A stretch of 64,000 nt of DNA from Gemmatimonadota bacterium. GTDB taxonomy: Bacteria > Gemmatimonadota > Gemmatimonadetes > Palauibacterales > Palauibacteraceae. This document shows positions 1 through 64,000 of this stretch, piece by piece; position 1 is the stretch's first letter; each line of letters starts with the position of its first letter. The position numbers and the translations under genes are program-made. The DNA lies in assembly GCA_963666735.1 (NCBI GenBank), contig OY762926.1, forward strand, positions 1,984,001 through 2,048,000, written 5' to 3'. The notes below the pieces were generated by a model. That model saw only the letters and a list, made by a program, of their open reading frames with translations. It did no database searches and was not told the origin of the DNA.

Positions 1-177
1 GTGCGCGAGGAGACGGAGGCATCCGTCACCTTCGCCGGGGAAATCGGCCTCGCGAGGTTCGCGGTCGACCGGGCGGGAGGGCACACGAATGTCCGGGTGG
101 AGACGGATCGCGTCGTGGGCCTCGACGTGACCGACCTCGCGAAGCGTTTCCTCTACACGCTCCGGAACGTCCATTGA
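1..177 (+). CDS. 3' end of a hypothetical protein, truncated by the window edge
   Basis: Frame 1 is open from base 1 (VREETEASVTFAGEIG...KRFLYTLRNVH) to TGA 175-177, just upstream of the RBS of the next gene. Confidence 0.6.
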   Translation: MREETEASVTFAGEIGLARFAVDRAGGHTNVRVETDRVVGLDVTDLAKRFLYTLRNVH

Positions 178-190
178 CACCGGAGGCCGC

Positions 191-466
191 ATGAACGCCA
201 TCACGGTACGCCTCATCATGCCCGACCGCTGGCTCGAGCACGTGGCCGAAATACCGGCCGACACGACGGTCGCGGACGCCAAGGCCTTCGGCATCCGCGC
301 GATGCTCCAGCGCTCCTCGGACGACCCCGGCGACTTCTACACCGAGTTTTCCGAGCGCCGCATCCGCGATGAGACGCGCACCCTCGCGGAGGTGGGGATC
401 GCGTCGCGCGGAGTTCTCTCGATTCGGGCCTACGACCTCGGCCACTACCCGCCCTTCCGGGGCTAG
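191..466 (+). CDS. Small ubiquitin-like (beta-grasp, YukD/EsaB-like) protein
   Basis: GGAGG RBS at 182-186. Segments [12 protein letters not shown] and [20 protein letters not shown] parallel ubiquitin EVEPSDTIENVK and KQLEDGRTLSDYNI..STLHL. Confidence 0.6.
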
Positions 467-1824
467 CGGGACGGGCGGTTGAAGTAGCTCCGCGTCTCCC
501 GCCATACGACGCCCGACAGGAGCAGGAGGCCCAGCAGGTTCGGCGCCGCCATGAGGCCGTTGAGGATGTCGGAGATCAGCCACACGACATCGAGTTCCAC
601 GACCGCCGCGAACCCGACCACGAGCACGAAGGCCAGCCGATAGGGCCGGATCACGCGTTCGCCGAAGAGGTAGGCGAAGCTGCGTTCCCCGTAGTAGGAC
701 CACCCGAGCATCGTGCTGAAAGCGAAGGTCGCGAGGCTGAGCGCGACGATGATGTCCCCCGCACCCGCGAGAAGACTCGTGTCGAAGGCCAATTGCGTCA
801 TGTTCGCGCCCTCGGCGCCCGACTGCCACGCCCCCGTCGTGAGGATCGCGAGTCCCGTGAAGGTGCAGACGACGATGGTGTCGATGAACGTCTGTGTCAT
901 GGAGACGAGGGCCTGCCGCACGGGCTCGCGCGTCTGCGCCGCCGCCGCGGCGATCGCCCCCGTGCCGAGCCCCGATTCGTTCGAGAAGATGCCGCGCGCG
1001 ACCCCGAAGCGCATCGCCTGGAGGACCGTGTAGCCCAGGGCCCCGCCGGCCACCGCGCGCCCCCCGAACGCGTGCTCGAACACGAGCCGGAAAGCCGCGG
1101 GGATCTCCGCCGCGTTGGATAGGAGGACGACGCCGGCGACGCCCATGTAGAGGACGATCATCGTCGGCACGATGACGCTCGCCACGCGCCCGATGGACCG
1201 GATCCCTCCGATGATGACGAGCCCGACCGCGCCCGCCGCGGCGAGACCCGTGATCCAGTGCGGCAGCCGAAACGATTCGTTCATCGCGTCCGCCACCGCC
1301 TGGGACTGGACGCCGTTTCCGATGCCGAACGCCGCGAGCGTCGCGAAGAGCGCGAAGGCGATCGCCAGGCCGCGGCCGAGCCCGCCCCGGCCGAGGCCGT
1401 GCTCGAGGTAGTACATGGGGCCGCCCGCCTTTTCGCCCCGGGAGTCGGTCTCCCGGTAGCGGACGCCGAGCACCGCTTCCGCATACTTCGTCGCCATCCC
1501 GAGGAGTCCCGTCACCCACATCCAGAAGAGCGCCCCGGGGCCGCCCGCGCCGATGGCCGTTGCGACGCCCACGATGTTCCCGGTGCCGACCGTTGCGGCC
1601 AGCGCGGTCATGAGCGCCTGGAAGTGCGAAATGTCGCCCTCGCCGCCGGGTTCGCGGCGCTTGACGAGCGCCAGCTCGAGCGCGTGCCACAGGCGGCGGA
1701 ATTGGAGGCCCCGCAGCAGCAGCGTGTACACGAGGCCCGTGGTGAGGAGGAGGATGATGAGGGGGACGCCCCACACCCAGGCCTGAATCGCCTCCAGGGT
1801 TCCGACTGCGGAAATTGCGGTCAC
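463..1824 (-). CDS. Alanine/glycine:cation symporter (AGCS/AlsT family)
   Basis: Motifs [54 protein letters not shown]. Confidence 0.95.
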
Positions 1825-2032
1825 CTCGTACTGGAGGTCATCGGGGGAGCGCGCGCCGGACGCCGCGGCGAGCGGGCCGTGACGTTAGACGCGCCTCCGC
1901 GCCGCCGTCAACGCAACGGGACCGGCATGGCGCCCGGCGCCCGGGTCCGCCGCGCGTCCACTCGGGTCCGCGGCGGGTCCACTTTGGACGGACGGACGCC
2001 TTGCGTACCTTCCCACCGATGGGCGAAGGCCC

Positions 2033-3637
2033 GTGCACGACCCCTTGTCCAATTCGTTTGATGGGATCCCGCTCTTGAACCAGGATCAGTCGGAAGCCGC
2101 GGCGGGAACGGCCCCGCCGTCTCCGGAGACGCTCGAGACCCTCTCGGGCGCGATCGAGCGGGGACGCCACATCGCGCTCATTGCCGCCGAGGGGGCGGGC
2201 CTCGCGCCGCTCTACGCGGCCGCCGCCGTGCGGGATCTTGCCGCTGGCGAGGCGGGCGGCCGCGCCTTCGTGCTGACCGCGACCGCGGACCGCGCGCGGC
2301 GTTGCGCGTCGCGCATACATGCCGCCGCCCGGGCCGCCGGGCATGAGGTCGTCGTCGTGCCGGGCGCCGCCGCCGGGGCGATCTCGCGGGCCCCGATCCT
2401 CGTCGGGCCCCCGGCCGCCCTGCTGGAAGGGGTGCGAAGGGGCGACATCCCGGCGGGGGCGCTGTGCACCCTGGTCCTCGACGACGTGCGTGCGCTCGAG
2501 CCGGCGCGGGCCGCCGTCGAGGCCGTGGTGCAGACCTCGGGCGAGGGGGCCCGTCGGATCGCGGCGACCCACGCCCGCGATGCGGCGTTCGATGAGTTGA
2601 TCGAACGCTGGCTGCCGCGCGCGCGCCGCTGGCCGAAGGAGCTGTTCGCCGAGCCGCGGGCCGGGGCGTCGGCGGGCGGCCGCGTGGCGGGCACTCCGAT
2701 CGCCGTCGCGAGCCGGGCGACGCGCGAGGGCCGGCTGGCCCGTCTGGCCGAATTGCTTCACGACATCGCGCGGGCCGGCGCGGCCACCGCCGTCAGCGTC
2801 GAGGCGCCCGCCACCGCCGTCGCCGAGGTGAGCACGGCGCTGTCGCTAGCCGGGCTGCAGGTTGCCGACTCCGAGGGAGCCGAAGCGGCCGAAACGGACG
2901 GCGCTGCCGCGGTGCGGGTCGGGGCGTGGGGCGATGTCGACCCCGGCGCCCATGCCGTCGCGTTCGAGCTGCCGCCGGCGCCGGAGCTCCTCAGTCGCGC
3001 GGCGGAGACAGCCGAGCGCTGCTACGCCATCGTCGACACGCTGCACGAGCGGCAGCTCGAGCTGACGGCGTTGCGGGCCGGGCGGCAGGTCGCACCCCTG
3101 GGCGATCCCGCGGACCCCGCGCTCATGGACGACGTGGCCGCCTTCCGGACCCGCGTCTCCGACGCCCTCGAGCAGCAGGATCTCGCGAGCGGTGCACTCC
3201 TCCTCGCCCCGCTCATCGAAGAGCACGGCGCCGCGCGCGTGGCCGCCGCCCTGGCCGGACTCCTCCGCGGGGTGGACCGGCCGGCGCCTCGGGCCAGCGA
3301 CGCGGCACCCGGCGATGGCCCGACCCGCGACGGGCCGACCCGCGACCGCGCGGGCACACCGCCCGACAGGAGCGCCCAGCGCGCCACGCGGCCGACATGG
3401 ACCAAGGTCTTCGTCGGCGTCGGCAGGCGCGACGGCGCCGGCCCCGGCGACCTCGTCGGCGCCATCACCGGCGAGACATCCGCCGCCGGCGGACAGATCG
3501 GACGCATCGACATCCGGCAGAACTTCACCCTCGTCGACATCGACTCCCTGATGGCCGACGAAGTCGTCCGGGGCCTCGACGGCAGTCAGATCAAGGGTAG
3601 GCAGGTCGTCGCCCGCCTGGACCGCGAGGCCCGGTAA
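2033..3637 (+). CDS. Degenerate DEAD-box-helicase-like protein with C-terminal DbpA RNA-binding domain
   Basis: C-terminus VFVGVGRRDGAGPGDLVGAI..GGQIGRIDIRQNFTLVDI matches the DbpA/CsdA RNA-binding domain. The N-terminal RecA-like domain has eroded motifs (AEGAGLA, ILVGPP, LVLDDVRAL). Confidence 0.75.
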   Translation: MHDPLSNSFDGIPLLNQDQSEAAAGTAPPSPETLETLSGAIERGRHIALIAAEGAGLAPLYAAAAVRDLAAGEAGGRAFVLTATADRARRCASRIHAAARAAGHEVVVVPGAAAGAISRAPILVGPPAALLEGVRRGDIPAGALCTLVLDDVRALEPARAAVEAVVQTSGEGARRIAATHARDAAFDELIERWLPRARRWPKELFAEPRAGASAGGRVAGTPIAVASRATREGRLARLAELLHDIARAGAATAVSVEAPATAVAEVSTALSLAGLQVADSEGAEAAETDGAAAVRVGAWGDVDPGAHAVAFELPPAPELLSRAAETAERCYAIVDTLHERQLELTALRAGRQVAPLGDPADPALMDDVAAFRTRVSDALEQQDLASGALLLAPLIEEHGAARVAAALAGLLRGVDRPAPRASDAAPGDGPTRDGPTRDRAGTPPDRSAQRATRPTWTKVFVGVGRRDGAGPGDLVGAITGETSAAGGQIGRIDIRQNFTLVDIDSLMADEVVRGLDGSQIKGRQVVARLDREAR

Positions 3638-3642
3638 GTCCG

Positions 3643-4710
3643 ATGAGCCCAGGGAGCCCGATCGGCCTGATGCGGCGCCTGTTCGACTTCAGCCGCTTCA
3701 GGGGCCGCTTCCTCGGGGCCGTTGTCTTCACGGGCACCCTCTCGGTCGTCGGGACGATCGGCTTCTCGCTCATGCCCGGGTACAGCCTGTCGGACGCGTT
3801 CTTCATGACCGTGATCACGGTCTCGGCGGTCGGGTACGGCGAAATCCAGACGCTGACCGACGGCGGCCGCGTGTTCGCGAGCTTCATGATCGCCGGCGGC
3901 ATCATCACCCTCGCGATCTGGTTCGCCCTCATCACCGCCACCCTCGTCGAGATGGATCTGGCCCAGGCATTCAAGAGGCGCAAAACAATGAAGAGGATCG
4001 ACTCCACCCGGGACCATGTGATCCTGTGCGGCGCGGGCCGCACGGGCCTCGCGGCGCTAAGGAGGCTCGTCGCCCGCGGCACCCCTTACGTCGCGGTCGA
4101 GAGCAACCCCGCGCACGCCGCCGACGCGCGGAACGCCGACCCGGACGCACTGATCATCGAAGGGGATGCGACGGACGACGACGCGCTGCTGGCGGCGGGG
4201 ATCGACCGGGCGCGGGGGCTCATCGCCGCGTTGAGCGCGGACACCGACAACGCCTTCGTGTGTCTGGCGGCGCGCGAGCTGAATCCGAATCTGACCATCG
4301 TGGGGCGGGCGCGTTCCGAGGAATCGGTGAGCAAGCTCAGGAAAGCCGGCGCCGACCGCGTCGTCACGCCCAATGCGACGGGCGGGATCCAGATGGCCTC
4401 CCTCGTCCTGCGTCCCAACGTCACGCTCTTCATCGATACCGAGACCTCCGGAGACGGCATGGGCCTGCTCCTGGAGCAGGCGTCGGTGGCGGAGACCTCG
4501 GCAGTCGCGGGACTCACGCTGGACGAGGCGCAGATCCCGGCCAGAACCGGGCTCCTGGTCGTCGCCATCCAGCGCGGAGAAGGCGACCGCGACGGCGGCG
4601 ACCGCTTCGTCTACAACCCGGGACCGGACGAGAGGGTGCGGCCCGGAGATCTCCTGGTCGTCCTGGGTCCGCCTCCCAAGTTCCCCGAACTCCACCGCCT
4701 CCTGAGCTGA
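3643..4710 (+). CDS. Potassium channel protein (2TM pore + TrkA-N/TrkA-C RCK domains)
   Basis: Pore helix/filter FFMTVITVSAVGYGE; RCK Rossmann motif HVILCGAGRTG, IEGDATDD; C-terminal TrkA-C NPGPD. Confidence 0.93.
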   Translation: MSPGSPIGLMRRLFDFSRFRGRFLGAVVFTGTLSVVGTIGFSLMPGYSLSDAFFMTVITVSAVGYGEIQTLTDGGRVFASFMIAGGIITLAIWFALITATLVEMDLAQAFKRRKTMKRIDSTRDHVILCGAGRTGLAALRRLVARGTPYVAVESNPAHAADARNADPDALIIEGDATDDDALLAAGIDRARGLIAALSADTDNAFVCLAARELNPNLTIVGRARSEESVSKLRKAGADRVVTPNATGGIQMASLVLRPNVTLFIDTETSGDGMGLLLEQASVAETSAVAGLTLDEAQIPARTGLLVVAIQRGEGDRDGGDRFVYNPGPDERVRPGDLLVVLGPPPKFPELHRLLS

Positions 4711-4771
4711 CGCGGACCCCCGAGGCCGGCCTGACGCGGGCCCCGAAGCCAACCCTGCCCGCCCGGGGGGA

Positions 4772-5729
4772 TCAGAGCTTCTCGGGATTCTCGCGGAAGA
4801 AGGGCCGCCACTTCTCCTCGGGCGAGGGCGGGGTGAGCAGGCTCACGACGATCAGGAGGCTGAGCGAGATGAGGACCCCGGGGATCACGATGTAGTCCGT
4901 GGATGCGAAGTCGAATGGATCGCCCCCGATCGTGGCCGTGAAGTTCACGCCGAGCTTGGACAGGGCCGCGATCCCCACGATGCTCCCGAGGCCGCCCGCG
5001 ATACACGCCACCCCACCGAACTTCTGGTACATCCCGCTCTCGCCCGGGATGAGGAGGAAGGTGGGCATCGCGACCCCGATGACCCAGAGGGCGTTGTGGC
5101 CTCCGAGGACCGTCAGGTGTTCCTCGGGAGCCCGGCCGCGATCGCGCCCACGCCGCCGTTGGCGAAGACGAGGTAGGGGAGGCCGATGACGATGCCGAGG
5201 GTGATGATGATCCCGTTGATGAGGTCCACCGAGACGATCGACACCATCCCGGCGAGCGCGGTGAAGGCCACGATCGTAACGGCCGTGATGATCATTCCGG
5301 TCGTGGGCGAGATGGCCCCGTCCGTGACAATGCTCAGGATCCAGCCGCCGCCCCGGAACTGGTAGGCGGCGATCGTGACGTAGGCGAGGATGATCGCGAC
5401 CGTGCCGAGGATGCGCGCCGCCGCGTTGTAGCGCTGTTCGAGGAGGTCCGGGACGGTGTACTTCGCGATCGAGCGCACGCGGGGCGCCAGGTAGAAGGCG
5501 ACGAGCAGGCCGACCCAGGCGCCGAAGGAGAACCACAGTTCCGCGATGCCCGTGCGGTAGGCCAACCCGGCCCCGCCGAAGAGCGACCCCGACCCGATCC
5601 AGGTGCAGATGAGCGTGCCCACGAGGAGCGCCACCGGCACGTTCCGGCCCGCCACCATGAAGTCCGCGTGTCTTGATCTGCCTGGAGCGCCACACGCCGA
5701 TCCCGATGAGGACGAGCGGGTAGGCGTGG
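4772..5729 (-). pseudogene. Sodium:solute symporter (SSS) pseudogene
   Basis: SSS sequence (DFMVAGRN, TWIGSGSLFGGAG, YTVPDLLEQRY) is split over frames by frameshifts near 5665 and 5125. No start codon is found, and a large block is missing after MYQKF. Confidence 0.8.
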
Positions 5730-6398
5730 CTACTCCCCCTTCGACATCCGGCGCTTCAACTCCTCGAGCATCGCGTCGGCCCGCGCCTCGCGCAGTTCCC
5801 GCTCGGCCACGAAGTCCCGCTGCGGCGCGCCGGCCATCGGGTCGAGCGCTTCATCCACCTGGCGGCGCGCGTCGTCGAGGTCGCTGCTTCCCTCCATCTT
5901 CTCGGCCATGCGGTCGAACGCGTCCGACGAGTCGAGCCGGTCGGAGGAGTGCTGGATCGCCTTCGCGCGCCGTTGCTGCACGCTGAGCGAATCCCGCCGC
6001 GCCATGGCGCTCTTCAGTTGTTCCACGCCCTGCGCGGCCTCGGCCTTCTGCTGCTGGAGTTCGGCCTGCGTCCCCCCGGCCTTGATGACGAGGACCTCGA
6101 GCCGCTGCCGGTGCCGCTCCGCGAACCGCTCCGCGACCTCGACCGTCTCGGCGTCCCCGATCTCGGCCGCCTTCGCCGCCCGCCGCTCCGCGACCCGCGC
6201 CGCCTCCTTTTCCCGGTCGGCCTGGCGCACCTGCGAATCGAGCAGCTCCTCGAGTTCGGAGATCCGTGCCCGCCTATCGACGAGTTCCCGGCGCATGGCG
6301 CGGATGACGCGGTCGATGTCGTCCTCGGACGCACCGGGCTGCTTCGCTTCCATCCGGTCGAGCGCCTCGTCGACCATCTGCCTGAGTTTCCTGAACAT
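5730..6398 (-). CDS. PspA/IM30-family coiled-coil protein
   Basis: All-helical 222 aa with AERRAAKAAEIGD, DAFDRMAEKME and a terminal LEELKRRM typical of PspA. Confidence 0.75.
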   Translation of the reverse strand: MFRKLRQMVDEALDRMEAKQPGASEDDIDRVIRAMRRELVDRRARISELEELLDSQVRQADREKEAARVAERRAAKAAEIGDAETVEVAERFAERHRQRLEVLVIKAGGTQAELQQQKAEAAQGVEQLKSAMARRDSLSVQQRRAKAIQHSSDRLDSSDAFDRMAEKMEGSSDLDDARRQVDEALDPMAGAPQRDFVAERELREARADAMLEELKRRMSKGE

Positions 6399-6486
6399 GG
6401 CTCTGAGTTTAGCAGCCCCCGGCGAAACGCCGCCACCGCCGACGCACCGGATCCGTCGGCGGGCCTCGCCGCTTGCCGATGATACA

Positions 6487-6503
6487 ATACTCCGGTATAG
6501 TAT
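6487..6503. promoter_or_regulatory. CsoR/RcnR-type operator ATACT-N7-AGTAT
   Basis: Inverted repeat ATACTccggtatAGTAT in an AT-rich patch directly upstream of csoR-copA. It resembles known TAC-N-GTA CsoR/RcnR operators. Confidence 0.7.
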
Positions 6504-6552
6504 ATTTGACACAGGATCGCCTCGGATGAGCGGTCGATGATGGACGCGGAGC

Positions 6553-6873
6553 GTGGAGCGAGTGGCGGTGAGCGATGCGGGGCCGCATGCGATGGGGATC
6601 GCGGAGGGGACGAAGAACGACCTTGGCCGCCGGTTGGCCCGTATCCGGGGACAGGTCGGGGGCATCGCCCGCATGGTGGAGGATGAGCGGTACTGTCCGG
6701 ACATCCTGCAGCAGTTCGCCGCCGTTCACTCCGCGCTCCGCGCGGCCGAGAAGGAACTCCTGCTGAACCACCTCGAGCGCTGCGCCACCCATGCCATCGA
6801 GGAAGGCGGCGACGCCGCGACGGGAGTGCGCGCGGAGATCGCGGATCTGTTCATGCGCTTCGCCGGCAAATGA
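6553..6873 (+). CDS. csoR: Copper-sensing repressor, CsoR family
   Basis: RLARIRGQVGGIARMVEDERYCPDILQQ..LNHLERC carries the Cys-His-Cys ligand set; overlaps the copA start. Confidence 0.92.
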   Translation: MERVAVSDAGPHAMGIAEGTKNDLGRRLARIRGQVGGIARMVEDERYCPDILQQFAAVHSALRAAEKELLLNHLERCATHAIEEGGDAATGVRAEIADLFMRFAGK

Positions 6874-9137
6874 TGCGGAAGACCTATCGGATCGCCGGCA
6901 TGCACTGTGCCGGTTGCGTCGGCTCGGTGGAGAAGAGCCTCAACGCGGTCGACGGCGTGGAGGCTTCGGTGAGCCTGCCGGCCGAGTCGGCGACGCTGAC
7001 GTTCACCCGCGACGTGAGCTTCGAGGAACTCGCCGGCGCCGTGGAGGGGGCCGGCTACGAGATCGAACCCATCGCGGAGGCCGGCCGCGGGGAGGCCGAG
7101 CGTTCGCGCCTTGCGGAGACGGAGGCCCGCTCCCGCGAGGCGGGGCGGGCCATGTGGACCGCGTGGGCGCTCACCGTCCCGGCCATGGTGTGGATGCTGC
7201 CGGAGATGTTCGCCGGAGTGCGCTGGCCGTCGCCCCTCGTCTTCGACCTGGGCGTCACGCTGCTCGGGGCCGCCGTCCTCGCGGGCCCGGGGGGTCCGAC
7301 CCTGCGCAGCGCGTGGCGCTCGGCGCGCGGCCGGATGCCGAACATGGACGTCCTCATCGCGCTCGGGGCGGGCGTTTCCGTGCTCACGGGCGTGTGGGCC
7401 GTCCTTCACGTGCTCGGGTTCGCCCCGATGATCATGAACTTCGCTCCGGTGGGCGCGATGATCGCCGCCATCCACCTCACGGGACGATTCGTGGAGGCGA
7501 AGGCGCGCGGGCGTTCCTCATCGGCGATCCAGGCTCTGCTGTCGCTCGAGGCGCCGACGGCCCGCGTCGAGCGGGAGGGCGCCGAACTCGAGGTCCCGAC
7601 CCGCGAGGTCGCGGTGGGCGACGTGATGATCATCCGCCCGGGCGAGAAGATCCCGACGGACGGCGTCGTCCTCGAGGGGAGGAGCGCGGTCGATGAATCG
7701 CTCGCGACGGGCGAGTCGATCCCGGTCGAGAAGGAACCGGGGTCCGCCGTGCTCGGATCGACCGTCAATCACTCCGGAGCGCTCCGCGTGCGGGCGACGG
7801 GCGTGGGCGAGGACACGTTCCTGTCGAACGTCATCCGTCTCGTGGAGGAGGCGCAGGCGAGCAAGGTCCCGATCCAGGAGTTCGCGGACCGGGTGACCGC
7901 CATCTTCGTGCCCGTCATCCTCGTCGTCGCGCTGGCGGCCTTCGCGGGCTGGTTCGCGCTGCCCGGAGTCTTCGCGGACGCGGCGCGCTGGGCCTCGGGG
8001 TTCGTCCCGTGGGTGAACCCGGAGTTGGGCCGCCTCTCGCTCGCGCTCTACGCCGCCGTCGCGGTGCTCGTCATCGCCTGCCCGTGCGCGCTCGGGCTCG
8101 CCACCCCGACGGCGCTCATGGTCGGGACCGGCGTCGGAGCCACCCGCGGCGTCCTCATCCGGGACGGGGCCGCCGTTCAGACGCTGGACCGGGCGGACAC
8201 GCTCGTGTTCGACAAGACGGGCACCCTGACCCGCGGCGCCCCCCGCGTGGTCGAGATCTTCGCGGCCGGCGACCGTACGGCCGACACCGAGGCGCGCGTG
8301 ATCGAGCTCGCGGCCGCGGTCGAAGACAGGTCGGAGCATCCGCTCGCCCGCGCCATCGTCGACGAAGCGCGGATGCGCGGCATCCCCTTCTCCCGTGCGG
8401 CCGGCGTGGAGGCCCGCATCGGGATGGGCATCGTCGGCCACGTGGACGGCACCCCCGTCGTCGTGGGGAGCGCGCGGCTGCTGCGCGGAGAAGGCATCCC
8501 GGACGAGGACATCGCCCGGGTAGAGCGGCGTTTCGGCGACGACGCGCGCACGACCGCCTGGGTGGCCGCCGGCGGGCGGCTGCTCGGCGCGCTCGCGATC
8601 GCCGACCCGGTGAAGGAGGACGCGCGGGAAACCCTCCTCGAGCTGAGCCGCCGCGGCTTTAGGACCGTGATGCTGACCGGCGATCATGAAGCCGTGGCGG
8701 CCGCCGTCGCCGAGCATCTCGGCATCGACGACTTCCGGGCCGGGCTGCTCCCCGCCGACAAGGTCGAGGCCGTGCGGCAACTCCGCGCCGAGGGCCGTAC
8801 CGTGGCCTTCGTCGGCGACGGGATCAACGACGCCCCGGCCCTCAAGGCCGCCGACGTCGGCATCGCGGTGGGGACCGGCACCGACATCGCGATCGAAGCC
8901 GCAGACATCACCCTCGTGCAGGGAGATCTGCGCTCCGTACTGCGCGCGACGAAGCTCGCCCGCGCCACCTTCCGCAAGATCCGGGAGAACCTCTTCTGGG
9001 CCTACGTCTACAACGTTGTCGCGATTCCGGTCGCCTTCCTCGGCCTCCTCCACCCCGTCATCGCGGAGGCCGCGATGGCGCTGAGTTCGATCTCCGTCGT
9101 CACGAACGCGAACCGCCTCCGCCGCACCCGGCTGTAG
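6870..9137 (+). CDS. copA: Copper-translocating P1B-type ATPase
   Basis: N-terminal GMHCAGC HMA domain; TGES, CPC, DKTGT, HP, GDGINDAP, YN and MALSS motifs. Confidence 0.95.
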   Translation: MMRKTYRIAGMHCAGCVGSVEKSLNAVDGVEASVSLPAESATLTFTRDVSFEELAGAVEGAGYEIEPIAEAGRGEAERSRLAETEARSREAGRAMWTAWALTVPAMVWMLPEMFAGVRWPSPLVFDLGVTLLGAAVLAGPGGPTLRSAWRSARGRMPNMDVLIALGAGVSVLTGVWAVLHVLGFAPMIMNFAPVGAMIAAIHLTGRFVEAKARGRSSSAIQALLSLEAPTARVEREGAELEVPTREVAVGDVMIIRPGEKIPTDGVVLEGRSAVDESLATGESIPVEKEPGSAVLGSTVNHSGALRVRATGVGEDTFLSNVIRLVEEAQASKVPIQEFADRVTAIFVPVILVVALAAFAGWFALPGVFADAARWASGFVPWVNPELGRLSLALYAAVAVLVIACPCALGLATPTALMVGTGVGATRGVLIRDGAAVQTLDRADTLVFDKTGTLTRGAPRVVEIFAAGDRTADTEARVIELAAAVEDRSEHPLARAIVDEARMRGIPFSRAAGVEARIGMGIVGHVDGTPVVVGSARLLRGEGIPDEDIARVERRFGDDARTTAWVAAGGRLLGALAIADPVKEDARETLLELSRRGFRTVMLTGDHEAVAAAVAEHLGIDDFRAGLLPADKVEAVRQLRAEGRTVAFVGDGINDAPALKAADVGIAVGTGTDIAIEAADITLVQGDLRSVLRATKLARATFRKIRENLFWAYVYNVVAIPVAFLGLLHPVIAEAAMALSSISVVTNANRLRRTRL

Positions 9138-9252
9138 CGACCCGTTTCGGGTGACACCGCGTCATGCGCCGCGACGTTGCCTTCGCCGCTGCCGGGGCGC
9201 ATCATAGGCGCCGTCCGTTCGGGTTCATCCGTTTGCTTCAGAGAGAGGTTCG

Positions 9253-9594
9253 ATGGCCTCACGCTGGGTCGGTCTCGCGTTGGGACTCTGGTTCCTGGGC
9301 GCCCCGTTCATCTGGGGATATCCGTTCGGTTTCCTGTGGTGGCACAGCGTGGTGCTCGGCGGTTCCATCCTCGTCGTCACCATCACCTTCAACCTCGGCA
9401 TCAACCGGATCAGCGGGTGGGGACTCATCGCCCTCGGTGCCTACAGCATGCTGTCGCCCTTCATCCACGGGTATCTCGCGAACGCGCAGGCCCTGTTCAA
9501 CGACCTCATCTTCGGCGTCATCACCGTGGGCACCGGCACCGCGATGGGCGGGGCGGGGATCGAACACTCGGACGAGGCGCACAGCGCCGCCTGA
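9253..9594 (+). CDS. SPW-repeat small membrane protein
   Basis: Four TM helices with the repeated pattern LGLWFLGAPFIWGY / LGAYSMLSPFIHGY; GAGG RBS. Confidence 0.75.
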   Translation: MASRWVGLALGLWFLGAPFIWGYPFGFLWWHSVVLGGSILVVTITFNLGINRISGWGLIALGAYSMLSPFIHGYLANAQALFNDLIFGVITVGTGTAMGGAGIEHSDEAHSAA

Positions 9595-9603
9595 CCCCGC
9601 GGA

Positions 9604-9619
9604 CGTTCCCGCGGGAACG
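9604..9619. repeat. Perfect 16-bp palindrome CGTTCCCGCGGGAACG (copy 1, parS-like)
   Basis: The 19-mer GGACGTTCCCGCGGGAACG recurs identically at 60167-60185. Confidence 0.7.
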
Positions 9620-10060
9620 CGCGTTACCCGGACTCCAATCCCAGCGCCCGCACGAAAGTACCGTGGGACACCGGGACGGTGGCGCCCGCATCTGCAGGTT
9701 CGACACGAAGTGTGACAGCCGGATGAATCCCCCACGTCGCGTGCTGACCCATTCGGGCTTGAAGTACGTGCCCCAGCCCTCCTCCAGCCGGTCGTAGAAG
9801 CCCGTCTCGACCAGGCGGAGCGGCCGACCCTCGACATCCACGTTCAGCGGTTCCACCTCCACCGGGTCGAGCGACAGCCGCACATCGAGCGGGGTCGGCC
9901 CCTCGGCCCCCACCTCCAGCGGCACGCTGTACGCGGCGAAGCCGGTGCGGCGCACGCCGGGCACATACTCGCCCGGCGCGATGCCCTCGAAGGCGAAGGC
10001 GCCGCCCGGGCCGGTAACGGTCTCCGCCACCACGACGTCCGCTCCCGCTGTACGGATTCG
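9620..10060 (-). pseudogene. Fragment of a carboxypeptidase-regulatory-like (beta-sandwich) domain protein
   Basis: TGPGGAFAFEGIAPGEY..VRRTGF..LSLDPVEVEPLNV..RLVETGFYDR. No signal peptide, and the sequence degenerates 3' near the palindrome. Confidence 0.55.
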
Positions 10061-10070
10061 GTCGGTCGGG

Positions 10071-11276
10071 CTAGGCTCCGAACTTCGCGAGGCGACCGGC
10101 GCTGGCCGCCGCGAGACGCATGAGGTCGCAGCCTCGGACGCGGCCGTGGGCGCCGGTGCGGCAGGCGGTTTCGCCGAACGTGGTGGGGTCGTCGCTGCGG
10201 GCCGGGCCGCCGTGGAGGAGGAAGGGCACCGGGTGCCAGCTGTGGCTGCGCATGATGGAGGGGGTCGAGTGGTCGCCGGTCACGAGGATGACATCGGGTC
10301 CCGCGCCGACGAGGTCCGGCACGATGGCGTCCGCCTCCTCGATGGCGGCTACCTTGCGGTCGAAGTCGCCGTCTTCTCCGGCCTTGTCGGGAGGCTTGAA
10401 GTGGAGGAAGAAGAAATCGTGCTCGGCGAACCGCGCCCGGAGGGCGTCCACGAGCGGTTGCGCGCCGGCGGCCGCCGTGCGCGCGTCCATGCCGACGAGC
10501 CGCGCGACGCCGCGGTACATGGGGTACGCGGCGGCGGCGGCGGCCCGCATGCCGAATACGTCGCCGAAGCGGGGCCAGTCGGGCTGGCTGGAGACGCCGC
10601 GCAGGAGCGCCATGTTCGCCCACGGCTGGTCGGCGAGCCGTTCGCTCGCCGCTTCGAGCCACGCCGCGAGGAGCCGCGCCGTCGGTTCGGACTCTGCGTT
10701 CCGCGCCGCGGGGGCGTGGGGCGGCCGTCCGGTCCGGCCGGGGTCGGTGTCGTTCACCGCGTCGCCCGCCGGGGCGTCCGGGTGCAGGACGAGGACGAAG
10801 CGGTGTTCCTTCACGTGGCGCACGGAGCAGCGGGCGCCGTCGAGCGGGATGCGGTCGAGCCGGGCGGCCAGGGGGGCGGCTTCCTCGCACGGGATGCGGC
10901 CCGCGCGGCGGTCGGTCACCCGGCCCCGGGCGTCGAGGGTGCAGAAGTTGGCGCGCACGGCGATGTCGCCCGGTCCGAGCGGGAATTCGAGGCCGAGGGC
11001 TTCGAGCACGCCGCGGCCGGTCTCGTACACGAGGGGATCGTAGCCGAACAGGGCCAGGTGGCCGGGGCCGCTGCCCGGGGTGATGCCCGGCGCCACGGGA
11101 TCGTGGAGGCCGCACGTCCCGGCGCGGGCGAGTTCGTCGAAGTGCGGCGTGCGCGCGGCCTCGAGTTCGGTCGGGCCCCCGGCCTCGCGCGGCAGCCCGC
11201 CCAGCCCGTCGAGCACGTAGAGCAGCACTTTGCCCCCGCCACCCCCGGCGAGACGGGCGATCCGGTCGAGTTCCAT
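10071..11276 (-). CDS. apgM: 2,3-bisphosphoglycerate-independent phosphoglycerate mutase, archaeal (ApgM) type
   Basis: VLDGLGG, TELEAARTP, PGSGPGHLALFGYDP, FLHFKPPDKAGEDG, TGDHSTP, HSWHPVP. Confidence 0.92.
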   Translation of the reverse strand: MELDRIARLAGGGGGKVLLYVLDGLGGLPREAGGPTELEAARTPHFDELARAGTCGLHDPVAPGITPGSGPGHLALFGYDPLVYETGRGVLEALGLEFPLGPGDIAVRANFCTLDARGRVTDRRAGRIPCEEAAPLAARLDRIPLDGARCSVRHVKEHRFVLVLHPDAPAGDAVNDTDPGRTGRPPHAPAARNAESEPTARLLAAWLEAASERLADQPWANMALLRGVSSQPDWPRFGDVFGMRAAAAAAYPMYRGVARLVGMDARTAAAGAQPLVDALRARFAEHDFFFLHFKPPDKAGEDGDFDRKVAAIEEADAIVPDLVGAGPDVILVTGDHSTPSIMRSHSWHPVPFLLHGGPARSDDPTTFGETACRTGAHGRVRGCDLMRLAAASAGRLAKFGA

Positions 11277-11410
11277 GCGGCGGAACGTATGAGCGCCCCC
11301 GGTGGCGGGCCAGCAAACGGAGAGGGCGTGTCGGCAGTCCCGGACCATCGCGGGGCGGGGCCGGATGCGCGCGGCGGTCTGCCGCACGCGCGCGGTCGCG
11401 GAGCGCGGCC

Positions 11411-12061
11411 GTGAGTACCGCGGTCGCCGCGGAGGGCGTCACCCGGCGCTTCGGGCGGCGCTGGGCGCTGCGCGGGGTCGATCTCGCCGTGCCCCGCGGC
11501 GCGGTCGTCGCGCTGCTCGGCGCCAACGGGACGGGCAAGACGACGCTCCTCCGCCTCATCTCGACGCTGCTCAAACCGACGGCCGGCCGGATGGAGGTGC
11601 TGGGTCACACCCTCCCGGCGGGCGGTGACGAGATCCGGACGGGCGCCGCGTTCATGACGGCCGGCGGGCATGCGTACGAGGAGCTGACGGGGGCCGAGAA
11701 CCTGCGCTTCGCGGCCCGCATGTCCGGGACGGCGACCACGGACGACGGCCTGCGCGACGCGCTGGCCGCAGTCGAACTGGGCGGGGCGGCGGACGTCCCC
11801 GTGCGCGCCTGGTCGACCGGGATGCGGAGGCGCCTCGAACTGGCCCGGCTCCGGCTCCGTCCGCTGGAACTGGTGCTGCTCGACGAACCCTTCGTGAGCC
11901 TGGACGAGGACGGCGTGGGACTCGTGCACGAGGCGGTCCGCCGGTGGCGCGACGCCGGCACCGCCGTGGTCATCGCCTCGCACCGGGTCGAGGACGCGAC
12001 CCTGCACGCCGACGAAGTCGTGCGGCTGGCGGGCGGGCGGGCGGCCCCCGCGACCCCGTGA
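11411..12061 (+). CDS. ccmA: Heme exporter ATP-binding subunit CcmA
   Basis: Walker A GANGTGKTT, signature STGMRRR, LLDEPF; precedes ccmB and ccmC. Confidence 0.88.
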   Translation: MSTAVAAEGVTRRFGRRWALRGVDLAVPRGAVVALLGANGTGKTTLLRLISTLLKPTAGRMEVLGHTLPAGGDEIRTGAAFMTAGGHAYEELTGAENLRFAARMSGTATTDDGLRDALAAVELGGAADVPVRAWSTGMRRRLELARLRLRPLELVLLDEPFVSLDEDGVGLVHEAVRRWRDAGTAVVIASHRVEDATLHADEVVRLAGGRAAPATP

Positions 12062-12738
12062 GCACGCTCGCGCGGCGAGCCGCCGCCATCCTGTGGAAGG
12101 ACATCCTCTCGGAGACCCGCACGCGGCAGGGCTTCACGGCGATGCTCTCCTTCGCCGCGCTCGTCCTCTTCATGTTCAGCTTCGCCATCGGGGTGGAGAA
12201 CGACCTGCTCGGACGGCTGGCGGGGGGTCTGCTCTGGGTCGCGATCGTCTTCACCGGCACCCTCTCCCTGGGCCGGACCTTCCAGAACGAGGAACTCGCG
12301 GGCGGGTCCCGCCTGCTGCGGCTCTATCCCGGCGACGTGCGCGCCATCTATCTGGGCAAGCTGGCCGGAAACCTCGTCGTGCTCGCCGCGCTCGAGGTCG
12401 TCCTCTTCCCCGCCGCCGCGATCCTGTACCAGGTCGACTTCACCGCGCAGGCCGGCCCGCTCATCCTCGTGGCCGCCCTCGGCACCTTCGGTTTCTCCGT
12501 CATCGGGACCTTCTTCTCCGCGCTCACCGTCCACCTGCGGGCGCGTGAACTCCTGCTGCCGCTCCTCCTCTTCCCCGCCCTCGTCCCGGTCGTCCTCGGG
12601 AGCGTCGGCGCCACGGAGGCGTTCCTCGCCGGCGACCCGCTCGGGCGGGCCGGCGGGTGGCTGAGGTTACTCGCGTCCTACGACGTGATACTGTTCGTGG
12701 TCTGTCTGTGGGTCTTCCCCGTCATCCTCGAGGAGTGA
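12058..12738 (+). CDS. ccmB: Heme exporter membrane protein CcmB
   Basis: GTGA overlap with ccmA; ILWKDILSE, GLLWV, RELLLPLLLFP. Confidence 0.9.
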   Translation: MSTLARRAAAILWKDILSETRTRQGFTAMLSFAALVLFMFSFAIGVENDLLGRLAGGLLWVAIVFTGTLSLGRTFQNEELAGGSRLLRLYPGDVRAIYLGKLAGNLVVLAALEVVLFPAAAILYQVDFTAQAGPLILVAALGTFGFSVIGTFFSALTVHLRARELLLPLLLFPALVPVVLGSVGATEAFLAGDPLGRAGGWLRLLASYDVILFVVCLWVFPVILEE

Positions 12739-12748
12739 TGCGGATCTC

Positions 12749-13408
12749 ATGAACAAACTGGCACTGCTGGGGTGGATGGCGATCGTCCTCATCGCCGTCG
12801 GCAGCATGCTCGGACTCGTCGTGCTGCCCGCCGACGCGCTGCAGGGCGAGGTCCAGCGCCTCCTCTACGTCCACGTGCCGGTTGCGTGGGTGATGATGCT
12901 CGCGTTCTTCGTCGTCTTCCTGATGAGCATCCTCTATCTCGTGCAGCGCCGGCTGAAATGGGATCTTCTCGCGGTCTCCGCCGCGGAACTCGGGGTGCTC
13001 GGCGCCGTCCTCACCCTCATCCTCGGCACGCTGTGGGGCCGGCCCACGTGGGGGATCTGGTGGGCGTGGGACCCGCGAATCACGACCACGGCGCTCCTCG
13101 TACCCATCTACACGGGGTACCTCGTCGTGCGATCGATGACGGAGGATCCCGAGCAGCGGGCGCGCTGGGCGGCCGTCATCGGTCTCATCGCGTTCGTCCA
13201 GGTTCCGATCGTGTACCTGTCGGTATTCTGGTGGCGGAGCCTGCACCAGCCCCCATCGTCCCCGCAATCGATGTGGAGCGCGTACGGGCTCGTGATGCTG
13301 CTCGGATTCGTCGCATACACGCTCGCGTTCGCGTACCTGTGGCTGCGGCGATACCGGCTGGCCGCAACGGAACTCGAACTCGAACTGTCGGGACCGGAGG
13401 AAGGGTGA
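12749..13408 (+). CDS. ccmC: Cytochrome c biogenesis protein CcmC
   Basis: YVHVP, the WWD motif WGRPTWGIWWAWDPR, and WWRSLHQ. Confidence 0.93.
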   Translation: MNKLALLGWMAIVLIAVGSMLGLVVLPADALQGEVQRLLYVHVPVAWVMMLAFFVVFLMSILYLVQRRLKWDLLAVSAAELGVLGAVLTLILGTLWGRPTWGIWWAWDPRITTTALLVPIYTGYLVVRSMTEDPEQRARWAAVIGLIAFVQVPIVYLSVFWWRSLHQPPSSPQSMWSAYGLVMLLGFVAYTLAFAYLWLRRYRLAATELELELSGPEEG

Positions 13409-13415
13409 AGCGGGT

Positions 13416-13568
13416 ATGAACGATCACTGGCTCTTTATCGGCGCCGGATACGGCATCGCCTGGGCCACTCTCGGCTGGTATCTCCTCCGCCTGAGACGCC
13501 GGGAACGCACGGCGGCCGCGGCGTCGCGCGGGGCCGGCGTGGGAGCCCGAGCGGGGGGTCCGGGGTAG
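13416..13568 (+). CDS. ccmD: CcmD-like small membrane protein (not in ORF track)
   Basis: MNDHWLFIGAGYGIAWATLGWYLLRLRRRER...: 50 aa with a single TM helix, a conserved Tyr and a basic tail, directly after ccmC. Confidence 0.75.
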   Translation: MNDHWLFIGAGYGIAWATLGWYLLRLRRRERTAAAASRGAGVGARAGGPG

Positions 13569-13727
13569 AAGCAGTCCGGAAAACGTGCGGTTTACTCCGA
13601 TTTCCTCTATTATTTCAAGTTTGTATCAAGAGCGATCGGATCGAACCGTGGCGGGGCGGAGTTCCGGTTGGCCCACCCCGCGGCGATGGTTTTCGACAAC
13701 CGACCCGGGTCAGGATTCGGATCTAAT

Positions 13728-14618
13728 ATGGCGAAGACGGCCACAAGCCGACGCATGTTCTTCGACACGCACGCGCTCGACTCGTTCGACCAGTATCTGC
13801 AGGATGTCGAGCGCTATCCGCTCATCGAGAGCCCGCAGATCGAGCGGGAGATCGCGCGGAAAGCGCGGGCCGGCGACCGTCACGCGGCCGAGCGCCTCGT
13901 CACGGCGAACCTCCGGTTCGTGATCTCGTACGTGAAGAAGTACCAGGGCCGGGGGCTCAACCTGGCCGAACTCGTCTGTATCGGGAACGAGGGCCTGCTC
14001 AAGGCCGTCAAGAAGTTCGATCCCGACAAGGGCGTGAAGTTCATCTCGTACGCGGTGTGGTGGATTCGGCAGACGGTGCTGCAGGCGCTGGCCGAACAGA
14101 CCCGCTCCGTACGCATCCCGCTGAACCAGAACTCCAATCTCGTCAAGCTCTCCCGGACCGAGACGGCGCTCACCCAGAAGCTGGGACGCTCGCCGACGGA
14201 CCGTGAGATCGCCGAGGAGATGGAGGAGCCGGTGGAGACGGTGCGCGCGCTGCGGCGCGTGGCCTCCGCGGAACTCAGCCTCGACGCGCCGCTCGACAAG
14301 TCGGACCGCGACAGCGCGTCGTTCGGCGAGCGTTTCTCGGGGATGGACGACGCGGACATCGAGGAGGATGTCGAGGACCAGGCCCGGCGGGAGTTCCTCG
14401 AGAAGATGTTCGAGCGCTACCTCACCGAGCGCGAGCGGAAGATCCTCGTCCTCTACTACGGCCTCGACGACGGCGAGGAGATGACGCTGGAGGAGATCGG
14501 TTCGCTCCTCGGCGTGACCCGCGAGCGCATCCGGCAGATCCGGAACCGGGCCTTCGACAAGCTGCGTGCCTCGCCGGACGGAGAGGCCCTGGAAGGGTTC
14601 TGGCGCGCGACCGCCTGA
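13728..14618 (+). CDS. RNA polymerase sigma-70 factor, RpoD/SigA family (lacks region 1.1)
   Basis: ANLRFVISYVKKY, FDPDKGVKFISYAVWWIRQ, TLEEIG..GVTRERIRQI. Confidence 0.93.
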   Translation: MAKTATSRRMFFDTHALDSFDQYLQDVERYPLIESPQIEREIARKARAGDRHAAERLVTANLRFVISYVKKYQGRGLNLAELVCIGNEGLLKAVKKFDPDKGVKFISYAVWWIRQTVLQALAEQTRSVRIPLNQNSNLVKLSRTETALTQKLGRSPTDREIAEEMEEPVETVRALRRVASAELSLDAPLDKSDRDSASFGERFSGMDDADIEEDVEDQARREFLEKMFERYLTERERKILVLYYGLDDGEEMTLEEIGSLLGVTRERIRQIRNRAFDKLRASPDGEALEGFWRATA

Positions 14619-14670
14619 AACCGCGGGGGCCGCCGGCCCCCGGCCCCGCACCATTCGCCGGAGTGTCGAC

Positions 14671-16239
14671 ATGACGCGCCATCGTTCGAGATTCGGCCTC
14701 CTGATCCCGCTCGTCCCGCTGCTGTTCGGTCCCGCCGCGGGCGTGCACGCGCAGTCCGGGGCCGACGTGGCGCGCTCGTACCGGGAGGCCAACGAAGCGC
14801 AGATTCTGCGGGACTTCGCCGAACTCCTGACCTATCCCAACCGCGCCCGCGATCTGGAGGACGTGACGCGGGCGGCGGAGTACATCCGCGACGAGTTGCG
14901 GGCGGCGGGCGTCACGTCGGAGTTGCTCGGCATCGACGGCGTCGCGCCTCTCGTGTACGGCGAACTGCGGACACCGGACGCGGAGCGGACGCTCGGAATC
15001 TACGTCCACTACGACGGGCAGCCGGTGGATCCCCGGAACTGGACCCACCCTCCCTTCGAGCCGACGCTGTACACGGCGTCGATGGAGGTGGGCGGGACGC
15101 CGCGCGACTTCCCGGAGGCCGGTGAGGCGGTGGACCCGGAGTGGCGGATCTACGCGCGTTCCGCGGGGGACGACAAGGCCCCGATCGCCGCGCTTCTGCC
15201 CGTGCTGCGGGCGTTCCGGGATGAGGGCATCCAGCCGACATCGAACCTGGTCTTCTTCTTCGACGGGGAGGAGGAAGCGGGGTCGAGGCACCTGGGCCAG
15301 TACATGGAGATGGCGGCGGACCGCATCGAGGACATCGACGTGTGGCTCTTTTTCGACGGGCCCGCGCACCAGAGCGGGCGTCCGCAGCTCACCTTCGGCG
15401 TGCGGGGCTCCATGGGGATGGAAGTCACGGTCTTCGGGGCCACCCGCAACCTCCATTCCGGCCACTACGGGAACTGGGCGCCCGACACCGGGAACATCCT
15501 CGCCCGGCTCCTCGCCTCGATGAAGGACGAGTCCGGGCGGGTCCTCATCGAGGGCTGGTACGACACGGTCGAGCCGCTGGGAGCCGAGGAACGGGCCGCG
15601 CTCGAGGCGATGCCGCCGGTCGACGGCGCGCTCAAGCGGGAGATGGGGGTAATGCGGACCGAGGGCGAGCCGGAGACGCTGTCGGAACGGATCCTCCTCC
15701 CGGCGCTCAACATCCGCGGCCTCACGAGCGGCAACACCGGCGCGCTGGCCCGGAACATCATTCCCAACACGGCCGTCGCCGCGCTGGGAATCCGGCTCGT
15801 GAAGGGCAACGAGGCGGCCCATCTGCGGCAACTCGTCGCCGATCACATCGAAGGGCAGGGCTTCCACGTCGTGTCGGAGGACCCGGACATGGAGACCCGG
15901 CTCCGGTATCCGCGCATCGCCAAGGTCACGGGGGGCGGCGGCTATCCCGCGGCCCGCACGTCGATGGACGATCCGTTCGTGCAGGAGATCATCACGGCGG
16001 CCTCGGCGGCGGCGGATCGCGCGTTCGGGCCGGGGTCGCTCGTCCTCGCGCCCGGCCTGGGCGGCACCCTGCCCCTCTACCTGTTCACCGACGTGGCGGG
16101 AAAGCCCGCCGTGAACGTCCCGGTCGCGAACCACGACAACAACCAGCACGCGCCAGACGAGAACCTGCGCGTCGCCAACCTCTGGTACGCGATCGACCTC
16201 TACGCGGCGCTCCTGACCATGCCGATCACGGCCTTCTGA
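14671..16239 (+). CDS. Secreted M20/M25/M40 metallo-hydrolase
   Basis: Signal peptide; YVHYDGQP, YARSAGDDK, DGEEEAGS, DNNQHAPDENL. Confidence 0.9.
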   Translation: MTRHRSRFGLLIPLVPLLFGPAAGVHAQSGADVARSYREANEAQILRDFAELLTYPNRARDLEDVTRAAEYIRDELRAAGVTSELLGIDGVAPLVYGELRTPDAERTLGIYVHYDGQPVDPRNWTHPPFEPTLYTASMEVGGTPRDFPEAGEAVDPEWRIYARSAGDDKAPIAALLPVLRAFRDEGIQPTSNLVFFFDGEEEAGSRHLGQYMEMAADRIEDIDVWLFFDGPAHQSGRPQLTFGVRGSMGMEVTVFGATRNLHSGHYGNWAPDTGNILARLLASMKDESGRVLIEGWYDTVEPLGAEERAALEAMPPVDGALKREMGVMRTEGEPETLSERILLPALNIRGLTSGNTGALARNIIPNTAVAALGIRLVKGNEAAHLRQLVADHIEGQGFHVVSEDPDMETRLRYPRIAKVTGGGGYPAARTSMDDPFVQEIITAASAAADRAFGPGSLVLAPGLGGTLPLYLFTDVAGKPAVNVPVANHDNNQHAPDENLRVANLWYAIDLYAALLTMPITAF

Positions 16240-16240
16240 A

Positions 16241-16279
16241 ACACCCGGTATCCGACACCCGACACCCGACACCCGACCC
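16241..16279. repeat. Intergenic heptamer tandem repeat (CCGACAC)n
   Basis: ACACCCG GTATCCG ACACCCG ACACCCG ACACCCG ACCC between two co-oriented genes. Confidence 0.85.
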
Positions 16280-16298
16280 TCTGACCGGAGCCGGTCCC

Positions 16299-17240
16299 AT
16301 GCGACGATCCCCGCCCGCCTTCCTGTTCCTGGCTCTTACCCCGGCGGCCTTCGCCCCGGCGGCCTCGGCCCAGACGAACCCGCTGTGGACGCAGGAGAAG
16401 GTGAAGAACTACCTGCCGCACATGACGGTGCCGGAGGTGCGGGACGTTCTCACGCGCAGCGACATGGTTCTGATCCCGGTCGCCTCGCTGGAACAGCACG
16501 GCAACCACCTTCCGATCGGCACCGACTACCTGAACGGGGTCGAGCAGGCGAAGCTCGTGGCCCAGCGGGCGGACGTCCTCGTGGCTCCGATCCTCCTGCC
16601 GGGCCAGTCCCCGTATCACATGGGGTTCGAGGGGACGATCACGCTGCCCTCGCCGCTCATCCAGGAGGTGTACGTCGAGGCCGTGAAGAGCCTCATCGCG
16701 CACGGGTTCAAGCGCTTCCTGATCATGAACGCGCACGGCGGGAACCGGGCCATCACGACGTTCATCGTGGACCGCATCAACCAGGAGACGGCGGGCATCG
16801 CCGTGGATCTCGGCGCCGTGTCGGGGCCGTTCCGCGACCGGAACCGGATGGCCTCCGTCCCGAGGCCGCCGCCGGACGAACTCGACCGGCACGGGGGGAC
16901 GCCCGAGACATCGAGTTCGCTCTACCTCATGCCGACGCTGGTGGACATGGATGCGGCGGTTCCGGCGGAGGTCGCGATGCCGGCCCACCTGGAGGCGATG
17001 CTTCCCGACGTGCTGGCCGGCGACCCGACGGCGCTCGCCGTGTTCCTCGCCGAAGGGCTCAAGGACGAGTCCACGGGCAAGGGCACCTCCTCCGCCGAGA
17101 TGTCATCCACCGGCGTGTGGGGGACGCGCGATCCGGCCGAGGCGACGCTCGAACGGGGCCGGATCGCGACGGAGGTGTTCGTCGACGCCGCGGTCGCCTT
17201 CATCGAACGCTGGAACGAGCTCCGCCCCCCCGGCTCCTGA
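16299..17240 (+). CDS. Creatininase-family amidohydrolase with signal peptide
   Basis: SLEQHGNHLPIGTD, SPYHMGF, NAHGGN, HGGTPETS. Confidence 0.9.
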   Translation: MRRSPPAFLFLALTPAAFAPAASAQTNPLWTQEKVKNYLPHMTVPEVRDVLTRSDMVLIPVASLEQHGNHLPIGTDYLNGVEQAKLVAQRADVLVAPILLPGQSPYHMGFEGTITLPSPLIQEVYVEAVKSLIAHGFKRFLIMNAHGGNRAITTFIVDRINQETAGIAVDLGAVSGPFRDRNRMASVPRPPPDELDRHGGTPETSSSLYLMPTLVDMDAAVPAEVAMPAHLEAMLPDVLAGDPTALAVFLAEGLKDESTGKGTSSAEMSSTGVWGTRDPAEATLERGRIATEVFVDAAVAFIERWNELRPPGS

Positions 17241-17274
17241 ACCGATCGGCCGCGGCCAGAACCCCGCCCCGCTG

Positions 17275-18429
17275 TCAGTCCAGGCCCTCGGCGCATGCGC
17301 GTTGCAGCCCCACGGCTTCGACGCGCTCGTGCAGGCGAAACCGGTCGCGGCCCGGGAAGAGGACGAAGATACGGTCGAGCCCGAGGTCGGCCAGCGCCGA
17401 GTGCATGGACCGCGTCATCTTCGGGACGCTGGTCCGCTTGAACTCCACACCGATCCGACGCCCCCCGCTGGATACGAACAGGTCGAGCTCAGCCCCCCGA
17501 TGGGTCGCCCAGTGGTAACAATTCTCCCAGTCGGCAGAGAGAACGCGGACCGCTTCTCTCATGGCGAACCCTTCCCAGGAGGCGCCGGATTTCGGGTGGC
17601 CGAGGAGGGCGGACCTGGTATCGAGCGTCAGCAACGTGTGAAGCAATCCTGTATCGGTCAGGTAGATTTTGGGGGCCTTGACCTGCCGTTTCCCGAGATT
17701 CTCGAACCACGGCGTCAGCTTTCTCACCATAAGGGCATCGACCATCGAATCCAGGTAGGCATTGGCGGTCGGTGCGCTAACGCCCATGGAACGCGCAACC
17801 TCGGCCGCATTCCAGCGGTTCCCGTGATAGTGCGCCACCATGGTCCAGAAACGCCGCATCGTCGTCGCGGGCACCCGCACGCCGAGTTGCGGCAGGTCCC
17901 GCTCGAGAAAGGTGCGGACGAACGACTTTCGCCATTGTGCGGAATCCGCTTCGTCAGCGGCGAGAAACGAGTGTGGAAAGCCACCTCGGGACCAGAGCCG
18001 CTCGATGGATTCCGGACCCACGTCGTCCGCGCCGAACGGAGGTAGCTCGTGGTAGGCGATTCGGCCCGCGAGGGACTCGGATGATTGCCGAAGCAGGTCC
18101 GGTCCCGCGCTCCCGAGAACCAGGAACCGGGCCGGGTTGGAAGGCCGGTCGACGAGCACCCGAAGCAGCCGGAAGAGTCCTTCGCTGTGCTGAACTTCGT
18201 CGATGACCACGAGTCCGCTCAGAGATGCGAGGGCGAGCTTGGGATCCGCGAGGCTCGCCAGGTCCGTCGGATCCTCGAGGTCGAAGATCGTCACCGGACC
18301 CCGTTCCCGAGCTGCCAGGCCGCGGGCGAGCGTCGTTTTTCCAACCTGTCGCGCGCCCACGAGCCCTACCACCGGAAACTGCCTGAGGAAACGTCGAACG
18401 GCCGCCTCGTGATGTGGACGTGGAATCAT
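17275..18429 (-). CDS. AAA+ ATPase (AAA_14) with DUF4143 C-terminal domain
   Basis: GARQVGKTT, VIDEVQ, VLGS, SESLAGRI, RGGFP, KAPKIYLTDTGL, ELDL..GVEFK. Confidence 0.92.
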   Translation of the reverse strand: MIPRPHHEAAVRRFLRQFPVVGLVGARQVGKTTLARGLAARERGPVTIFDLEDPTDLASLADPKLALASLSGLVVIDEVQHSEGLFRLLRVLVDRPSNPARFLVLGSAGPDLLRQSSESLAGRIAYHELPPFGADDVGPESIERLWSRGGFPHSFLAADEADSAQWRKSFVRTFLERDLPQLGVRVPATTMRRFWTMVAHYHGNRWNAAEVARSMGVSAPTANAYLDSMVDALMVRKLTPWFENLGKRQVKAPKIYLTDTGLLHTLLTLDTRSALLGHPKSGASWEGFAMREAVRVLSADWENCYHWATHRGAELDLFVSSGGRRIGVEFKRTSVPKMTRSMHSALADLGLDRIFVLFPGRDRFRLHERVEAVGLQRACAEGLD

Positions 18430-18444
18430 GCAAGACAATTTGAA

Positions 18445-18481
18445 TGGTGAAAATCATAAGCGCAACTTTTGATTTTCACCA
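18445..18481. promoter_or_regulatory. 12-bp perfect inverted repeat TGGTGAAAATCA-N13-TGATTTTCACCA upstream of the AAA gene
   Basis: Directly visible, AT-rich, 15 bp upstream of the minus-strand ATG. Confidence 0.65.
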
Positions 18482-18498
18482 ACATCCCGCGGGCGCGT

Positions 18499-18942
18499 TC
18501 ACCGCGCGTGGCGACGAACCCCGCGGAAGTCGGGAAGGGTGAGGAGGAAGATTCCGAGGGTGATGGCGGCGCTCCCCACGCACCAGCGGCAGATGGCGTG
18601 GATGACCCAGAGTTCGAGCGCCGTCAGGTAGATCGTGAAAGCGAGTCCGCCCAGCGCGAGCAAGGCCAGCGCGCGCCCAATCCAGCGGGCCCGGCCGACG
18701 CCGTCCCGAGTCGCCAGCATCGAGAGGCCGAACACGGCCACGTACCAGCCCACGCCCCAGCCCGCCACCGGAAATCCGAGGAAACGGGCCCAGCGCGATC
18801 CCTGCACGAGGTCGCAGCCGCCGCCCGCGCCGCACGCGAGTTCGCCGTAGTAGCCGAGCGCGTAGAGGAAGAGGTAGGTGGAGAGAAAAAAGCCGGCCAG
18901 CGCCAGGAGCGCGATCCCCCGGCGCCGGTTCAACTCACTCAT
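18499..18942 (-). CDS. Vitamin K epoxide reductase (VKOR) family protein
   Basis: Loop cysteines LACGAGGGCDLVQGS and the AICRWC CxxC motif; TM helices. Confidence 0.92.
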   Translation of the reverse strand: MSELNRRRGIALLALAGFFLSTYLFLYALGYYGELACGAGGGCDLVQGSRWARFLGFPVAGWGVGWYVAVFGLSMLATRDGVGRARWIGRALALLALGGLAFTIYLTALELWVIHAICRWCVGSAAITLGIFLLTLPDFRGVRRHAR

Positions 18943-18945
18943 GGG

Positions 18946-19722
18946 TTACGGTGCTCCCTGGCCGCTCTCCGAAGCATCGCCCCCGGCGGAGAGCGCCTCG
19001 AGCCGGGCCTGGATGAGACCCTCGATGTGGCTGTAGGGCTCCACGCCCGCGAGGTCCACCCGCACGCCGTCGACGAAGAGCGTGGGCGTGGAGTTCACCC
19101 CGCGCGACACGCCGACCTGGTGCGACTTGGCGATGTCCTCGAGGGGGCGGCGCTCGCGCATGCACGCGTTCCAGGCATCGGCATCGACGCCGGCCTGACT
19201 CGCGATCTCCGCGATGGCGCCGCCCGGGTCGGCGAGCTGATACCAGCGCGTCTGACGAGCGAGGATGAGATCGTGCACCGGCCAGTAGAGTCCCTGCTCA
19301 CCCGCGCAGCGCGCGGCCAGTGAGGCCGCGACGGAGTTGGGAAAACCGACCATGTAGTCGTACGAGACCCAGCGCACGGGAGCGTTCACGGTCTCGACGT
19401 AGTTCTGGCGCAGCAGCTTGCCGGCGAAGCCCGCGAAAGTCGCGCAGTGGGGGCAGGACGGGTCGTAGAACTCCTCGATCGTGATCGGCGCGGACTCGGG
19501 CCCGATCGCCACGCCGACGGACGGATCGGCCTCCGCCTCGGCCAGGACCTCGAGAAGGTCCGGGTGCGTCGCGGGCGGACCCGAGCCGCCCTGCCCGCCC
19601 CCGACGAAGAGCCAGTACCCGCCGGTGGCCACGATGACGGCCAGGGCGATCGGGAACCACTTGTTCGAGCGCGATGGAGGGTTTGTCTGCCGTGCCGTTT
19701 TCTGCGCCGTCTTCCGTGCCAT
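18946..19722 (-). CDS. DsbA-family thioredoxin-fold protein, membrane anchored
   Basis: GPESAPITIEEFYDPSCPHC, AARCAGEQG, GVNSTPTLFVDG; paired with VKOR. Confidence 0.9.
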   Translation of the reverse strand: MARKTAQKTARQTNPPSRSNKWFPIALAVIVATGGYWLFVGGGQGGSGPPATHPDLLEVLAEAEADPSVGVAIGPESAPITIEEFYDPSCPHCATFAGFAGKLLRQNYVETVNAPVRWVSYDYMVGFPNSVAASLAARCAGEQGLYWPVHDLILARQTRWYQLADPGGAIAEIASQAGVDADAWNACMRERRPLEDIAKSHQVGVSRGVNSTPTLFVDGVRVDLAGVEPYSHIEGLIQARLEALSAGGDASESGQGAP

Positions 19723-19739
19723 CTTCCGTACTCTCCGTC

Positions 19740-21167
19740 CTAGATCAGATCCCGGGCCAGCCATGCCAGCGCCGCAGCGACAAAGAAGGTCACTATCGCG
19801 AGAATCGCCCATCGGCCCCGCTTCGACAAGCGTCGGGCGCGAAGGGCTGCCAGCGCCCTGAGGCCGGGGATCATGCGATCGGACCACAGGGCCCCGATTT
19901 CGAGGAGCGCCGCGGCGGCCGCGGACACGTACGCCCGGTCGAGCTTCGTCACCTCATTCGTCCAGGCCCGGACCGCCTCCTCGACGCTCGCCTCCTCCGC
20001 CTCGGGCGGGGCGAGATCGCGCGCGTGCAACTGCTGCAGGAGGAGCTGCTGCCGGGCCAGCGCGGCGTCGAACGCCGGGTCCAGGGCGCCAATGTACTTG
20101 GAAGTCGTCTCCCGCAAGGCGGGCTCGCCCGCGGCGGCCAGCGCCTTCTCGCCCTTGTCCCGGTCGAGACGCTTGGTTCTGACGACCGCCTGTACTTCGG
20201 CCGTGTACACGCGCACCAGCTCTTCCGTGACACCGCGAAACGCGGCGATCGCGTCCTGTCGCATCTGCTCCGCATCCATGGCCTGAACGGCGCCGACGAC
20301 GGAGTCGGCTTCGAGCGCCGCGGAGCGCCGCAGCATGAGGGGGCCCAGCGCGATCTCACCGAGCGTCCGGAAGTGTCGATCGAAGTAGCGCCGATCGAAG
20401 CTTTCGCCGATCGAGGGGTCGATCCGCACGCGGTCGACCGCCGCCTCGCACACCCGCTGGAGCGTGTCCGCCCCCACGGAGAAGTCCGGCAGGGGCGCCC
20501 GCAACGGGCGCGCGACTTCCCCCTTGCCGAACATCTCGAGGGCCTCATCGGTGTCCGGCGGCGCCGGGACGGTGCCGGCGACCTGCAGGACGGCGCGGAT
20601 TTCCTCCGGGAAGAGATAACGAATTCCGAAAGAGGCATCGCCCTTGCCGAGCTCGAGGACGGGGCGGCCATCTCCATGGGCGTCGCCATGAGCATCGTCG
20701 GTGGTCTCGACCGCGTGGTCGGTCGGCCAGCGCAGGGTATATTCGTGATCTTCGGCGAAGAGATGCAGCCCGCGCCTCGTAAACACCGCGAGGTAGAGAC
20801 CGCCGAGGGGCATCTCGCCGATCGTGCCGGCGATCTCGGTGCCGGCGGTGCACACGACGACGTCGGCGGCCAGTGGCCGGAGGAGGGACCGCCGGCCCGC
20901 CACATCGCTACCCCGTTCCACGCTGCGAGCGAAGTCCTCCAGGTCTCCGCTTTCCCCGAAGAAGGCGACGGTGTGCCGCCGGGCGAAGACGAGAACGAGG
21001 CCGGCCCGCCTCGAGACCCAGAAGACGGACGGGAGCGGTATCTGCCGGTCTTCGAAGTGAATCCCGGCCGACGTACAGACGACCGAGACCTGCGGCCGTA
21101 CGTGCTCGCCCGCCGGGCGGACGTCGAATCGATACGCCTTCGGGTCGCGTTTCGGGCTCTGGTTCAT
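19740..21167 (-). CDS. Hypothetical protein with C-terminal TM anchor
   Basis: 475-aa ORF coupled (ATGA) to the HAD gene; beta-rich N half, helical C half, terminal hydrophobic helix. Confidence 0.75.
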   Translation of the reverse strand: MNQSPKRDPKAYRFDVRPAGEHVRPQVSVVCTSAGIHFEDRQIPLPSVFWVSRRAGLVLVFARRHTVAFFGESGDLEDFARSVERGSDVAGRRSLLRPLAADVVVCTAGTEIAGTIGEMPLGGLYLAVFTRRGLHLFAEDHEYTLRWPTDHAVETTDDAHGDAHGDGRPVLELGKGDASFGIRYLFPEEIRAVLQVAGTVPAPPDTDEALEMFGKGEVARPLRAPLPDFSVGADTLQRVCEAAVDRVRIDPSIGESFDRRYFDRHFRTLGEIALGPLMLRRSAALEADSVVGAVQAMDAEQMRQDAIAAFRGVTEELVRVYTAEVQAVVRTKRLDRDKGEKALAAAGEPALRETTSKYIGALDPAFDAALARQQLLLQQLHARDLAPPEAEEASVEEAVRAWTNEVTKLDRAYVSAAAAALLEIGALWSDRMIPGLRALAALRARRLSKRGRWAILAIVTFFVAAALAWLARDLI

Positions 21168-21889
21168 GCGCTGGCCAGAGCCGACATCACGCGGCGGGTG
21201 TCCCCGAGAGAAGGAAGGGCTTCATCTGCGCCGGCCCGGCGCAGATCGTCCACGGAAAAGCGTCCGGTGGCCACGCCGAGCACGGACAGGCCGGACCCGC
21301 GGGCACACTCGATGTCGTGCGGGGTGTCCCCGATGATCCAGGTGCGGCCGGAGCCATACCGCGTGCCCGTATGGCGGAAGGCCCGCTCGAGCGCGATGGG
21401 CGGCAGGCGGTTCCGGTCCGCGTCGTCGCAGCCGAAGGCGCCGAACGAAAAGCGGCGCCAGAGCCCCACCGCCGAGAGCTTGCCCTCGGCGCCGGCGACA
21501 ATGTTGCCCGTCAGAAGCCCGAGCGCCGCCCCCTCCGCCTCGAGCGCATCGAGGATCTCGAGCACGCCTGGCGTCGGACGCATCCGTTCCCGCCGCTCGT
21601 CGATCTCGTCCGCCAGCCGGGCCGCGTATGCGGGCCACAGCCGGTCGAACCCCGGGGCGATCTCGGCCTCGGAGAGGCCCTCGGCGCGGAGGAGCGTACG
21701 CACGATCTGCGGGTCCGTCATCCCGTCGAAGGGGAGATCGTCGATGGGACCGGGCGTCCCATACACCTCGATCATCGCGTCCTCGATGGCCGCGCGGCCG
21801 ACCCCCGCCGCGTGCACCAGCGTTCCGTCGATGTCGAACAGCACGAGCTCGGCGGTTCGTCCGGAAGCCCCTGCCCCGTTGGAAACCAT
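21164..21889 (-). CDS. HAD-family hydrolase
   Basis: LFDIDGTL, LLTGN, IIGDTPHDI; TGATG coupling with the upstream gene. Confidence 0.9.
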   Translation of the reverse strand: MVSNGAGASGRTAELVLFDIDGTLVHAAGVGRAAIEDAMIEVYGTPGPIDDLPFDGMTDPQIVRTLLRAEGLSEAEIAPGFDRLWPAYAARLADEIDERRERMRPTPGVLEILDALEAEGAALGLLTGNIVAGAEGKLSAVGLWRRFSFGAFGCDDADRNRLPPIALERAFRHTGTRYGSGRTWIIGDTPHDIECARGSGLSVLGVATGRFSVDDLRRAGADEALPSLGDTRRVMSALASA

Positions 21890-22887
21890 CAACCGCCGAT
21901 CCAGTCCGCGAGGAGCGCGGGCTCGATGTTGCCGCCCGACAGGATCGCCACGATCTCCCCGCGCGCCGGGGGCGTCACCGCGCCGCTGAGCAGCGCCGCC
22001 ACCGTGGCCGCTCCGGAGGGCTCCACCACGAGCCTCAGGCCGAAGAGCCAGCGCACGGCGTCCCGGATCGCCTCGTCGTCGACCGTGATGACGCGATCCA
22101 CCAGATCGCGGCAATGGGCGAAGGTGAGGTCGCCGGGGCGCACCGGCTTGAGGCCGTCGGCGACCGTGGACACGCGGTCGAGCGTGACGGGCGCGCCGTG
22201 CTCGAGCGAGCGCTGCATCGAGGCCGCCCCCGCGGGTTCGACGCCGATCACCGCGGCCTCCGGGCACCGGCGCCGCACTGCGGCCGCGACGCCCGACAGT
22301 TGCCCGCCGCCGCCGATCGGAGCCAGCACCAACCCCGGTTCCCGAGAGCCGAGTTGCTCGATGATCTCGAGCGCCACGGTCCCCTGCCCCGCGATGATGT
22401 CCGGGTCGTCGAACGGCGGCACCATCGTTCCGCCGAGTTCCCGTTGAATCTGCTCGGCGCGCGCCTTGCGCTCGGCTGACGTTGTACCCTCGAGTTCGAC
22501 CTCCGCCCCGAGGGCGATGGTCGCCTCGCGCTTCACGTCGGGCGCATCGACCGGCATCACGATCCGCGCCTGCACGCCGAACGCCCGGGCGGTCCACGCC
22601 ACGGCCTGCGCGTGATTGCCGGACGAGTAGGTGAGGAGCCCGGCCGCCCGCTCTTCCGGCGAGAGGCGGCTCACGTAGTGGTACGCGCCGCGCGCCTTGA
22701 AGGCCGAGACGCGCTGGAGGTTCTCGCACTTCAGCCATACGCCGTCCGGCGCATCGGTCGCTCCACGCCCGCCCGCTTGCGGGAACGGGGCGGGGATCAG
22801 CGGCGTGCGCCGCACCGCTCCGCGAATCCGCTCGTGCGCGGCCTCGACGTCGGCGAGCGACACCAGGGTCGCGGTCGTGCTGCTCAC
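21889..22887 (-). CDS. PLP-dependent threonine/serine dehydratase family protein
   Basis: [48 protein letters not shown]. Confidence 0.92.
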
Positions 22888-25427
22888 CTGGCGTCCGCGT
22901 TGGCCCCGTTGGCGCCGGCGTCCGCGCTGGCTTCGGCCTCGCCCTCCGCATCGGCGAGAGCGTCGGCGTCGGTACCATCGTCCGGCGCCGGATCCGTCCC
23001 GATCGGATCGATCAGACTCGCGACATCCACGAGTTCGTCACCCTCGTCGAGGGAAACGAGCCGCACGCCCTGCGTGTTCCGTCCGATCACGCGGATTCCC
23101 TCGGCCGACTGCCGGTTGATGACGCCGTTGCGGGTCACGAACATGAGTTCGTCGTCGTCCGTTACCTCGCGCGTCGCCGCTACCTGACCGGACGTCGCCG
23201 TCACCTTCAGGTTTATCACACCCTGTCCGCCGCGTCGCGTCTTTCGATAGTCGTCCACGTCGCTTCGCTTACCGATGCCCTGGTCCGTCGCGGTCAACAG
23301 CGAGCCGCCACGCCGCGCGACCACCATCCCCACGACGGTGTCCTCCTCCTTGAGCCTGATGCCGCGCACACCCTGTGCGACACGTCCAACCTCCCGCACG
23401 TCTCCCTCGGAGAACCGGATCGCCCTCCCGCGCCGCGTAGCGAGCAGCACGTCGTTCGAGCCGTCGCTCAACTTCACATCGATGAGCCGGTCATCCTCGA
23501 GGATGTTGATGGCGCGCAGACCCGGCGCGCGCACATTCCGATACGCGGCGAGGCTTGTCTTCTTCACGAGGCCCCGGCGGGTGGCGAAGATGAGGAAGCG
23601 GTCGGCGGAAAACTCTCGCGCCCTGACGATGGAGGCGATTTTCTCGCCCTTCGCCATACTCAGCAGGTTCACGATCGGTTTTCCGCGCGCCGTCCGGCGT
23701 GCGAGCGGGATCTGGTACACTTTGAGCCAGTACATGCGGCCCGCGGTCGTGAAGATGAGGAGATAGTCGTGGGTCGAGGCGAGGAAGAGGTGCTCCACCC
23801 AGTCCTTTTCCTTGGTGCCCATGCCGGCGATCCCGCGCCCGCCGCGGCGCTGCGCCCGGTAGACCTGGGGCTCGATGCGCTTGATGTAGCCGGAGTGCGA
23901 GACGGTGATGACCATCCGCTCTTCGGCGATGAGATCCTCATCCGTGAGGTCCGACGTGTCGGGCACGATCTCGGTCCGGCGCTCGTCGCCGAACTTGCCG
24001 ACGAGGGTGGACAACTCGTCTCCGACGATCTCCATCCGCCGGCCGCGCGACGCGAGGATGGCCTCGAGTTCCTGCCGGCGCGCGCGAACCCTTTCCAGTT
24101 CCTCCTCGAGTTTCTCGATCTCGAGACCCGTGAGCCGCGCGAGCCGCATGTTCAGGATGGCGTCGGCCTGGCGCTCGCTGAGATCGAAGGCGGACCGGAG
24201 TTCCTCCCGCGCGACCTCGGTCTCGGGGGAGGCGCGGATGATGCGGATGACCTCATCGATGTGGTCGACCGCGACCTTGAGCCCCTCGAGGACGTGTTCC
24301 CGGTCCTTCGCCACGCCGTACTCGAAGCGCGTCCGCCGTTCCACGACCTCGTGCCGGTGCTCGAGGAAGTGCCGGAGCATCGTCTTGAGATCCATCACCT
24401 GCGGCTCGCCGTTGACGAGCGCGAGCATGATGACGCCGAACGTGGATTGAAGCTGCGTGCCCTTGAAGAGCTGGTTCAGGACGATCTGCGGCACCGCATC
24501 GCGTTTCAGTTCGATGACGACCCGGATCCCGTCGCGGTCGGACTCGTCGCGGAGGTCGGAGATGTCCGTGACCCGCTTGTCGCGCACCAGACCCGCGATC
24601 TGCTCGATGAGGCGGGTCTTGTTCACCATGAAGGGGATCTCGCGGACGATGATCCGGTCGCGGCCGTCCCGCCCCTCCTCGATGTGGGCCTTCGCGCGCA
24701 TCACGACCCGGCCGCGGCCCAGCCGGTAGGCTTCGCGGATCCCGGCGCCGCCGAAGATCGTGCCCCCGGTGGGGAAGTCGGGCCCCCGGATGATCTCCAT
24801 CAACTCGTCGAGCGTCGTGTCGGGCGCCTCGATGAGGCGGTGACAGGCGGCGGCCACCTCACGGAGATTGTGCGGGGGGATGTTCGTGGCCATGCCCACC
24901 GCGATCCCCGACGAGCCGTTGACGAGGAGGTTGGGCAGCGCGGAGGGCAGGACGGTCGGTTCCCGCAGCCGATCGTCGAAGTTCGGCGTGTGATCGACGG
25001 TGTCCTTGTCGATGTCACCCAGAAGCTCGCTCGCGAATCCGGCGAGCCGGGCCTCGGTATACCGGTAGGCCGCGGCGGAGTCGCCGTCCACGGACCCGAA
25101 GTTGCCCTGCCCGTCGACGAGCGGATAGCGGAGCGAAAACTCCTGAGCCATCCGGACGAGCGAATCGTAGACGGCCAAATCGCCGTGCGGGTGGTATTTC
25201 CCGATCACGTCGCCGACGACGGTGGCGCTCTTTCTGTAGGGTCGGGTCGGGCCGAGTCCGGCCTCGTGCATCGCGTACAGGATCCGCCGGTGGACCGGCT
25301 TCAGACCGTCGCGAACGTCGGGCAGGGCCCGCTGTACGATGACGCTCATCGAGTAGTCGATGAACGATTCGCGCATCTCTTCTTCGAGCGGTCGCTGCTC
25401 GACGCGTTCTATGCTCTCGGTAGTCAT
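22884..25427 (-). CDS. gyrA: DNA gyrase subunit A
   Basis: [33 protein letters not shown], GyrA-box QRRGGRG, C-terminal beta-pinwheel. Confidence 0.98.
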
Positions 25428-25520
25428 GGATTCCCGCTGGAACTGGCGTTTTCGAGATCCTCGAGGACTGGGCGGCCCACGGCAGCTCCGGGGGAGCCCG
25501 GCCGCACTCGGTGAGACCCC

Positions 25521-26153
25521 CTAATCTACCGGATTTCGGGGCATTCCGCGACTTTCCAGACGCCGCTCGACCCCACCGGGACCGGCGTTCACGATCGGGG
25601 TGTCGCCGGCCCGGGAGCGGACGCCCCACGAGCCGTGGATGTGGCCGCAGACGACGAGGCGGGGGCGGGTCCGTTCGATGGTTTCGAGGACGGCTGTACT
25701 GCCCATGTGTCGACCCGACGCGTCGGCGTCCGCGTGGCCGAGCGGAGGGGAGTGGGACACGAGCACGGCTCGCTCGGGGCACGGGGCGAGGAGGTCCCGG
25801 GCTTCGTCTTCCGTGAAGTCGTAGCTCCAGGAGCCGAAGGGCGTCACCGGCACCCCGCCGCCGATCCCGAAGAAGGGCACGCCGCCGATGTCGACGCCCG
25901 TTCCGTGCAGGACGCGAGCCGCCGGCCAGCCGCGGCACGCCTCGGAAAGCTCGCCGGCGGACTCGCCGTTCCCGGGGACGAGGACGGTGGGGGTCTCGAT
26001 CCCGGCCAGGACTTCGACGATCCCGGCCAGGCCGCGCCGCTTCACCGCGAAATCGCCGGCCCCGACGACCGCGTCGAAGTCGGCCGCCCGCTCCACGATC
26101 GACGCCGCGGCCGCGAGATCGGCGTGAAGGTCGCTGAACAGAAGGAGACGCAT
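25521..26153 (-). CDS. Metallophosphoesterase
   Basis: FSDLH, GAGDF, VPGNGE, SHSPP, CGHIH. Confidence 0.9.
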   Translation of the reverse strand: MRLLLFSDLHADLAAAASIVERAADFDAVVGAGDFAVKRRGLAGIVEVLAGIETPTVLVPGNGESAGELSEACRGWPAARVLHGTGVDIGGVPFFGIGGGVPVTPFGSWSYDFTEDEARDLLAPCPERAVLVSHSPPLGHADADASGRHMGSTAVLETIERTRPRLVVCGHIHGSWGVRSRAGDTPIVNAGPGGVERRLESRGMPRNPVD

Positions 26154-26179
26154 GGCGAGTCGCTCCGTAGTTTGGGGAC

Positions 26180-27265
26180 ATGCGTGAATCGAAACTGCTC
26201 GTCTACGGCGCCACGGGATACACCGGACGCCTCGTGGTCGCCGAAGCGATTCGGTCCGGGCTGAGGCTCGTTGCCGGCGGCCGGGATCCGGAGAAGCTCG
26301 CCGCGCTGGCGTCGGCGACCACCGCGGCGCCCGGTCTGGAGACCCGGGCCTTCGGGCTGGACGATCCGGCGGGGCTGGCCGGCGCGCTGGAGGACATTTC
26401 GGTCGTCCTCCATTGCGCGGGACCGTTCTCGCACACGGCCCTCCCGATGTACGACGCCTGCCTGAAGACGGGCACGCACTATCTGGACATCACCGGCGAG
26501 ATCGATGTGTTCGAGGCGCTGGCCGCGCGCGGCGCGGAGGCCGCCGAGGCGGGGATCATGGTCATGCCGGGCGTGGGGTTCGACGTCGTGCCGAGCGACT
26601 GTCTCATCGCGGACCTCGCGGGGCGGCACCCCGGCGGCCGCTACCTGAGGCTGGGTCTCGCGGCCCGCTCCGGCGCCTCCCGCGGCACGATGCGGACGAT
26701 CGTCGAGGGGATCGGCCACTTCCGGATCCGGCGCGACGGCGCGGTCACGAGGGTGCGGCCCGGCCAACTGCGCCACGCGTTCGACTTCGGGCCTCCCCCG
26801 CAGGCCGCCATCGTCGGCGTGCTGGGGGACGTGTCGACGGCCTTCCATTCCACCGGAATCCCGAATATCGAGACCTACCTTCAGGCAACCCGCACGTACG
26901 TGCGCCTCACGAGAATTCTCCGCGGTTTTCGCCCGTTCCTGTCCGCCCGCATGGGACAGGCGTTGCTGAACCGCCTGATCGACCGCGGACCGGAGGGGCC
27001 GAGCGTGGCGGCGCGCCGGACGGCGCACGCGATTCTGGTCGCGGAGATCGAGGACGCGGAGGGGAAGCGCGTGGCGGCGCGGGTGCGGACGCCGGACCCG
27101 TATGGCTTCACCGCAACGGCGGCCGTCGCCATCGCGGGGCGCGCGCTCGCCGGCGACGTCGGGGCGGGTTACCAGACTCCGTCTTCCGCGTACGGCGCGG
27201 AGCTGTTGCGGGAGTTCGATGAGGTGACGTGGGAGAGGATCGACGATCAGGCGACGGCCCGGTAG
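26180..27265 (+). CDS. Saccharopine dehydrogenase-like NAD(P)-binding oxidoreductase
   Basis: YGATGYTG, HCAGPF, HYLDITGE, GFDVVPSDC. Confidence 0.9.
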   Translation: MRESKLLVYGATGYTGRLVVAEAIRSGLRLVAGGRDPEKLAALASATTAAPGLETRAFGLDDPAGLAGALEDISVVLHCAGPFSHTALPMYDACLKTGTHYLDITGEIDVFEALAARGAEAAEAGIMVMPGVGFDVVPSDCLIADLAGRHPGGRYLRLGLAARSGASRGTMRTIVEGIGHFRIRRDGAVTRVRPGQLRHAFDFGPPPQAAIVGVLGDVSTAFHSTGIPNIETYLQATRTYVRLTRILRGFRPFLSARMGQALLNRLIDRGPEGPSVAARRTAHAILVAEIEDAEGKRVAARVRTPDPYGFTATAAVAIAGRALAGDVGAGYQTPSSAYGAELLREFDEVTWERIDDQATAR

Positions 27266-28305
27266 TCCTCGATCTCCCGAAAACCCAGATCCTGCAGCGC
27301 CTCCCGGATTTCGCGGCGCGCGCCGGGCGTCCCCACCGCGAGGAGCATGTACGGGCGGGCGGGCGCGCCGAACGCCGGGAGGTCCTCCGGGCGGAGGACG
27401 ACGGCTCCGTGGATGTTCTGCCCGATCTTGCGGGGATCCAGATCCACGAACGCCTCCACCGGGCGGGCGCGGCCCCCGGAGCCGTCCTGTTCGAGCCAGC
27501 CGCGCGCGAAGGCCTTGCCGACCTTCCCGGCGCCCCAGATCACGAGCGGCCGTCCCGCCGGTATGCGGCCGTTCGCGAGGTGCGCGATCTTCAGGCGCCG
27601 GAACGCGGCGGGGCTGTAGCGGTCCGACCGCTCCGACAGTCGGTGCGGACCCAGGCGCCACTCGTGCAGGACCCGCGGCACGTTCGTCATGCGGCAGCCT
27701 GCCGCGGACAGCCGCAGGATGAGGTCGTAGTCCTCCGGCCCCCCGGTCGGTCCGTCCGCGTCGCGATAGCCGCCGACCGCCTCGAAGGCGTCGCGCCGCA
27801 CCATCAGCGTGGGGTGGGCGATCGGACATTCGACGAACAGATCCCGCTCGACCGCGGCGGGCTCGATGAGCCCGTTGATCCAGCCCTCATAGCGGAGGTA
27901 GCCCGAGCCGGGCCGGGGCGGCGGGAAGTAGCGCACGCCCGTACCGCACGCGGCGATGCCGGGGCGCCGGGTCAGGAGGCGGAGTTGCGCGGCGAACCGG
28001 CCGGGGCGCGCGACGTCGTCGGCGTCCATGCGGGCGAGGAGCGGCGACCGCGCCCGCCGCGACAGCCGGCGCAGCGCCGCGACGATCCCCGACCCGTCGC
28101 GGGCGACGAGGCGGACGCGGGGGTCCCGTTCCGCCCACGCCCGGAGCAACGGCCCGGTGCCGTCTCTCGAACCGTCGTCGAGGGCGAGCACTTCGAAGCG
28201 CGACTCGGACTGTGCGGCCAGACTCTCGATGCAGGCGCCCAGGAACGGTTCGGCGTCCCGGCACGGGAGAAGGACGGAGACGCGTGGCGCGCCCGCTTCG
28301 GTCAC
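27247..28305 (-). CDS. Glycosyltransferase family 2 with C-terminal Rossmann-like domain
   Basis: VSVLLP, LDDGSRD, ARMDADD, HPT, EDYDL, IWGAGKVGK; the GTG start overlaps the uvrA stop. Confidence 0.88.
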   Translation of the reverse strand: MTEAGAPRVSVLLPCRDAEPFLGACIESLAAQSESRFEVLALDDGSRDGTGPLLRAWAERDPRVRLVARDGSGIVAALRRLSRRARSPLLARMDADDVARPGRFAAQLRLLTRRPGIAACGTGVRYFPPPRPGSGYLRYEGWINGLIEPAAVERDLFVECPIAHPTLMVRRDAFEAVGGYRDADGPTGGPEDYDLILRLSAAGCRMTNVPRVLHEWRLGPHRLSERSDRYSPAAFRRLKIAHLANGRIPAGRPLVIWGAGKVGKAFARGWLEQDGSGGRARPVEAFVDLDPRKIGQNIHGAVVLRPEDLPAFGAPARPYMLLAVGTPGARREIREALQDLGFREIEDYRAVA

Positions 28306-31205
28306 GCCGGTTCCGCGCGGGCGACGGCCGCGTCGAGCCCGAGCCGCTCCGCCCGGGCACGGAGGAAGGCGCCCGTGCGCGAGGCCTCGGACTCCGCGAT
28401 GCTGGCCGGCGGGCCCGCCGCCACGATGCGACCTCCGTCCTCCGCGGGCCCGGGCCCCATGTCGATGACCCAGTCGGCTTCCGCGACGACGTCGAGGTTG
28501 TGCTCCACGACGACGACGGCATGCCCTTCTCCCACGAGTTCCCGCAGCACCGCGACGAGCGTGCCGACTTCCGCCACCCCGAGGCCCACGGTGGGCTCGT
28601 CGAGGATGTACAGCCGCCGGCCCGCGCTTCGCCGGCGCGCGAGTTCCCGGGCGATCTTGAGCCGCTGCGCCTCCCCTCCGGAGAGCGTCGTGGCCGGCTG
28701 GCCGAGCCGAAGGTACCCGAGACCCACCCGCTGAAGGTGCCACAGCCGGGCGCCGAGACGGTCGTGCCGGATGAAGAAGCGAATCGCCTCGTCCACGGTC
28801 ATATCGAGCGCATCGCGGATCGAGCGGCCGCGGATCCCGATCTCCAGCACCTCCGGACGGTAGCGCGAGCCCCCGCACGCCTCGCAGGGCACGGAAACAT
28901 CGGCCAGGAAGACCATCTCCACCGTCTCCTCGCCCGCGCCCTTGCAGTGCTCGCAGCGCCCGCCCGGGCGGTTGAAGGAGAAATATCCCGCCTCGTATCC
29001 GCGGGAGCGGGCTTCCGGGAGGGCGGCGTACGCGCTCCGCAGCGCCGTGAAGGCTCCGATGTACGTCGCCGGGTTCGAGCGCGGCGTACGGCCGATCGGC
29101 CGCTGGTCGACGAGCACGACGTCCTCGAGGAGTTCCGCGCCTTCGAGCCGCTCCCAGGAGCCGGCGGGCTCGCCCAGATGCGGTTTGGCGGAGGAGCGGT
29201 TCGTGATCTCCCGCTCGAGGGCGTGATAGAGCACGCCGCGGATGAGCGTCGACTTCCCGGAACCGGAGACGCCGGTGACGAGCGTGAGCGCCCCCAGGGG
29301 AATCGCCACATCCACATCCCGAACGTTGTGCAGGCGGGCGCCGCGCAGGACGAGTTCTCCCGCCGCCGCCGCTCCCCCATCCCGGGGTGCGCCGCCCCAC
29401 CGCCCGGCGGCAGCCGCCCGCCGCGCGAGGGCCTGTCCCGTTCCGGTGTCCGACGCGAGAAGGCGGTCCCAGCCACCCTCGAACACGATCTCGCCGCCCT
29501 GCTCTCCGGCTCCGGGCCCCAGTTCCACGATGCGGTCGGCCCGTTCCAGCACCGCGGGCTCGTGCTCGACGACGACGACGGTGTTCCCGCGGTTCGCGAG
29601 CCGCTCGAGGACGCCGGTGAAGGCTTGGATGTCGTGCGGGTGGAGTCCGATCGTGGGTTCGTCGAGGACGTAGAGCGTGCCGACCAGCCGGCTCCCGAGA
29701 CAGCTGGCGAGGCGGATCCTCTGCATCTCCCCCCCGGAGAGGGATCGGGCCTGCCGGTCCAGCGTGAGATACCCGAGTCCGACTTCCGCGAGAAACGAGG
29801 TCCGATGCTCGAGTTCGCGCAGGATCGTCGACGCGACCTGTCGCTGGAAGGGAGTGAGGTCGAGTCCGTCCGCGAGCCAGCCGGAGATTTCCGTTACCGT
29901 CCGCCGGGCGACTTCGGCGATGTGCCGCCCTCCCACGCGGACGTTCAGCGCCTCCGGTTTCAGGCGGTAGCCCTCGCAGCCGGCGCACCGCTCGGGAAGC
30001 TGATACTGGCGCAGAAAGACGCGGATGTACGCCTTGTACCGCTTTTTTTCCTTCGAGCGGAGAAAGGGGATCACGCCCCGGAAGCGTTCCGCCGCAAACC
30101 TTCCTCCGTTCAGCAGCACGTGGCGGCCATCCTCCGGAAGCGCCTCCCAGGGGAGCGTCGCGTCGAGCCCGGAGGCGGCGGCGAACTGTCTCAGGCGCGA
30201 GCGTTCGCGCCGGTAGCGGGGCTTCGACCACGGATCGAGCGCCCCCTCGTCCAGGGAACGGCCCGGGTCGGGGACGATGAGTTCGGGGGAGTACTCCAGC
30301 ACGGCGCCGAACCCCGTGCAGGTGTCGCACGCTCCGGCGGGGCTGTTGAAGCTGAACAACCGGGGGGTAGGCCGCGGAAAACCGGAGCCGCAGACTCCGC
30401 ATCGATAGGCCTCCTCGAAATCGCGGCGCTCGGGCGCCGAGGCGCCGCGCCGCCAGACGAGCGCGACGGCGGCGCCCCCTCCCTCGGCGAAGGCGGCCGC
30501 CAGCGAGTCCGCGATCCGTTCGCGATCCTCCGCGCGTGACGTGACCCGATCCACGACGACGAGCGCCTCCCGGGCTCGGGTCAACGCACGCACTTCTTCC
30601 CCCTTCTCGTGTTCCTCCTCTTTTTCCTCCAGGTCGATGTCCGGCAGGTAGAGTTCGCGACCGTCGGCGAGGACGCGGACGTACCCCCGTGCCCTGAGGT
30701 TTTCCACCACTCTCGCGCCGTTCCCGCGCGCTTCGCGGGGGACCGGAAAGGCGATGGCCAGCCGTGTGTCGCGACCCAGGTCGAGGAGCGCGTCGGCGGC
30801 CGACGTCACGGTGTCCGGCACGACGGAGCGCCCGCACCCGGGACACACGGTCGTCCCCACGCGCGCCCACAGCAGTCTCAGGTAGTCGTAGACCTCGGTG
30901 ATCGTGCCGACGGTGGAGCGGCTCGACTGCACCCGGTTGCTCTGGTCGATGGCGACGGAGGGACTCACGCCCTCAACGAGATCGACGGCGGGCTTCGGCA
31001 TCCGCTCGAGGAACTGCTTGGCGTAGGTGGACAGCGACTCGATGTACCGCCGCTGCCCTTCGGCATAGATCGTATCGAAGGCGAGGCTGGATTTCCCCGA
31101 GCCGGAAGGCCCCGTGAGGACGGTGAGGGCCCCACGCTCGATGTCGATGTCGATGCCCTTGAGGTTGTGCTGCCGGGCGCCTCGGACCCGGATCCGGTCG
31201 CTCAT
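28302..31205 (-). CDS. uvrA: Excinuclease ABC subunit UvrA
   Basis: GARQHNLK, GPSGSGKSSLAFDTIYAEGQRRY, zinc fingers, two ABC modules (LSGGE..LDEPT). Confidence 0.96.
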   Translation of the reverse strand: MSDRIRVRGARQHNLKGIDIDIERGALTVLTGPSGSGKSSLAFDTIYAEGQRRYIESLSTYAKQFLERMPKPAVDLVEGVSPSVAIDQSNRVQSSRSTVGTITEVYDYLRLLWARVGTTVCPGCGRSVVPDTVTSAADALLDLGRDTRLAIAFPVPREARGNGARVVENLRARGYVRVLADGRELYLPDIDLEEKEEEHEKGEEVRALTRAREALVVVDRVTSRAEDRERIADSLAAAFAEGGGAAVALVWRRGASAPERRDFEEAYRCGVCGSGFPRPTPRLFSFNSPAGACDTCTGFGAVLEYSPELIVPDPGRSLDEGALDPWSKPRYRRERSRLRQFAAASGLDATLPWEALPEDGRHVLLNGGRFAAERFRGVIPFLRSKEKKRYKAYIRVFLRQYQLPERCAGCEGYRLKPEALNVRVGGRHIAEVARRTVTEISGWLADGLDLTPFQRQVASTILRELEHRTSFLAEVGLGYLTLDRQARSLSGGEMQRIRLASCLGSRLVGTLYVLDEPTIGLHPHDIQAFTGVLERLANRGNTVVVVEHEPAVLERADRIVELGPGAGEQGGEIVFEGGWDRLLASDTGTGQALARRAAAAGRWGGAPRDGGAAAAGELVLRGARLHNVRDVDVAIPLGALTLVTGVSGSGKSTLIRGVLYHALEREITNRSSAKPHLGEPAGSWERLEGAELLEDVVLVDQRPIGRTPRSNPATYIGAFTALRSAYAALPEARSRGYEAGYFSFNRPGGRCEHCKGAGEETVEMVFLADVSVPCEACGGSRYRPEVLEIGIRGRSIRDALDMTVDEAIRFFIRHDRLGARLWHLQRVGLGYLRLGQPATTLSGGEAQRLKIARELARRRSAGRRLYILDEPTVGLGVAEVGTLVAVLRELVGEGHAVVVVEHNLDVVAEADWVIDMGPGPAEDGGRIVAAGPPASIAESEASRTGAFLRARAERLGLDAAVARAEPA

Positions 31206-31281
31206 GGGAGCATGATGGCCGGCGGCGGCGGGGCGCGCCAACCTGATTGGAACGGAGCGGCCGAGTCCGTACTATGCGGGC

Positions 31282-33174
31282 ATGCAGACACCGGACGGTC
31301 CCCTCCAGGAGGAAGAAGCGCTCGGGAAGGCGTATGACGCCCGTCTCATGAAGCGTCTGCTCGGGTACCTGAGACCGTACCGGGGCAAGGTCGCGATCGC
31401 GGTGCTGATGCTCGTGGCGGCCTCCGGTCTCGCGCTCGTCGGCCCCTGGCTGACGATGGAAGTCATCGACCACGCGATCCCGGACGGCGATTTCCGCGCC
31501 CTCCGCAACCTGTCCGTCCTCTTCTTCGTTTCGCTCCTCCTCTCCGGACTGCTGGAATATGGACGCACGATCCTGACGACGTGGATCGGGCAGAACGTGA
31601 TGCTCGACCTGCGGCAGGAGATCTTCCGGCACCTGCAGCGCCTGCGGCTCGCGTACTTCGACCGGAATCCGGTCGGACGCCTGATGACGCGGCTCACGAG
31701 CGACGTCGAGGTCCTGAACGAGATGTTCACTTCCGGCGTCGTCACGATCTTCGGGGACGTGTTCACCGTCGCCTTCATCATGATCGCCATGCTCATCATG
31801 GACTGGCGGCTCGCCCTCGTGACGTTCGCGGTTCTCCCCCTCGTGTTCGTGGCCGCCTGGCTCTTCCGGAAGAAGGTGCGAGAGGCGTACCGCGACATCC
31901 GGATCCGGCTCGCGCGCATCAACGCCTTCCTGCAGGAACGGATCACGGGCGTGCGCGTCGTGCAGTTGTTCCGGCAGGAGCGGACGGCGACGAACTGGTT
32001 CGGCAGGATCAACGATGACCACCTCGAGGCCCACCTGCGCTCGATCACGTACTACGCGCTCTTCTTCCCCGTCGTCGAGGTGCTCGCGTCCGTCGCGCTT
32101 GCGCTCATCATCTGGTACGGGGGCAACCAGGCCCTGCAGGGGACGCTCACGATCGGGGTCATCGCGGCCTTTCTGCAGTACGCGAGACGGTTCTTCCGCC
32201 CCATCCAGGATCTGTCCGAGAAGTACAACATCCTGCAGGGCGCGATGGCGAGCTCGGAGCGGATCTTCGGGCTCCTGGACGAGGCGCCGGGCATCGAGGA
32301 CCCGACGGACCCGACGGACCTCCCTACGGATCTGAGGGGCCGCATCGAGTTCGAGGACGTCTGGTTCCGGTATCTGTCGCCGGAGGAGGACGCGGCGGGG
32401 GTCACGACGCCCGCTTTGGCCCACGCCGCGGCCTGGGAGGGGGCGGAGGGGCGGCTCGACGAGGACGCGCCGGACGATGGCTGGGTGCTGCGCGGCATCA
32501 GCTTCACCGCGGAGCCGGGGCAGCGGCTCGCGGTCGTCGGAGCGACCGGAGCGGGCAAGACGACGCTGTTCAGCCTCCTCATGCGCTTCTACGAGCCGCA
32601 GCGCGGGCGCATCACGCTCGACGGGATCGACATCCGGGAGCTCCGGCTCTCCGACCTTCGCCAACAGATGGGCCTCGTGCTGCAGGACGTCTATCTCTTC
32701 TCGGGCTCCGCCGCGAACAACATCGCGCTCGACCGCGAGGAGGTAGGGCGGGACGAGATCCGCAAGGCGGCCCGGCAGGTCGGGGTCGACCGGCACCTCG
32801 CGCGGCTGCCGAAGAAATACGACGAGCCGCTGAGCGAGCGGGGGGGCAACCTGTCGGTCGGCGAGCGCCAGCTGGTGTCTTTCGCCCGCGCGCTCGCGGG
32901 GGATCCGCCCATCCTGCTCCTGGACGAGGCGACGAGTTCGGTGGACTCGGAGATCGAGGCGGAGATCCAGGCGGCGCTGGAGCGCCTGATGGAGGGGCGG
33001 ACGAGCCTCGTCATCGCGCACCGCCTCTCCACGATCCGGGGGGCCGATCGCATCCTCGTGCTCCACCACGGACTTGTCAGCGAATCCGGCACGCACGACA
33101 CGCTGCTGGAGAGCGGAGGGCTCTACGCGCAACTCCACCGCCTCCAGTTCCAGAAGCCGACGGCCGCCGCATGA
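31282..33174 (+). CDS. ABC transporter, fused permease/ATP-binding (MsbA/MdlB-like)
   Basis: TM domain, GATGAGKTT, LSVGERQ, LLDEATS, IAHRLST. Confidence 0.95.
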   Translation: MQTPDGPLQEEEALGKAYDARLMKRLLGYLRPYRGKVAIAVLMLVAASGLALVGPWLTMEVIDHAIPDGDFRALRNLSVLFFVSLLLSGLLEYGRTILTTWIGQNVMLDLRQEIFRHLQRLRLAYFDRNPVGRLMTRLTSDVEVLNEMFTSGVVTIFGDVFTVAFIMIAMLIMDWRLALVTFAVLPLVFVAAWLFRKKVREAYRDIRIRLARINAFLQERITGVRVVQLFRQERTATNWFGRINDDHLEAHLRSITYYALFFPVVEVLASVALALIIWYGGNQALQGTLTIGVIAAFLQYARRFFRPIQDLSEKYNILQGAMASSERIFGLLDEAPGIEDPTDPTDLPTDLRGRIEFEDVWFRYLSPEEDAAGVTTPALAHAAAWEGAEGRLDEDAPDDGWVLRGISFTAEPGQRLAVVGATGAGKTTLFSLLMRFYEPQRGRITLDGIDIRELRLSDLRQQMGLVLQDVYLFSGSAANNIALDREEVGRDEIRKAARQVGVDRHLARLPKKYDEPLSERGGNLSVGERQLVSFARALAGDPPILLLDEATSSVDSEIEAEIQAALERLMEGRTSLVIAHRLSTIRGADRILVLHHGLVSESGTHDTLLESGGLYAQLHRLQFQKPTAAA

Positions 33175-33389
33175 ACGCCGTGCTGGACTGGGCGGCGGCG
33201 CTGGATCCGCGCCTCGTGCTCCTCTCCCTCATCGGGGTCCTGAACCTCTGGGCGACCGGCGTCACCGCGCTTTCCCGGGCGCCGACGCGAGAAAAGATGC
33301 TCTGGGTCGCGGTGATCTTCCTCTGCCCCATCGTCGGCAGCGTGCTCTGGTTCGTGTTCGGCCCGAAGCTCTGGGCGGAGCGGCGCTAG
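33171..33389 (+). CDS. PLDc N-terminal-domain small membrane protein
   Basis: KMLWVAVIFLCPIVGSVLWFVFG motif; ATGA coupling. Confidence 0.75.
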   Translation: MNAVLDWAAALDPRLVLLSLIGVLNLWATGVTALSRAPTREKMLWVAVIFLCPIVGSVLWFVFGPKLWAERR

Positions 33390-33483
33390 CTCCGGACACC
33401 GGCGTCACAACGGGCATGGTTCACAGGGACTCCCGAAACCCGGGCACCTCACGTCGCTCCCTCGGGTGGCGCTGGACCGCGGG

Positions 33484-34827
33484 TCAGGACGGCCAGAGCG
33501 GACGCAGCAGATCCGCCGTGCGGGCGCCGGCGCCGGCGCCCGCCTCGACGAACGCGCGGGCGGCCCGGGCGTGGCGCCGACGGCGAGGCGGGTGGGCCAG
33601 CCCGGCCAAGGTGTCCGCGAGCGCGCCGGCCGGGGAGACGAGTGCGCCGCCGGCCGACGCGAGGGCGCGGGCGTCGGCCCGGTCGTGACGCGGGCCGAAG
33701 ATGACGGGCAGCCCGGCCGCCGCGGGCTCGAGCACGTTGTGGAGCCCGGCGCCCCCGAGGCCGCCGCCGACATAGGCCACATCGGCCGCCGCGTACAACT
33801 CCGCGAGCCGGCCCACTTCGTCGAAGACGATGACGGAGGCGTCGCGCCCCGCGGCCGTATCGCCGATCTCGGTCCAGCGGATGACGCGTTCCCCGCGGGC
33901 CGTGCAAGACGCGACGAGGGCGTCGACGTGCGCGGCGGTCGGCTCGTGGGGCGCGATCACGAACTGCCAGCCCGGGCCGCCACCCCGTCGCACGGCCGCC
34001 GCGGCATCGAGCAGCGCTCGCTCGTCAACGGGCCACGTAGAGCCAGCAACGAGCCGCGGCGGCGCCCGGTCCGCTGCTCCGTCCCCGGCTCGATCCTCCG
34101 GTCCGAGCGCAGAGAGGAAAAACACGGCCGAGCCGGCGGCGCGAGCGCGGTCGGCCCGCTCGAGCGCCAGGTCGAACGCCGCGTCCCCCGTCACCGTCAT
34201 CGCCTTCGGCCGGACGCCGAGCGCTTCGAGTCGCCGCGCGTCCTCCGGGCTCGCGGCGCCGACCGCGTCCAACCGCGCATACGAAGCGCGGAAGAGCCGG
34301 CGGGCGAGGGCGCCGGAGCGCCGGCTCCCGTCGCGGACCGTGCCGTTGATGAGCGCGACGGGCACTCCGGCCCGGTGCGCCGCGGCCACGAGTCCGGGCC
34401 ACACGTCCAACTTCGCGAACACGAGCAGGGCGGGGCGGACGGCGGCGAGCGCCGCATCGCAGTCCCGCGCGCGGTCGAGGGGCGGCGGGCCCGAATGATC
34501 CGGATCCAGCCACGCGAGCGCGGCCCGGCCCGATGGCGAGCCGTACGTGACGACGAGCTGCGCCCGCGCGCCGGCGCGCAATGCGGACGACGAACAACGC
34601 AGACCCCGGATCGCCGGCGCCGCGCCGAGCAGTTCGCCGGCGGAAGCGCCGTGGAGCCACACGAGCGGCCCGGGCGCCCGACCCCACCCCCACGCGCCCA
34701 ACTCCGCGGCGGCGCCCCGCCGGGTCGCCACCGCCCGCGCGATGTCCGGCCGGGCGCGCCGAAGCAGCGGCGCCGCCGCGAGCGCGACGCCGGCGAGCGC
34801 CTCCGTAAGGCGCGCCCCGGCGTTCAC
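33484..34827 (-). CDS. waaA: Kdo transferase (WaaA/KdtA family)
   Basis: VWLHGASAGE, PLD, DVWP, LVAGSTWP, GRLAELYAAADVAYVGG, HNVLEPAA. Confidence 0.85.
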   Translation of the reverse strand: MNAGARLTEALAGVALAAAPLLRRARPDIARAVATRRGAAAELGAWGWGRAPGPLVWLHGASAGELLGAAPAIRGLRCSSSALRAGARAQLVVTYGSPSGRAALAWLDPDHSGPPPLDRARDCDAALAAVRPALLVFAKLDVWPGLVAAAHRAGVPVALINGTVRDGSRRSGALARRLFRASYARLDAVGAASPEDARRLEALGVRPKAMTVTGDAAFDLALERADRARAAGSAVFFLSALGPEDRAGDGAADRAPPRLVAGSTWPVDERALLDAAAAVRRGGGPGWQFVIAPHEPTAAHVDALVASCTARGERVIRWTEIGDTAAGRDASVIVFDEVGRLAELYAAADVAYVGGGLGGAGLHNVLEPAAAGLPVIFGPRHDRADARALASAGGALVSPAGALADTLAGLAHPPRRRRHARAARAFVEAGAGAGARTADLLRPLWPS

Positions 34828-34877
34828 GACCGTACTCCGGAACTTTTCGCCCGCGGCCCGTATCCATATTCTCCGGC

Positions 34878-35576
34878 GTGCGCTATCTCGGGAACAACAC
34901 GAAGCTCGTCCCCTCCCTGCTGGAGACCGTGGACCGGTTCCAGGAGGCGCCCGGCAACGGAGAGCGGGAGATCGGCTACCGCGCCCTGCTCAAGGGGCTG
35001 GACAGGGAGGGACTGGACGAGGAGAGGCCGGACGGCGAGGGGCCGGGCCGGCGCGGGTTCATCTTCGAGCACTACACGAGTGGCGGAGCCGCCGGCCGGG
35101 TAGCGAACACCCCGGGCGTGTACGCCTCGTTCGTGAAGACGATGCAGCCGAACGCCCCGCGCCCTCTCGAACTCCGCCCCATCGAACCGACCCGGCGCCA
35201 AAAGGGAGCCGGAGCCTGCAGCGCGTTTCGCGCACCCGCCGCCCGGCTCCTGGAATCCGTCGATCCCGTCGATCTCGTCTATCTCGACCCTCCTTACAAC
35301 GGCCGGCAATATCCCGCGTATTATCACATCCCGGAACTCCTCGCGCTCGGCTGGGCAACGCCGCCGGAGATTCGGGGGAAGACGGGACTCATACCCGACG
35401 AGGGGCACCTGGACCGCGCCGCCATTGAGGAGATGCTGCGCGAACGGGGCCTGCCCGACAGCTACGCGGTCCACGACCGGCCCTACCGCCGCTACCGGAG
35501 CGACGCCGACGGCCCCCGGCGGAGCTACCTGCGCGACGACGTGCGAGAACACCTCCACTACGTCAGATGCGCGTGA
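34878..35576 (+). pseudogene. Internally deleted N6-adenine DNA methyltransferase (D12/Dam class)
   Basis: Keeps the MRYLGN N-terminus and YLDPPYN..QY..YYH but has no SAM-binding motif I (DxFxG). Only 232 aa, in one open frame. Confidence 0.7.
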
Positions 35577-36775
35577 GCCCGGAAAGCGCCGTGCGCCCCG
35601 AGAGCCCGGAGAGCGCCGTGCGCCCCGAGAGCTCGGCGAGCCCCGAGAGCCCGGGCCTCCCCGCCTCCCGCGCGCGCTCAGTGTTCCGGCTGCTCCCGCT
35701 GCTCCTGCTGTGCGCGGGTGCGTGCTCTCCGGCGTACGTCCTGCGCGCGGGCTGGGAGGAGGCCCGCATTCTTTCGGCGCGCCGCCCCATCCGGGCCGTG
35801 ATCCACGACACGACCGTGGCCCGCGAGACCCGTGACAAGCTCCGACTCGTCCTCGACGCGAGGGATTTCGCGGAACGCGACCTGGGGCTGCGCGCGGGCG
35901 CGAGCTACGAGTCCTTCGCGCAGCTCAATCGCGACACCCTGGTCCTGAACGTGCTCGCGGCCCCGGAGTTCGCGCTGGGCTGGAAGATGTGGTGGTTCCC
36001 CATCGTCGGCCACCTCCCCTACAAGGGATACTTCGACTTCGACGACGCCCGCGCGGAGGCCGCCAGCCTGGCCGAGGACGGCTATGACGTCTCGGTCCGG
36101 CCGGTCTCCGCCTTCTCGACGCTGGGCTGGTTCCCCGACCCCATCATGTCCACGACGCTGGGGCTCGACAGCCTGGGGCTGGTGGAGACCGTGATCCACG
36201 AGATCACGCACAGCACGTACTTCCCCACCGGGCAGGCGGATTTCAACGAGAGCTTCGCGAACTTCGTCGGGCACCGCGGCGCCATCGAATTCTTCTGCGA
36301 GGCCGTGGCGGACGAGAGTGCGTGCCAGCGGGCGCGGTGGAGGTGGGAGGACACGCGCGTATTCGGCGACTTCTTCCATTCCATTCTCGCGCCGCTGGAG
36401 GAGGTGTACGCCTCCGCCCTGCCGGACGAGGCGAAACGTGCGGCCAAGCGCGAAGTGTTCGAGGACGCGGCCCGGCGCTTCGAGACGGAGTACATCCCGC
36501 GGCTCCACGCGCGGTACGGCGCGATCGACCCGGACGGTCTCGACAACGCGTGGGTCATCTCGCGCCTTCTCTACTACACGAGGCTGGATGACTTCGAGCG
36601 TGTCTACGAGTCGCACGGCGCGCTGGTTCCCTCCGTCGAAGCGCTGATGGCGGAGGCCGCGGCCGGCGACCCGTGGGAGGCCCTGACGCGCCTGGCGGGT
36701 CCCGCGGACACGGGCTCGGGCGGAACGGGCCCCGGCGCAACCGACAACTCCGAAACCACGGAAGGTTCGAAATGA
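35567..36775 (+). CDS. Predicted zinc aminopeptidase (DUF2265-like), probable lipoprotein
   Basis: WWFPIVG..YKGYF, AFSTLGWF.DP, HEITH, FNESFA; lipobox-like CAGAC. The true start may be GTG 35681. Confidence 0.85.
   Translation: MRVSPESAVRPESPESAVRPESSASPESPGLPASRARSVFRLLPLLLLCAGACSPAYVLRAGWEEARILSARRPIRAVIHDTTVARETRDKLRLVLDARDFAERDLGLRAGASYESFAQLNRDTLVLNVLAAPEFALGWKMWWFPIVGHLPYKGYFDFDDARAEAASLAEDGYDVSVRPVSAFSTLGWFPDPIMSTTLGLDSLGLVETVIHEITHSTYFPTGQADFNESFANFVGHRGAIEFFCEAVADESACQRARWRWEDTRVFGDFFHSILAPLEEVYASALPDEAKRAAKREVFEDAARRFETEYIPRLHARYGAIDPDGLDNAWVISRLLYYTRLDDFERVYESHGALVPSVEALMAEAAAGDPWEALTRLAGPADTGSGGTGPGATDNSETTEGSK
35575..35654. repeat. 27-bp tandem repeat (two full units plus partial units)
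   Basis: GAGCCCGGA[A/G]AGCGCCGTGCGCCCCGA x2, then degenerate units. Confidence 0.85.
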
Positions 36776-37059
36776 CGGAAACGTTCGCCTGCGTGCGCTG
36801 CGACCGCGGCGACCGGGGAAGGATCGACCGCGTCCCGTTCCCCAGCGCGTTGGGAGAGCGGATCGTGGCCGAGATCTGCGCCGCCTGCTGGGAGGAGTGG
36901 AAGGAGCGCCAGATGCTCCTCATCAACCACTACGGGCTCAAGCTCCACGAAGCCGCGGCGCGAGAGTTCCTCTACAAGAACCTCCGGATCCACCTCTTCG
37001 GCGAGGAGGGCGCCGCCGCCCGCATCGATACCGACGCGGAAGGGTCCGTCGAGTGGTAG
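36772..37059 (+). CDS. Fe(II)-trafficking / oxidative damage protection protein (YggX family)
   Basis: PFPSALGERIVAEICAACWEEWKERQMLLINHYGL. Confidence 0.88.
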   Translation: MTETFACVRCDRGDRGRIDRVPFPSALGERIVAEICAACWEEWKERQMLLINHYGLKLHEAAAREFLYKNLRIHLFGEEGAAARIDTDAEGSVEW

Positions 37060-37083
37060 CGCACCCGCGCCAGCCGGCCGTCG

Positions 37084-39564
37084 CTACGAAACCACGAGGT
37101 TGAGCATACGGTCCGGGACGTGGATCACCTTCCGGATCGCGACCCCGTCGAGGCGCCGGATCACGTTCGCCTCGGCCAGCGCCGCCTCGCGCACGACGTC
37201 TTCGGGGGCTCCGCGCGCGACCCGGATCGTCGCCCGCAGCCGGCCGTTCACCTGGACCGGGAGTTCGACCTCGTCGACCACGAGCTTGCTCTCGTCCCAG
37301 GCCGGCCACTCGGCGTGATCGAAGATGCTCGACTCACCGCCGAGCCGGACCCACAACTCCTCGGCGATGTGGGGCGCGACCGGCGCGATCATGATCACGA
37401 GCGGCCGCACCTCGTCGACCGAGGCCGTGCGCCCGCCGGCGCGCAAGGTGTTCAGGTAGTCCATCGCGGCGGCGACCGCCGTGTTGTAGCTCAGCGCCTC
37501 GAGGTCCTCCGAGATCTGTTTGATCCCGGCGTGCAGCGCCCGCTCGACGCCGGGATCGTCGAATCCCGTGCGCCCCGCCTCGGCCGCGGCCGTCACGCTG
37601 TCCCACACCTTCTTCAGGAAGCGCTGGGGCCCGGCCAGACCGCTGTCGCGGAAATCCCCGCCCCGCTGGAAGGGGCCGAGGAACATCAGGTACATGCGGA
37701 ACGTGTCCGCGCCGAACCGCGCGATGTATTCGTCGGGCAGGATCACGTTGCCGCGCGACTTCGAGATCTTGGCGCCGTCCCTGATGAGCAGGCCGTGCTT
37801 GCGGAAGCGGTGGTACGGCTCCTCGAACTCGAGGTGCCCGAGATCGTGCAGCACCATCGTGAGGAAGCGTGAGTAGAGGAGGTGGAGGACGGAGTGCTCC
37901 TCGCCGCCGATGTAGCTGCTGACGGGTAGCCACTTCCGCATCCGCGCGGGGTCGAACGGCCGGTCGTCGAACTCGGTCGAGGGGTAGCGCAGGAAGTACC
38001 AGCCCGAATCGAGGAAGGTGTCGGATACATCGGTCTCGCGCCGGGCATTGGCGCCGCACGCCGGACACGCCGCGGCGTGGAAGGCCGGGTCGCGCGCGAG
38101 CGGACTCACGCCCGTCGCCGTGGGGCGGAAGTCCTCCACGTACGGGAGGACGACGGGGAGGTCCTCCTCCGGCACCGCCTGCGGGCCGCAGTCGTCGCAA
38201 TAGATGATGGGGATCGGCGGCCCCCAGTACCGCTGCCGGGAGATGCACCAGTCGTGCAGCCGGTAGTTGACCTCGGCCGCCGCGAGCCCGCGCTCCGCCA
38301 GCCACTCGGTCATCGCCCGCCCGCCCGCGTCGGCCTCCATCCCGCTGAAACGTCCGGAGTTCACGAGAATCTCATCGGCGGTGTGCTCGACGAAGGCGGT
38401 CTCCGCCTCGACTCCGCCGACATCCGCGGGATCCGCACCCTCCGGGAGCGCCGCGCGGGAGCAGACGACCTGAACGATGGACAATCCGAACTGTCGCGCG
38501 AAATCGAAGTCCCGCTGATCGTGTCCGGGCACGGCCATGATCGCGCCGGTGCCGTAGTCCATGAGGACGTAGTCGGCGATCCACACGGGAAGGTCCTCCC
38601 CGGTGGCCGGGTTCCGCGCGTACCCGCCCGTGAAGACGCCGGTCTTCTCGCGATCGTCCGTCTTCTGTCGCTCCACCAGGTCCACGGTTGCGGCCGCGCG
38701 CACGTAGGCTTCCACGTCGGCGCGCCGTTCGTCCGCCGTGAGCCGCCCGACCAGGGGATGCTCCGGCGCAAGCACCATGAAGGTCGCCCCGAACAGCGTG
38801 TCGGGACGCGTCGTGAACACCTCGATCCGATCCCCGGCGCCTTCCGCCCCATCCCCGGCGCCCGAGAGCGGAAAGTGCAGCCGCGCGCCCTCGGAGCGGC
38901 CGATCCAGTTGCGCTGGGCCGTCTTCGTCGTATCGGACCAGTCGATCCAGTCCAGGTTGTCGAGCAGCCGCTGTGCGTAGTCCGTGATCCGGAAGAACCA
39001 CTGGCTCAGCATCCTCTGCTCGACCGCGGTGTCGCACCGTTCGCACAGGCCGGCGATCACCTGCTCGTTCGCGAGGACCGTCTGATCCTTCGGACACCAG
39101 TTGACCGCCGCCTCCTTCTTCTCGGCCAGGCCCGCCTTGAAGAGCTGGATGAAGATCCACTGCGTCCACTTGTAGTAGCGCGGATCCGTCGTATCGACGG
39201 TGCGGGACCAGTCCGTCATGAGGCCCGCCCCCCTCAGCATCCGCTCGAAGTTCCGGATGTTCGAGGGGATCAGCTCCATCGGGTGCGTGTCGACCTTGAG
39301 CGCGTGGTTCTCCGAGTGGATGCCGAACGCGTCGTATCCGATGGGCTCGAAGACGTCATCTCCCCGCAGGCGGCGGAAACGCCCGTAGATGTCGGCCCCC
39401 GTGAAGGCGTACAGGTTCCCGACGTGGAGCCCCTCGGCCGACGGATAGGGGTACATCATGAGGTTGAGGAACGGACGCGCCGCAGCGTCGAGGTCGGGCT
39501 CGTTCGTCCCGTTCTCCTCCCACCAGGTCTGCCACCGCAACTCGATGGCGCTTGGGTCGTACAT
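37084..39564 (-). CDS. leuS: Leucine--tRNA ligase
   Basis: MYPYPS..LHVGN, VFTTRPDTLFG, YGTGAIMAVPGHDQRD, DWCISRQRYWG, KISKS. Confidence 0.97.
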   Translation of the reverse strand: MYDPSAIELRWQTWWEENGTNEPDLDAAARPFLNLMMYPYPSAEGLHVGNLYAFTGADIYGRFRRLRGDDVFEPIGYDAFGIHSENHALKVDTHPMELIPSNIRNFERMLRGAGLMTDWSRTVDTTDPRYYKWTQWIFIQLFKAGLAEKKEAAVNWCPKDQTVLANEQVIAGLCERCDTAVEQRMLSQWFFRITDYAQRLLDNLDWIDWSDTTKTAQRNWIGRSEGARLHFPLSGAGDGAEGAGDRIEVFTTRPDTLFGATFMVLAPEHPLVGRLTADERRADVEAYVRAAATVDLVERQKTDDREKTGVFTGGYARNPATGEDLPVWIADYVLMDYGTGAIMAVPGHDQRDFDFARQFGLSIVQVVCSRAALPEGADPADVGGVEAETAFVEHTADEILVNSGRFSGMEADAGGRAMTEWLAERGLAAAEVNYRLHDWCISRQRYWGPPIPIIYCDDCGPQAVPEEDLPVVLPYVEDFRPTATGVSPLARDPAFHAAACPACGANARRETDVSDTFLDSGWYFLRYPSTEFDDRPFDPARMRKWLPVSSYIGGEEHSVLHLLYSRFLTMVLHDLGHLEFEEPYHRFRKHGLLIRDGAKISKSRGNVILPDEYIARFGADTFRMYLMFLGPFQRGGDFRDSGLAGPQRFLKKVWDSVTAAAEAGRTGFDDPGVERALHAGIKQISEDLEALSYNTAVAAAMDYLNTLRAGGRTASVDEVRPLVIMIAPVAPHIAEELWVRLGGESSIFDHAEWPAWDESKLVVDEVELPVQVNGRLRATIRVARGAPEDVVREAALAEANVIRRLDGVAIRKVIHVPDRMLNLVVS

Positions 39565-39687
39565 GAGTCGCGGGTCCGCTCCGTCTACGGGATCACGCCG
39601 GGGAGATGCACGAGACGGCGGCACCCTGCGGAGATCGCCGTCCGGCCGCACAAGATGGGGCCGGAACGGCGACCGAACAACTTGCGG

Positions 39688-40095
39688 CTAGTCTTCCCGG
39701 CCGGGGCCGGGGACCATGTGGTCCAGGCTGAACTTGCCGTTGCCCGTCGTCCACAGGAAGAGGAAGATGGCGCAGTACAGGACGGCGAGTTCTCCGCCGT
39801 TCACGATCGGCCAGAATTCCATCTCGCGGGCGAAGAAGTGTCGCCACCAGTAGACCACGGCGAAGTGCCCCGTGAGGAGGAAGGCGACCCAGCGCGTCCG
39901 GATCCCGAGGATGATGAGGATCGGCGGGAAGAACTCGATGATGCCCGCAATGCCCACGGGCCACGAGAACCAGTTGCCGACGGCTTCCCTTCCGAACATG
40001 CCGAGGAGCTTCTGGGCTCCGTGCTGCCATAGCATGAGGCCGGCTGTGACCCGGAGCACGGCGTGGGTGGTTTCCTTCGAGACAGGTGCATTCAT
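39688..40095 (-). CDS. DoxX-family membrane protein
   Basis: LRVTAGLMLWQHGAQKLLG, GIRTR, PIVNGGELA. Confidence 0.88.
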   Translation of the reverse strand: MNAPVSKETTHAVLRVTAGLMLWQHGAQKLLGMFGREAVGNWFSWPVGIAGIIEFFPPILIILGIRTRWVAFLLTGHFAVVYWWRHFFAREMEFWPIVNGGELAVLYCAIFLFLWTTGNGKFSLDHMVPGPGRED

Positions 40096-40170
40096 GGCGC
40101 CTCCCATGCGCTGGGCTCCGGCGTCCGAGGCCGCTTGCAGGCCCGGAAGTGCCGCCGTAGCCTTGCGACC

Positions 40171-40848
40171 ATGATGCCGGTTGATTCTCCGCGCGCACAA
40201 GACGGAACGTTCGAGGGCGAAATCCCCGTTCGCATTCCGCTGGCCCTTCTGCTGACCCTCAGGGACCTCGACACGCCCGATGATCCGCGGGAACTCGAGG
40301 AAGTGGACCTCTCCCTGAACCTGCGGCGGCGGCTGGGGCTTTCGAGTGTCGTGCTCAAGCAGATTCGCCGCTACGAGGAGTACGACGGGGAGGTGGGCGC
40401 CGCCGAAGTGGCGAGCCTGTTCGAACTCATCGCCAAGCGGATCGATGCTCCGGAGATCTTCGCCTCGACGGGACGCCGGATCACGCTCGAGGCTTTCGGC
40501 CCCAATGCGCGCGTGACCCTTCGCTTCGGGTGGCGGCTGATCCCTCTCGGTCTCCGCCGGATCCTCGCCTGGAGGCGAGTGAAGAGAATCGCCCGCCGTC
40601 TCAGCCCCTCATCGGAGGTCCGGATTGCGAAGGGGATGAACCGGCTCGTGATCGAACGCGGCCTCCCCGCGCTGTCCACGGCCGGCAAGGGCGGACGCGG
40701 CTGCGAGATCCTGTCCGGGATCATCGACGAGTCGTTCCGGACGTATCGGGCAGGGGCGGGCGACGTGTCGCACCCACAGTGCGAAGCCTCCGGCGACGAT
40801 CACTGCCTGTGGGTCTTCGAGGCGACCCCGAGCGCGAACCCGGACTGA
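40171..40848 (+). CDS. Hypothetical protein with C-terminal V4R-like domain
   Basis: GCEILSGII...VSHPQCEASGDDHCLWVF resembles the V4R Cys pattern. Confidence 0.65.
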   Translation: MMPVDSPRAQDGTFEGEIPVRIPLALLLTLRDLDTPDDPRELEEVDLSLNLRRRLGLSSVVLKQIRRYEEYDGEVGAAEVASLFELIAKRIDAPEIFASTGRRITLEAFGPNARVTLRFGWRLIPLGLRRILAWRRVKRIARRLSPSSEVRIAKGMNRLVIERGLPALSTAGKGGRGCEILSGIIDESFRTYRAGAGDVSHPQCEASGDDHCLWVFEATPSANPD

Positions 40849-40881
40849 CTCCCGGCGTCGGATCGCGGCGCCGGCGTCGGA

Positions 40882-41775
40882 TCAACCGTCTCCGTGCCGT
40901 CCGTCCACCTGCGGTTCGACGTGCACGGTCACGTCGGTGAATCCGATCTGGGCGGCGACCCGCCGCTCCACTTCATCGGCGATTTCGTGGGCGCTGACCA
41001 CCGTTTCGCCGGGTGCGACCTGGACCGTGAGTTCCGCGAAGCGCCCGACCGACTGCCCGCGCGAACGCACCCGGGTCACGGCCCGCACGCCGGGCACCCG
41101 GCTCGCCACGCCTTCGATCTCCCGCGGATCGACGGCCCGCTCGTCGACGAGGACGGGGACGGTCTCGCGGAAGATCTTGTAGCCGGAACGGGCCACGACG
41201 AGCGCCACGACGAGGGCGAGCCATGCATCGGCCGCGGCCCAGCCCGTCCAGTCGGTGATCGCCAGCCCGACCAGGACTCCGGCCGTCACCAGGACGTCGG
41301 ACGCCGTGTGCCGCGCGTCCGCCGCGAGGATCTCGCTCGACAACCTCCGGCTCGCCCGCGCTTCGCCCAGCGCAACGGCCGTGTTCACGACGATGACGGC
41401 GGTGAGCACGACCAGCATCTCGGGCTGGATGCCGGGGGGAGCGCCGCCCCGAACGAGGCGGCCGAGCGCGCTCTGTACGAGTTCGAAGCAGGTGACCGAG
41501 AGGAAGGCGGCGACGGCCAGCGCCGCGAGCGTCTCGAACTTGCCGTGTCCGTAGGGATGTTCGGCGTCCGGCGGGGCGGCCGCGAGGCGCATCGCGGCAA
41601 GGCCCACGACGTTGTTGATCGCATCGACGCCGGAATGGGCCGCGTCGCCCAGCACGGCGATCGACCCCGAGCGCAGCCCCACGATCAGCTTCGCCGCGAT
41701 CACCGCCACGTTCGCGAGCAGCACCCACAGGAGGATGCGGCGCACTTGTCCGTGGCGCTCCGCGGGCGAATTCAC
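40882..41775 (-). CDS. Cation diffusion facilitator (FieF-like)
   Basis: DAAHSGVD, PPDAEHPYGHGKFE, DARHTASD, VHVEP. Confidence 0.93.
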   Translation of the reverse strand: MNSPAERHGQVRRILLWVLLANVAVIAAKLIVGLRSGSIAVLGDAAHSGVDAINNVVGLAAMRLAAAPPDAEHPYGHGKFETLAALAVAAFLSVTCFELVQSALGRLVRGGAPPGIQPEMLVVLTAVIVVNTAVALGEARASRRLSSEILAADARHTASDVLVTAGVLVGLAITDWTGWAAADAWLALVVALVVARSGYKIFRETVPVLVDERAVDPREIEGVASRVPGVRAVTRVRSRGQSVGRFAELTVQVAPGETVVSAHEIADEVERRVAAQIGFTDVTVHVEPQVDGRHGDG

Positions 41776-41785
41776 CGCCTCGGAC

Positions 41786-42106
41786 TCATCGCTTGAAGCG
41801 ACGCCCCCGGCTGAAGTCCGGTTTCGAGGAGTACGGCTCGAGCCCTTCCGCCTCGCCGTCTCCCTCGTCTTCTCCCTCTTCGACTTCCCCCTCCCGCAGC
41901 ACCGCGTCGAAGCGGCTCGAACGGGCGCGCTGCCGCCCCCCCAGCAACCAGCGCCAGGGCGAATCGCGCGGCGCCCTGCCCGTCGGCGCATGCTTGTCGT
42001 AGAGCCCCGGAGAGCCGAGCCCCACCCAGATGCCGAAGGCGAGGGCGAGGACCGCGCCCAGAGAGCCGGCGATGATCAGGATCCGGGCCAGCGTGTCTTC
42101 GGTCAT
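41786..42106 (-). CDS. Small hypothetical protein with N-terminal TM helix
   Basis: 106 aa; hydrophobic N-terminus and acidic tail; co-oriented with the CDF gene. Confidence 0.55.
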   Translation of the reverse strand: MTEDTLARILIIAGSLGAVLALAFGIWVGLGSPGLYDKHAPTGRAPRDSPWRWLLGGRQRARSSRFDAVLREGEVEEGEDEGDGEAEGLEPYSSKPDFSRGRRFKR

Positions 42107-42282
42107 GAAACTCCGCGCTTGGTCGCGCTGGTGCGTGGGGTGCTTGCCTGCGCCGCGGGGCGTCGTCTACTGTCACGCGGAGCAGCCCCCGGCCGGCTCG
42201 CTGGTGTCGACACTAGATGGCGCCCCCGGCGGCCCCGTGACAAGCGCGCCGGCCTGGTTCCCCCTCCGATTCGAGCGATTCC

Positions 42283-44268
42283 ATGACCGAACAGCACCGG
42301 GAAATCGATGTCCTGCTGGACGAACAGAGGACTTTCGAGCCGTCGGCGGACTTCGTCGCGGCGGCCCACGTGGGCGATCGCAGCCCGTACGGCGAAGCCG
42401 GCCGGGACCGCGAGATGTACTGGGAGACGTGGGCGCGCGAACTCGACTGGTTCACGCCCTGGAACCGCGTCCTGGAGTGGGATCCGCCGTTCTCGAAGTG
42501 GTTCGTGGGTGGCACGCTCAACGCCGCGTACAACTGCCTGGACCGCCACCTCGAGACGCGCGGTTCGAAGGCGGCGCTCATCTGGGAGGGCGAGCCGGGC
42601 GATGTGCGGCGCTACACCTACCGCGAGTTGCACGAGGAGGTGGGCCGCTTCGCGAACGCGCTCCAGGGGCTCGGCATCGGGAAGGGAGACCGGGTCGCGA
42701 TCTATCTCCCCATGGTCCCGGAAGCCGCCATCGCCATGCTCGCCTGTGCGCGCATCGGCGCCCCGCATTCCGTCGTCTTCGGAGGCTTCTCGCCGCAGTC
42801 CCTGCGCGACCGGATCGAGGACGCCCATGCCACGTGCGTGATCACGGCGGACGGAGGATATCGCCGCGGCGGGATCATTCCTCTCAAGGCGAGCACGGAC
42901 ACCGCGATCGAGGGTCTCGACTACGTGAAGAGCGTCGTCGTCGTCCAGCGCTCCGCCGTGACCGACCCCGAGGCCGCGCCGCACGGAGACCGGGTGGACA
43001 CGCCATCGTGCGAGATGGCCGAAGGCCGGGACCACTGGTACCACGAACTGATCGCCGCGGCGGACGCCGAGTGCCCCGCCGAGCCGATGGATTCGGAGGA
43101 CCTGCTCTACATCCTCTATACTTCCGGGACGACGGGGAAGCCGAAGGGCGTGATGCACACGACCGGCGGCTACATGACGCACGTGACCGCGACCGCGAAA
43201 TGGGTGTTCGACCTCGGGGAGGACGACATCTACTGGTGCACGGCGGACGTGGGCTGGGTGACGGGCCACTCCTACATCGTGTACGGCCCGCTCTCGAACG
43301 GGGCGACGGTGGTGATGTACGAGGGATCGCCCGACTGGCCCGACCGCGGCCGCTTCTGGGACCTGTGCGAGAGCTACGCGGTGACGGTGTTCTACACGGC
43401 GCCGACGGCGATCCGCGCCTTCATGAGGTGGGGGGACGACTGGCCGGCGGGCTACAACCTTTCCAAGCTCCGGCTGCTCGGAACGGTGGGCGAACCCATC
43501 AACCCCGAGGCGTGGGTCTGGTACGACCGCCACATCGGGGGCGGCCGCTGTCCGATCGTCGACACGTGGTGGCAGACGGAGACGGGCGGAATCATGATCA
43601 CGCCGCTCCCGGGGGCGATCGTCACGAAACCGGGGACGGCGACGGTCCCCTTCCCCGGCATCGAGGCGGCGATCCTCGACGAAGAAGGGAACCCGGCGGA
43701 GTCCGGCTACCTGGCGATCACGTCGCCGTGGCCGGGGATGCTGCGCGGGGTGTGGGGAGACGAGGAACGCTACCGCGAGACCTACTGGTCGAAGTGGCCC
43801 GACATCTACTTCCCCGGCGACGGGGCGCGGGTGGACGAGGACGGCTACTACTGGATCATGGGCCGCGTCGATGACGTGTTGAACGTGGCCGGGCACCGGA
43901 TCGGGACGATGGAGGTGGAGTCCGCGCTGGTCGACCACGAGACGGTGGCGGAAGCGGCGGTGGTCGGGCGTTCGGACGAGATCAAGGGACAGGCGGTGGC
44001 CGCGTTCGTGAGCGTGGTGGAGGGGACGGAGACCTCCGAAGCGCTGCGCCGGGAACTGCGGGGGCACGTCGCCGCACAGATCGGGGCCATCGCGCGACCG
44101 GCCGACCTCATCTTCGCGGCCGAACTGCCGAAGACCCGCAGCGGTAAGATCATGCGGCGCCTCCTGCGCGACGTGGCGGAGGGACGGGCGCTGGGCGACA
44201 CGACGACGCTCGCCGATCCCGCCGTGGTGAGAAGCCTGCAGCAACAGTTCGCCGACAGCGAGGGCTAA
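42283..44268 (+). CDS. acs: Acetyl-CoA synthetase
   Basis: [46 protein letters not shown]. Confidence 0.97.
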
Positions 44269-44322
44269 CAGCCAACCGGGAGAGCCCGCCACGCCATCGA
44301 CCGCCCGCAGCCGCCGACGCCC

Positions 44323-45558
44323 ATGATCCCGCGCTCGCCGGACACCGGTTCGCGGAGAGCGGGTCAGCTCGCGCTGCTCGCGCTGGTCGATTTGCTCGCG
44401 ATGAGCCTCTGGTTCTCGGCCAGCGCGGTCGTGCCGGAGTTGCGCGACGCGTGGGACCTGGACGACGCGGGCGCGGCGTGGCTCACGACGTCGGTCCAAC
44501 TCGGTTTCGCTACGGGCGCGGTCCTCTCGGCGCTGCTCACGCTCTCCGACGTGTGGGACCCACGCCGGCTCATCGCGGGGTCGGCCCTCATCGGGGCGGC
44601 CGCCACGGCCGCGATCGCGGTCTTCGCCGAAGGTCTCGTCCTCGCGGTCATCCTTCGTTTCGTGACCGGGATCGCCCTCGCGGGGGTCTATCCGCCCGGG
44701 ATGAAGATCGTGGCGGGTTGGTTCCGGTCTGGACGGGGGATGGCGATCGGGGTCCTCATCGGCGCCCTCTCGATCGGGAGTGCGTCGCCGCATCTCCTGC
44801 GGCCCCTCGGAGGGATCGGCGCCTGGCAGCCGGTGCTCCTGCTCGCCTCGGGCCTCGCGGTCCTGGCGGCCGCCGTCGCCGCGACCGGACTGCAAGTGGG
44901 TCCCCACCAGGCGCCGGCCGCGCCCTTCGACCCGCGGGCGGTGCGCCGGATCCTCGGCGACCGCGCCTCGATGCTCGCCAACGGCGGCTATCTCGGGCAC
45001 ATGTGGGAACTCTTCGCCATGTGGACGTGGATCCCCGCCTTCCTCGCGGCGAGCTTCGCCGCGGACGCGAGCGCGGGCACGACTCCTTCGGTCGCCTCTT
45101 ACCTTGCGTTCGGGACGATTGCCGCCGGAGGGCTGGGCGCAGCCGTGGCCGGCATGCTCGCGGACCGCGTGGGACGGACGGCCGTGACGAGCTGGAGCAT
45201 GGTGGTGAGCGGCGCCTGCTGTCTGGCTATCGGACCCCTGTTCGGCGGTCCCGTCTGGCCGATCGCGGCGATCTGTTTCGTGTGGGGATTCGCAATCGTC
45301 GCCGACTCCGCGCAGTTCTCCGCCTGCGTGAGCGAGCTGGCCGAACCGGAATACGTCGGGACGGCGCTCACTCTGCAGACGGCCGTCGGCTTCCTGCTCA
45401 CGATCGCCACGATCCGCCTCATCCCGGTGTGGGAGGCGGCGCTGGGCTGGGAGTGGGCCTTCGCGCCCCTCGCCATCGGCCCGGCCCTCGGCACCTGGAG
45501 CATGCTCGCGCTGCGCCGGCGTCCCGAAGCCGCCCTAATTGCCGGAGGCCGCCGCTAG
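44323..45558 (+). CDS. MFS transporter
   Basis: MSLWFSASAV, LAGVYPPGMK, GYLGHMWELFAMW, ADSAQFSA. Confidence 0.92.
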   Translation: MIPRSPDTGSRRAGQLALLALVDLLAMSLWFSASAVVPELRDAWDLDDAGAAWLTTSVQLGFATGAVLSALLTLSDVWDPRRLIAGSALIGAAATAAIAVFAEGLVLAVILRFVTGIALAGVYPPGMKIVAGWFRSGRGMAIGVLIGALSIGSASPHLLRPLGGIGAWQPVLLLASGLAVLAAAVAATGLQVGPHQAPAAPFDPRAVRRILGDRASMLANGGYLGHMWELFAMWTWIPAFLAASFAADASAGTTPSVASYLAFGTIAAGGLGAAVAGMLADRVGRTAVTSWSMVVSGACCLAIGPLFGGPVWPIAAICFVWGFAIVADSAQFSACVSELAEPEYVGTALTLQTAVGFLLTIATIRLIPVWEAALGWEWAFAPLAIGPALGTWSMLALRRRPEAALIAGGRR

Positions 45559-45569
45559 GTGCTGAACGA

Positions 45570-45598
45570 TTGCGGCGCGTAACGCTACACGCTACAGT
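45570..45598 (+). promoter_or_regulatory. Putative higBA promoter TTGCGG-N17-TACAGT with overlapping imperfect palindrome
   Basis: 17-bp spacing; GTAACG-N5-CGCTAC overlaps the spacer; ATG lies 6 nt after the -10 (leaderless-like). Confidence 0.5.
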
Positions 45599-45604
45599 CC
45601 ATCC

Positions 45605-45877
45605 ATGAGGATCCGGCACAAGGGACTCCGGGCGCTCCATGAGCGGGATGACCGGGCTCGGCTTCCGGCGCACCTGGTGCCGCGGCTTCGGCGAATTCTG
45701 TTCCGGCTGCAAGAAGCGACGCATCCCGGTAGCGCAGACGCTCCGGGTTTTCGGCTGCACCCGTTGAAGGGAGGTCGAGCGGGCCAATGGAGCGTGCGCG
45801 TGTCCGGCAATTGGCGCGTCGTGTTCCGCTTCGAGGACGGCGAGGTCGTGGACGTGGACCTGGTGGATTACCACTGA
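45605..45877 (+). CDS. higB: HigB (RelE/ParE family) toxin
   Basis: HKGLRAL, PGFRLHPLKG..GQWSVRVSGNWRVVFRF..VDLVDYH. Confidence 0.92.
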   Translation: MRIRHKGLRALHERDDRARLPAHLVPRLRRILFRLQEATHPGSADAPGFRLHPLKGGRAGQWSVRVSGNWRVVFRFEDGEVVDVDLVDYH

Positions 45878-45893
45878 GGGGGGAGGAAATGCG

Positions 45894-46208
45894 ATGAACG
45901 ACAGCGGCAAGCGCGGAGGTCCGATGCTGAATCCGCCGCACCTGGGCGAACTTGTCCGCGAAGGCATGGACGAGGTCGGCTGGAACGTGACTCGGACGGC
46001 GGCTCATCTGGGGTGCGAGCGCGGGACTTTATCGCGACTGCTGAACGGGAGGGCCGGCGTGTCGGCGAACATGGCGCTTGCCTTGGAGGCCATCGGCTGG
46101 GGCACGGCGGATCACTGGATGCGAATGCAGGCGAGCTATGAGCTTGCACAGGCACGAAGGGCACATGACTGGCGGGAGGACACGCGGGCGCACGAAGCCG
46201 TCCCATAG
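45894..46208 (+). CDS. higA: HigA-family HTH antitoxin
   Basis: NPPHLGELVRE, TLSRLLNG..VSANMALAL, WMRMQASYEL. Confidence 0.92.
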   Translation: MNDSGKRGGPMLNPPHLGELVREGMDEVGWNVTRTAAHLGCERGTLSRLLNGRAGVSANMALALEAIGWGTADHWMRMQASYELAQARRAHDWREDTRAHEAVP

Positions 46209-46317
46209 TAGCGCCGTGGCACGTCTCAGGGCGACGTGGGCGGTGGTTGTGGGCCTTGCGCGTACGGTCTACCGTGAGCACCGAGGCTCCTCCCCGTTCG
46301 AAACCTGGAGTACAGAC

Positions 46318-47106
46318 GTGAGACAACACAGCCGTTCGGGCAGATCCCGATCCATCGCCAAGGTGGCCGTGCTGGCCCTCGCCGCGAGCGCCGCCCCGGG
46401 GTGCGGGCAGGCGGAAGCCGGGTCACGGTCGGAGGGAGCGGTTGCGGAGGACGGTGCGGCCGCGTCGCAGGCGGCGGCGAACCGACTCTCGGCCGAGGAG
46501 GCGGCGGAGGGCTTCGAGCTCCTCTTCGACGGGGAATCGCTCGACGCGTGGCGCGGGTTCCGGATGGATGACGTGCCCGCGGGCTGGAGCGCAAAGGAGG
46601 GCGCGCTCGCCTTCACGCCCGGTGTCGGAGGCGGGACTCTGATCACGCGCGATACCTACACGGATTTCGATTTGCGCCTCGAGTGGAAGGTCGGCGAGGC
46701 CGGCAACAGCGGGATCTTCTTCGGAATCGTGGAGAGCACCGAGAGCACCTTTCAGTCGGGGCCGGAGATGCAGGTGCTCGACAACGCGGGGCACTACGAC
46801 GGAGGCGATCCACTCACGTCCGCGGGATCGAACTACGGTCTCCACGCGCCGCCGGAGGATGTGACGCGCCCGGTCGGCGAATGGAACGAGGTCCGCATCG
46901 TGCGCCACGGCAACCAGGTCGTGCACTGGCTCAACGGCGTGCAGGTCGTCGAGTACGAGATCGCCTCGCCCGAGTGGGAGGCGCTGGTGGCGGGCAGCAA
47001 GTTCATCCAGTGGCCCGACTACGGCCGGCACCACGATGGCCACCTCGGGCTTCAGGACCACGGCGACCCCGTCTGGTACCGCAACATCCGGGTCCGGCGC
47101 CTGTAG
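46318..47106 (+). CDS. DUF1080 (3-keto-disaccharide hydrolase-like) lipoprotein
   Basis: LLFDGESLDAW, NSGIFF, EMQVLDN, GEWN, LQDHGDPVWYRNI. Confidence 0.9.
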   Translation: MRQHSRSGRSRSIAKVAVLALAASAAPGCGQAEAGSRSEGAVAEDGAAASQAAANRLSAEEAAEGFELLFDGESLDAWRGFRMDDVPAGWSAKEGALAFTPGVGGGTLITRDTYTDFDLRLEWKVGEAGNSGIFFGIVESTESTFQSGPEMQVLDNAGHYDGGDPLTSAGSNYGLHAPPEDVTRPVGEWNEVRIVRHGNQVVHWLNGVQVVEYEIASPEWEALVAGSKFIQWPDYGRHHDGHLGLQDHGDPVWYRNIRVRRL

Positions 47107-47114
47107 CCGAGCTG

Positions 47115-47270
47115 TTAGTCGGGATACGCTCCGCAGACCGCCCGAACCTCGCCCGTCACTTCTGAGCGGATCACGTTTTCACCGTTGCAGGGATCCGACG
47201 GGTTCTTGCATCCCGCCACACAGGAAACGACAAGAAGCAGCAACACGCCCACCTTCTGTTTCGCGACCAC
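47115..47270 (-). CDS. Small predicted lipoprotein, 51 aa (not in ORF track)
   Basis: GTG start with GAGGA upstream; MVAKQKVGVLLLLVVSCVAG/CKNPSDPCNGENVIRSEVTGEVRAVCGAYPD. Confidence 0.55.
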   Translation of the reverse strand: MVAKQKVGVLLLLVVSCVAGCKNPSDPCNGENVIRSEVTGEVRAVCGAYPD

Positions 47271-47427
47271 GAAGCATCATCCTCGGTCCTGGTATCCGGC
47301 TCCCATCCCACTCACCCAACGTCCATCTCGGCTCCCGTGTGACGGCCTCGAGACCAGATCGCCGGCCGCAGCTGCGCGCCGCAGGGAACCCGACCGCAAG
47401 GTGGCAACCGGGCGTAAGAGAACGGAC

Positions 47428-48729
47428 CTAAGCGTCCAGCGTCCGGTGGGTGAAGCTCTGTCTGCCGGGACCGTAGTCCGCCGCGCTCTGCCCCTCGCCG
47501 CGCAGCAGCCAGCGCGTCGTCAGGAGGCCTTCGACGCCGACCGGCCCGCGGGCGTGGATGCGGGCGGTGCTGATCCCCACCTCGGCCCCGAGCCCATAGC
47601 GGAATCCGTCCGCGAAGCGCGTGCTCGCGTTGTGGAACACGCTCGCGGCGTCGACCGCCTTCAGGAATCGCTCCGCGACCTCCCCGTCCTCGGCCACGAT
47701 CGCGTCCGTGTGGCTGCTCCCGTAGGTGTGAATGAAGTCGACGGCCTCTTCCAGGCTCGCCACGGTCCGCACCGCCAGCGTGAGGTCGCCGAACTCGAGT
47801 CCCCAGTCCTCCTCGGAGGCGGCCCCGGCCCACGGCAGGACCCGGAGGGAGGGCTCGTCGCAGCGGAGTTGGACCCCGCGCTCGCGGAGCGCCTCTCCAA
47901 TCGGGCCCAGCCGCGGCAGGAACGACTCGTGCACGAGCAGCGTCTCGGTCGCGTTGCAGGCCGCCGGATAGTCGCACTTTCCGTCCACGGCGAGCCGCAG
48001 GGCCATCTCCGGATCCGCCGACGCGTCCACGTAAAGGTGGCATACGCCCTCCGCGTGCCCCAGTACCGGAATCCGGCTCCGCTCCTGAATCGAGCGCACG
48101 AGCGCCCCGGATCCCCGCGGGATCACGAGGTCGATGAGGTCGTCAAGCGCGAGCAGTTCGTCGACGTCCCGCCGGTCCGGGACGCCGAGGACGGCACGTG
48201 GATCGAGGCCGGCCTCCTGCAGCGCCTGTTGCAGGCAACCGACGAGTACCTCGTTCGAGCGCGCCGCCTCGCGGCCGCCCTTCATGGTGACTCCGTTTCC
48301 GGAGCGGATGGCGAGCGACCCGATCTGGATCACCGCATCGGGCCGGCTTTCGAAGATGATGAGAAGAACGCCGAGCGGACTGCGCACGCGCTCCAGGACG
48401 AGACCCTCATCCAGTTCCGTGCGCGTGAGCACGCGGTCGATCGGATCCTCGCCTTCGACCAGCGCGTCGATCCCCTCGAGCAGACTCTCGAACTTGGCCT
48501 CGGGGAGCCCCAGACGGTGGAGGAGCGGCCCGGAAAGTCCTTCCTCCGCCGCGCGCGCCAGATCCTCGTCATTCGCCCGCGAGATTTCAACCCGCGACCG
48601 GACCAGCACGTCCTTGAGCGCGCGGAGCGCCGCCGTCCGGCGCTCCGCCGGGGCGCTGCCGAGGGTGCGTTGCGCCTTCCGTACGCCGGCCGCCCGCGCC
48701 CGCAGAGACTCAGCCAATTCCCGCTTCAA
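47428..48729 (-). CDS. proA: Glutamate-5-semialdehyde dehydrogenase
   Basis: FESRPD, IPRGS, PAACNATETLLVH, NASTRFADG..GAEVGIST..HARGP. Confidence 0.96.
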   Translation of the reverse strand: MKRELAESLRARAAGVRKAQRTLGSAPAERRTAALRALKDVLVRSRVEISRANDEDLARAAEEGLSGPLLHRLGLPEAKFESLLEGIDALVEGEDPIDRVLTRTELDEGLVLERVRSPLGVLLIIFESRPDAVIQIGSLAIRSGNGVTMKGGREAARSNEVLVGCLQQALQEAGLDPRAVLGVPDRRDVDELLALDDLIDLVIPRGSGALVRSIQERSRIPVLGHAEGVCHLYVDASADPEMALRLAVDGKCDYPAACNATETLLVHESFLPRLGPIGEALRERGVQLRCDEPSLRVLPWAGAASEEDWGLEFGDLTLAVRTVASLEEAVDFIHTYGSSHTDAIVAEDGEVAERFLKAVDAASVFHNASTRFADGFRYGLGAEVGISTARIHARGPVGVEGLLTTRWLLRGEGQSAADYGPGRQSFTHRTLDA

Positions 48730-49901
48730 TTCTCGACTTCCTTGAGAATGAGGTGCTCCCGCCCGACGAGTTCGATGCCCGCGCCCGCCTCGTGCGAGAC
48801 CGCCTGGAGGACGAGTCTGGAGTCGAGCGCGACGACGCCCCGCCCGACCAGGGACCCGTCGAGTTCCCGGACTTCAACCACATCGCCCCGCCGGAACGCG
48901 CCTTCCGCCCGTGTCACATCCCCGGCTCGCAGCGGCTCGCCGGCCCGGAGGCGTTCGGCCCCACCCTCCGCCAGGACCAGCGTCCCGCGCGGGTGTGAAC
49001 AATAGGCGATCCAGCGGCTGCGCGAGGAGAGGGCGGCTCGAGGCGGGACCCATGTCCCCTCCTCTTCCCCGGCCAGAACCCGGTCGAGCGCGCCCGGATC
49101 GACACCCGACGCGATGACGGTGTGGCAGCCCCCGCGCGAAGCGACCCAGGCCGCCTCCAGCTTGCTCGCCATCCCGCCCCGGCCGAGCCCGGAGTAGCCG
49201 TCCACGTCGAGTCCGTGGTTGTCCGGCCGGTCGATCCGATCGATGAGTCGCGCTTCCGGGTCGCGCCTGGGGTCGGCCGTCATCACCCCCGGCACGTCCG
49301 TGAGAAGCACGATCAGATCCGCCGCCAGTTCGCTCGCAACCAGCGCCCCCAGCCGGTCGTTGTCGTCGAAGATCGGCCGCTTGCCGGTCCCCCGGTACAC
49401 GCGGTCGTTCAGCGAGATCGCGTCGTTCTCGTTCACGACGGGGACGACGCCGAGCCGGAAGAGGCTCTGGAGCGTCTCGTGCAGGTTCAGGTAGCGGACC
49501 CGGTCGTCGAAGTCCGTCCACGTGATGAGGATCTGCGCGCAGGTGACGCCGAGCCGGGCGAACCCCTGCTGGTAGAGTTCCATGAGCCGGCTCTGGCCGA
49601 TCGCGGCGCACGTCTGCTTCAGCGCGGCCGTCTCGGGCGCTTCGGGGAGATGGAGGGCGACGCGTCCGAGGCCGACCGCGCCCGAAGTCACGATGAGCAC
49701 CTCCCGGCCCTCGCGCCGCAGGCGGCTCGCGCTCTCGACGACGCGGAAGAGGCGAGAGAGGGCGATCGTCCCGTCGGCGTGCGTGACGACGCCCGTCCCC
49801 ACTTTGAGGACGATCCGTTCCGCCGTCGCGATCGCCTCGCGCGTCACCGCCGCCGCGGCGGCGGCGCCCTCGGGGGTCGAGACTGGTTGGAGCTGGCTCA
49901 C
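48726..49901 (-). CDS. proB: Glutamate 5-kinase with PUA domain
   Basis: VLKVGTG, TSGAV, AAIGQ, NENDA, DND, GRGGMASK; ATGA coupling to proA. Confidence 0.94.
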   Translation of the reverse strand: MSQLQPVSTPEGAAAAAAVTREAIATAERIVLKVGTGVVTHADGTIALSRLFRVVESASRLRREGREVLIVTSGAVGLGRVALHLPEAPETAALKQTCAAIGQSRLMELYQQGFARLGVTCAQILITWTDFDDRVRYLNLHETLQSLFRLGVVPVVNENDAISLNDRVYRGTGKRPIFDDNDRLGALVASELAADLIVLLTDVPGVMTADPRRDPEARLIDRIDRPDNHGLDVDGYSGLGRGGMASKLEAAWVASRGGCHTVIASGVDPGALDRVLAGEEEGTWVPPRAALSSRSRWIAYCSHPRGTLVLAEGGAERLRAGEPLRAGDVTRAEGAFRRGDVVEVRELDGSLVGRGVVALDSRLVLQAVSHEAGAGIELVGREHLILKEVEN

Positions 49902-50157
49902 GTCGAACGCCTCACAGCGGGACCGGAACCCACAGCCGGCCGCGGGGCCGGCGGAAGGCCACCAAAAGTACACGGGCGCCTCCCCGGCACCAGTCCCCTG
50001 AGCCTCCTCTCGCGAGATCTGGAGCCATCGCCGACGTGTTCCGTCCCGCCACGTAACGAAATGTTGGGCGCGGCATTGACGGCGAGTTGATCGAACACGG
50101 AAGATTGAAGAGGGAGATTGGGAAGTCGGTGATGGGGACTCTGGAGGATACGAGGGC

Positions 50158-51144
50158 TTGCTAACCGTTCTTGAGATTTGTGCGGGGGGAGGGGGGCAGA
50201 CCTTGGGTCTCGAGGATGCTGGGTTCGAGGCTGCGGGGCTCGTCGAGAACGACCGTCACGCTTGTGCCACGCTCCGCTTTAACCGGCCGCGTTGGCGCGT
50301 GATCGAAGGTGATGTCCGGGAGCTGGATTCGGCTGAATTCCGGGGCGTAGATCTGTTTGCGGGCGGGGTACCCTGTCCGCCGTTTTCCGTAGCGGGAAAA
50401 CAACTCGGGAGTGACGACGAGCGTGATCTGTTCCCGGCCGCCCTCCGCCTGATCGAAGACATCGAGCCGCGCGCCGTCCTGCTTGAGAATGTCCCTGGCT
50501 TGGCCACGAGGCGGTTTTCCGCCTACCGCCGACGGCTCGCCGCGCGTCTGACCGCACTCGGCTACTGGCTTGACTGGAGGGTGTTGAACGCGAGCGAGTT
50601 CGGCGTTTCGCAGCTGCGCCCCCGGTTCATTCTTGTCGCCGTAAGGAGAAACCTCTCGCCGTATTTCGCTTGGCCTCTGCCTTCCGGCCCCGGCCACTCC
50701 GTCGGCGAACTGCTTGCGGACCTGATGGGCGCGGGCGGCTGGCCGGGTGCGGCTGATTGGGCGGCGGCGGCGAGCAACATCGCACCCACGCTTGTTGGAG
50801 GCTCCAAGAAGCACGGCGGGGCTGACTTGGGACCTACGCGGGCCAGGGCCGCCTGGCAGAAACTCGGTGTCAACGGGCTCTCTCTTGCCGACGCACCTCC
50901 CGGACCCGGCTTCCCGGCGGACTCGATGCCGCGTCTGACCTTGCGCATGACGGCACGCATCCAGGGATTTCCCGATTCATGGCAGTTCCAGGGAGGAAAG
51001 ACCGCGGCATACCGCCAGGTAGGGAACGCCCTGCCGCCGCCGGTTGCAGAGGCCGTGGGCACTTCCCTTCGCAGGGCGCTTATGGAGAAGACGCCGACCT
51101 ACGATGTAGACGAGCAGTTGCCGTTGCGGGCTCAAACCGTATGA
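50158..51144 (+). CDS. C5 cytosine DNA methyltransferase, NgoMIV/NaeI-like (probably GCCGGC)
   Basis: EICAGGGG, GGVPCPPFS, ENV, QLRPR, target-recognition region PTLVGGSKKHGGADLGPTRA, YRQVGNA. Confidence 0.9.
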   Translation: MLTVLEICAGGGGQTLGLEDAGFEAAGLVENDRHACATLRFNRPRWRVIEGDVRELDSAEFRGVDLFAGGVPCPPFSVAGKQLGSDDERDLFPAALRLIEDIEPRAVLLENVPGLATRRFSAYRRRLAARLTALGYWLDWRVLNASEFGVSQLRPRFILVAVRRNLSPYFAWPLPSGPGHSVGELLADLMGAGGWPGAADWAAAASNIAPTLVGGSKKHGGADLGPTRARAAWQKLGVNGLSLADAPPGPGFPADSMPRLTLRMTARIQGFPDSWQFQGGKTAAYRQVGNALPPPVAEAVGTSLRRALMEKTPTYDVDEQLPLRAQTV

Positions 51145-51203
51145 CTGAAGAGATCCTGCTGGCGGCTCGCCGGGAACTGCTTCCGCTCGATCTCGTCGTC
51201 TGA
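51141..51203 (+). pseudogene. 20-aa remnant of an NgoMIV-like restriction endonuclease
   Basis: ATGA-coupled mini-ORF MTEEILLAARRELLPLDLVV in the R-gene slot; LPLDLxV is the NgoMIV-family C-terminus as recalled. Confidence 0.6.
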
Positions 51204-51215
51204 GCGCATCCCGCG

Positions 51216-51707
51216 GTGGATTACAAGCCCAAGTCCGCGGATGAGATCCGGCGCAACATGTCAGCCATCCGGAGCACGGGAGGCAAGACGGAGGTTGCCC
51301 TCCGCTCCATGCTTCACCGCCGCGGCCTCAGGTTTCGCAAGAACTATGCGAAGCTCCCGGGGAGACCCGATATCGTCTTCGTCCGTGCCCGTGTCGTAGT
51401 GTTCATCGATGGCGACTATTGGCACGCGCGGGTTCTACGGGAGCGCGGTCCCGAGGCCCTCGAACAGCGCATGAAGACCGCAAACCGCGCATACTGGATG
51501 ACAAAGTTCACGAAGCGTGTGAAACGCGACGACCATGTGACGGCCACGCTTGAGGAAGACGGCTGGACGGTGGTCAGGCTCTGGGAATCCGATGTCCGAG
51601 CCAACTTGGACGAGGCGGCCAGGGCAATCGAAAATTCCGTAAGGTTGGGTTTGGGACACGGCCGGGAGCGTCAACGGAGAGCGGGTGCAGCGTGCAGGTC
51701 CACCTGA
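51216..51707 (+). CDS. vsr: Very short patch repair endonuclease
   Basis: RRNMSAIRS..KTEVALRSMLHRRGLRFR, LPGRPDIVF, FIDGDYWH, GWTVVRLWE. Confidence 0.93.
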   Translation: MDYKPKSADEIRRNMSAIRSTGGKTEVALRSMLHRRGLRFRKNYAKLPGRPDIVFVRARVVVFIDGDYWHARVLRERGPEALEQRMKTANRAYWMTKFTKRVKRDDHVTATLEEDGWTVVRLWESDVRANLDEAARAIENSVRLGLGHGRERQRRAGAACRST

Positions 51708-52573
51708 TCGACGGCACCTACGAGTTGTTCCGGCACTTCTACGGAGCGCCCTCGGCGAAGAACGCCGGGGGTCACGAGGTCGGGGCGGCGCGCGGCGTCG
51801 TGGCTTCGATGCTCGGCCTCCTCGAGGGCGGGGCCACCCACATCGCCATCGCCACCGACCGCGTCATCGAGTCCTTCCGCAACGAGCTGTGGCCCGGCTA
51901 CAAGGACGGCTCCGGCATCGATCCGGCGCTCCACTCGCAATTCCCCCTCGTCGAGGAGGCGCTCGCCTCGGCGGGGTTCGTCGTGTGGCCGATGGTGCGG
52001 CACGAAGCGGACGACGGGATGGCTGCCGGCGCCGCGATGGCCGCCGCCGACCCGCGCGTGGAGCGCGTCTTCATCTGCACGCCGGACAAGGATCTCGCCC
52101 AGTGTGTGGAAGGCGACCGCATCGTGCAGTTCGACCGCCGGCAGCGGATCGTGCGCGACGAGGCCGGCGTCATCGAGAAGTTCGGGGTCCCTCCCGCCGC
52201 GATCCCCGACTGGTTGGCCCTGGTGGGAGACTCCGCGGACGGATTCCCCGGCATCCGCGGCTTCGGCGCCAAGACCGCCGCCGCGGTGCTCGCCCGCTAC
52301 GGCCGCATCGAGGACATCCCCTCGGACGGACGAGATTGGGATGTCTCCGTGCGCGGCCCCGAACGCCTCGCGCAGACGCTGCGCAGCGGGCTGGACGACG
52401 CGCTCCTCTTCCGCCGCCTCGCCACGCTGGTCCGCGAAGCGCCCGTCTCAGCGAGCGTCGACGACCTCGAGTGGACGGGCCCCCGGGACGATTTCGACCT
52501 CGTCGCTACGATACTCGACGCCCCTGACCTGCTTCCCCGTATCCGGCGACTCGCGGAAGACCGGGGCCATTGA
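51692..52573 (+). CDS. 5'-3' exonuclease / flap endonuclease (stand-alone PolI-N-like)
   Basis: LIDGTYELFR, SFRNEL..YK, EADD, DKDL, LVGDSADGFPGIRGFGAKTA. Confidence 0.92.
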   Translation: MQVHLIDGTYELFRHFYGAPSAKNAGGHEVGAARGVVASMLGLLEGGATHIAIATDRVIESFRNELWPGYKDGSGIDPALHSQFPLVEEALASAGFVVWPMVRHEADDGMAAGAAMAAADPRVERVFICTPDKDLAQCVEGDRIVQFDRRQRIVRDEAGVIEKFGVPPAAIPDWLALVGDSADGFPGIRGFGAKTAAAVLARYGRIEDIPSDGRDWDVSVRGPERLAQTLRSGLDDALLFRRLATLVREAPVSASVDDLEWTGPRDDFDLVATILDAPDLLPRIRRLAEDRGH

Positions 52574-52644
52574 ACGGGCCGGGCTCTCGCCGATGAGGCC
52601 ACCTCGCTAGGCAACGCCACTCTCCGGACCTTTCGCATCTCACA

Positions 52645-52719
52645 ATCATATGATATCCTTGGCGGCGTGAACCAGCACACGAACTCCGTTTCACAAGCAC
52701 TAGTGCGATCATATGATCG
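52645..52719. promoter_or_regulatory. Tandem palindromic operator sites ATCATATGAT
   Basis: ATCATATGAT at 52645-52654, CGATCATATGATCG at 52706-52719, and GCACTAGTGC at 52697-52706, all upstream of the TA-like operon. Confidence 0.6.
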
Positions 52720-52728
52720 ACATCTCGC

Positions 52729-53115
52729 TTGAGATCCGCAGAAGATCGCTCGAAACAGGACAAAGCGGACCAGTATCCACAGATACGCGGACAGCCGATC
52801 GCCCTGGTCCGGAACGGCAGGCGGAAAGCTGCCTTTACTCACGAGCGGCCGGCCGATGTTCGTTTTCGCGAGGTACTTCGTCCCGAGTCTGGATTTCCGC
52901 TGACCGAGCGTGGCATGTGGGAAGAGATCGTACGTCTTCTGGATTCGGGAGTGCGGTTGACCTGTCTCCCGCTGCGCCAGCCCCCCGGCGAGAAGGCTTG
53001 GGTGTTTCGAGCGAGACTCGCCCCCGGTTTTCCGGTCATCTACGTAAAGCTGCAGATGCTGGGCGGTACCGTACTCGTACGCAGCTTCCACCCCAGTGAG
53101 CGTGGCCATGAATAA
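52729..53115 (+). CDS. MqsR-like type II toxin (5' end uncertain, possibly frameshifted)
   Basis: C-terminal VIYVKLQ..VRSFH resembles the MqsR-family YxK..SF motif; overlaps the antitoxin start by 8 nt. Confidence 0.55.
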   Translation: MRSAEDRSKQDKADQYPQIRGQPIALVRNGRRKAAFTHERPADVRFREVLRPESGFPLTERGMWEEIVRLLDSGVRLTCLPLRQPPGEKAWVFRARLAPGFPVIYVKLQMLGGTVLVRSFHPSERGHE

Positions 53116-53532
53116 GATCGCCTCGAAACCAACCGTCCTCGGCCGGATCGTCGGTCCCGAGACCTGCGAGATGTGCGGAAGTCCTGGGTTGAAGACCGAA
53201 CTTGTGCGAAATCCATTCACCTATGGGGTTGGGTCCGACGCCGTGGAACTCAGCGCTGACATCCCCGTCCACACGTGCGAGACCTGCGTGGTCTCGTTTA
53301 CGGATGAAGCGGCGGAGAACATTCAACACGACGCCGTGTGCCGACACCTTGGTGTCCTCACGCCGGACGAGATCCATGCCCTCCGCAGGAGCCACGACAT
53401 GACTCGCGCGGCCTTCGCCCGGCTGACCGGCTTCGGCGAAGCAACTGGGCTTACCCCGTTTTAGTGGACAGGTGAAAGTGGTGGTTTCCTCCATTCTCGC
53501 CACCTCGCGGGAGAGGGCCGCGGCCCGGGGGG

Positions 53533-54384
53533 TCACGCCGCCTCTCCTTTCTCGCGCGCCTCGAAGCTGGCGGGCGACTCGTAGCCGAGGCTCGAGTGCC
53601 GCCGGCGCGGGTTGTACCAGCCCTCGATGAACCGGAACACCCCCCGGCGGGCCTCGCCGGGCGTCCGGAACGAGCGCCGCCAGATCAGTTCGCACTCCAG
53701 CGTGGCGAAGAACGACTCGCACATGGCGTTGTCGTAAGCGTCGCCCACCGAGCCCATCGAGGGCCTGACCCCGGCCCTCCGGCAGCGCCCGCCGAAGGCG
53801 TAGGACGTGTACTGGCTGCCTTGGTCGCTGTGGTGGATCACCCCGTCGGGGCGCCGCTGCGCCAGCGCCATGTCGAAGGCATCCAGCACCAGGGACGTCC
53901 TCAGGTGCGTCGCCATCGACCAGCCCACGATGCGGCGGCTCCAGGCGTCGAGCACGACGGCCAGATAGAGGAAGCCCGCCCAGGTCGGCACGTACGTGAT
54001 GTCGGCCACCCAGAGTTCGTCGGGTCCGGAGGCCGAGAAGTCTCGGTCCACGAGATCCGGCGCGGGCCTGGACTTCGCGGCCCGCTTCGTCGTACTGCCC
54101 TTGCGGCGCCGGCTCACCCCTTCGATCTCCGCCGCCCGCATCAGCCGCGCCACCCGGCCCACACCCGCCTCGCGGCCCCGCGCCTTGAGTTCCGCATGGA
54201 CCCGCGGCGCCCCGTACGTCCCCCCGCTCATGGCGTGGATCTCGACGATCTCCGCACTGAGCGCCTCGTTCTCCCGCGCCCGCCGAGACGGCTCCCGCGT
54301 CCGCCACGCATAGTACCCGCTCGGGGAGAGACCCAGCAGGCGGCACATCACGCGCACGGGATACATGGCCTGGTGATCGCTCAC
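53533..54384 (-). CDS. IS3 transposase OrfB (DDE integrase core)
   Basis: TYGAPRV, WVADITY, LDAWSRRIVGW, HHSDQGSQY, DNAMCESFFATLE; reached by -1 frameshift at AAAAG (54440-54444) or by GTGA coupling. Confidence 0.93.
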   Translation of the reverse strand: MSDHQAMYPVRVMCRLLGLSPSGYYAWRTREPSRRARENEALSAEIVEIHAMSGGTYGAPRVHAELKARGREAGVGRVARLMRAAEIEGVSRRRKGSTTKRAAKSRPAPDLVDRDFSASGPDELWVADITYVPTWAGFLYLAVVLDAWSRRIVGWSMATHLRTSLVLDAFDMALAQRRPDGVIHHSDQGSQYTSYAFGGRCRRAGVRPSMGSVGDAYDNAMCESFFATLECELIWRRSFRTPGEARRGVFRFIEGWYNPRRRHSSLGYESPASFEAREKGEAA

Positions 54385-54689
54385 GAACCGGAACCCCCCC
54401 GGGGGATCGATCCGCTCTCCTTGGCGAACCAGGCCGTGGCTTTTGCCAATATGTCGCGCTCGATCTTCACCCGGCGAAGCTCGCGCTTCAGTTCCCGGAC
54501 TTCCTTGCGCTCGACCGTCGTCAGACCGTCGGTGCGACGCCCCTCGTCCAGGTCGGCCCGCTCCACCCAGCGCCGGATCGCCGTCGCCGAGGGCTCGAAC
54601 TCGCGAGCCAGCCGGTCCGCGCTCCGTCCCGCACGGACCAGTTCCACCATCCGCGCCTTGTACTCCGGCGCGTATCTCCGTCCCGACAT
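54381..54689 (-). CDS. IS3 transposase OrfA (HTH + leucine zipper)
   Basis: MSGRRYAPEYKARMVELV..ERDILAKATAWFA; GGAGG RBS. Confidence 0.9.
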   Translation of the reverse strand: MSGRRYAPEYKARMVELVRAGRSADRLAREFEPSATAIRRWVERADLDEGRRTDGLTTVERKEVRELKRELRRVKIERDILAKATAWFAKESGSIPRGGSGS

Positions 54690-54993
54690 GTGACACCTCC
54701 TCGTTGTGACCAACGCTCAAAGGTGTCCACCAAATCGGGGTAACTCCAGCAACTCTTGCACGGTGGGAGCGTCGCGACGTGATCCAGAACACTTCTTGCG
54801 ACCGGTATCTGCGGCTGCTGCTGTATGGTGCGAACGTCGACCGCCTTCGGGCGCTGGTCTCGGATACCTCACCTGAGGGGCCGGGTGTGGTAGGCACGCG
54901 CGCGACAGTGCGGTTCGTCCACCTTTCCGTTGAACGCCAGCGATCCTTCCGGCGCGACACCGCCGGATGGCGCCCTCGGGGCGTGGCCGCCTG

Positions 54994-56886
54994 ATGTACG
55001 TCGCCACGTTCTACTCCTACAAGGGCGGTGTTGGCCGAACGCTAGCCCTGCTCAATGTAGCGTACGAGATGGCCGATACCGGGCTCAAGGTGCTCGTCGT
55101 CGATTTCGATCTTGAGGCACCTGCCATCCGCGCCGACCGCTGGAAGTCGCGTGGCACCGGGATTACTGCCGCAACTGCCGCCAGTTCCGACCACGCCGGG
55201 ATGGTGGAGTACGTAGGCACATATCTCGATACGGGGCAGGCTCCACTTGTGGCCGACTACGTCGTCGACGCCACGCCCGACGAGTGTGCGGGCGAAATCG
55301 GACTGATGCCGGCTGGGCGGATTAACGACAGTTACGGTGATCGCCTGAACCAGATCGACTGGAACGCCCTCTACGCAGACCACGATGGGTATCTGATGTT
55401 CGAGGACCTGCGGGCGCAGTGGGAGACTCTCGGCTTCCATTACGTCCTCGTGGATTCCCGCACCGGCTTTACCGATGTCGGAGGCATATGCACCCGTCAC
55501 TTACCAGACGCCGTCGTCACGATGTTTCGCCCAGACGACCAGAGTCTGCGGGGTATCAGTGGTGTGGTTCAGTCCATCCGCAACGAGAAAACAACACCGC
55601 GACGGAAGCATGCAATCAACTTGCATTTTGTCATGGCTTCGATCCCCGCCGCCGACGACGAGGATGGGATCCTAGCGGAACATCGTAGGGCCTTCGCTGA
55701 ACACCTCTCCATCCCACGCGGCCACCTTCTCGAGGTCAAGCAATACCAAAGCATGGACCTCTTGACGCAGCCCATCTACACTCGCACGCGGCCGCGCACA
55801 TCCCTGGCTCGCTCTTATCAGGCGCTTGCAAAGGGGATTCGTGCTCTCAACGTGCTCGACCGCGACGGAGTGCGGGATTATCTGCGGCACGCTGGGAAAC
55901 GCCGGCGTTTCCCCAAAGACGACGACTACCTCAAGCGGATCCGGCAAGAGTACGATCAAGACGCGAGCGTGCTGGGGGAGCTTGCCGCGGCCCAATACTA
56001 CCGAGGCTTCATCATCGACGCGGTGGATCTCCTCGAGGCAATGGCGGAGCTGGGGCCTCTGAGTACGAGTCACCAGATGACGCTGGCCGAAGCTCGTCAC
56101 GTCACAGATGATCACGAGGGTGCTGCCAAGGCACTCAAGACGTTCTTTCAGAGCTCGGTTGACGACTCGGATTCCACCGATCCGGAGACCACCTACCGAC
56201 TCGTCCTCCGCGGTCTCAACATGCTGGAAGGACGGGGCGAGGACCGCGCTTCCTACGTTGACGGAAGTCCGGTCATTCGCCGGCTGTCGTCGCCTGACCA
56301 GGCAGCCGTGGCCGGGACTCTAGATCTGTCACCATCCGAGGGGCGCGTCGCAGCCGCAATCCTCGAGAGTGTCCTGCGCGACCCGGAGCTATCCTCAGAG
56401 GAAGGGGAGCGGTGGAAATGGGCGCTAGCGTTCGCTCTTATGACCACGGGCCGCTTTGCGGATGCCAGGGTCTACTTCGTAGAGGCCTCTGAGCAGCCGC
56501 CAAGTCCGTCGCTAGTTCCCTCGATCTTCAACTTGGCGATGGCGATTTGGGCGGATACCGGTACACCAGATCGGGAAGCGTTCAGACGGGTGTTGGAGGC
56601 GGTCGAGGCCGAAGAGGACACATCGACCTGGCTGAACGACAACGCGAACGCCCTTCAGGCGCTTGCGGTCGCGGCGTGGTTCGCAGGAAGGCGGGATGAA
56701 GCGCACGCACACCTGAAGGCGGCAGAAGACGCTATCAAGAGCCGCAAGACGATGATCAGCTGCTGGTCCTACACTCGGGTTTCACGAGACGAATTCCGGG
56801 CCCATTGTGGTGAGATACGTACCTTGCTATCCGGGTCAGACATCGAGCCTGCCTTCATGCGGAGGAATGCCCCTCCAGCACCGTGA
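54994..56886 (+). CDS. ParA/MinD-like ATPase (KGGVGRT variant) fused to a TPR-like helical region
   Basis: TFYSYKGGVGRT, VVDFDLEAP, YVLVDSRTGFTDVGGICT; helical C-terminal region of about 330 aa; TGATG coupling to the antitoxin stop. Confidence 0.8.
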   Translation: MYVATFYSYKGGVGRTLALLNVAYEMADTGLKVLVVDFDLEAPAIRADRWKSRGTGITAATAASSDHAGMVEYVGTYLDTGQAPLVADYVVDATPDECAGEIGLMPAGRINDSYGDRLNQIDWNALYADHDGYLMFEDLRAQWETLGFHYVLVDSRTGFTDVGGICTRHLPDAVVTMFRPDDQSLRGISGVVQSIRNEKTTPRRKHAINLHFVMASIPAADDEDGILAEHRRAFAEHLSIPRGHLLEVKQYQSMDLLTQPIYTRTRPRTSLARSYQALAKGIRALNVLDRDGVRDYLRHAGKRRRFPKDDDYLKRIRQEYDQDASVLGELAAAQYYRGFIIDAVDLLEAMAELGPLSTSHQMTLAEARHVTDDHEGAAKALKTFFQSSVDDSDSTDPETTYRLVLRGLNMLEGRGEDRASYVDGSPVIRRLSSPDQAAVAGTLDLSPSEGRVAAAILESVLRDPELSSEEGERWKWALAFALMTTGRFADARVYFVEASEQPPSPSLVPSIFNLAMAIWADTGTPDREAFRRVLEAVEAEEDTSTWLNDNANALQALAVAAWFAGRRDEAHAHLKAAEDAIKSRKTMISCWSYTRVSRDEFRAHCGEIRTLLSGSDIEPAFMRRNAPPAP

Positions 56887-56933
56887 CTGGCATTGTAGGC
56901 GATGGATTCGGGCACCCCTTGCCTTCATCAGAG

Positions 56934-58463
56934 TCAGTCGCCGATGGGGGGTACGGCCTCCATCAGCAGGGCGATCGCGGCGTTCAGGTTCTCCCCGCCT
57001 GGGCCGGCGCCCGTGTACTTTCCGAGGCGGGTGATGACGAGGCCGCGCGCCGGGATGAACACCGTGTACTGGCCGCCGGCGCCCGCGAAGGCGCCGTAGT
57101 CGTCGTCGATCGGGAACCCGAGGTCCTTCCACACGAAACCGCCGCCGTAGACGGGACGTCCGTCGGCGATCCAGGCCGGGGCGACCTCCATCGCGTAGTC
57201 CACGTAGCCCTCCGGGAGGATGCGCTCGCCCTCCCACACGCCGTCCTGCAGGTAGAGGTTGCCGAGCCGCGCCCAGTCGCGCGCGGAGCCGAACTCGTAG
57301 CCCTGCGTGAGGAAGTTTCCGTTCGGGTCCGTCTCCATGACGAAGTTCCGGATCCCGAGCTTGTCGAACAGGTTCCGCTGCGGGAAGGCGTGATAGTCCT
57401 CGCCGCGTCCCTCCACGCCGAGGCGGACCAGGTAGTTGGTGAGCGCCGGGTCGGTGTTCCTGTATCGTCCCACCGTGTTCGGCTCCCACTGCTGCGGGCG
57501 GGTGGCCGCCCACTCGAAGGCGTTCTCGCCCGTATAGAGGTAGAGGTGGTCGGGATACCCCATCTCCTCCGTGTATCCGGGGTCCTGCGGCGCGACGATC
57601 CGGATGCCGCTCGACATGCGCATGATGTCGCCGATGCGGATGTCCCTTCGGTCATCGCCCTGCCATTCCGGGAGCGGGGCGGGCTGCCACAGCTCGTACA
57701 CGCCCTGCTGGATGAGGACGGCCATCAGCGTGCCGGTGAGCGACTTCCCCTTGGACCAGCTCTCCAGCGGCGAGTGCATGTCGACATCCGGGCCGTAGCC
57801 CTCGCCGATGATCCGGCCCTTGTAGGTGACGACAAAGCCCAGCGTCTTCCCCTCCTGGTCCATCGCGATCTCGACCGCCTGCCCGACCTTGTCCATGTCG
57901 ATCTCGGGCGGATACGGCTCGTCGGGGAGCACGTCCCCCATGGGCCACGGCGTGGTGGCCGGATCCGGGGTGTTGGGCTCGACCACGGACGGGGTGAAGT
58001 AGATCGAGTCCCGGCCCAGCGGATGCGTGATGCAGCCCTGGCTGCCGTACAGCTTGGCCGTGCGCGTGATCCCCGAGCCGAGGGTCAGGCTCACGGTCTG
58101 CGCCTCCATGTCGACGACCGTGTCGACGACCGCGCCCCGGTGCTGGAAGGGCGCTGTGAAGCCGCCCACGTTGGCGGCCGCGTCGCGCCAGTCGAGGCCC
58201 GTGATGAACGTCCCGGAGCAGAGCGTCTTCGCGAACCCCGCCGTGTGGTGCACGATCGGCTCGCCCGGCGGCGGATCCCATTCGGTGGGCAACTCGAGAG
58301 ATTCCCCGCGCGCGATCACCCGGTCCATAACGGATTCGCCGGAGGCTTCCTCCCCGCCGGCCTCGCCGCCGTCGCCCGGCGCACAAGCCGGAAATCCAAG
58401 GAGAGAAAGCGAAAACGCGACACACAGGTGCGCCAGGGAAGCTCGATCACGGATGCAACGCAT
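56934..58463 (-). CDS. Serine hydrolase, beta-lactamase family, probable lipoprotein
   Basis: SWSKGKS (SxxK), YRN, SARDWARLG.LYLQDG, GAGGQ. Confidence 0.88.
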   Translation of the reverse strand: MRCIRDRASLAHLCVAFSLSLLGFPACAPGDGGEAGGEEASGESVMDRVIARGESLELPTEWDPPPGEPIVHHTAGFAKTLCSGTFITGLDWRDAAANVGGFTAPFQHRGAVVDTVVDMEAQTVSLTLGSGITRTAKLYGSQGCITHPLGRDSIYFTPSVVEPNTPDPATTPWPMGDVLPDEPYPPEIDMDKVGQAVEIAMDQEGKTLGFVVTYKGRIIGEGYGPDVDMHSPLESWSKGKSLTGTLMAVLIQQGVYELWQPAPLPEWQGDDRRDIRIGDIMRMSSGIRIVAPQDPGYTEEMGYPDHLYLYTGENAFEWAATRPQQWEPNTVGRYRNTDPALTNYLVRLGVEGRGEDYHAFPQRNLFDKLGIRNFVMETDPNGNFLTQGYEFGSARDWARLGNLYLQDGVWEGERILPEGYVDYAMEVAPAWIADGRPVYGGGFVWKDLGFPIDDDYGAFAGAGGQYTVFIPARGLVITRLGKYTGAGPGGENLNAAIALLMEAVPPIGD

Positions 58464-58597
58464 GGGTGATCCTCCGGTTCGTCCAGGTACGGTTGGGCTC
58501 ATGTGCTCAGTCCGGCAGCGCGGCCTTCGACTGCTGCAGCGTCTGATGAACGTGGTCCGAGCGATTGCGCGTGACAAGCGGGGCGGCGGCGAGACCT

Positions 58598-60136
58598 TCA
58601 GCCCCCGAGCAGCCACGCGAGCAACGCCGTGGGAACGGCGGACAGCTCGGGATCGTCCAGGTCCAGCGCCCGCCTCGTCGCGACGAGGCCGCGCCAGGGA
58701 GATGCCCTCAGGGTGGGGGCAGCCCGCTTCCACCGGTCCCCGTCCACGTACTTCGACTCGATCGCGAGCCCCCCGAACCCGGGCCCGGTGAAGTCGATCT
58801 CCTTGCGGCTGGGCGTCCGGTGATGGAGAACGGCATCGAAGTTCGGGTACCCTCCCGGATCCCTGCGCAGGAAGGAGCGGACCAGGGTCATCCCCAGCTG
58901 CTGCTCGGAGAGGAGCGATAGGTCGACCGGTCTCCGGGGACGCGCCGACAGCACCGCGAAGATGGGGTCGGTAAAGTACGTCTTTTCCTGTGACCGGAGG
59001 GCCGGCGCGAGGCGGTGTTCGCGGTAGCAGGGCCACACGACGAAGCTTTCACGGAGCGCATCGATCCGGCGGCGGACGGTGTTGGCCGACGTGCCGGTGT
59101 CGGAGGCAATATCGCTGCGGTTGGTCGGCGACCCGATGCCGGTCGCCAGTCGGCTCACGAAGGCATCGGTGTGCGCGCGCGACCAGGCGGACTGCCCGAA
59201 AGCCTCTCCCCGGATCACGTCGAGCAGGCTCTCCTTGAGGGCGCGGGCGATCGGCCCGCCGCCTGTTTCGGGGCTCGGGGCGTCGGTCGCGGCGTGTGCC
59301 GCCACGGCCTGTGGAAACCCGCCGACCGCGAGGTACGTCTCCCATCCGTGTACGAGATCCGGCAGCCACGGCGCCAGCCTCCTCGCGGCTTCGTCCAGAA
59401 CCTCGGGCGTCAAGCCGGCCACCGGCAGAGGCGCTCCACCGGCGGGCGGGAGCCTCCCCCTTTCTCCTTCCGCGTCATCCTGCACCCGCAGGAAGCTCCG
59501 GAAGGACATGGGCAGGAGCACGCGGTCCGAGTCCACCGCGCCGCCGCGCCGCCCGGCGAAGGCCTTGACCGCTTCCGTCAGGTCGCGCGCGGAGGAGCCG
59601 GTGAGGACCACAGTATCCAGTCCGAAGCGCAGATCGTTGTCACGCAGCCACTTGATCGCCGGCGGCCATCCGTCCGGGATGGCCGTGATCTCGTCGAAGA
59701 ACCAGAAGCGGCGCCCCGAGGGGGGAGTGATCGAGGCTGCGGCGTCGACGACTCGTCTGAGGTCTGCGGCGGCGAATTCGTCGGCCGCAACGTGGATAAT
59801 GCGGCGGGGATCCTCGCCGCGCTCGATGAGACTCTGGACCGTCTTCTTGATCTCGACCGACTTGCCGACCCGCCGCGGCCCGCGAAGCACGTAGAGGCCG
59901 CCCGGAACGAGCGCCTCAAGCACGCCGGCGGTGTATTCGAACGGAGCCTCCCGGGCCCGGCGCAGGTCCGGGTCGCGCCGAACCCATCCGTCGGGGTCCG
60001 TCCACCAGCCGATACGGGTCAGGATGTCGCGCAGTTCAGCTGTGCTGTGCAGGATCGCCCCCGGAGTGACGCCCAACCGTCGGATGGAGGATATTGTGCA
60101 CCAAATCCGCCATCGCCTGGAAGAAAAAGTATACAT
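58598..60136 (-). CDS. AAA+ ATPase (AAA_14) / DUF4143 protein, second paralog (start uncertain)
   Basis: LRGPRRVGKS, FFDEI, LTGSS, GGFP, KTYFTDP, EIDF..IESKY. Confidence 0.85.
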   Translation of the reverse strand: MYTFSSRRWRIWCTISSIRRLGVTPGAILHSTAELRDILTRIGWWTDPDGWVRRDPDLRRAREAPFEYTAGVLEALVPGGLYVLRGPRRVGKSVEIKKTVQSLIERGEDPRRIIHVAADEFAAADLRRVVDAAASITPPSGRRFWFFDEITAIPDGWPPAIKWLRDNDLRFGLDTVVLTGSSARDLTEAVKAFAGRRGGAVDSDRVLLPMSFRSFLRVQDDAEGERGRLPPAGGAPLPVAGLTPEVLDEAARRLAPWLPDLVHGWETYLAVGGFPQAVAAHAATDAPSPETGGGPIARALKESLLDVIRGEAFGQSAWSRAHTDAFVSRLATGIGSPTNRSDIASDTGTSANTVRRRIDALRESFVVWPCYREHRLAPALRSQEKTYFTDPIFAVLSARPRRPVDLSLLSEQQLGMTLVRSFLRRDPGGYPNFDAVLHHRTPSRKEIDFTGPGFGGLAIESKYVDGDRWKRAAPTLRASPWRGLVATRRALDLDDPELSAVPTALLAWLLGG

Positions 60137-60167
60137 AATCTCCCATGGATGCCAATTCTGCGCACAG

Positions 60168-60187
60168 GACGTTCCCGCGGGAACGTC
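60168..60187. repeat. Perfect 20-bp palindrome GACGTTCCCGCGGGAACGTC (copy 2, parS-like)
   Basis: Same core as 9604-9619. Confidence 0.7.
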
Positions 60188-60202
60188 TCCGGTTCTCCTC
60201 GG

Positions 60203-62551
60203 CTACGGCTGCACGATCCTGTAGTCGACCGGCGGCTCGGCGCCCATGAGGTGCTCGATGAAGTAGTCCCACGTGCGCCGGATCAGGTACGGCTCGCGCG
60301 CGTAGCCGTGGTTCCGGTTCGGGAAGACGAGCATGTCGAACGTCTTGTTCGCCTCGATGAGCGCGTCGGCCACGAGCAGCGTCATGTTCGGGTGCACGTT
60401 GTCATCGAGCGACCCGTAATGGAGCAGGAGCTTCCCCCTGAGGTTCGAGGCGATGTTCTGGTTCGCCTGCGAGTCGAAGCTGTCCGTGCCGTCCGGGTTC
60501 CGTTCGAGCAGCCCGTGGTATTTCTCCCCCCACGGGAAGTGGTAGCCGCGCTGGTCGTGATTGCCCGCCCCCGACACCGCGACCTTGAAGAAGTCCGGGA
60601 AGGTGAGGATCGCGTCCGTCGAGGAGAAGCCGCCCCCGGAGTGGCCGAAGATCCCCACCCGCTCGATGTCGATGGGATAGCGGAGGGCGAGCGCCTTGAG
60701 CGCCGCGACGTGATCGGGGATCCCGTTGTCCCGCATGTTCCCGTAGTAGCTCTCGTGGAAGGCCTTGGAGCGGTACGGCGTGCCCATCGCGTCGATCGCG
60801 AAGGCGATGAAACCGAGCTGGGCGAGCGCGTGGCCCTGGCCCCGCGGCCCGGAGGTGAAGCCGGGCGTGCGAATGGGGCCGATCTGGGGGCCGGGGTAGA
60901 CGTAGTCGATGACGGGATAGACGGCCCCCTCTTCCATGTTCGGGGGGAGCCAGAGGTAGCCGTACACGTCCGTCACCCCGTCGCGCGCCTTCGCGGAGAA
61001 GCGCACGGGGGGCTCCCAGCCGGCCGCGAGGAGCGGGGAGATGTCGCCCTGCTCGACCGTCATCACGGGGCGTCCGGCGCCGTCCCTGAGGACGGTGACC
61101 GGGGCCGTCGAACGCGTGGAATACGTGTCCACGAAGTAGCGGCCGTCGGGTGAGGCGGAGACCGCGTGGTGGGCGTCCTCGGGCGAGAGGAGCGTCACTC
61201 CGCCGCCGTCGAGCGACGCCCGGTACAGGTGATGCCGGTACGGATCGCGCCCGGGCTCGCGCCCCACGCCGGTGAAGTAGACCTGCCGCGCGGCCTCATC
61301 GACCGCCAGAAGCTGGACGACGAGCCAGGACCCCTGCGTGATCCGGTTCTTCATCTCTCCGGTGGCGAGGTCGTGCAGGTAGAGGTGGCCCCAGCCCTCG
61401 CGCTCGGAGAACCAGATGAACTCGGTCCCGTTGTCGAGCACGCGCCAGTTGTAGGGCGTGCGGAGCTGGTTCAGCTCCACCCAGGTGTCGCCGCTCTCGA
61501 CGATGACTCTGCGCGACGCGCCCGTCGCGGCGTCGACTTCAACGAGCGTCTGGCTCTTGAAATCGCGGGAATGGTGCGAGAACCAGACGCGGCCGCCGTC
61601 CGGCGACCACTGCGCGGCGTGCCAGGTCGTGTCCGCGTCGCCGAAGTATCCGACGACGGGATCGTAGTCGGCCCGCACCCGGACTCCGGTCTCGGCGTCG
61701 AAGAGGTGGAGTTGCCAGGTCGGGACGATGGAATCGCCGGGGAGCGCGTAGCGGTAGCTGTGGAGGATCGGACGCCCCGTGGCGGCCTCGAGCAGGTGCA
61801 GGTCCTCGACGTCGCGCTCGTCGTAACGGTGGGTCGCGATCCGGCGGCCGTCGGGCGACCACTCGGCCACGGGCGGCGGCTTGAACTCCCTGCGGCGGTT
61901 CGTGATCTCCTGGCAGCAGCCCTCGGGGGCGACGCCGTAGCCCCAGTGCAGCTCTCCGTCCGTCGAGAGTTGGCGCTCCTCGCCGGAGCCCGTGTCGCGG
62001 ACCCACAGGTTCTCGTCGCGCGAGAAGACGGCGAGCGCGCCATCGGGGGAATCGATCTCGTGCGTCGCCCGCGCGACCGAGTCCGGGCCGGTGCAGCGGT
62101 AGGCGCCGATGTCGCAGTCCCAGCGCTCGTCGGTCTCCGTCCAGAAGCGGATCCCGCCGGACGCGTTGAACTCGAACTCGTCGAAGGGAAGATCCGTCGC
62201 CTCGTGGCTCTCGTCGGAAGCCTCGGAGAGGGCGGCGGCGAGCCGGTCGTGGTCGAAGGCGGGCCGGCGAGTGCGGGCGGCGGCGTCGATCATGATGAAC
62301 TCGTGGCCGCCGAACACCTGGTTGCGGTACCAGAAGCGGTTCGCGTCGACCCAGCGGGGGCTCACCGTGACGCCCGACGTGAGCTTCTCGGCGTGCCAGG
62401 GCAGGAACTGCTCGGCGCGCGCGTACTCGCTCGCGCTCACGGATTCCGGCTGGTAGGGCCGGGATTGGGCGGCGGCGTCGGGCGTCAGCGTGGCGAGCGC
62501 GAGGACGGCGAGCGCGGCGGGTGACAGGCCGAAAATCGAGGGGCGTCTCAC
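60203..62551 (-). CDS. S9-family dipeptidyl peptidase IV-like protein
   Basis: Signal peptide, beta-propeller, YPGPQ, GHSGGG nucleophile, DDNVH, NHG. Confidence 0.93.
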   Translation of the reverse strand: MRRPSIFGLSPAALAVLALATLTPDAAAQSRPYQPESVSASEYARAEQFLPWHAEKLTSGVTVSPRWVDANRFWYRNQVFGGHEFIMIDAAARTRRPAFDHDRLAAALSEASDESHEATDLPFDEFEFNASGGIRFWTETDERWDCDIGAYRCTGPDSVARATHEIDSPDGALAVFSRDENLWVRDTGSGEERQLSTDGELHWGYGVAPEGCCQEITNRRREFKPPPVAEWSPDGRRIATHRYDERDVEDLHLLEAATGRPILHSYRYALPGDSIVPTWQLHLFDAETGVRVRADYDPVVGYFGDADTTWHAAQWSPDGGRVWFSHHSRDFKSQTLVEVDAATGASRRVIVESGDTWVELNQLRTPYNWRVLDNGTEFIWFSEREGWGHLYLHDLATGEMKNRITQGSWLVVQLLAVDEAARQVYFTGVGREPGRDPYRHHLYRASLDGGGVTLLSPEDAHHAVSASPDGRYFVDTYSTRSTAPVTVLRDGAGRPVMTVEQGDISPLLAAGWEPPVRFSAKARDGVTDVYGYLWLPPNMEEGAVYPVIDYVYPGPQIGPIRTPGFTSGPRGQGHALAQLGFIAFAIDAMGTPYRSKAFHESYYGNMRDNGIPDHVAALKALALRYPIDIERVGIFGHSGGGFSSTDAILTFPDFFKVAVSGAGNHDQRGYHFPWGEKYHGLLERNPDGTDSFDSQANQNIASNLRGKLLLHYGSLDDNVHPNMTLLVADALIEANKTFDMLVFPNRNHGYAREPYLIRRTWDYFIEHLMGAEPPVDYRIVQP

Positions 62552-62693
62552 GGGATCCTCCTGGGTTTCTGGACTCCGGAAAGAATAGACCGAAGCGTTC
62601 GCCGGCCGGTAGGGTCGCAAAGGTCGCCGCGCCGTTGCGGAGTCGAACGAGGCGGCGCTAGCGTGCCCGCCGACCCGATCCGAGGAGTTTTCC

Positions 62694-64000
62694 GTGAATG
62701 CGACCTCGTCAGCCGTCCGTCCGAGGCGGCTCTTCCTGGCCAGTTGCGTGTCGCTCATCGCGACCTCCGTCACGTTCGCGGTGGTGGGCGCGGTCATGCT
62801 CACCCTCAAGAGCGAATTCACGCTCACGAACTACGAGGTCGGCCTCATTGGCGGCGCGGCGCTCTGGGGCTTCGCGGTGTCGCAGGTCCTCTTCGCACCC
62901 TTCTGCGACACGCTCGGGATGCGGTTCCTGCTCCGGCTCGCCTTCGCGTGCCATCTCCTGGGGGCGCTCGTCCTGGTCACGGCCGGCGGTTTCTGGCAGG
63001 CGTTCATCGGAGCGCTGACGCTGGCGCTCGGGAACGGACTCGTCGAGGCCGCCTGCAACCCGCTCGTGGCGGCACTTTATCCGGACCGGAAGACGGTCAA
63101 GCTGAACCAGTTCCACGTCTGGTTCCCGGGCGGGATCGTCATCGGCTCGGTGCTCGCCTTCGGGCTCGACTCGGTGGGGCTCACCGCGTGGCAACTGAAG
63201 ATCGGCCTCATCCTCATCCCCACGCTCATCTACGGTCACCTGATGTGGCGGGAGGAGTTCCCGCCGACGGAAGGTGTGCGCGCCGGGGTAAGCATGTGGG
63301 AGATGTTCAAGGCAACGTTCATGACGCCCTTGATGATCGTGATGCTGTTCTGCATGGCGATCACGGCGTCGACGGAACTGGGGCCGAACCGCTGGGTGCC
63401 GGCGGTGCTGGAGGCTGGCGGCATCCCGGGGATCCTCGTGCTCGCGTGGATCAATGGCCTGATGGCGATCCTGCGCTACAAGGCGGGGTTTGCGGTGGAG
63501 CGGCTCTCGCCGACGGGGGTGCTGTCGGCGAGCGCGGCGGTCTCCGTCCTGGGACTGCTCTGGCTCAGCTACGCGGAGACGACGCTGATGGCCTTCGCCT
63601 CGGCTACCGTGTTCGCGGTCGGCGTGTGCTACTTCTGGCCGACGATGCTCGGCTTCGTGTCGGAGCGGATCCCGCGGTCCGGCGCGCTGGGGCTCGGGCT
63701 GATGGGGGCGACGGGGATGGCGGTCGTGGGACTGTGGACGACGCCGTGGATGGGACGGATCGCCGACGAGGTGGGGCACGAGCGGCTCCCGGCGGTCGAG
63801 ACGCAGGCGCTCTTCGCCGATGCGGCGGCAGCCTTCGCCGGGGCCGGCGGGAGCACCGCCCCGGATCTGGCGGCGGCGGGTGAAGCGGTGAGGGAGGCGC
63901 TCGCCGGGGTGGGACCGGATGGCGCAATGCCGGAGTCGGTGACGGCGAACGCGCTGCGGGCGATCATCGACTCCGCGGGCGATGAGACGCTCGTGGAGCG
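62694..64000 (+). CDS. MFS transporter, truncated by the window end (not in ORF track)
   Basis: GTG start after [64 protein letters not shown]; open to the end of the window. Confidence 0.85.
   Translation, partial: MNATSSAVRPRRLFLASCVSLIATSVTFAVVGAVMLTLKSEFTLTNYEVGLIGGAALWGFAVSQVLFAPFCDTLGMRFLLRLAFACHLLGALVLVTAGGFWQAFIGALTLALGNGLVEAACNPLVAALYPDRKTVKLNQFHVWFPGGIVIGSVLAFGLDSVGLTAWQLKIGLILIPTLIYGHLMWREEFPPTEGVRAGVSMWEMFKATFMTPLMIVMLFCMAITASTELGPNRWVPAVLEAGGIPGILVLAWINGLMAILRYKAGFAVERLSPTGVLSASAAVSVLGLLWLSYAETTLMAFASATVFAVGVCYFWPTMLGFVSERIPRSGALGLGLMGATGMAVVGLWTTPWMGRIADEVGHERLPAVETQALFADAAAAFAGAGGSTAPDLAAAGEAVREALAGVGPDGAMPESVTANALRAIIDSAGDETLVE

Follow-up and report, generated by a model that had tools for sequence, protein, structure and literature searches.

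An MqsR-fold toxin, an MqsA-like antitoxin and a KGGVGR-type ParA-TPR NTPase form a real mobile unit, one copy of which lies in the window (the whole stretch of 64,000 nucleotides that was analysed). We consider it somewhat probable (about 0.55) that the three proteins of the intact cassette make up an autoregulated toxin-antitoxin (TA) system resembling the toxin-antitoxin-chaperone (TAC) systems, with a ParA-like NTPase in the place of SecB and with ParA shielding the antitoxin as a guard.

The architecture as such has been predicted before. In a preprint, Li, Burroughs and Aravind (bioRxiv 10.64898/2026.10.19.760177) predict TA-ParA systems, MqsR-MqsA plus ParA-TPR included, on computational grounds only; also predicted there are a switch role for ParA, toxin release, and cell death on infection. 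The cassette matches their subtype iii (ConB2 clade, BECR toxins), with which it shares a type II TA pair followed by a third gene encoding a ParA fused to TPRs, an arginine in Walker A, and a conserved gene order, and MqsR-MqsA is named there as a captured pair. The sequence-only reading of this DNA had taken the module to be undescribed, a claim that this preprint overturns. A literature search returned no account of the system besides the preprint. The features of the cassette are the following:

52574..56933, no strand assigned: whole cassette, inserted between a 5'-3' exonuclease gene and a convergent serine-hydrolase-like gene
52645..52654, no strand assigned: putative operator palindrome 1, ATCATATGAT
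52690..52717, + strand: sigma-70-like promoter (TTCACA, 16 nt, TATGAT), by consensus match only
52706..52719, no strand assigned: putative operator palindrome 2, over the -10 box
52729..53115, + strand: MqsR-fold (RelE/BECR) toxin, 128 aa, TTG start (model pLDDT 90.5; fold match)
53108..53445, + strand: 5' part of the MqsA-like antitoxin, with a CxxC...CxxC zinc domain and the first HTH helices (TIGR03830, E 2e-8, below the cutoff)
53446..54748, - strand: IS3-family insertion sequence (IS), 1303 bp (target duplication 53441-53445 / 54749-54753)
54749..54994, + strand: 3' part of the antitoxin, with the end of the HTH, linker and tail (57% identical to the intact orthologue of genome G013)
54905..54991, + strand: tail motif (aromatics at 54914 and 54968) and terminal Ala-Ala
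54994..55863, + strand: ParA/MinD-like NTPase domain (KGGVGRT, DFD, DSRTG)
55864..56886, + strand: helical/TPR-like region, fast-evolving, presumed sensor; an SCW motif is conserved at its C-terminus (weak TPR matches)

Co-oriented, overlapping ORFs, an AT-rich composition and palindromic sites ahead of the operon had been pointed out in the earlier reading, and all are present in the sequence. The last 8 nt of the toxin ORF (52729-53115) are shared with the antitoxin, which starts at 53108, and TGATG at 54992-54996 couples the antitoxin and NTPase genes. GC content is 0.58 in the leader, 0.62 in both the toxin and the 5' part of the antitoxin, and 0.61 in the NTPase, versus 0.71 and 0.68 in the flanks; it is 0.67 in the 3' part of the antitoxin and 0.695 in the IS and the whole window. 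In most of 28 congener loci, hardly any DNA separates the flanking exonuclease and serine-hydrolase-like genes. A repeat search found no CRISPR-like or other array. The 3.98-Mb genome contains ATCATATGAT only twice, both times upstream of the toxin, at 52645 and 52708. The copy at 52708 lies over the -10 box of the single promoter-like site in 52500-53200 (1 found, 0.2 expected). A cross-phylum operator motif, TCATATGA, precedes the toxin in 65 of 86 loci. Judging from this conservation and position, the HTH of the antitoxin would repress the promoter through the ATCATATGAT palindromes.

The proposed three-gene order was borne out by searches for homologs in genomes and metagenomes. When the toxin alone was used as a query, the antitoxin and NTPase were encoded directly behind it in 67 of 80 loci from many phyla. 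A search with ParA alone recovered the gene order in 12 of 12 matches from the phylum (window included), and in 4 close ones among 9 viral loci. In metagenomes, ParA was found behind the antitoxin in 56 loci and was clearly absent in 1. Toxin and ParA pairwise identities co-vary (r 0.84), and the genes therefore appear to travel together. That a TA pair and an unrelated ATPase were juxtaposed by chance is barely credible: the few TA-only loci (6 of the 80 having enough downstream DNA) would fit such a scenario, but the order kept in 67/80 and 56/57 informative loci, the translational coupling and the co-varying identities all argue against it. Intact copies are present in cultured bacteria, namely on plasmids of Rhizobium gallicum and Massilia forsythiae, in Bradyrhizobium and in Pyxidicoccus, and no match was found among 50,697 annotated phage records.

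The first gene had been described as encoding an MqsR-like toxin, which stands by fold but gains no support from sequence profiles. The toxin model aligned to MqsR (3hi2) with a Z-score of 10.1 (rmsd 2.8, 90 residues aligned; next row Z 5.2), and Foldseek matched it to MqsR with a probability of 1.00 (E 0.014). Sequence-profile searches (Pfam, NCBIfam, PADLOC, PDB) returned nothing useful for the toxin, the Pfam MqsR_toxin model matched 0 of 123 toxins, and a word-based protein search reached only 4 relatives; a lead came from the ESM Atlas, where MqsR_toxin was found in 17% of one cluster. One weak toxin match (genome G120, E 3e-4) was dropped, as it matched none of the deep toxin, antitoxin or ParA models. 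With E. coli MqsRA, the cassette shares the toxin fold, an antitoxin with zinc finger and HTH, the toxin-first order, and palindromic operators, whereas its toxin is longer (21% identity, no Pfam MqsR match), its antitoxin carries a tail of 45-50 aa, and a third gene follows. Based on its fold, the toxin would be an MqsR-type RNase held by the zinc domain of the antitoxin.

The antitoxin is likewise a distant relative: its 5' half scored 14.4 bits against the Pfam MqsA model (cutoff 30), while plasmid relatives are annotated as MqsA family. In the window it is interrupted by the IS3-family element, which has imperfect inverted ends, a 5-bp target duplication and 8 near-identical copies in the genome. 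The 5' part reads into the IS to give a truncated protein of 118 aa; removing the IS in silico leaves the antitoxin frame open for 192 aa, and an IS-free allele is present in a contig of run X8. The window copy is most likely disarmed, since the IS cuts off the HTH and tail, leaving the toxin-binding zinc domain, and separates the NTPase from its promoter, and since helix 1 of the toxin contains a proline. MqsA-N is sufficient to neutralise MqsR (Brown et al. 2009). The invariant toxin residues Y105, K107, F120 and H121 are kept in the window copy. However, Pro23 in helix 1 (proline at that column in 1 of 123 toxins), together with the TTG start, suggests decay; the orthologues use ATG at that position. 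A further apparent sign of decay, the replacement of the first Walker B aspartate of the NTPase by His149, was rejected, as it is common to the 5 nearest full-length relatives and a 99% identical relative.

The third protein scored 142.1 bits against NF047398 (AAA_KGGVGR; cutoff 90) and 23.9 bits against the partition ParA profile NF041546 (cutoff 180). Its NTPase domain shares the fold of partition ParA/Soj and MinD, but differs from these in its KGGVGRT motif and TPR fusion, and its neighbours are TA genes, with no ParB or parS. Arginine replaces the second Walker A lysine (R15) in 66 of 66 sequences; of the PG motif that TA-ParA systems have after the sensor-1 DxD, P43 is invariant, and the glycine is found in 79% of the family but is an alanine in the subclade of the window. 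Pfam detects the TPRs weakly, with no match reaching its cutoff (TPR_19 scores best, E 2e-4), and mean pairwise identity is 0.28 in the TPR-like region versus 0.55 in the ParA domain. The PADLOC candidate model PDC-M28B matched the NTPase domain (E 1e-21), while the toxin and antitoxin matched no PADLOC model; a literature search did not find the term PDC-M28.

The antitoxin tail, claimed to extend about 50 aa past the HTH, indeed measures about 45-50 aa. It carries a motif, F-R-x-L...F-x-L-R, that was present in 65 of 70 loci with the NTPase and 1 of 9 without (shuffle rate 13%), although it was defined after looking at this first locus set; among held-out metagenome loci it was found in 45 of 56. 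The strict motif is missing in 5/53 intact full-length and 11/56 held-out loci. Antitoxins end in AA or VA in 41 of 73 cases, while AA was found at 1/61 NTPase ends and 0/73 toxin ends; among held-out loci, AA/VA ends drop to 17/56. Such ends serve as ClpXP degrons in M. tuberculosis (Mtb) HigA1 (VA) and CmdA (AA) (Mets et al.), and ClpX- and ClpP-like motifs were found in the host.

The tail also follows the NTPase in its pattern of loss. None of 79 loci combined an intact toxin ORF and a tail without an intact ParA domain. The tail was absent in 6 intact-toxin loci without ParA, and both loci among the 79 with a broken ParA and a kept tail have a broken toxin. In 7 loci, the NTPase ends right after the ParA domain, and the 6 of these that have the antitoxin keep its tail. 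There are counter-cases: locus L277 has an intact toxin ORF and tail with ParA cut at residue 222, and in L048 the toxin ORF is present while the antitoxin is displaced and broken by IS elements. Moreover, tail loss in NTPase-less loci may be due to the same deletion that removed the NTPase, and is therefore no independent proof of addiction.

The same tail recurs in a second, unrelated family of HTH antitoxins (HicB/AlpA-like), where 29 of 43 long forms have it but 0 of 77 short forms do. One of these tailed antitoxin genes precedes a ParA-TPR gene nested among the MqsRA-linked ones in a quick tree; this link to ParA was seen at one locus, and 25 of 1402 control ends score at least as high as the tail there. 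Among 401 genomes from the class that includes the G440 genome, the second family was upstream of 0 of 5 ParA matches, and none of its loci was found in viral contigs.

Complex modelling placed the tail of the window antitoxin on the ParA domain with a score of 0.62, versus 0.00 for the best of 3 controls; runs agreed in at least 75% of contacts, with a partner pLDDT of at least 65. Of solved pairs, 116 of 157 attain the mark applied to such models, as do 2 of 215 mismatched ones, a calibration only roughly valid here (own alignments, ligands present). The two aromatics of the motif are part of the modelled interface, against W123, Y127, Y133, E137, D138 and Q142 (83-100% conserved). The predicted patch consists mainly of residues 123-145 (55360-55428), plus 81-86 and 159-169, and its residues are on average only modestly more conserved than other non-motif residues (0.71 versus 0.62). 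The modelled tail binds one ParA subunit, not across the dimer. The TPR region, previously put forward for testing as the partner of the tail, is probably the wrong candidate, because the tail is kept in loci that have lost the TPRs and the model, computed with the ParA domain, docks it there. The tail motif, often AA- or VA-ended like a ClpXP degron, its modelled site on ParA, the shared operator TCATATGA, and the recurrence of this tail in an unrelated family of antitoxins, in one case ahead of the same ParA clade, are new: all are absent from the main text of the preprint, in which a word search for degron, ClpX, palindrome and operator gave no occurrence.

The analogy to TAC systems (MqsRAC, HigBAC, CmdTAC, Mtb TAC) drawn in the earlier reading fits the anatomy of the tail and its loss pattern. 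The order of toxin, antitoxin and third gene is shared, as are AA/VA ends and an antitoxin C-terminal extension with key aromatics that is portable between antitoxins; in TAC systems this extension is bound by the third protein, a binding that is modelled here, and its removal frees the pair from the partner. In contrast, the third protein of the cassette is a 630-aa P-loop NTPase with TPRs rather than a SecB tetramer, and sensing would use a separate repeat domain and nucleotide state, not competition for a chaperone pocket. Behind the TA pairs that lack the NTPase, no exchange for SecB was noticed among the loci listed, which exclude L064 and part of L077. The main text of the preprint calls the TA-ParA theme "entirely distinct" from SecB TACs, whereas the tail evidence presented here suggests a TAC-like logic.

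In the guard model that we favour, the tail would dock through its two aromatics on the conserved ParA patch. Unbound, it would destabilise the antitoxin, leaving the pair "addicted" to ParA, as the loss pattern and AA/VA ends suggest. In what are the least supported steps, the variable TPR region would sense a product of an invader or of stress and change the nucleotide state of ParA; the tail would then be let go, the antitoxin cleared, and translation stopped by the RNase as an abortive defence. Tentatively, and at slightly less than even odds, the tail may be a portable "ParA-addiction" module, often degron-ended and transferable to unrelated antitoxins (MqsA-like, HicB/AlpA-like), which would then depend on a guarding ParA-TPR NTPase until the TPRs sense infection.

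Alternatively, the tailed pair could be stable by itself, with sensor-activated ParA grabbing the tail and pulling the antitoxin off the toxin, a trigger proposed for TA-ParA systems by Li et al. (bioRxiv 10.64898/2026.10.19.760177). The same modelled contact would fit, toxin and tail persist in L277 beside a truncated ParA, and tail losses may be by-products of deletions. We nevertheless think this unlikely, as it leaves unpredicted the absence of an intact toxin and tail without ParA from 79 loci, the NTPases cut just after the ParA domain, and the AA/VA ends. More doubtful still is a role for ParA as effector or second toxin, with the tail as a ParB/MinE-like peptide setting its ATPase cycle and MqsR as a backup. 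Antitoxin and NTPase do persist without a detected toxin (G144, G245), the tail is arginine-rich, and the modelled site includes the insert region named in the preprint as the partner surface of ParA; but the searches gave no locus where the NTPase stands alone or shows constraints of a toxicity type, its truncations are common, and the modelled tail stays on a single subunit, all of which makes this reading very improbable.

The same wiring could also serve a selfish addiction cassette without a defence role, kept by post-segregational killing. The cassette is scattered, occurring in 4 of 61 relatives and in 11 of 401 genomes of the phylum; its insertion sites are unrelated housekeeping loci, copies also occur on plasmids and next to integrases, and decay is frequent, with broken-looking toxin ORFs in 13 of 86 loci (besides one false match) and clean toxin deletions in G144 and the G026 remnant. 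Decay is also common in abortive-infection systems, however, and a fast-evolving TPR region of 340 aa would be costly and is typical of sensors. The match to PDC-M28B and the RM, CBASS-like, TIR or Schlafen genes adjoining some copies also speak for defence. Against a defence role, a defence-type gene was the nearest called neighbour in only 8 of 55 loci, a count from crude gene calls (59/110 without a Pfam match) with no baseline. On balance, we regard a purely selfish cassette as decidedly unlikely.

The TA-ParA class was predicted only in October 2026, with no mechanism or experiment in the main text of the preprint. Whether ParA guards or strips the antitoxin, so far a vague "switch", can now be asked residue by residue, given the tail motif, the modelled ParA site, the shared operator and the AA/VA ends. 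If the guard model is true, TAC logic would have arisen on two occasions, the partners being unrelated, and tail-ParA pairs could be exchanged as building parts of sensor-gated toxins. If the portable module is also true, it would represent a second, independently evolved form of chaperone addiction, nucleotide-gated and with an exchangeable sensor.

In the window sequence, the three genes share one orientation with an 8-nt and a TGATG overlap, the GC content of the cassette is lower, and the operon is preceded by palindromes in two copies, all as described in the sequence-only reading. The toxin, whose relatives form 337 clusters, gave no match in sequence-profile searches, but its proposed MqsR-like nature is supported by the predicted fold (pLDDT 90.5), for which E. 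coli MqsR was the best structural match (Foldseek probability 1.00, E 0.014). Comparison of the model with E. coli MqsR (VIA) gave a Z of 10.1 (rmsd 2.8, 90 aligned), with the next match at 5.2, and Y105, K107, F120, and H121 are invariant across 123 sequences. The antitoxin is MqsA-like, as had been claimed, with a zinc finger and an HTH. The identification of the third protein as a KGGVGRT ParA-like/TPR protein also held: it passes NF047398 (142 bits against a cut-off of 90), matches PADLOC PDC-M28B, and has a Soj/MinD fold across 290 residues, followed by a variable helical/TPR region.

Toxin-antitoxin pairs of this family generally do adjoin the NTPase, which speaks against the chance juxtaposition that had been considered. 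Matches to the toxin and to the full NTPase occurred in the same 4 genomes out of 61 relatives, and in the three others they adjoin without the insertion sequence (IS). A search of GTDB genomes with a DNA pattern derived from the toxin alone returned at least 121 stretches. Of the 80 listed with flanks, 67 carried the antitoxin and then the NTPase behind the toxin, 6 carried the pair without the NTPase despite sufficient DNA, and the remainder were at a contig edge (3), IS-disrupted or rearranged (3), or false (1). The hosts were Pseudomonadota, Planctomycetota, Acidobacteriota, Binatota, Latescibacterota, Spirochaetota, Myxococcota, and Gemmatimonadota. In metagenomes, 80 of 119 stretches were examined: ParA followed the antitoxin in 56, was clearly lacking in 1, and was not found within about 950 bases in 2 more, while 10 fell outside the family and 11 were too short downstream. 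Searches starting from ParA placed all 12 matches in 401 genomes of the phylum (window included) behind an MqsA-like gene; such a gene also lay ahead of the close matches elsewhere, 4 of the 9 in viral loci and 4 of the 5 in another class, the fourth of the latter (G440) being locus L085 of the toxin-first set. As kin are not independent, these counts are descriptive only. The three-gene unit is real, widespread, and mobile.

Several copies carry clean deletions, which join the toxin in frame into the antitoxin start (L166, G144), run the HTH into the middle of ParA (L169, G122), or lie within the toxin (L035, G261). At L060 and L062, the tail and NTPase are missing and the antitoxin reads on, in frame, into long ORFs of unrelated sequence (508 and 395 aa).

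Upstream of the toxin, 65 of 86 loci contain TCATATGA, against 0.12 expected when the bases are shuffled; counting sites with up to two mismatches, at least two copies are present in 62 of the 86 (0.22 expected). Among held-out loci, 42 of 56 contain the palindrome. In the window, this palindrome covers the −10 box of the predicted promoter. The HTH recognition region of the antitoxin is conserved, in keeping with the conservation of the operator.

Past a variable linker, the antitoxin C-terminus carries the motif F-R-x-L...[FWY]-x-[LP]-R. By a rule fixed after these sequences had been viewed, it was present in 65 of 70 loci with the NTPase and 1 of 9 without (13% in shuffles), and in 45 of 56 held-out loci; the sole NTPase-less match, L062, is the fusion to unrelated sequence and is tail-negative by length in other scoring. 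Antitoxins end in AA or VA in 41 of 73 cases (AA in 1 of 61 NTPases and 0 of 73 toxins), but in only 17 of 56 held-out loci. Across 79 loci, no tail accompanied an intact toxin ORF without an intact ParA domain; both ParA and tail were absent in 6, and the 2 with a broken ParA and a kept tail also had a broken toxin. Seven NTPases end directly after the ParA domain. Against reading this pattern as dependence, a single deletion may take both tail and NTPase. Also counting against it, L277 has an intact toxin and tail with ParA cut at 222, and the strict motif is missing in 5 of 53 intact full-length loci. Where ParA is divergent and lacks the conserved patch (L093, L254), the antitoxin lacks the motif.

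The last 38 residues of the window antitoxin were modelled together with two ParA domains, ATP, and Mg; the complex scored 0.62, and the best-scoring of 3 controls 0.00. Its runs share at least 75% of contacts, with a partner pLDDT of at least 65; the score mark, which 116 of the 157 solved pairs attain compared with 2 of the 215 mismatched ones, applies only roughly here. In the model, both motif aromatics touch residues 83-86, 123-145, and 169 of one ParA subunit. Interface residues W123, Y127, E137, D138, Q142, and P84 are 91-100% conserved, while the whole predicted interface is only modestly above background (0.71 versus 0.62). The model thus supports, rather than shows, binding of the tail to the ParA domain.

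Variants of the architecture were also observed. In L009 (G035), a 794-aa NTPase differs in its C-terminal part past about residue 513 while the tail motif is unchanged: a sensor exchange. L093 (634-2613 from the match) and L254 pair MqsRA-like genes with a divergent KGGVGR ParA; the ParA insert and the tail of the antitoxin both differ, possibly a second tail-ParA code. In L336 (G651), a distant KGGVGR ParA-TPR lies behind an unrelated HTH protein ending in AAAA.

The tail also occurs on a second antitoxin family. A Polymorphobacter plasmid (L212:3091-5842) encodes a small protein, presumably HicA-like though without a profile match, a tailed HTH antitoxin, and behind them a ParA-TPR protein; two tyrosine recombinase genes and a HipA module lie next to these. 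The gene pair is unrelated to MqsRA, yet its HTH protein ends with the same motif, and a quick tree nests its ParA-TPR inside those linked to MqsRA (SH-aLRT 96). Among 120 listed relatives of this HTH protein, F-x-L-R/K was present in 29 of 43 long and 0 of 77 short forms. Genomic context covers two loci, L212 and one short-form locus, which had no ParA behind it.

The exonuclease and hydrolase genes flanking the window cassette nearly abut in most of 28 congener loci, and the cassette is therefore an insertion. At the identical site, genome G026 has a decayed remnant (L036, G026:C1 about 2001900-2002350), in which a deletion starting at the first palindrome has removed promoter and toxin, the antitoxin has decayed, and the NTPase is gone; an intact copy lies elsewhere in that genome. 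Other features of the window are as follows.
45894-46208: antitoxin of the HigA family; the genome encodes about ten paralogues
50158-51707: C5 cytosine methylase, then Vsr endonuclease, in lower-GC DNA one gene 5' of the cassette
58598-60136: AAA_14/DUF4143 ATPase, matching PADLOC PDC-S01 (E 3e-20)

An IS3-family element of 1303 bp, flanked by a target duplication of 5 bp, interrupts the HTH of the window antitoxin. The element has 8 near-identical copies genome-wide, while the three cassette genes are single-copy. Cassette contigs from three sequencing runs (one of which may be the source) enter the IS; in a contig from the fourth run, exactly 1308 bases are absent and the flanks show no other differences, and an IS-free allele thus exists. 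Some runs containing the cassette are labeled “sponge metagenome”, and an NTPase relative at 99% identity carries the source label Ca. Palauibacter. The 8 copies share 99.8-100% identity, and a second IS family has 12 copies at about 73% identity to the element; the IS3 expansion in this genome is recent.

After the insertion, the antitoxin is 118 aa long and keeps its zinc domain. By analogy with MqsA-N, which neutralizes MqsR while MqsA-C binds DNA in the sections of Brown et al. (PMC2791442) drawn on here, it could still hold the toxin. Toxin-antitoxin-chaperone pairs escape their chaperone by tail loss; the IS likewise removes the tail, and additionally the repressor. The window toxin starts with TTG and carries Pro23 within helix 1 (Pro in 1 of 123 sequences; a 92% relative has Leu there). 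This codon is unchanged in the IS-free run but sits at a contig end there, so that there is only a hint that toxin damage preceded the insertion. The cassette is probably disarmed in its genome.

A role in defence is plausible, with weak support from the neighbouring genes: in 8 of 55 loci the nearest called neighbour is of a defence type. At L099, the cassette is flanked by a SLOG gene on one side and a SMODS/DncV-like nucleotidyltransferase on the other. The module had been proposed as undescribed, but the architecture is already known in silico: as far as the consulted sections of the preprint by Li, Burroughs and Aravind go (bioRxiv 10.64898/2026.10.19.760177), TA-ParA systems with TPR sensors, MqsR-MqsA included, are described, and ParA is proposed as a switch unleashing the toxin. 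A ParA-linked module is absent from the consulted sections of PMC11980606, and our literature search, with subscription journals outside its scope, turned up neither the tail motif nor the operator, and no experiment on the system. Aromatic motifs, AA/VA degrons, and portability make up the ChAD logic in the sections consulted of Mets et al. (bioRxiv 10.1101/2024.02.24.581848) and Bordes et al. (PMC5105189). The window cassette is a newly found example of the kind predicted in 2026, and what is added to the known architecture is a concrete, testable mechanism, in which a ChAD-like antitoxin tail would be guarded by the ParA domain.
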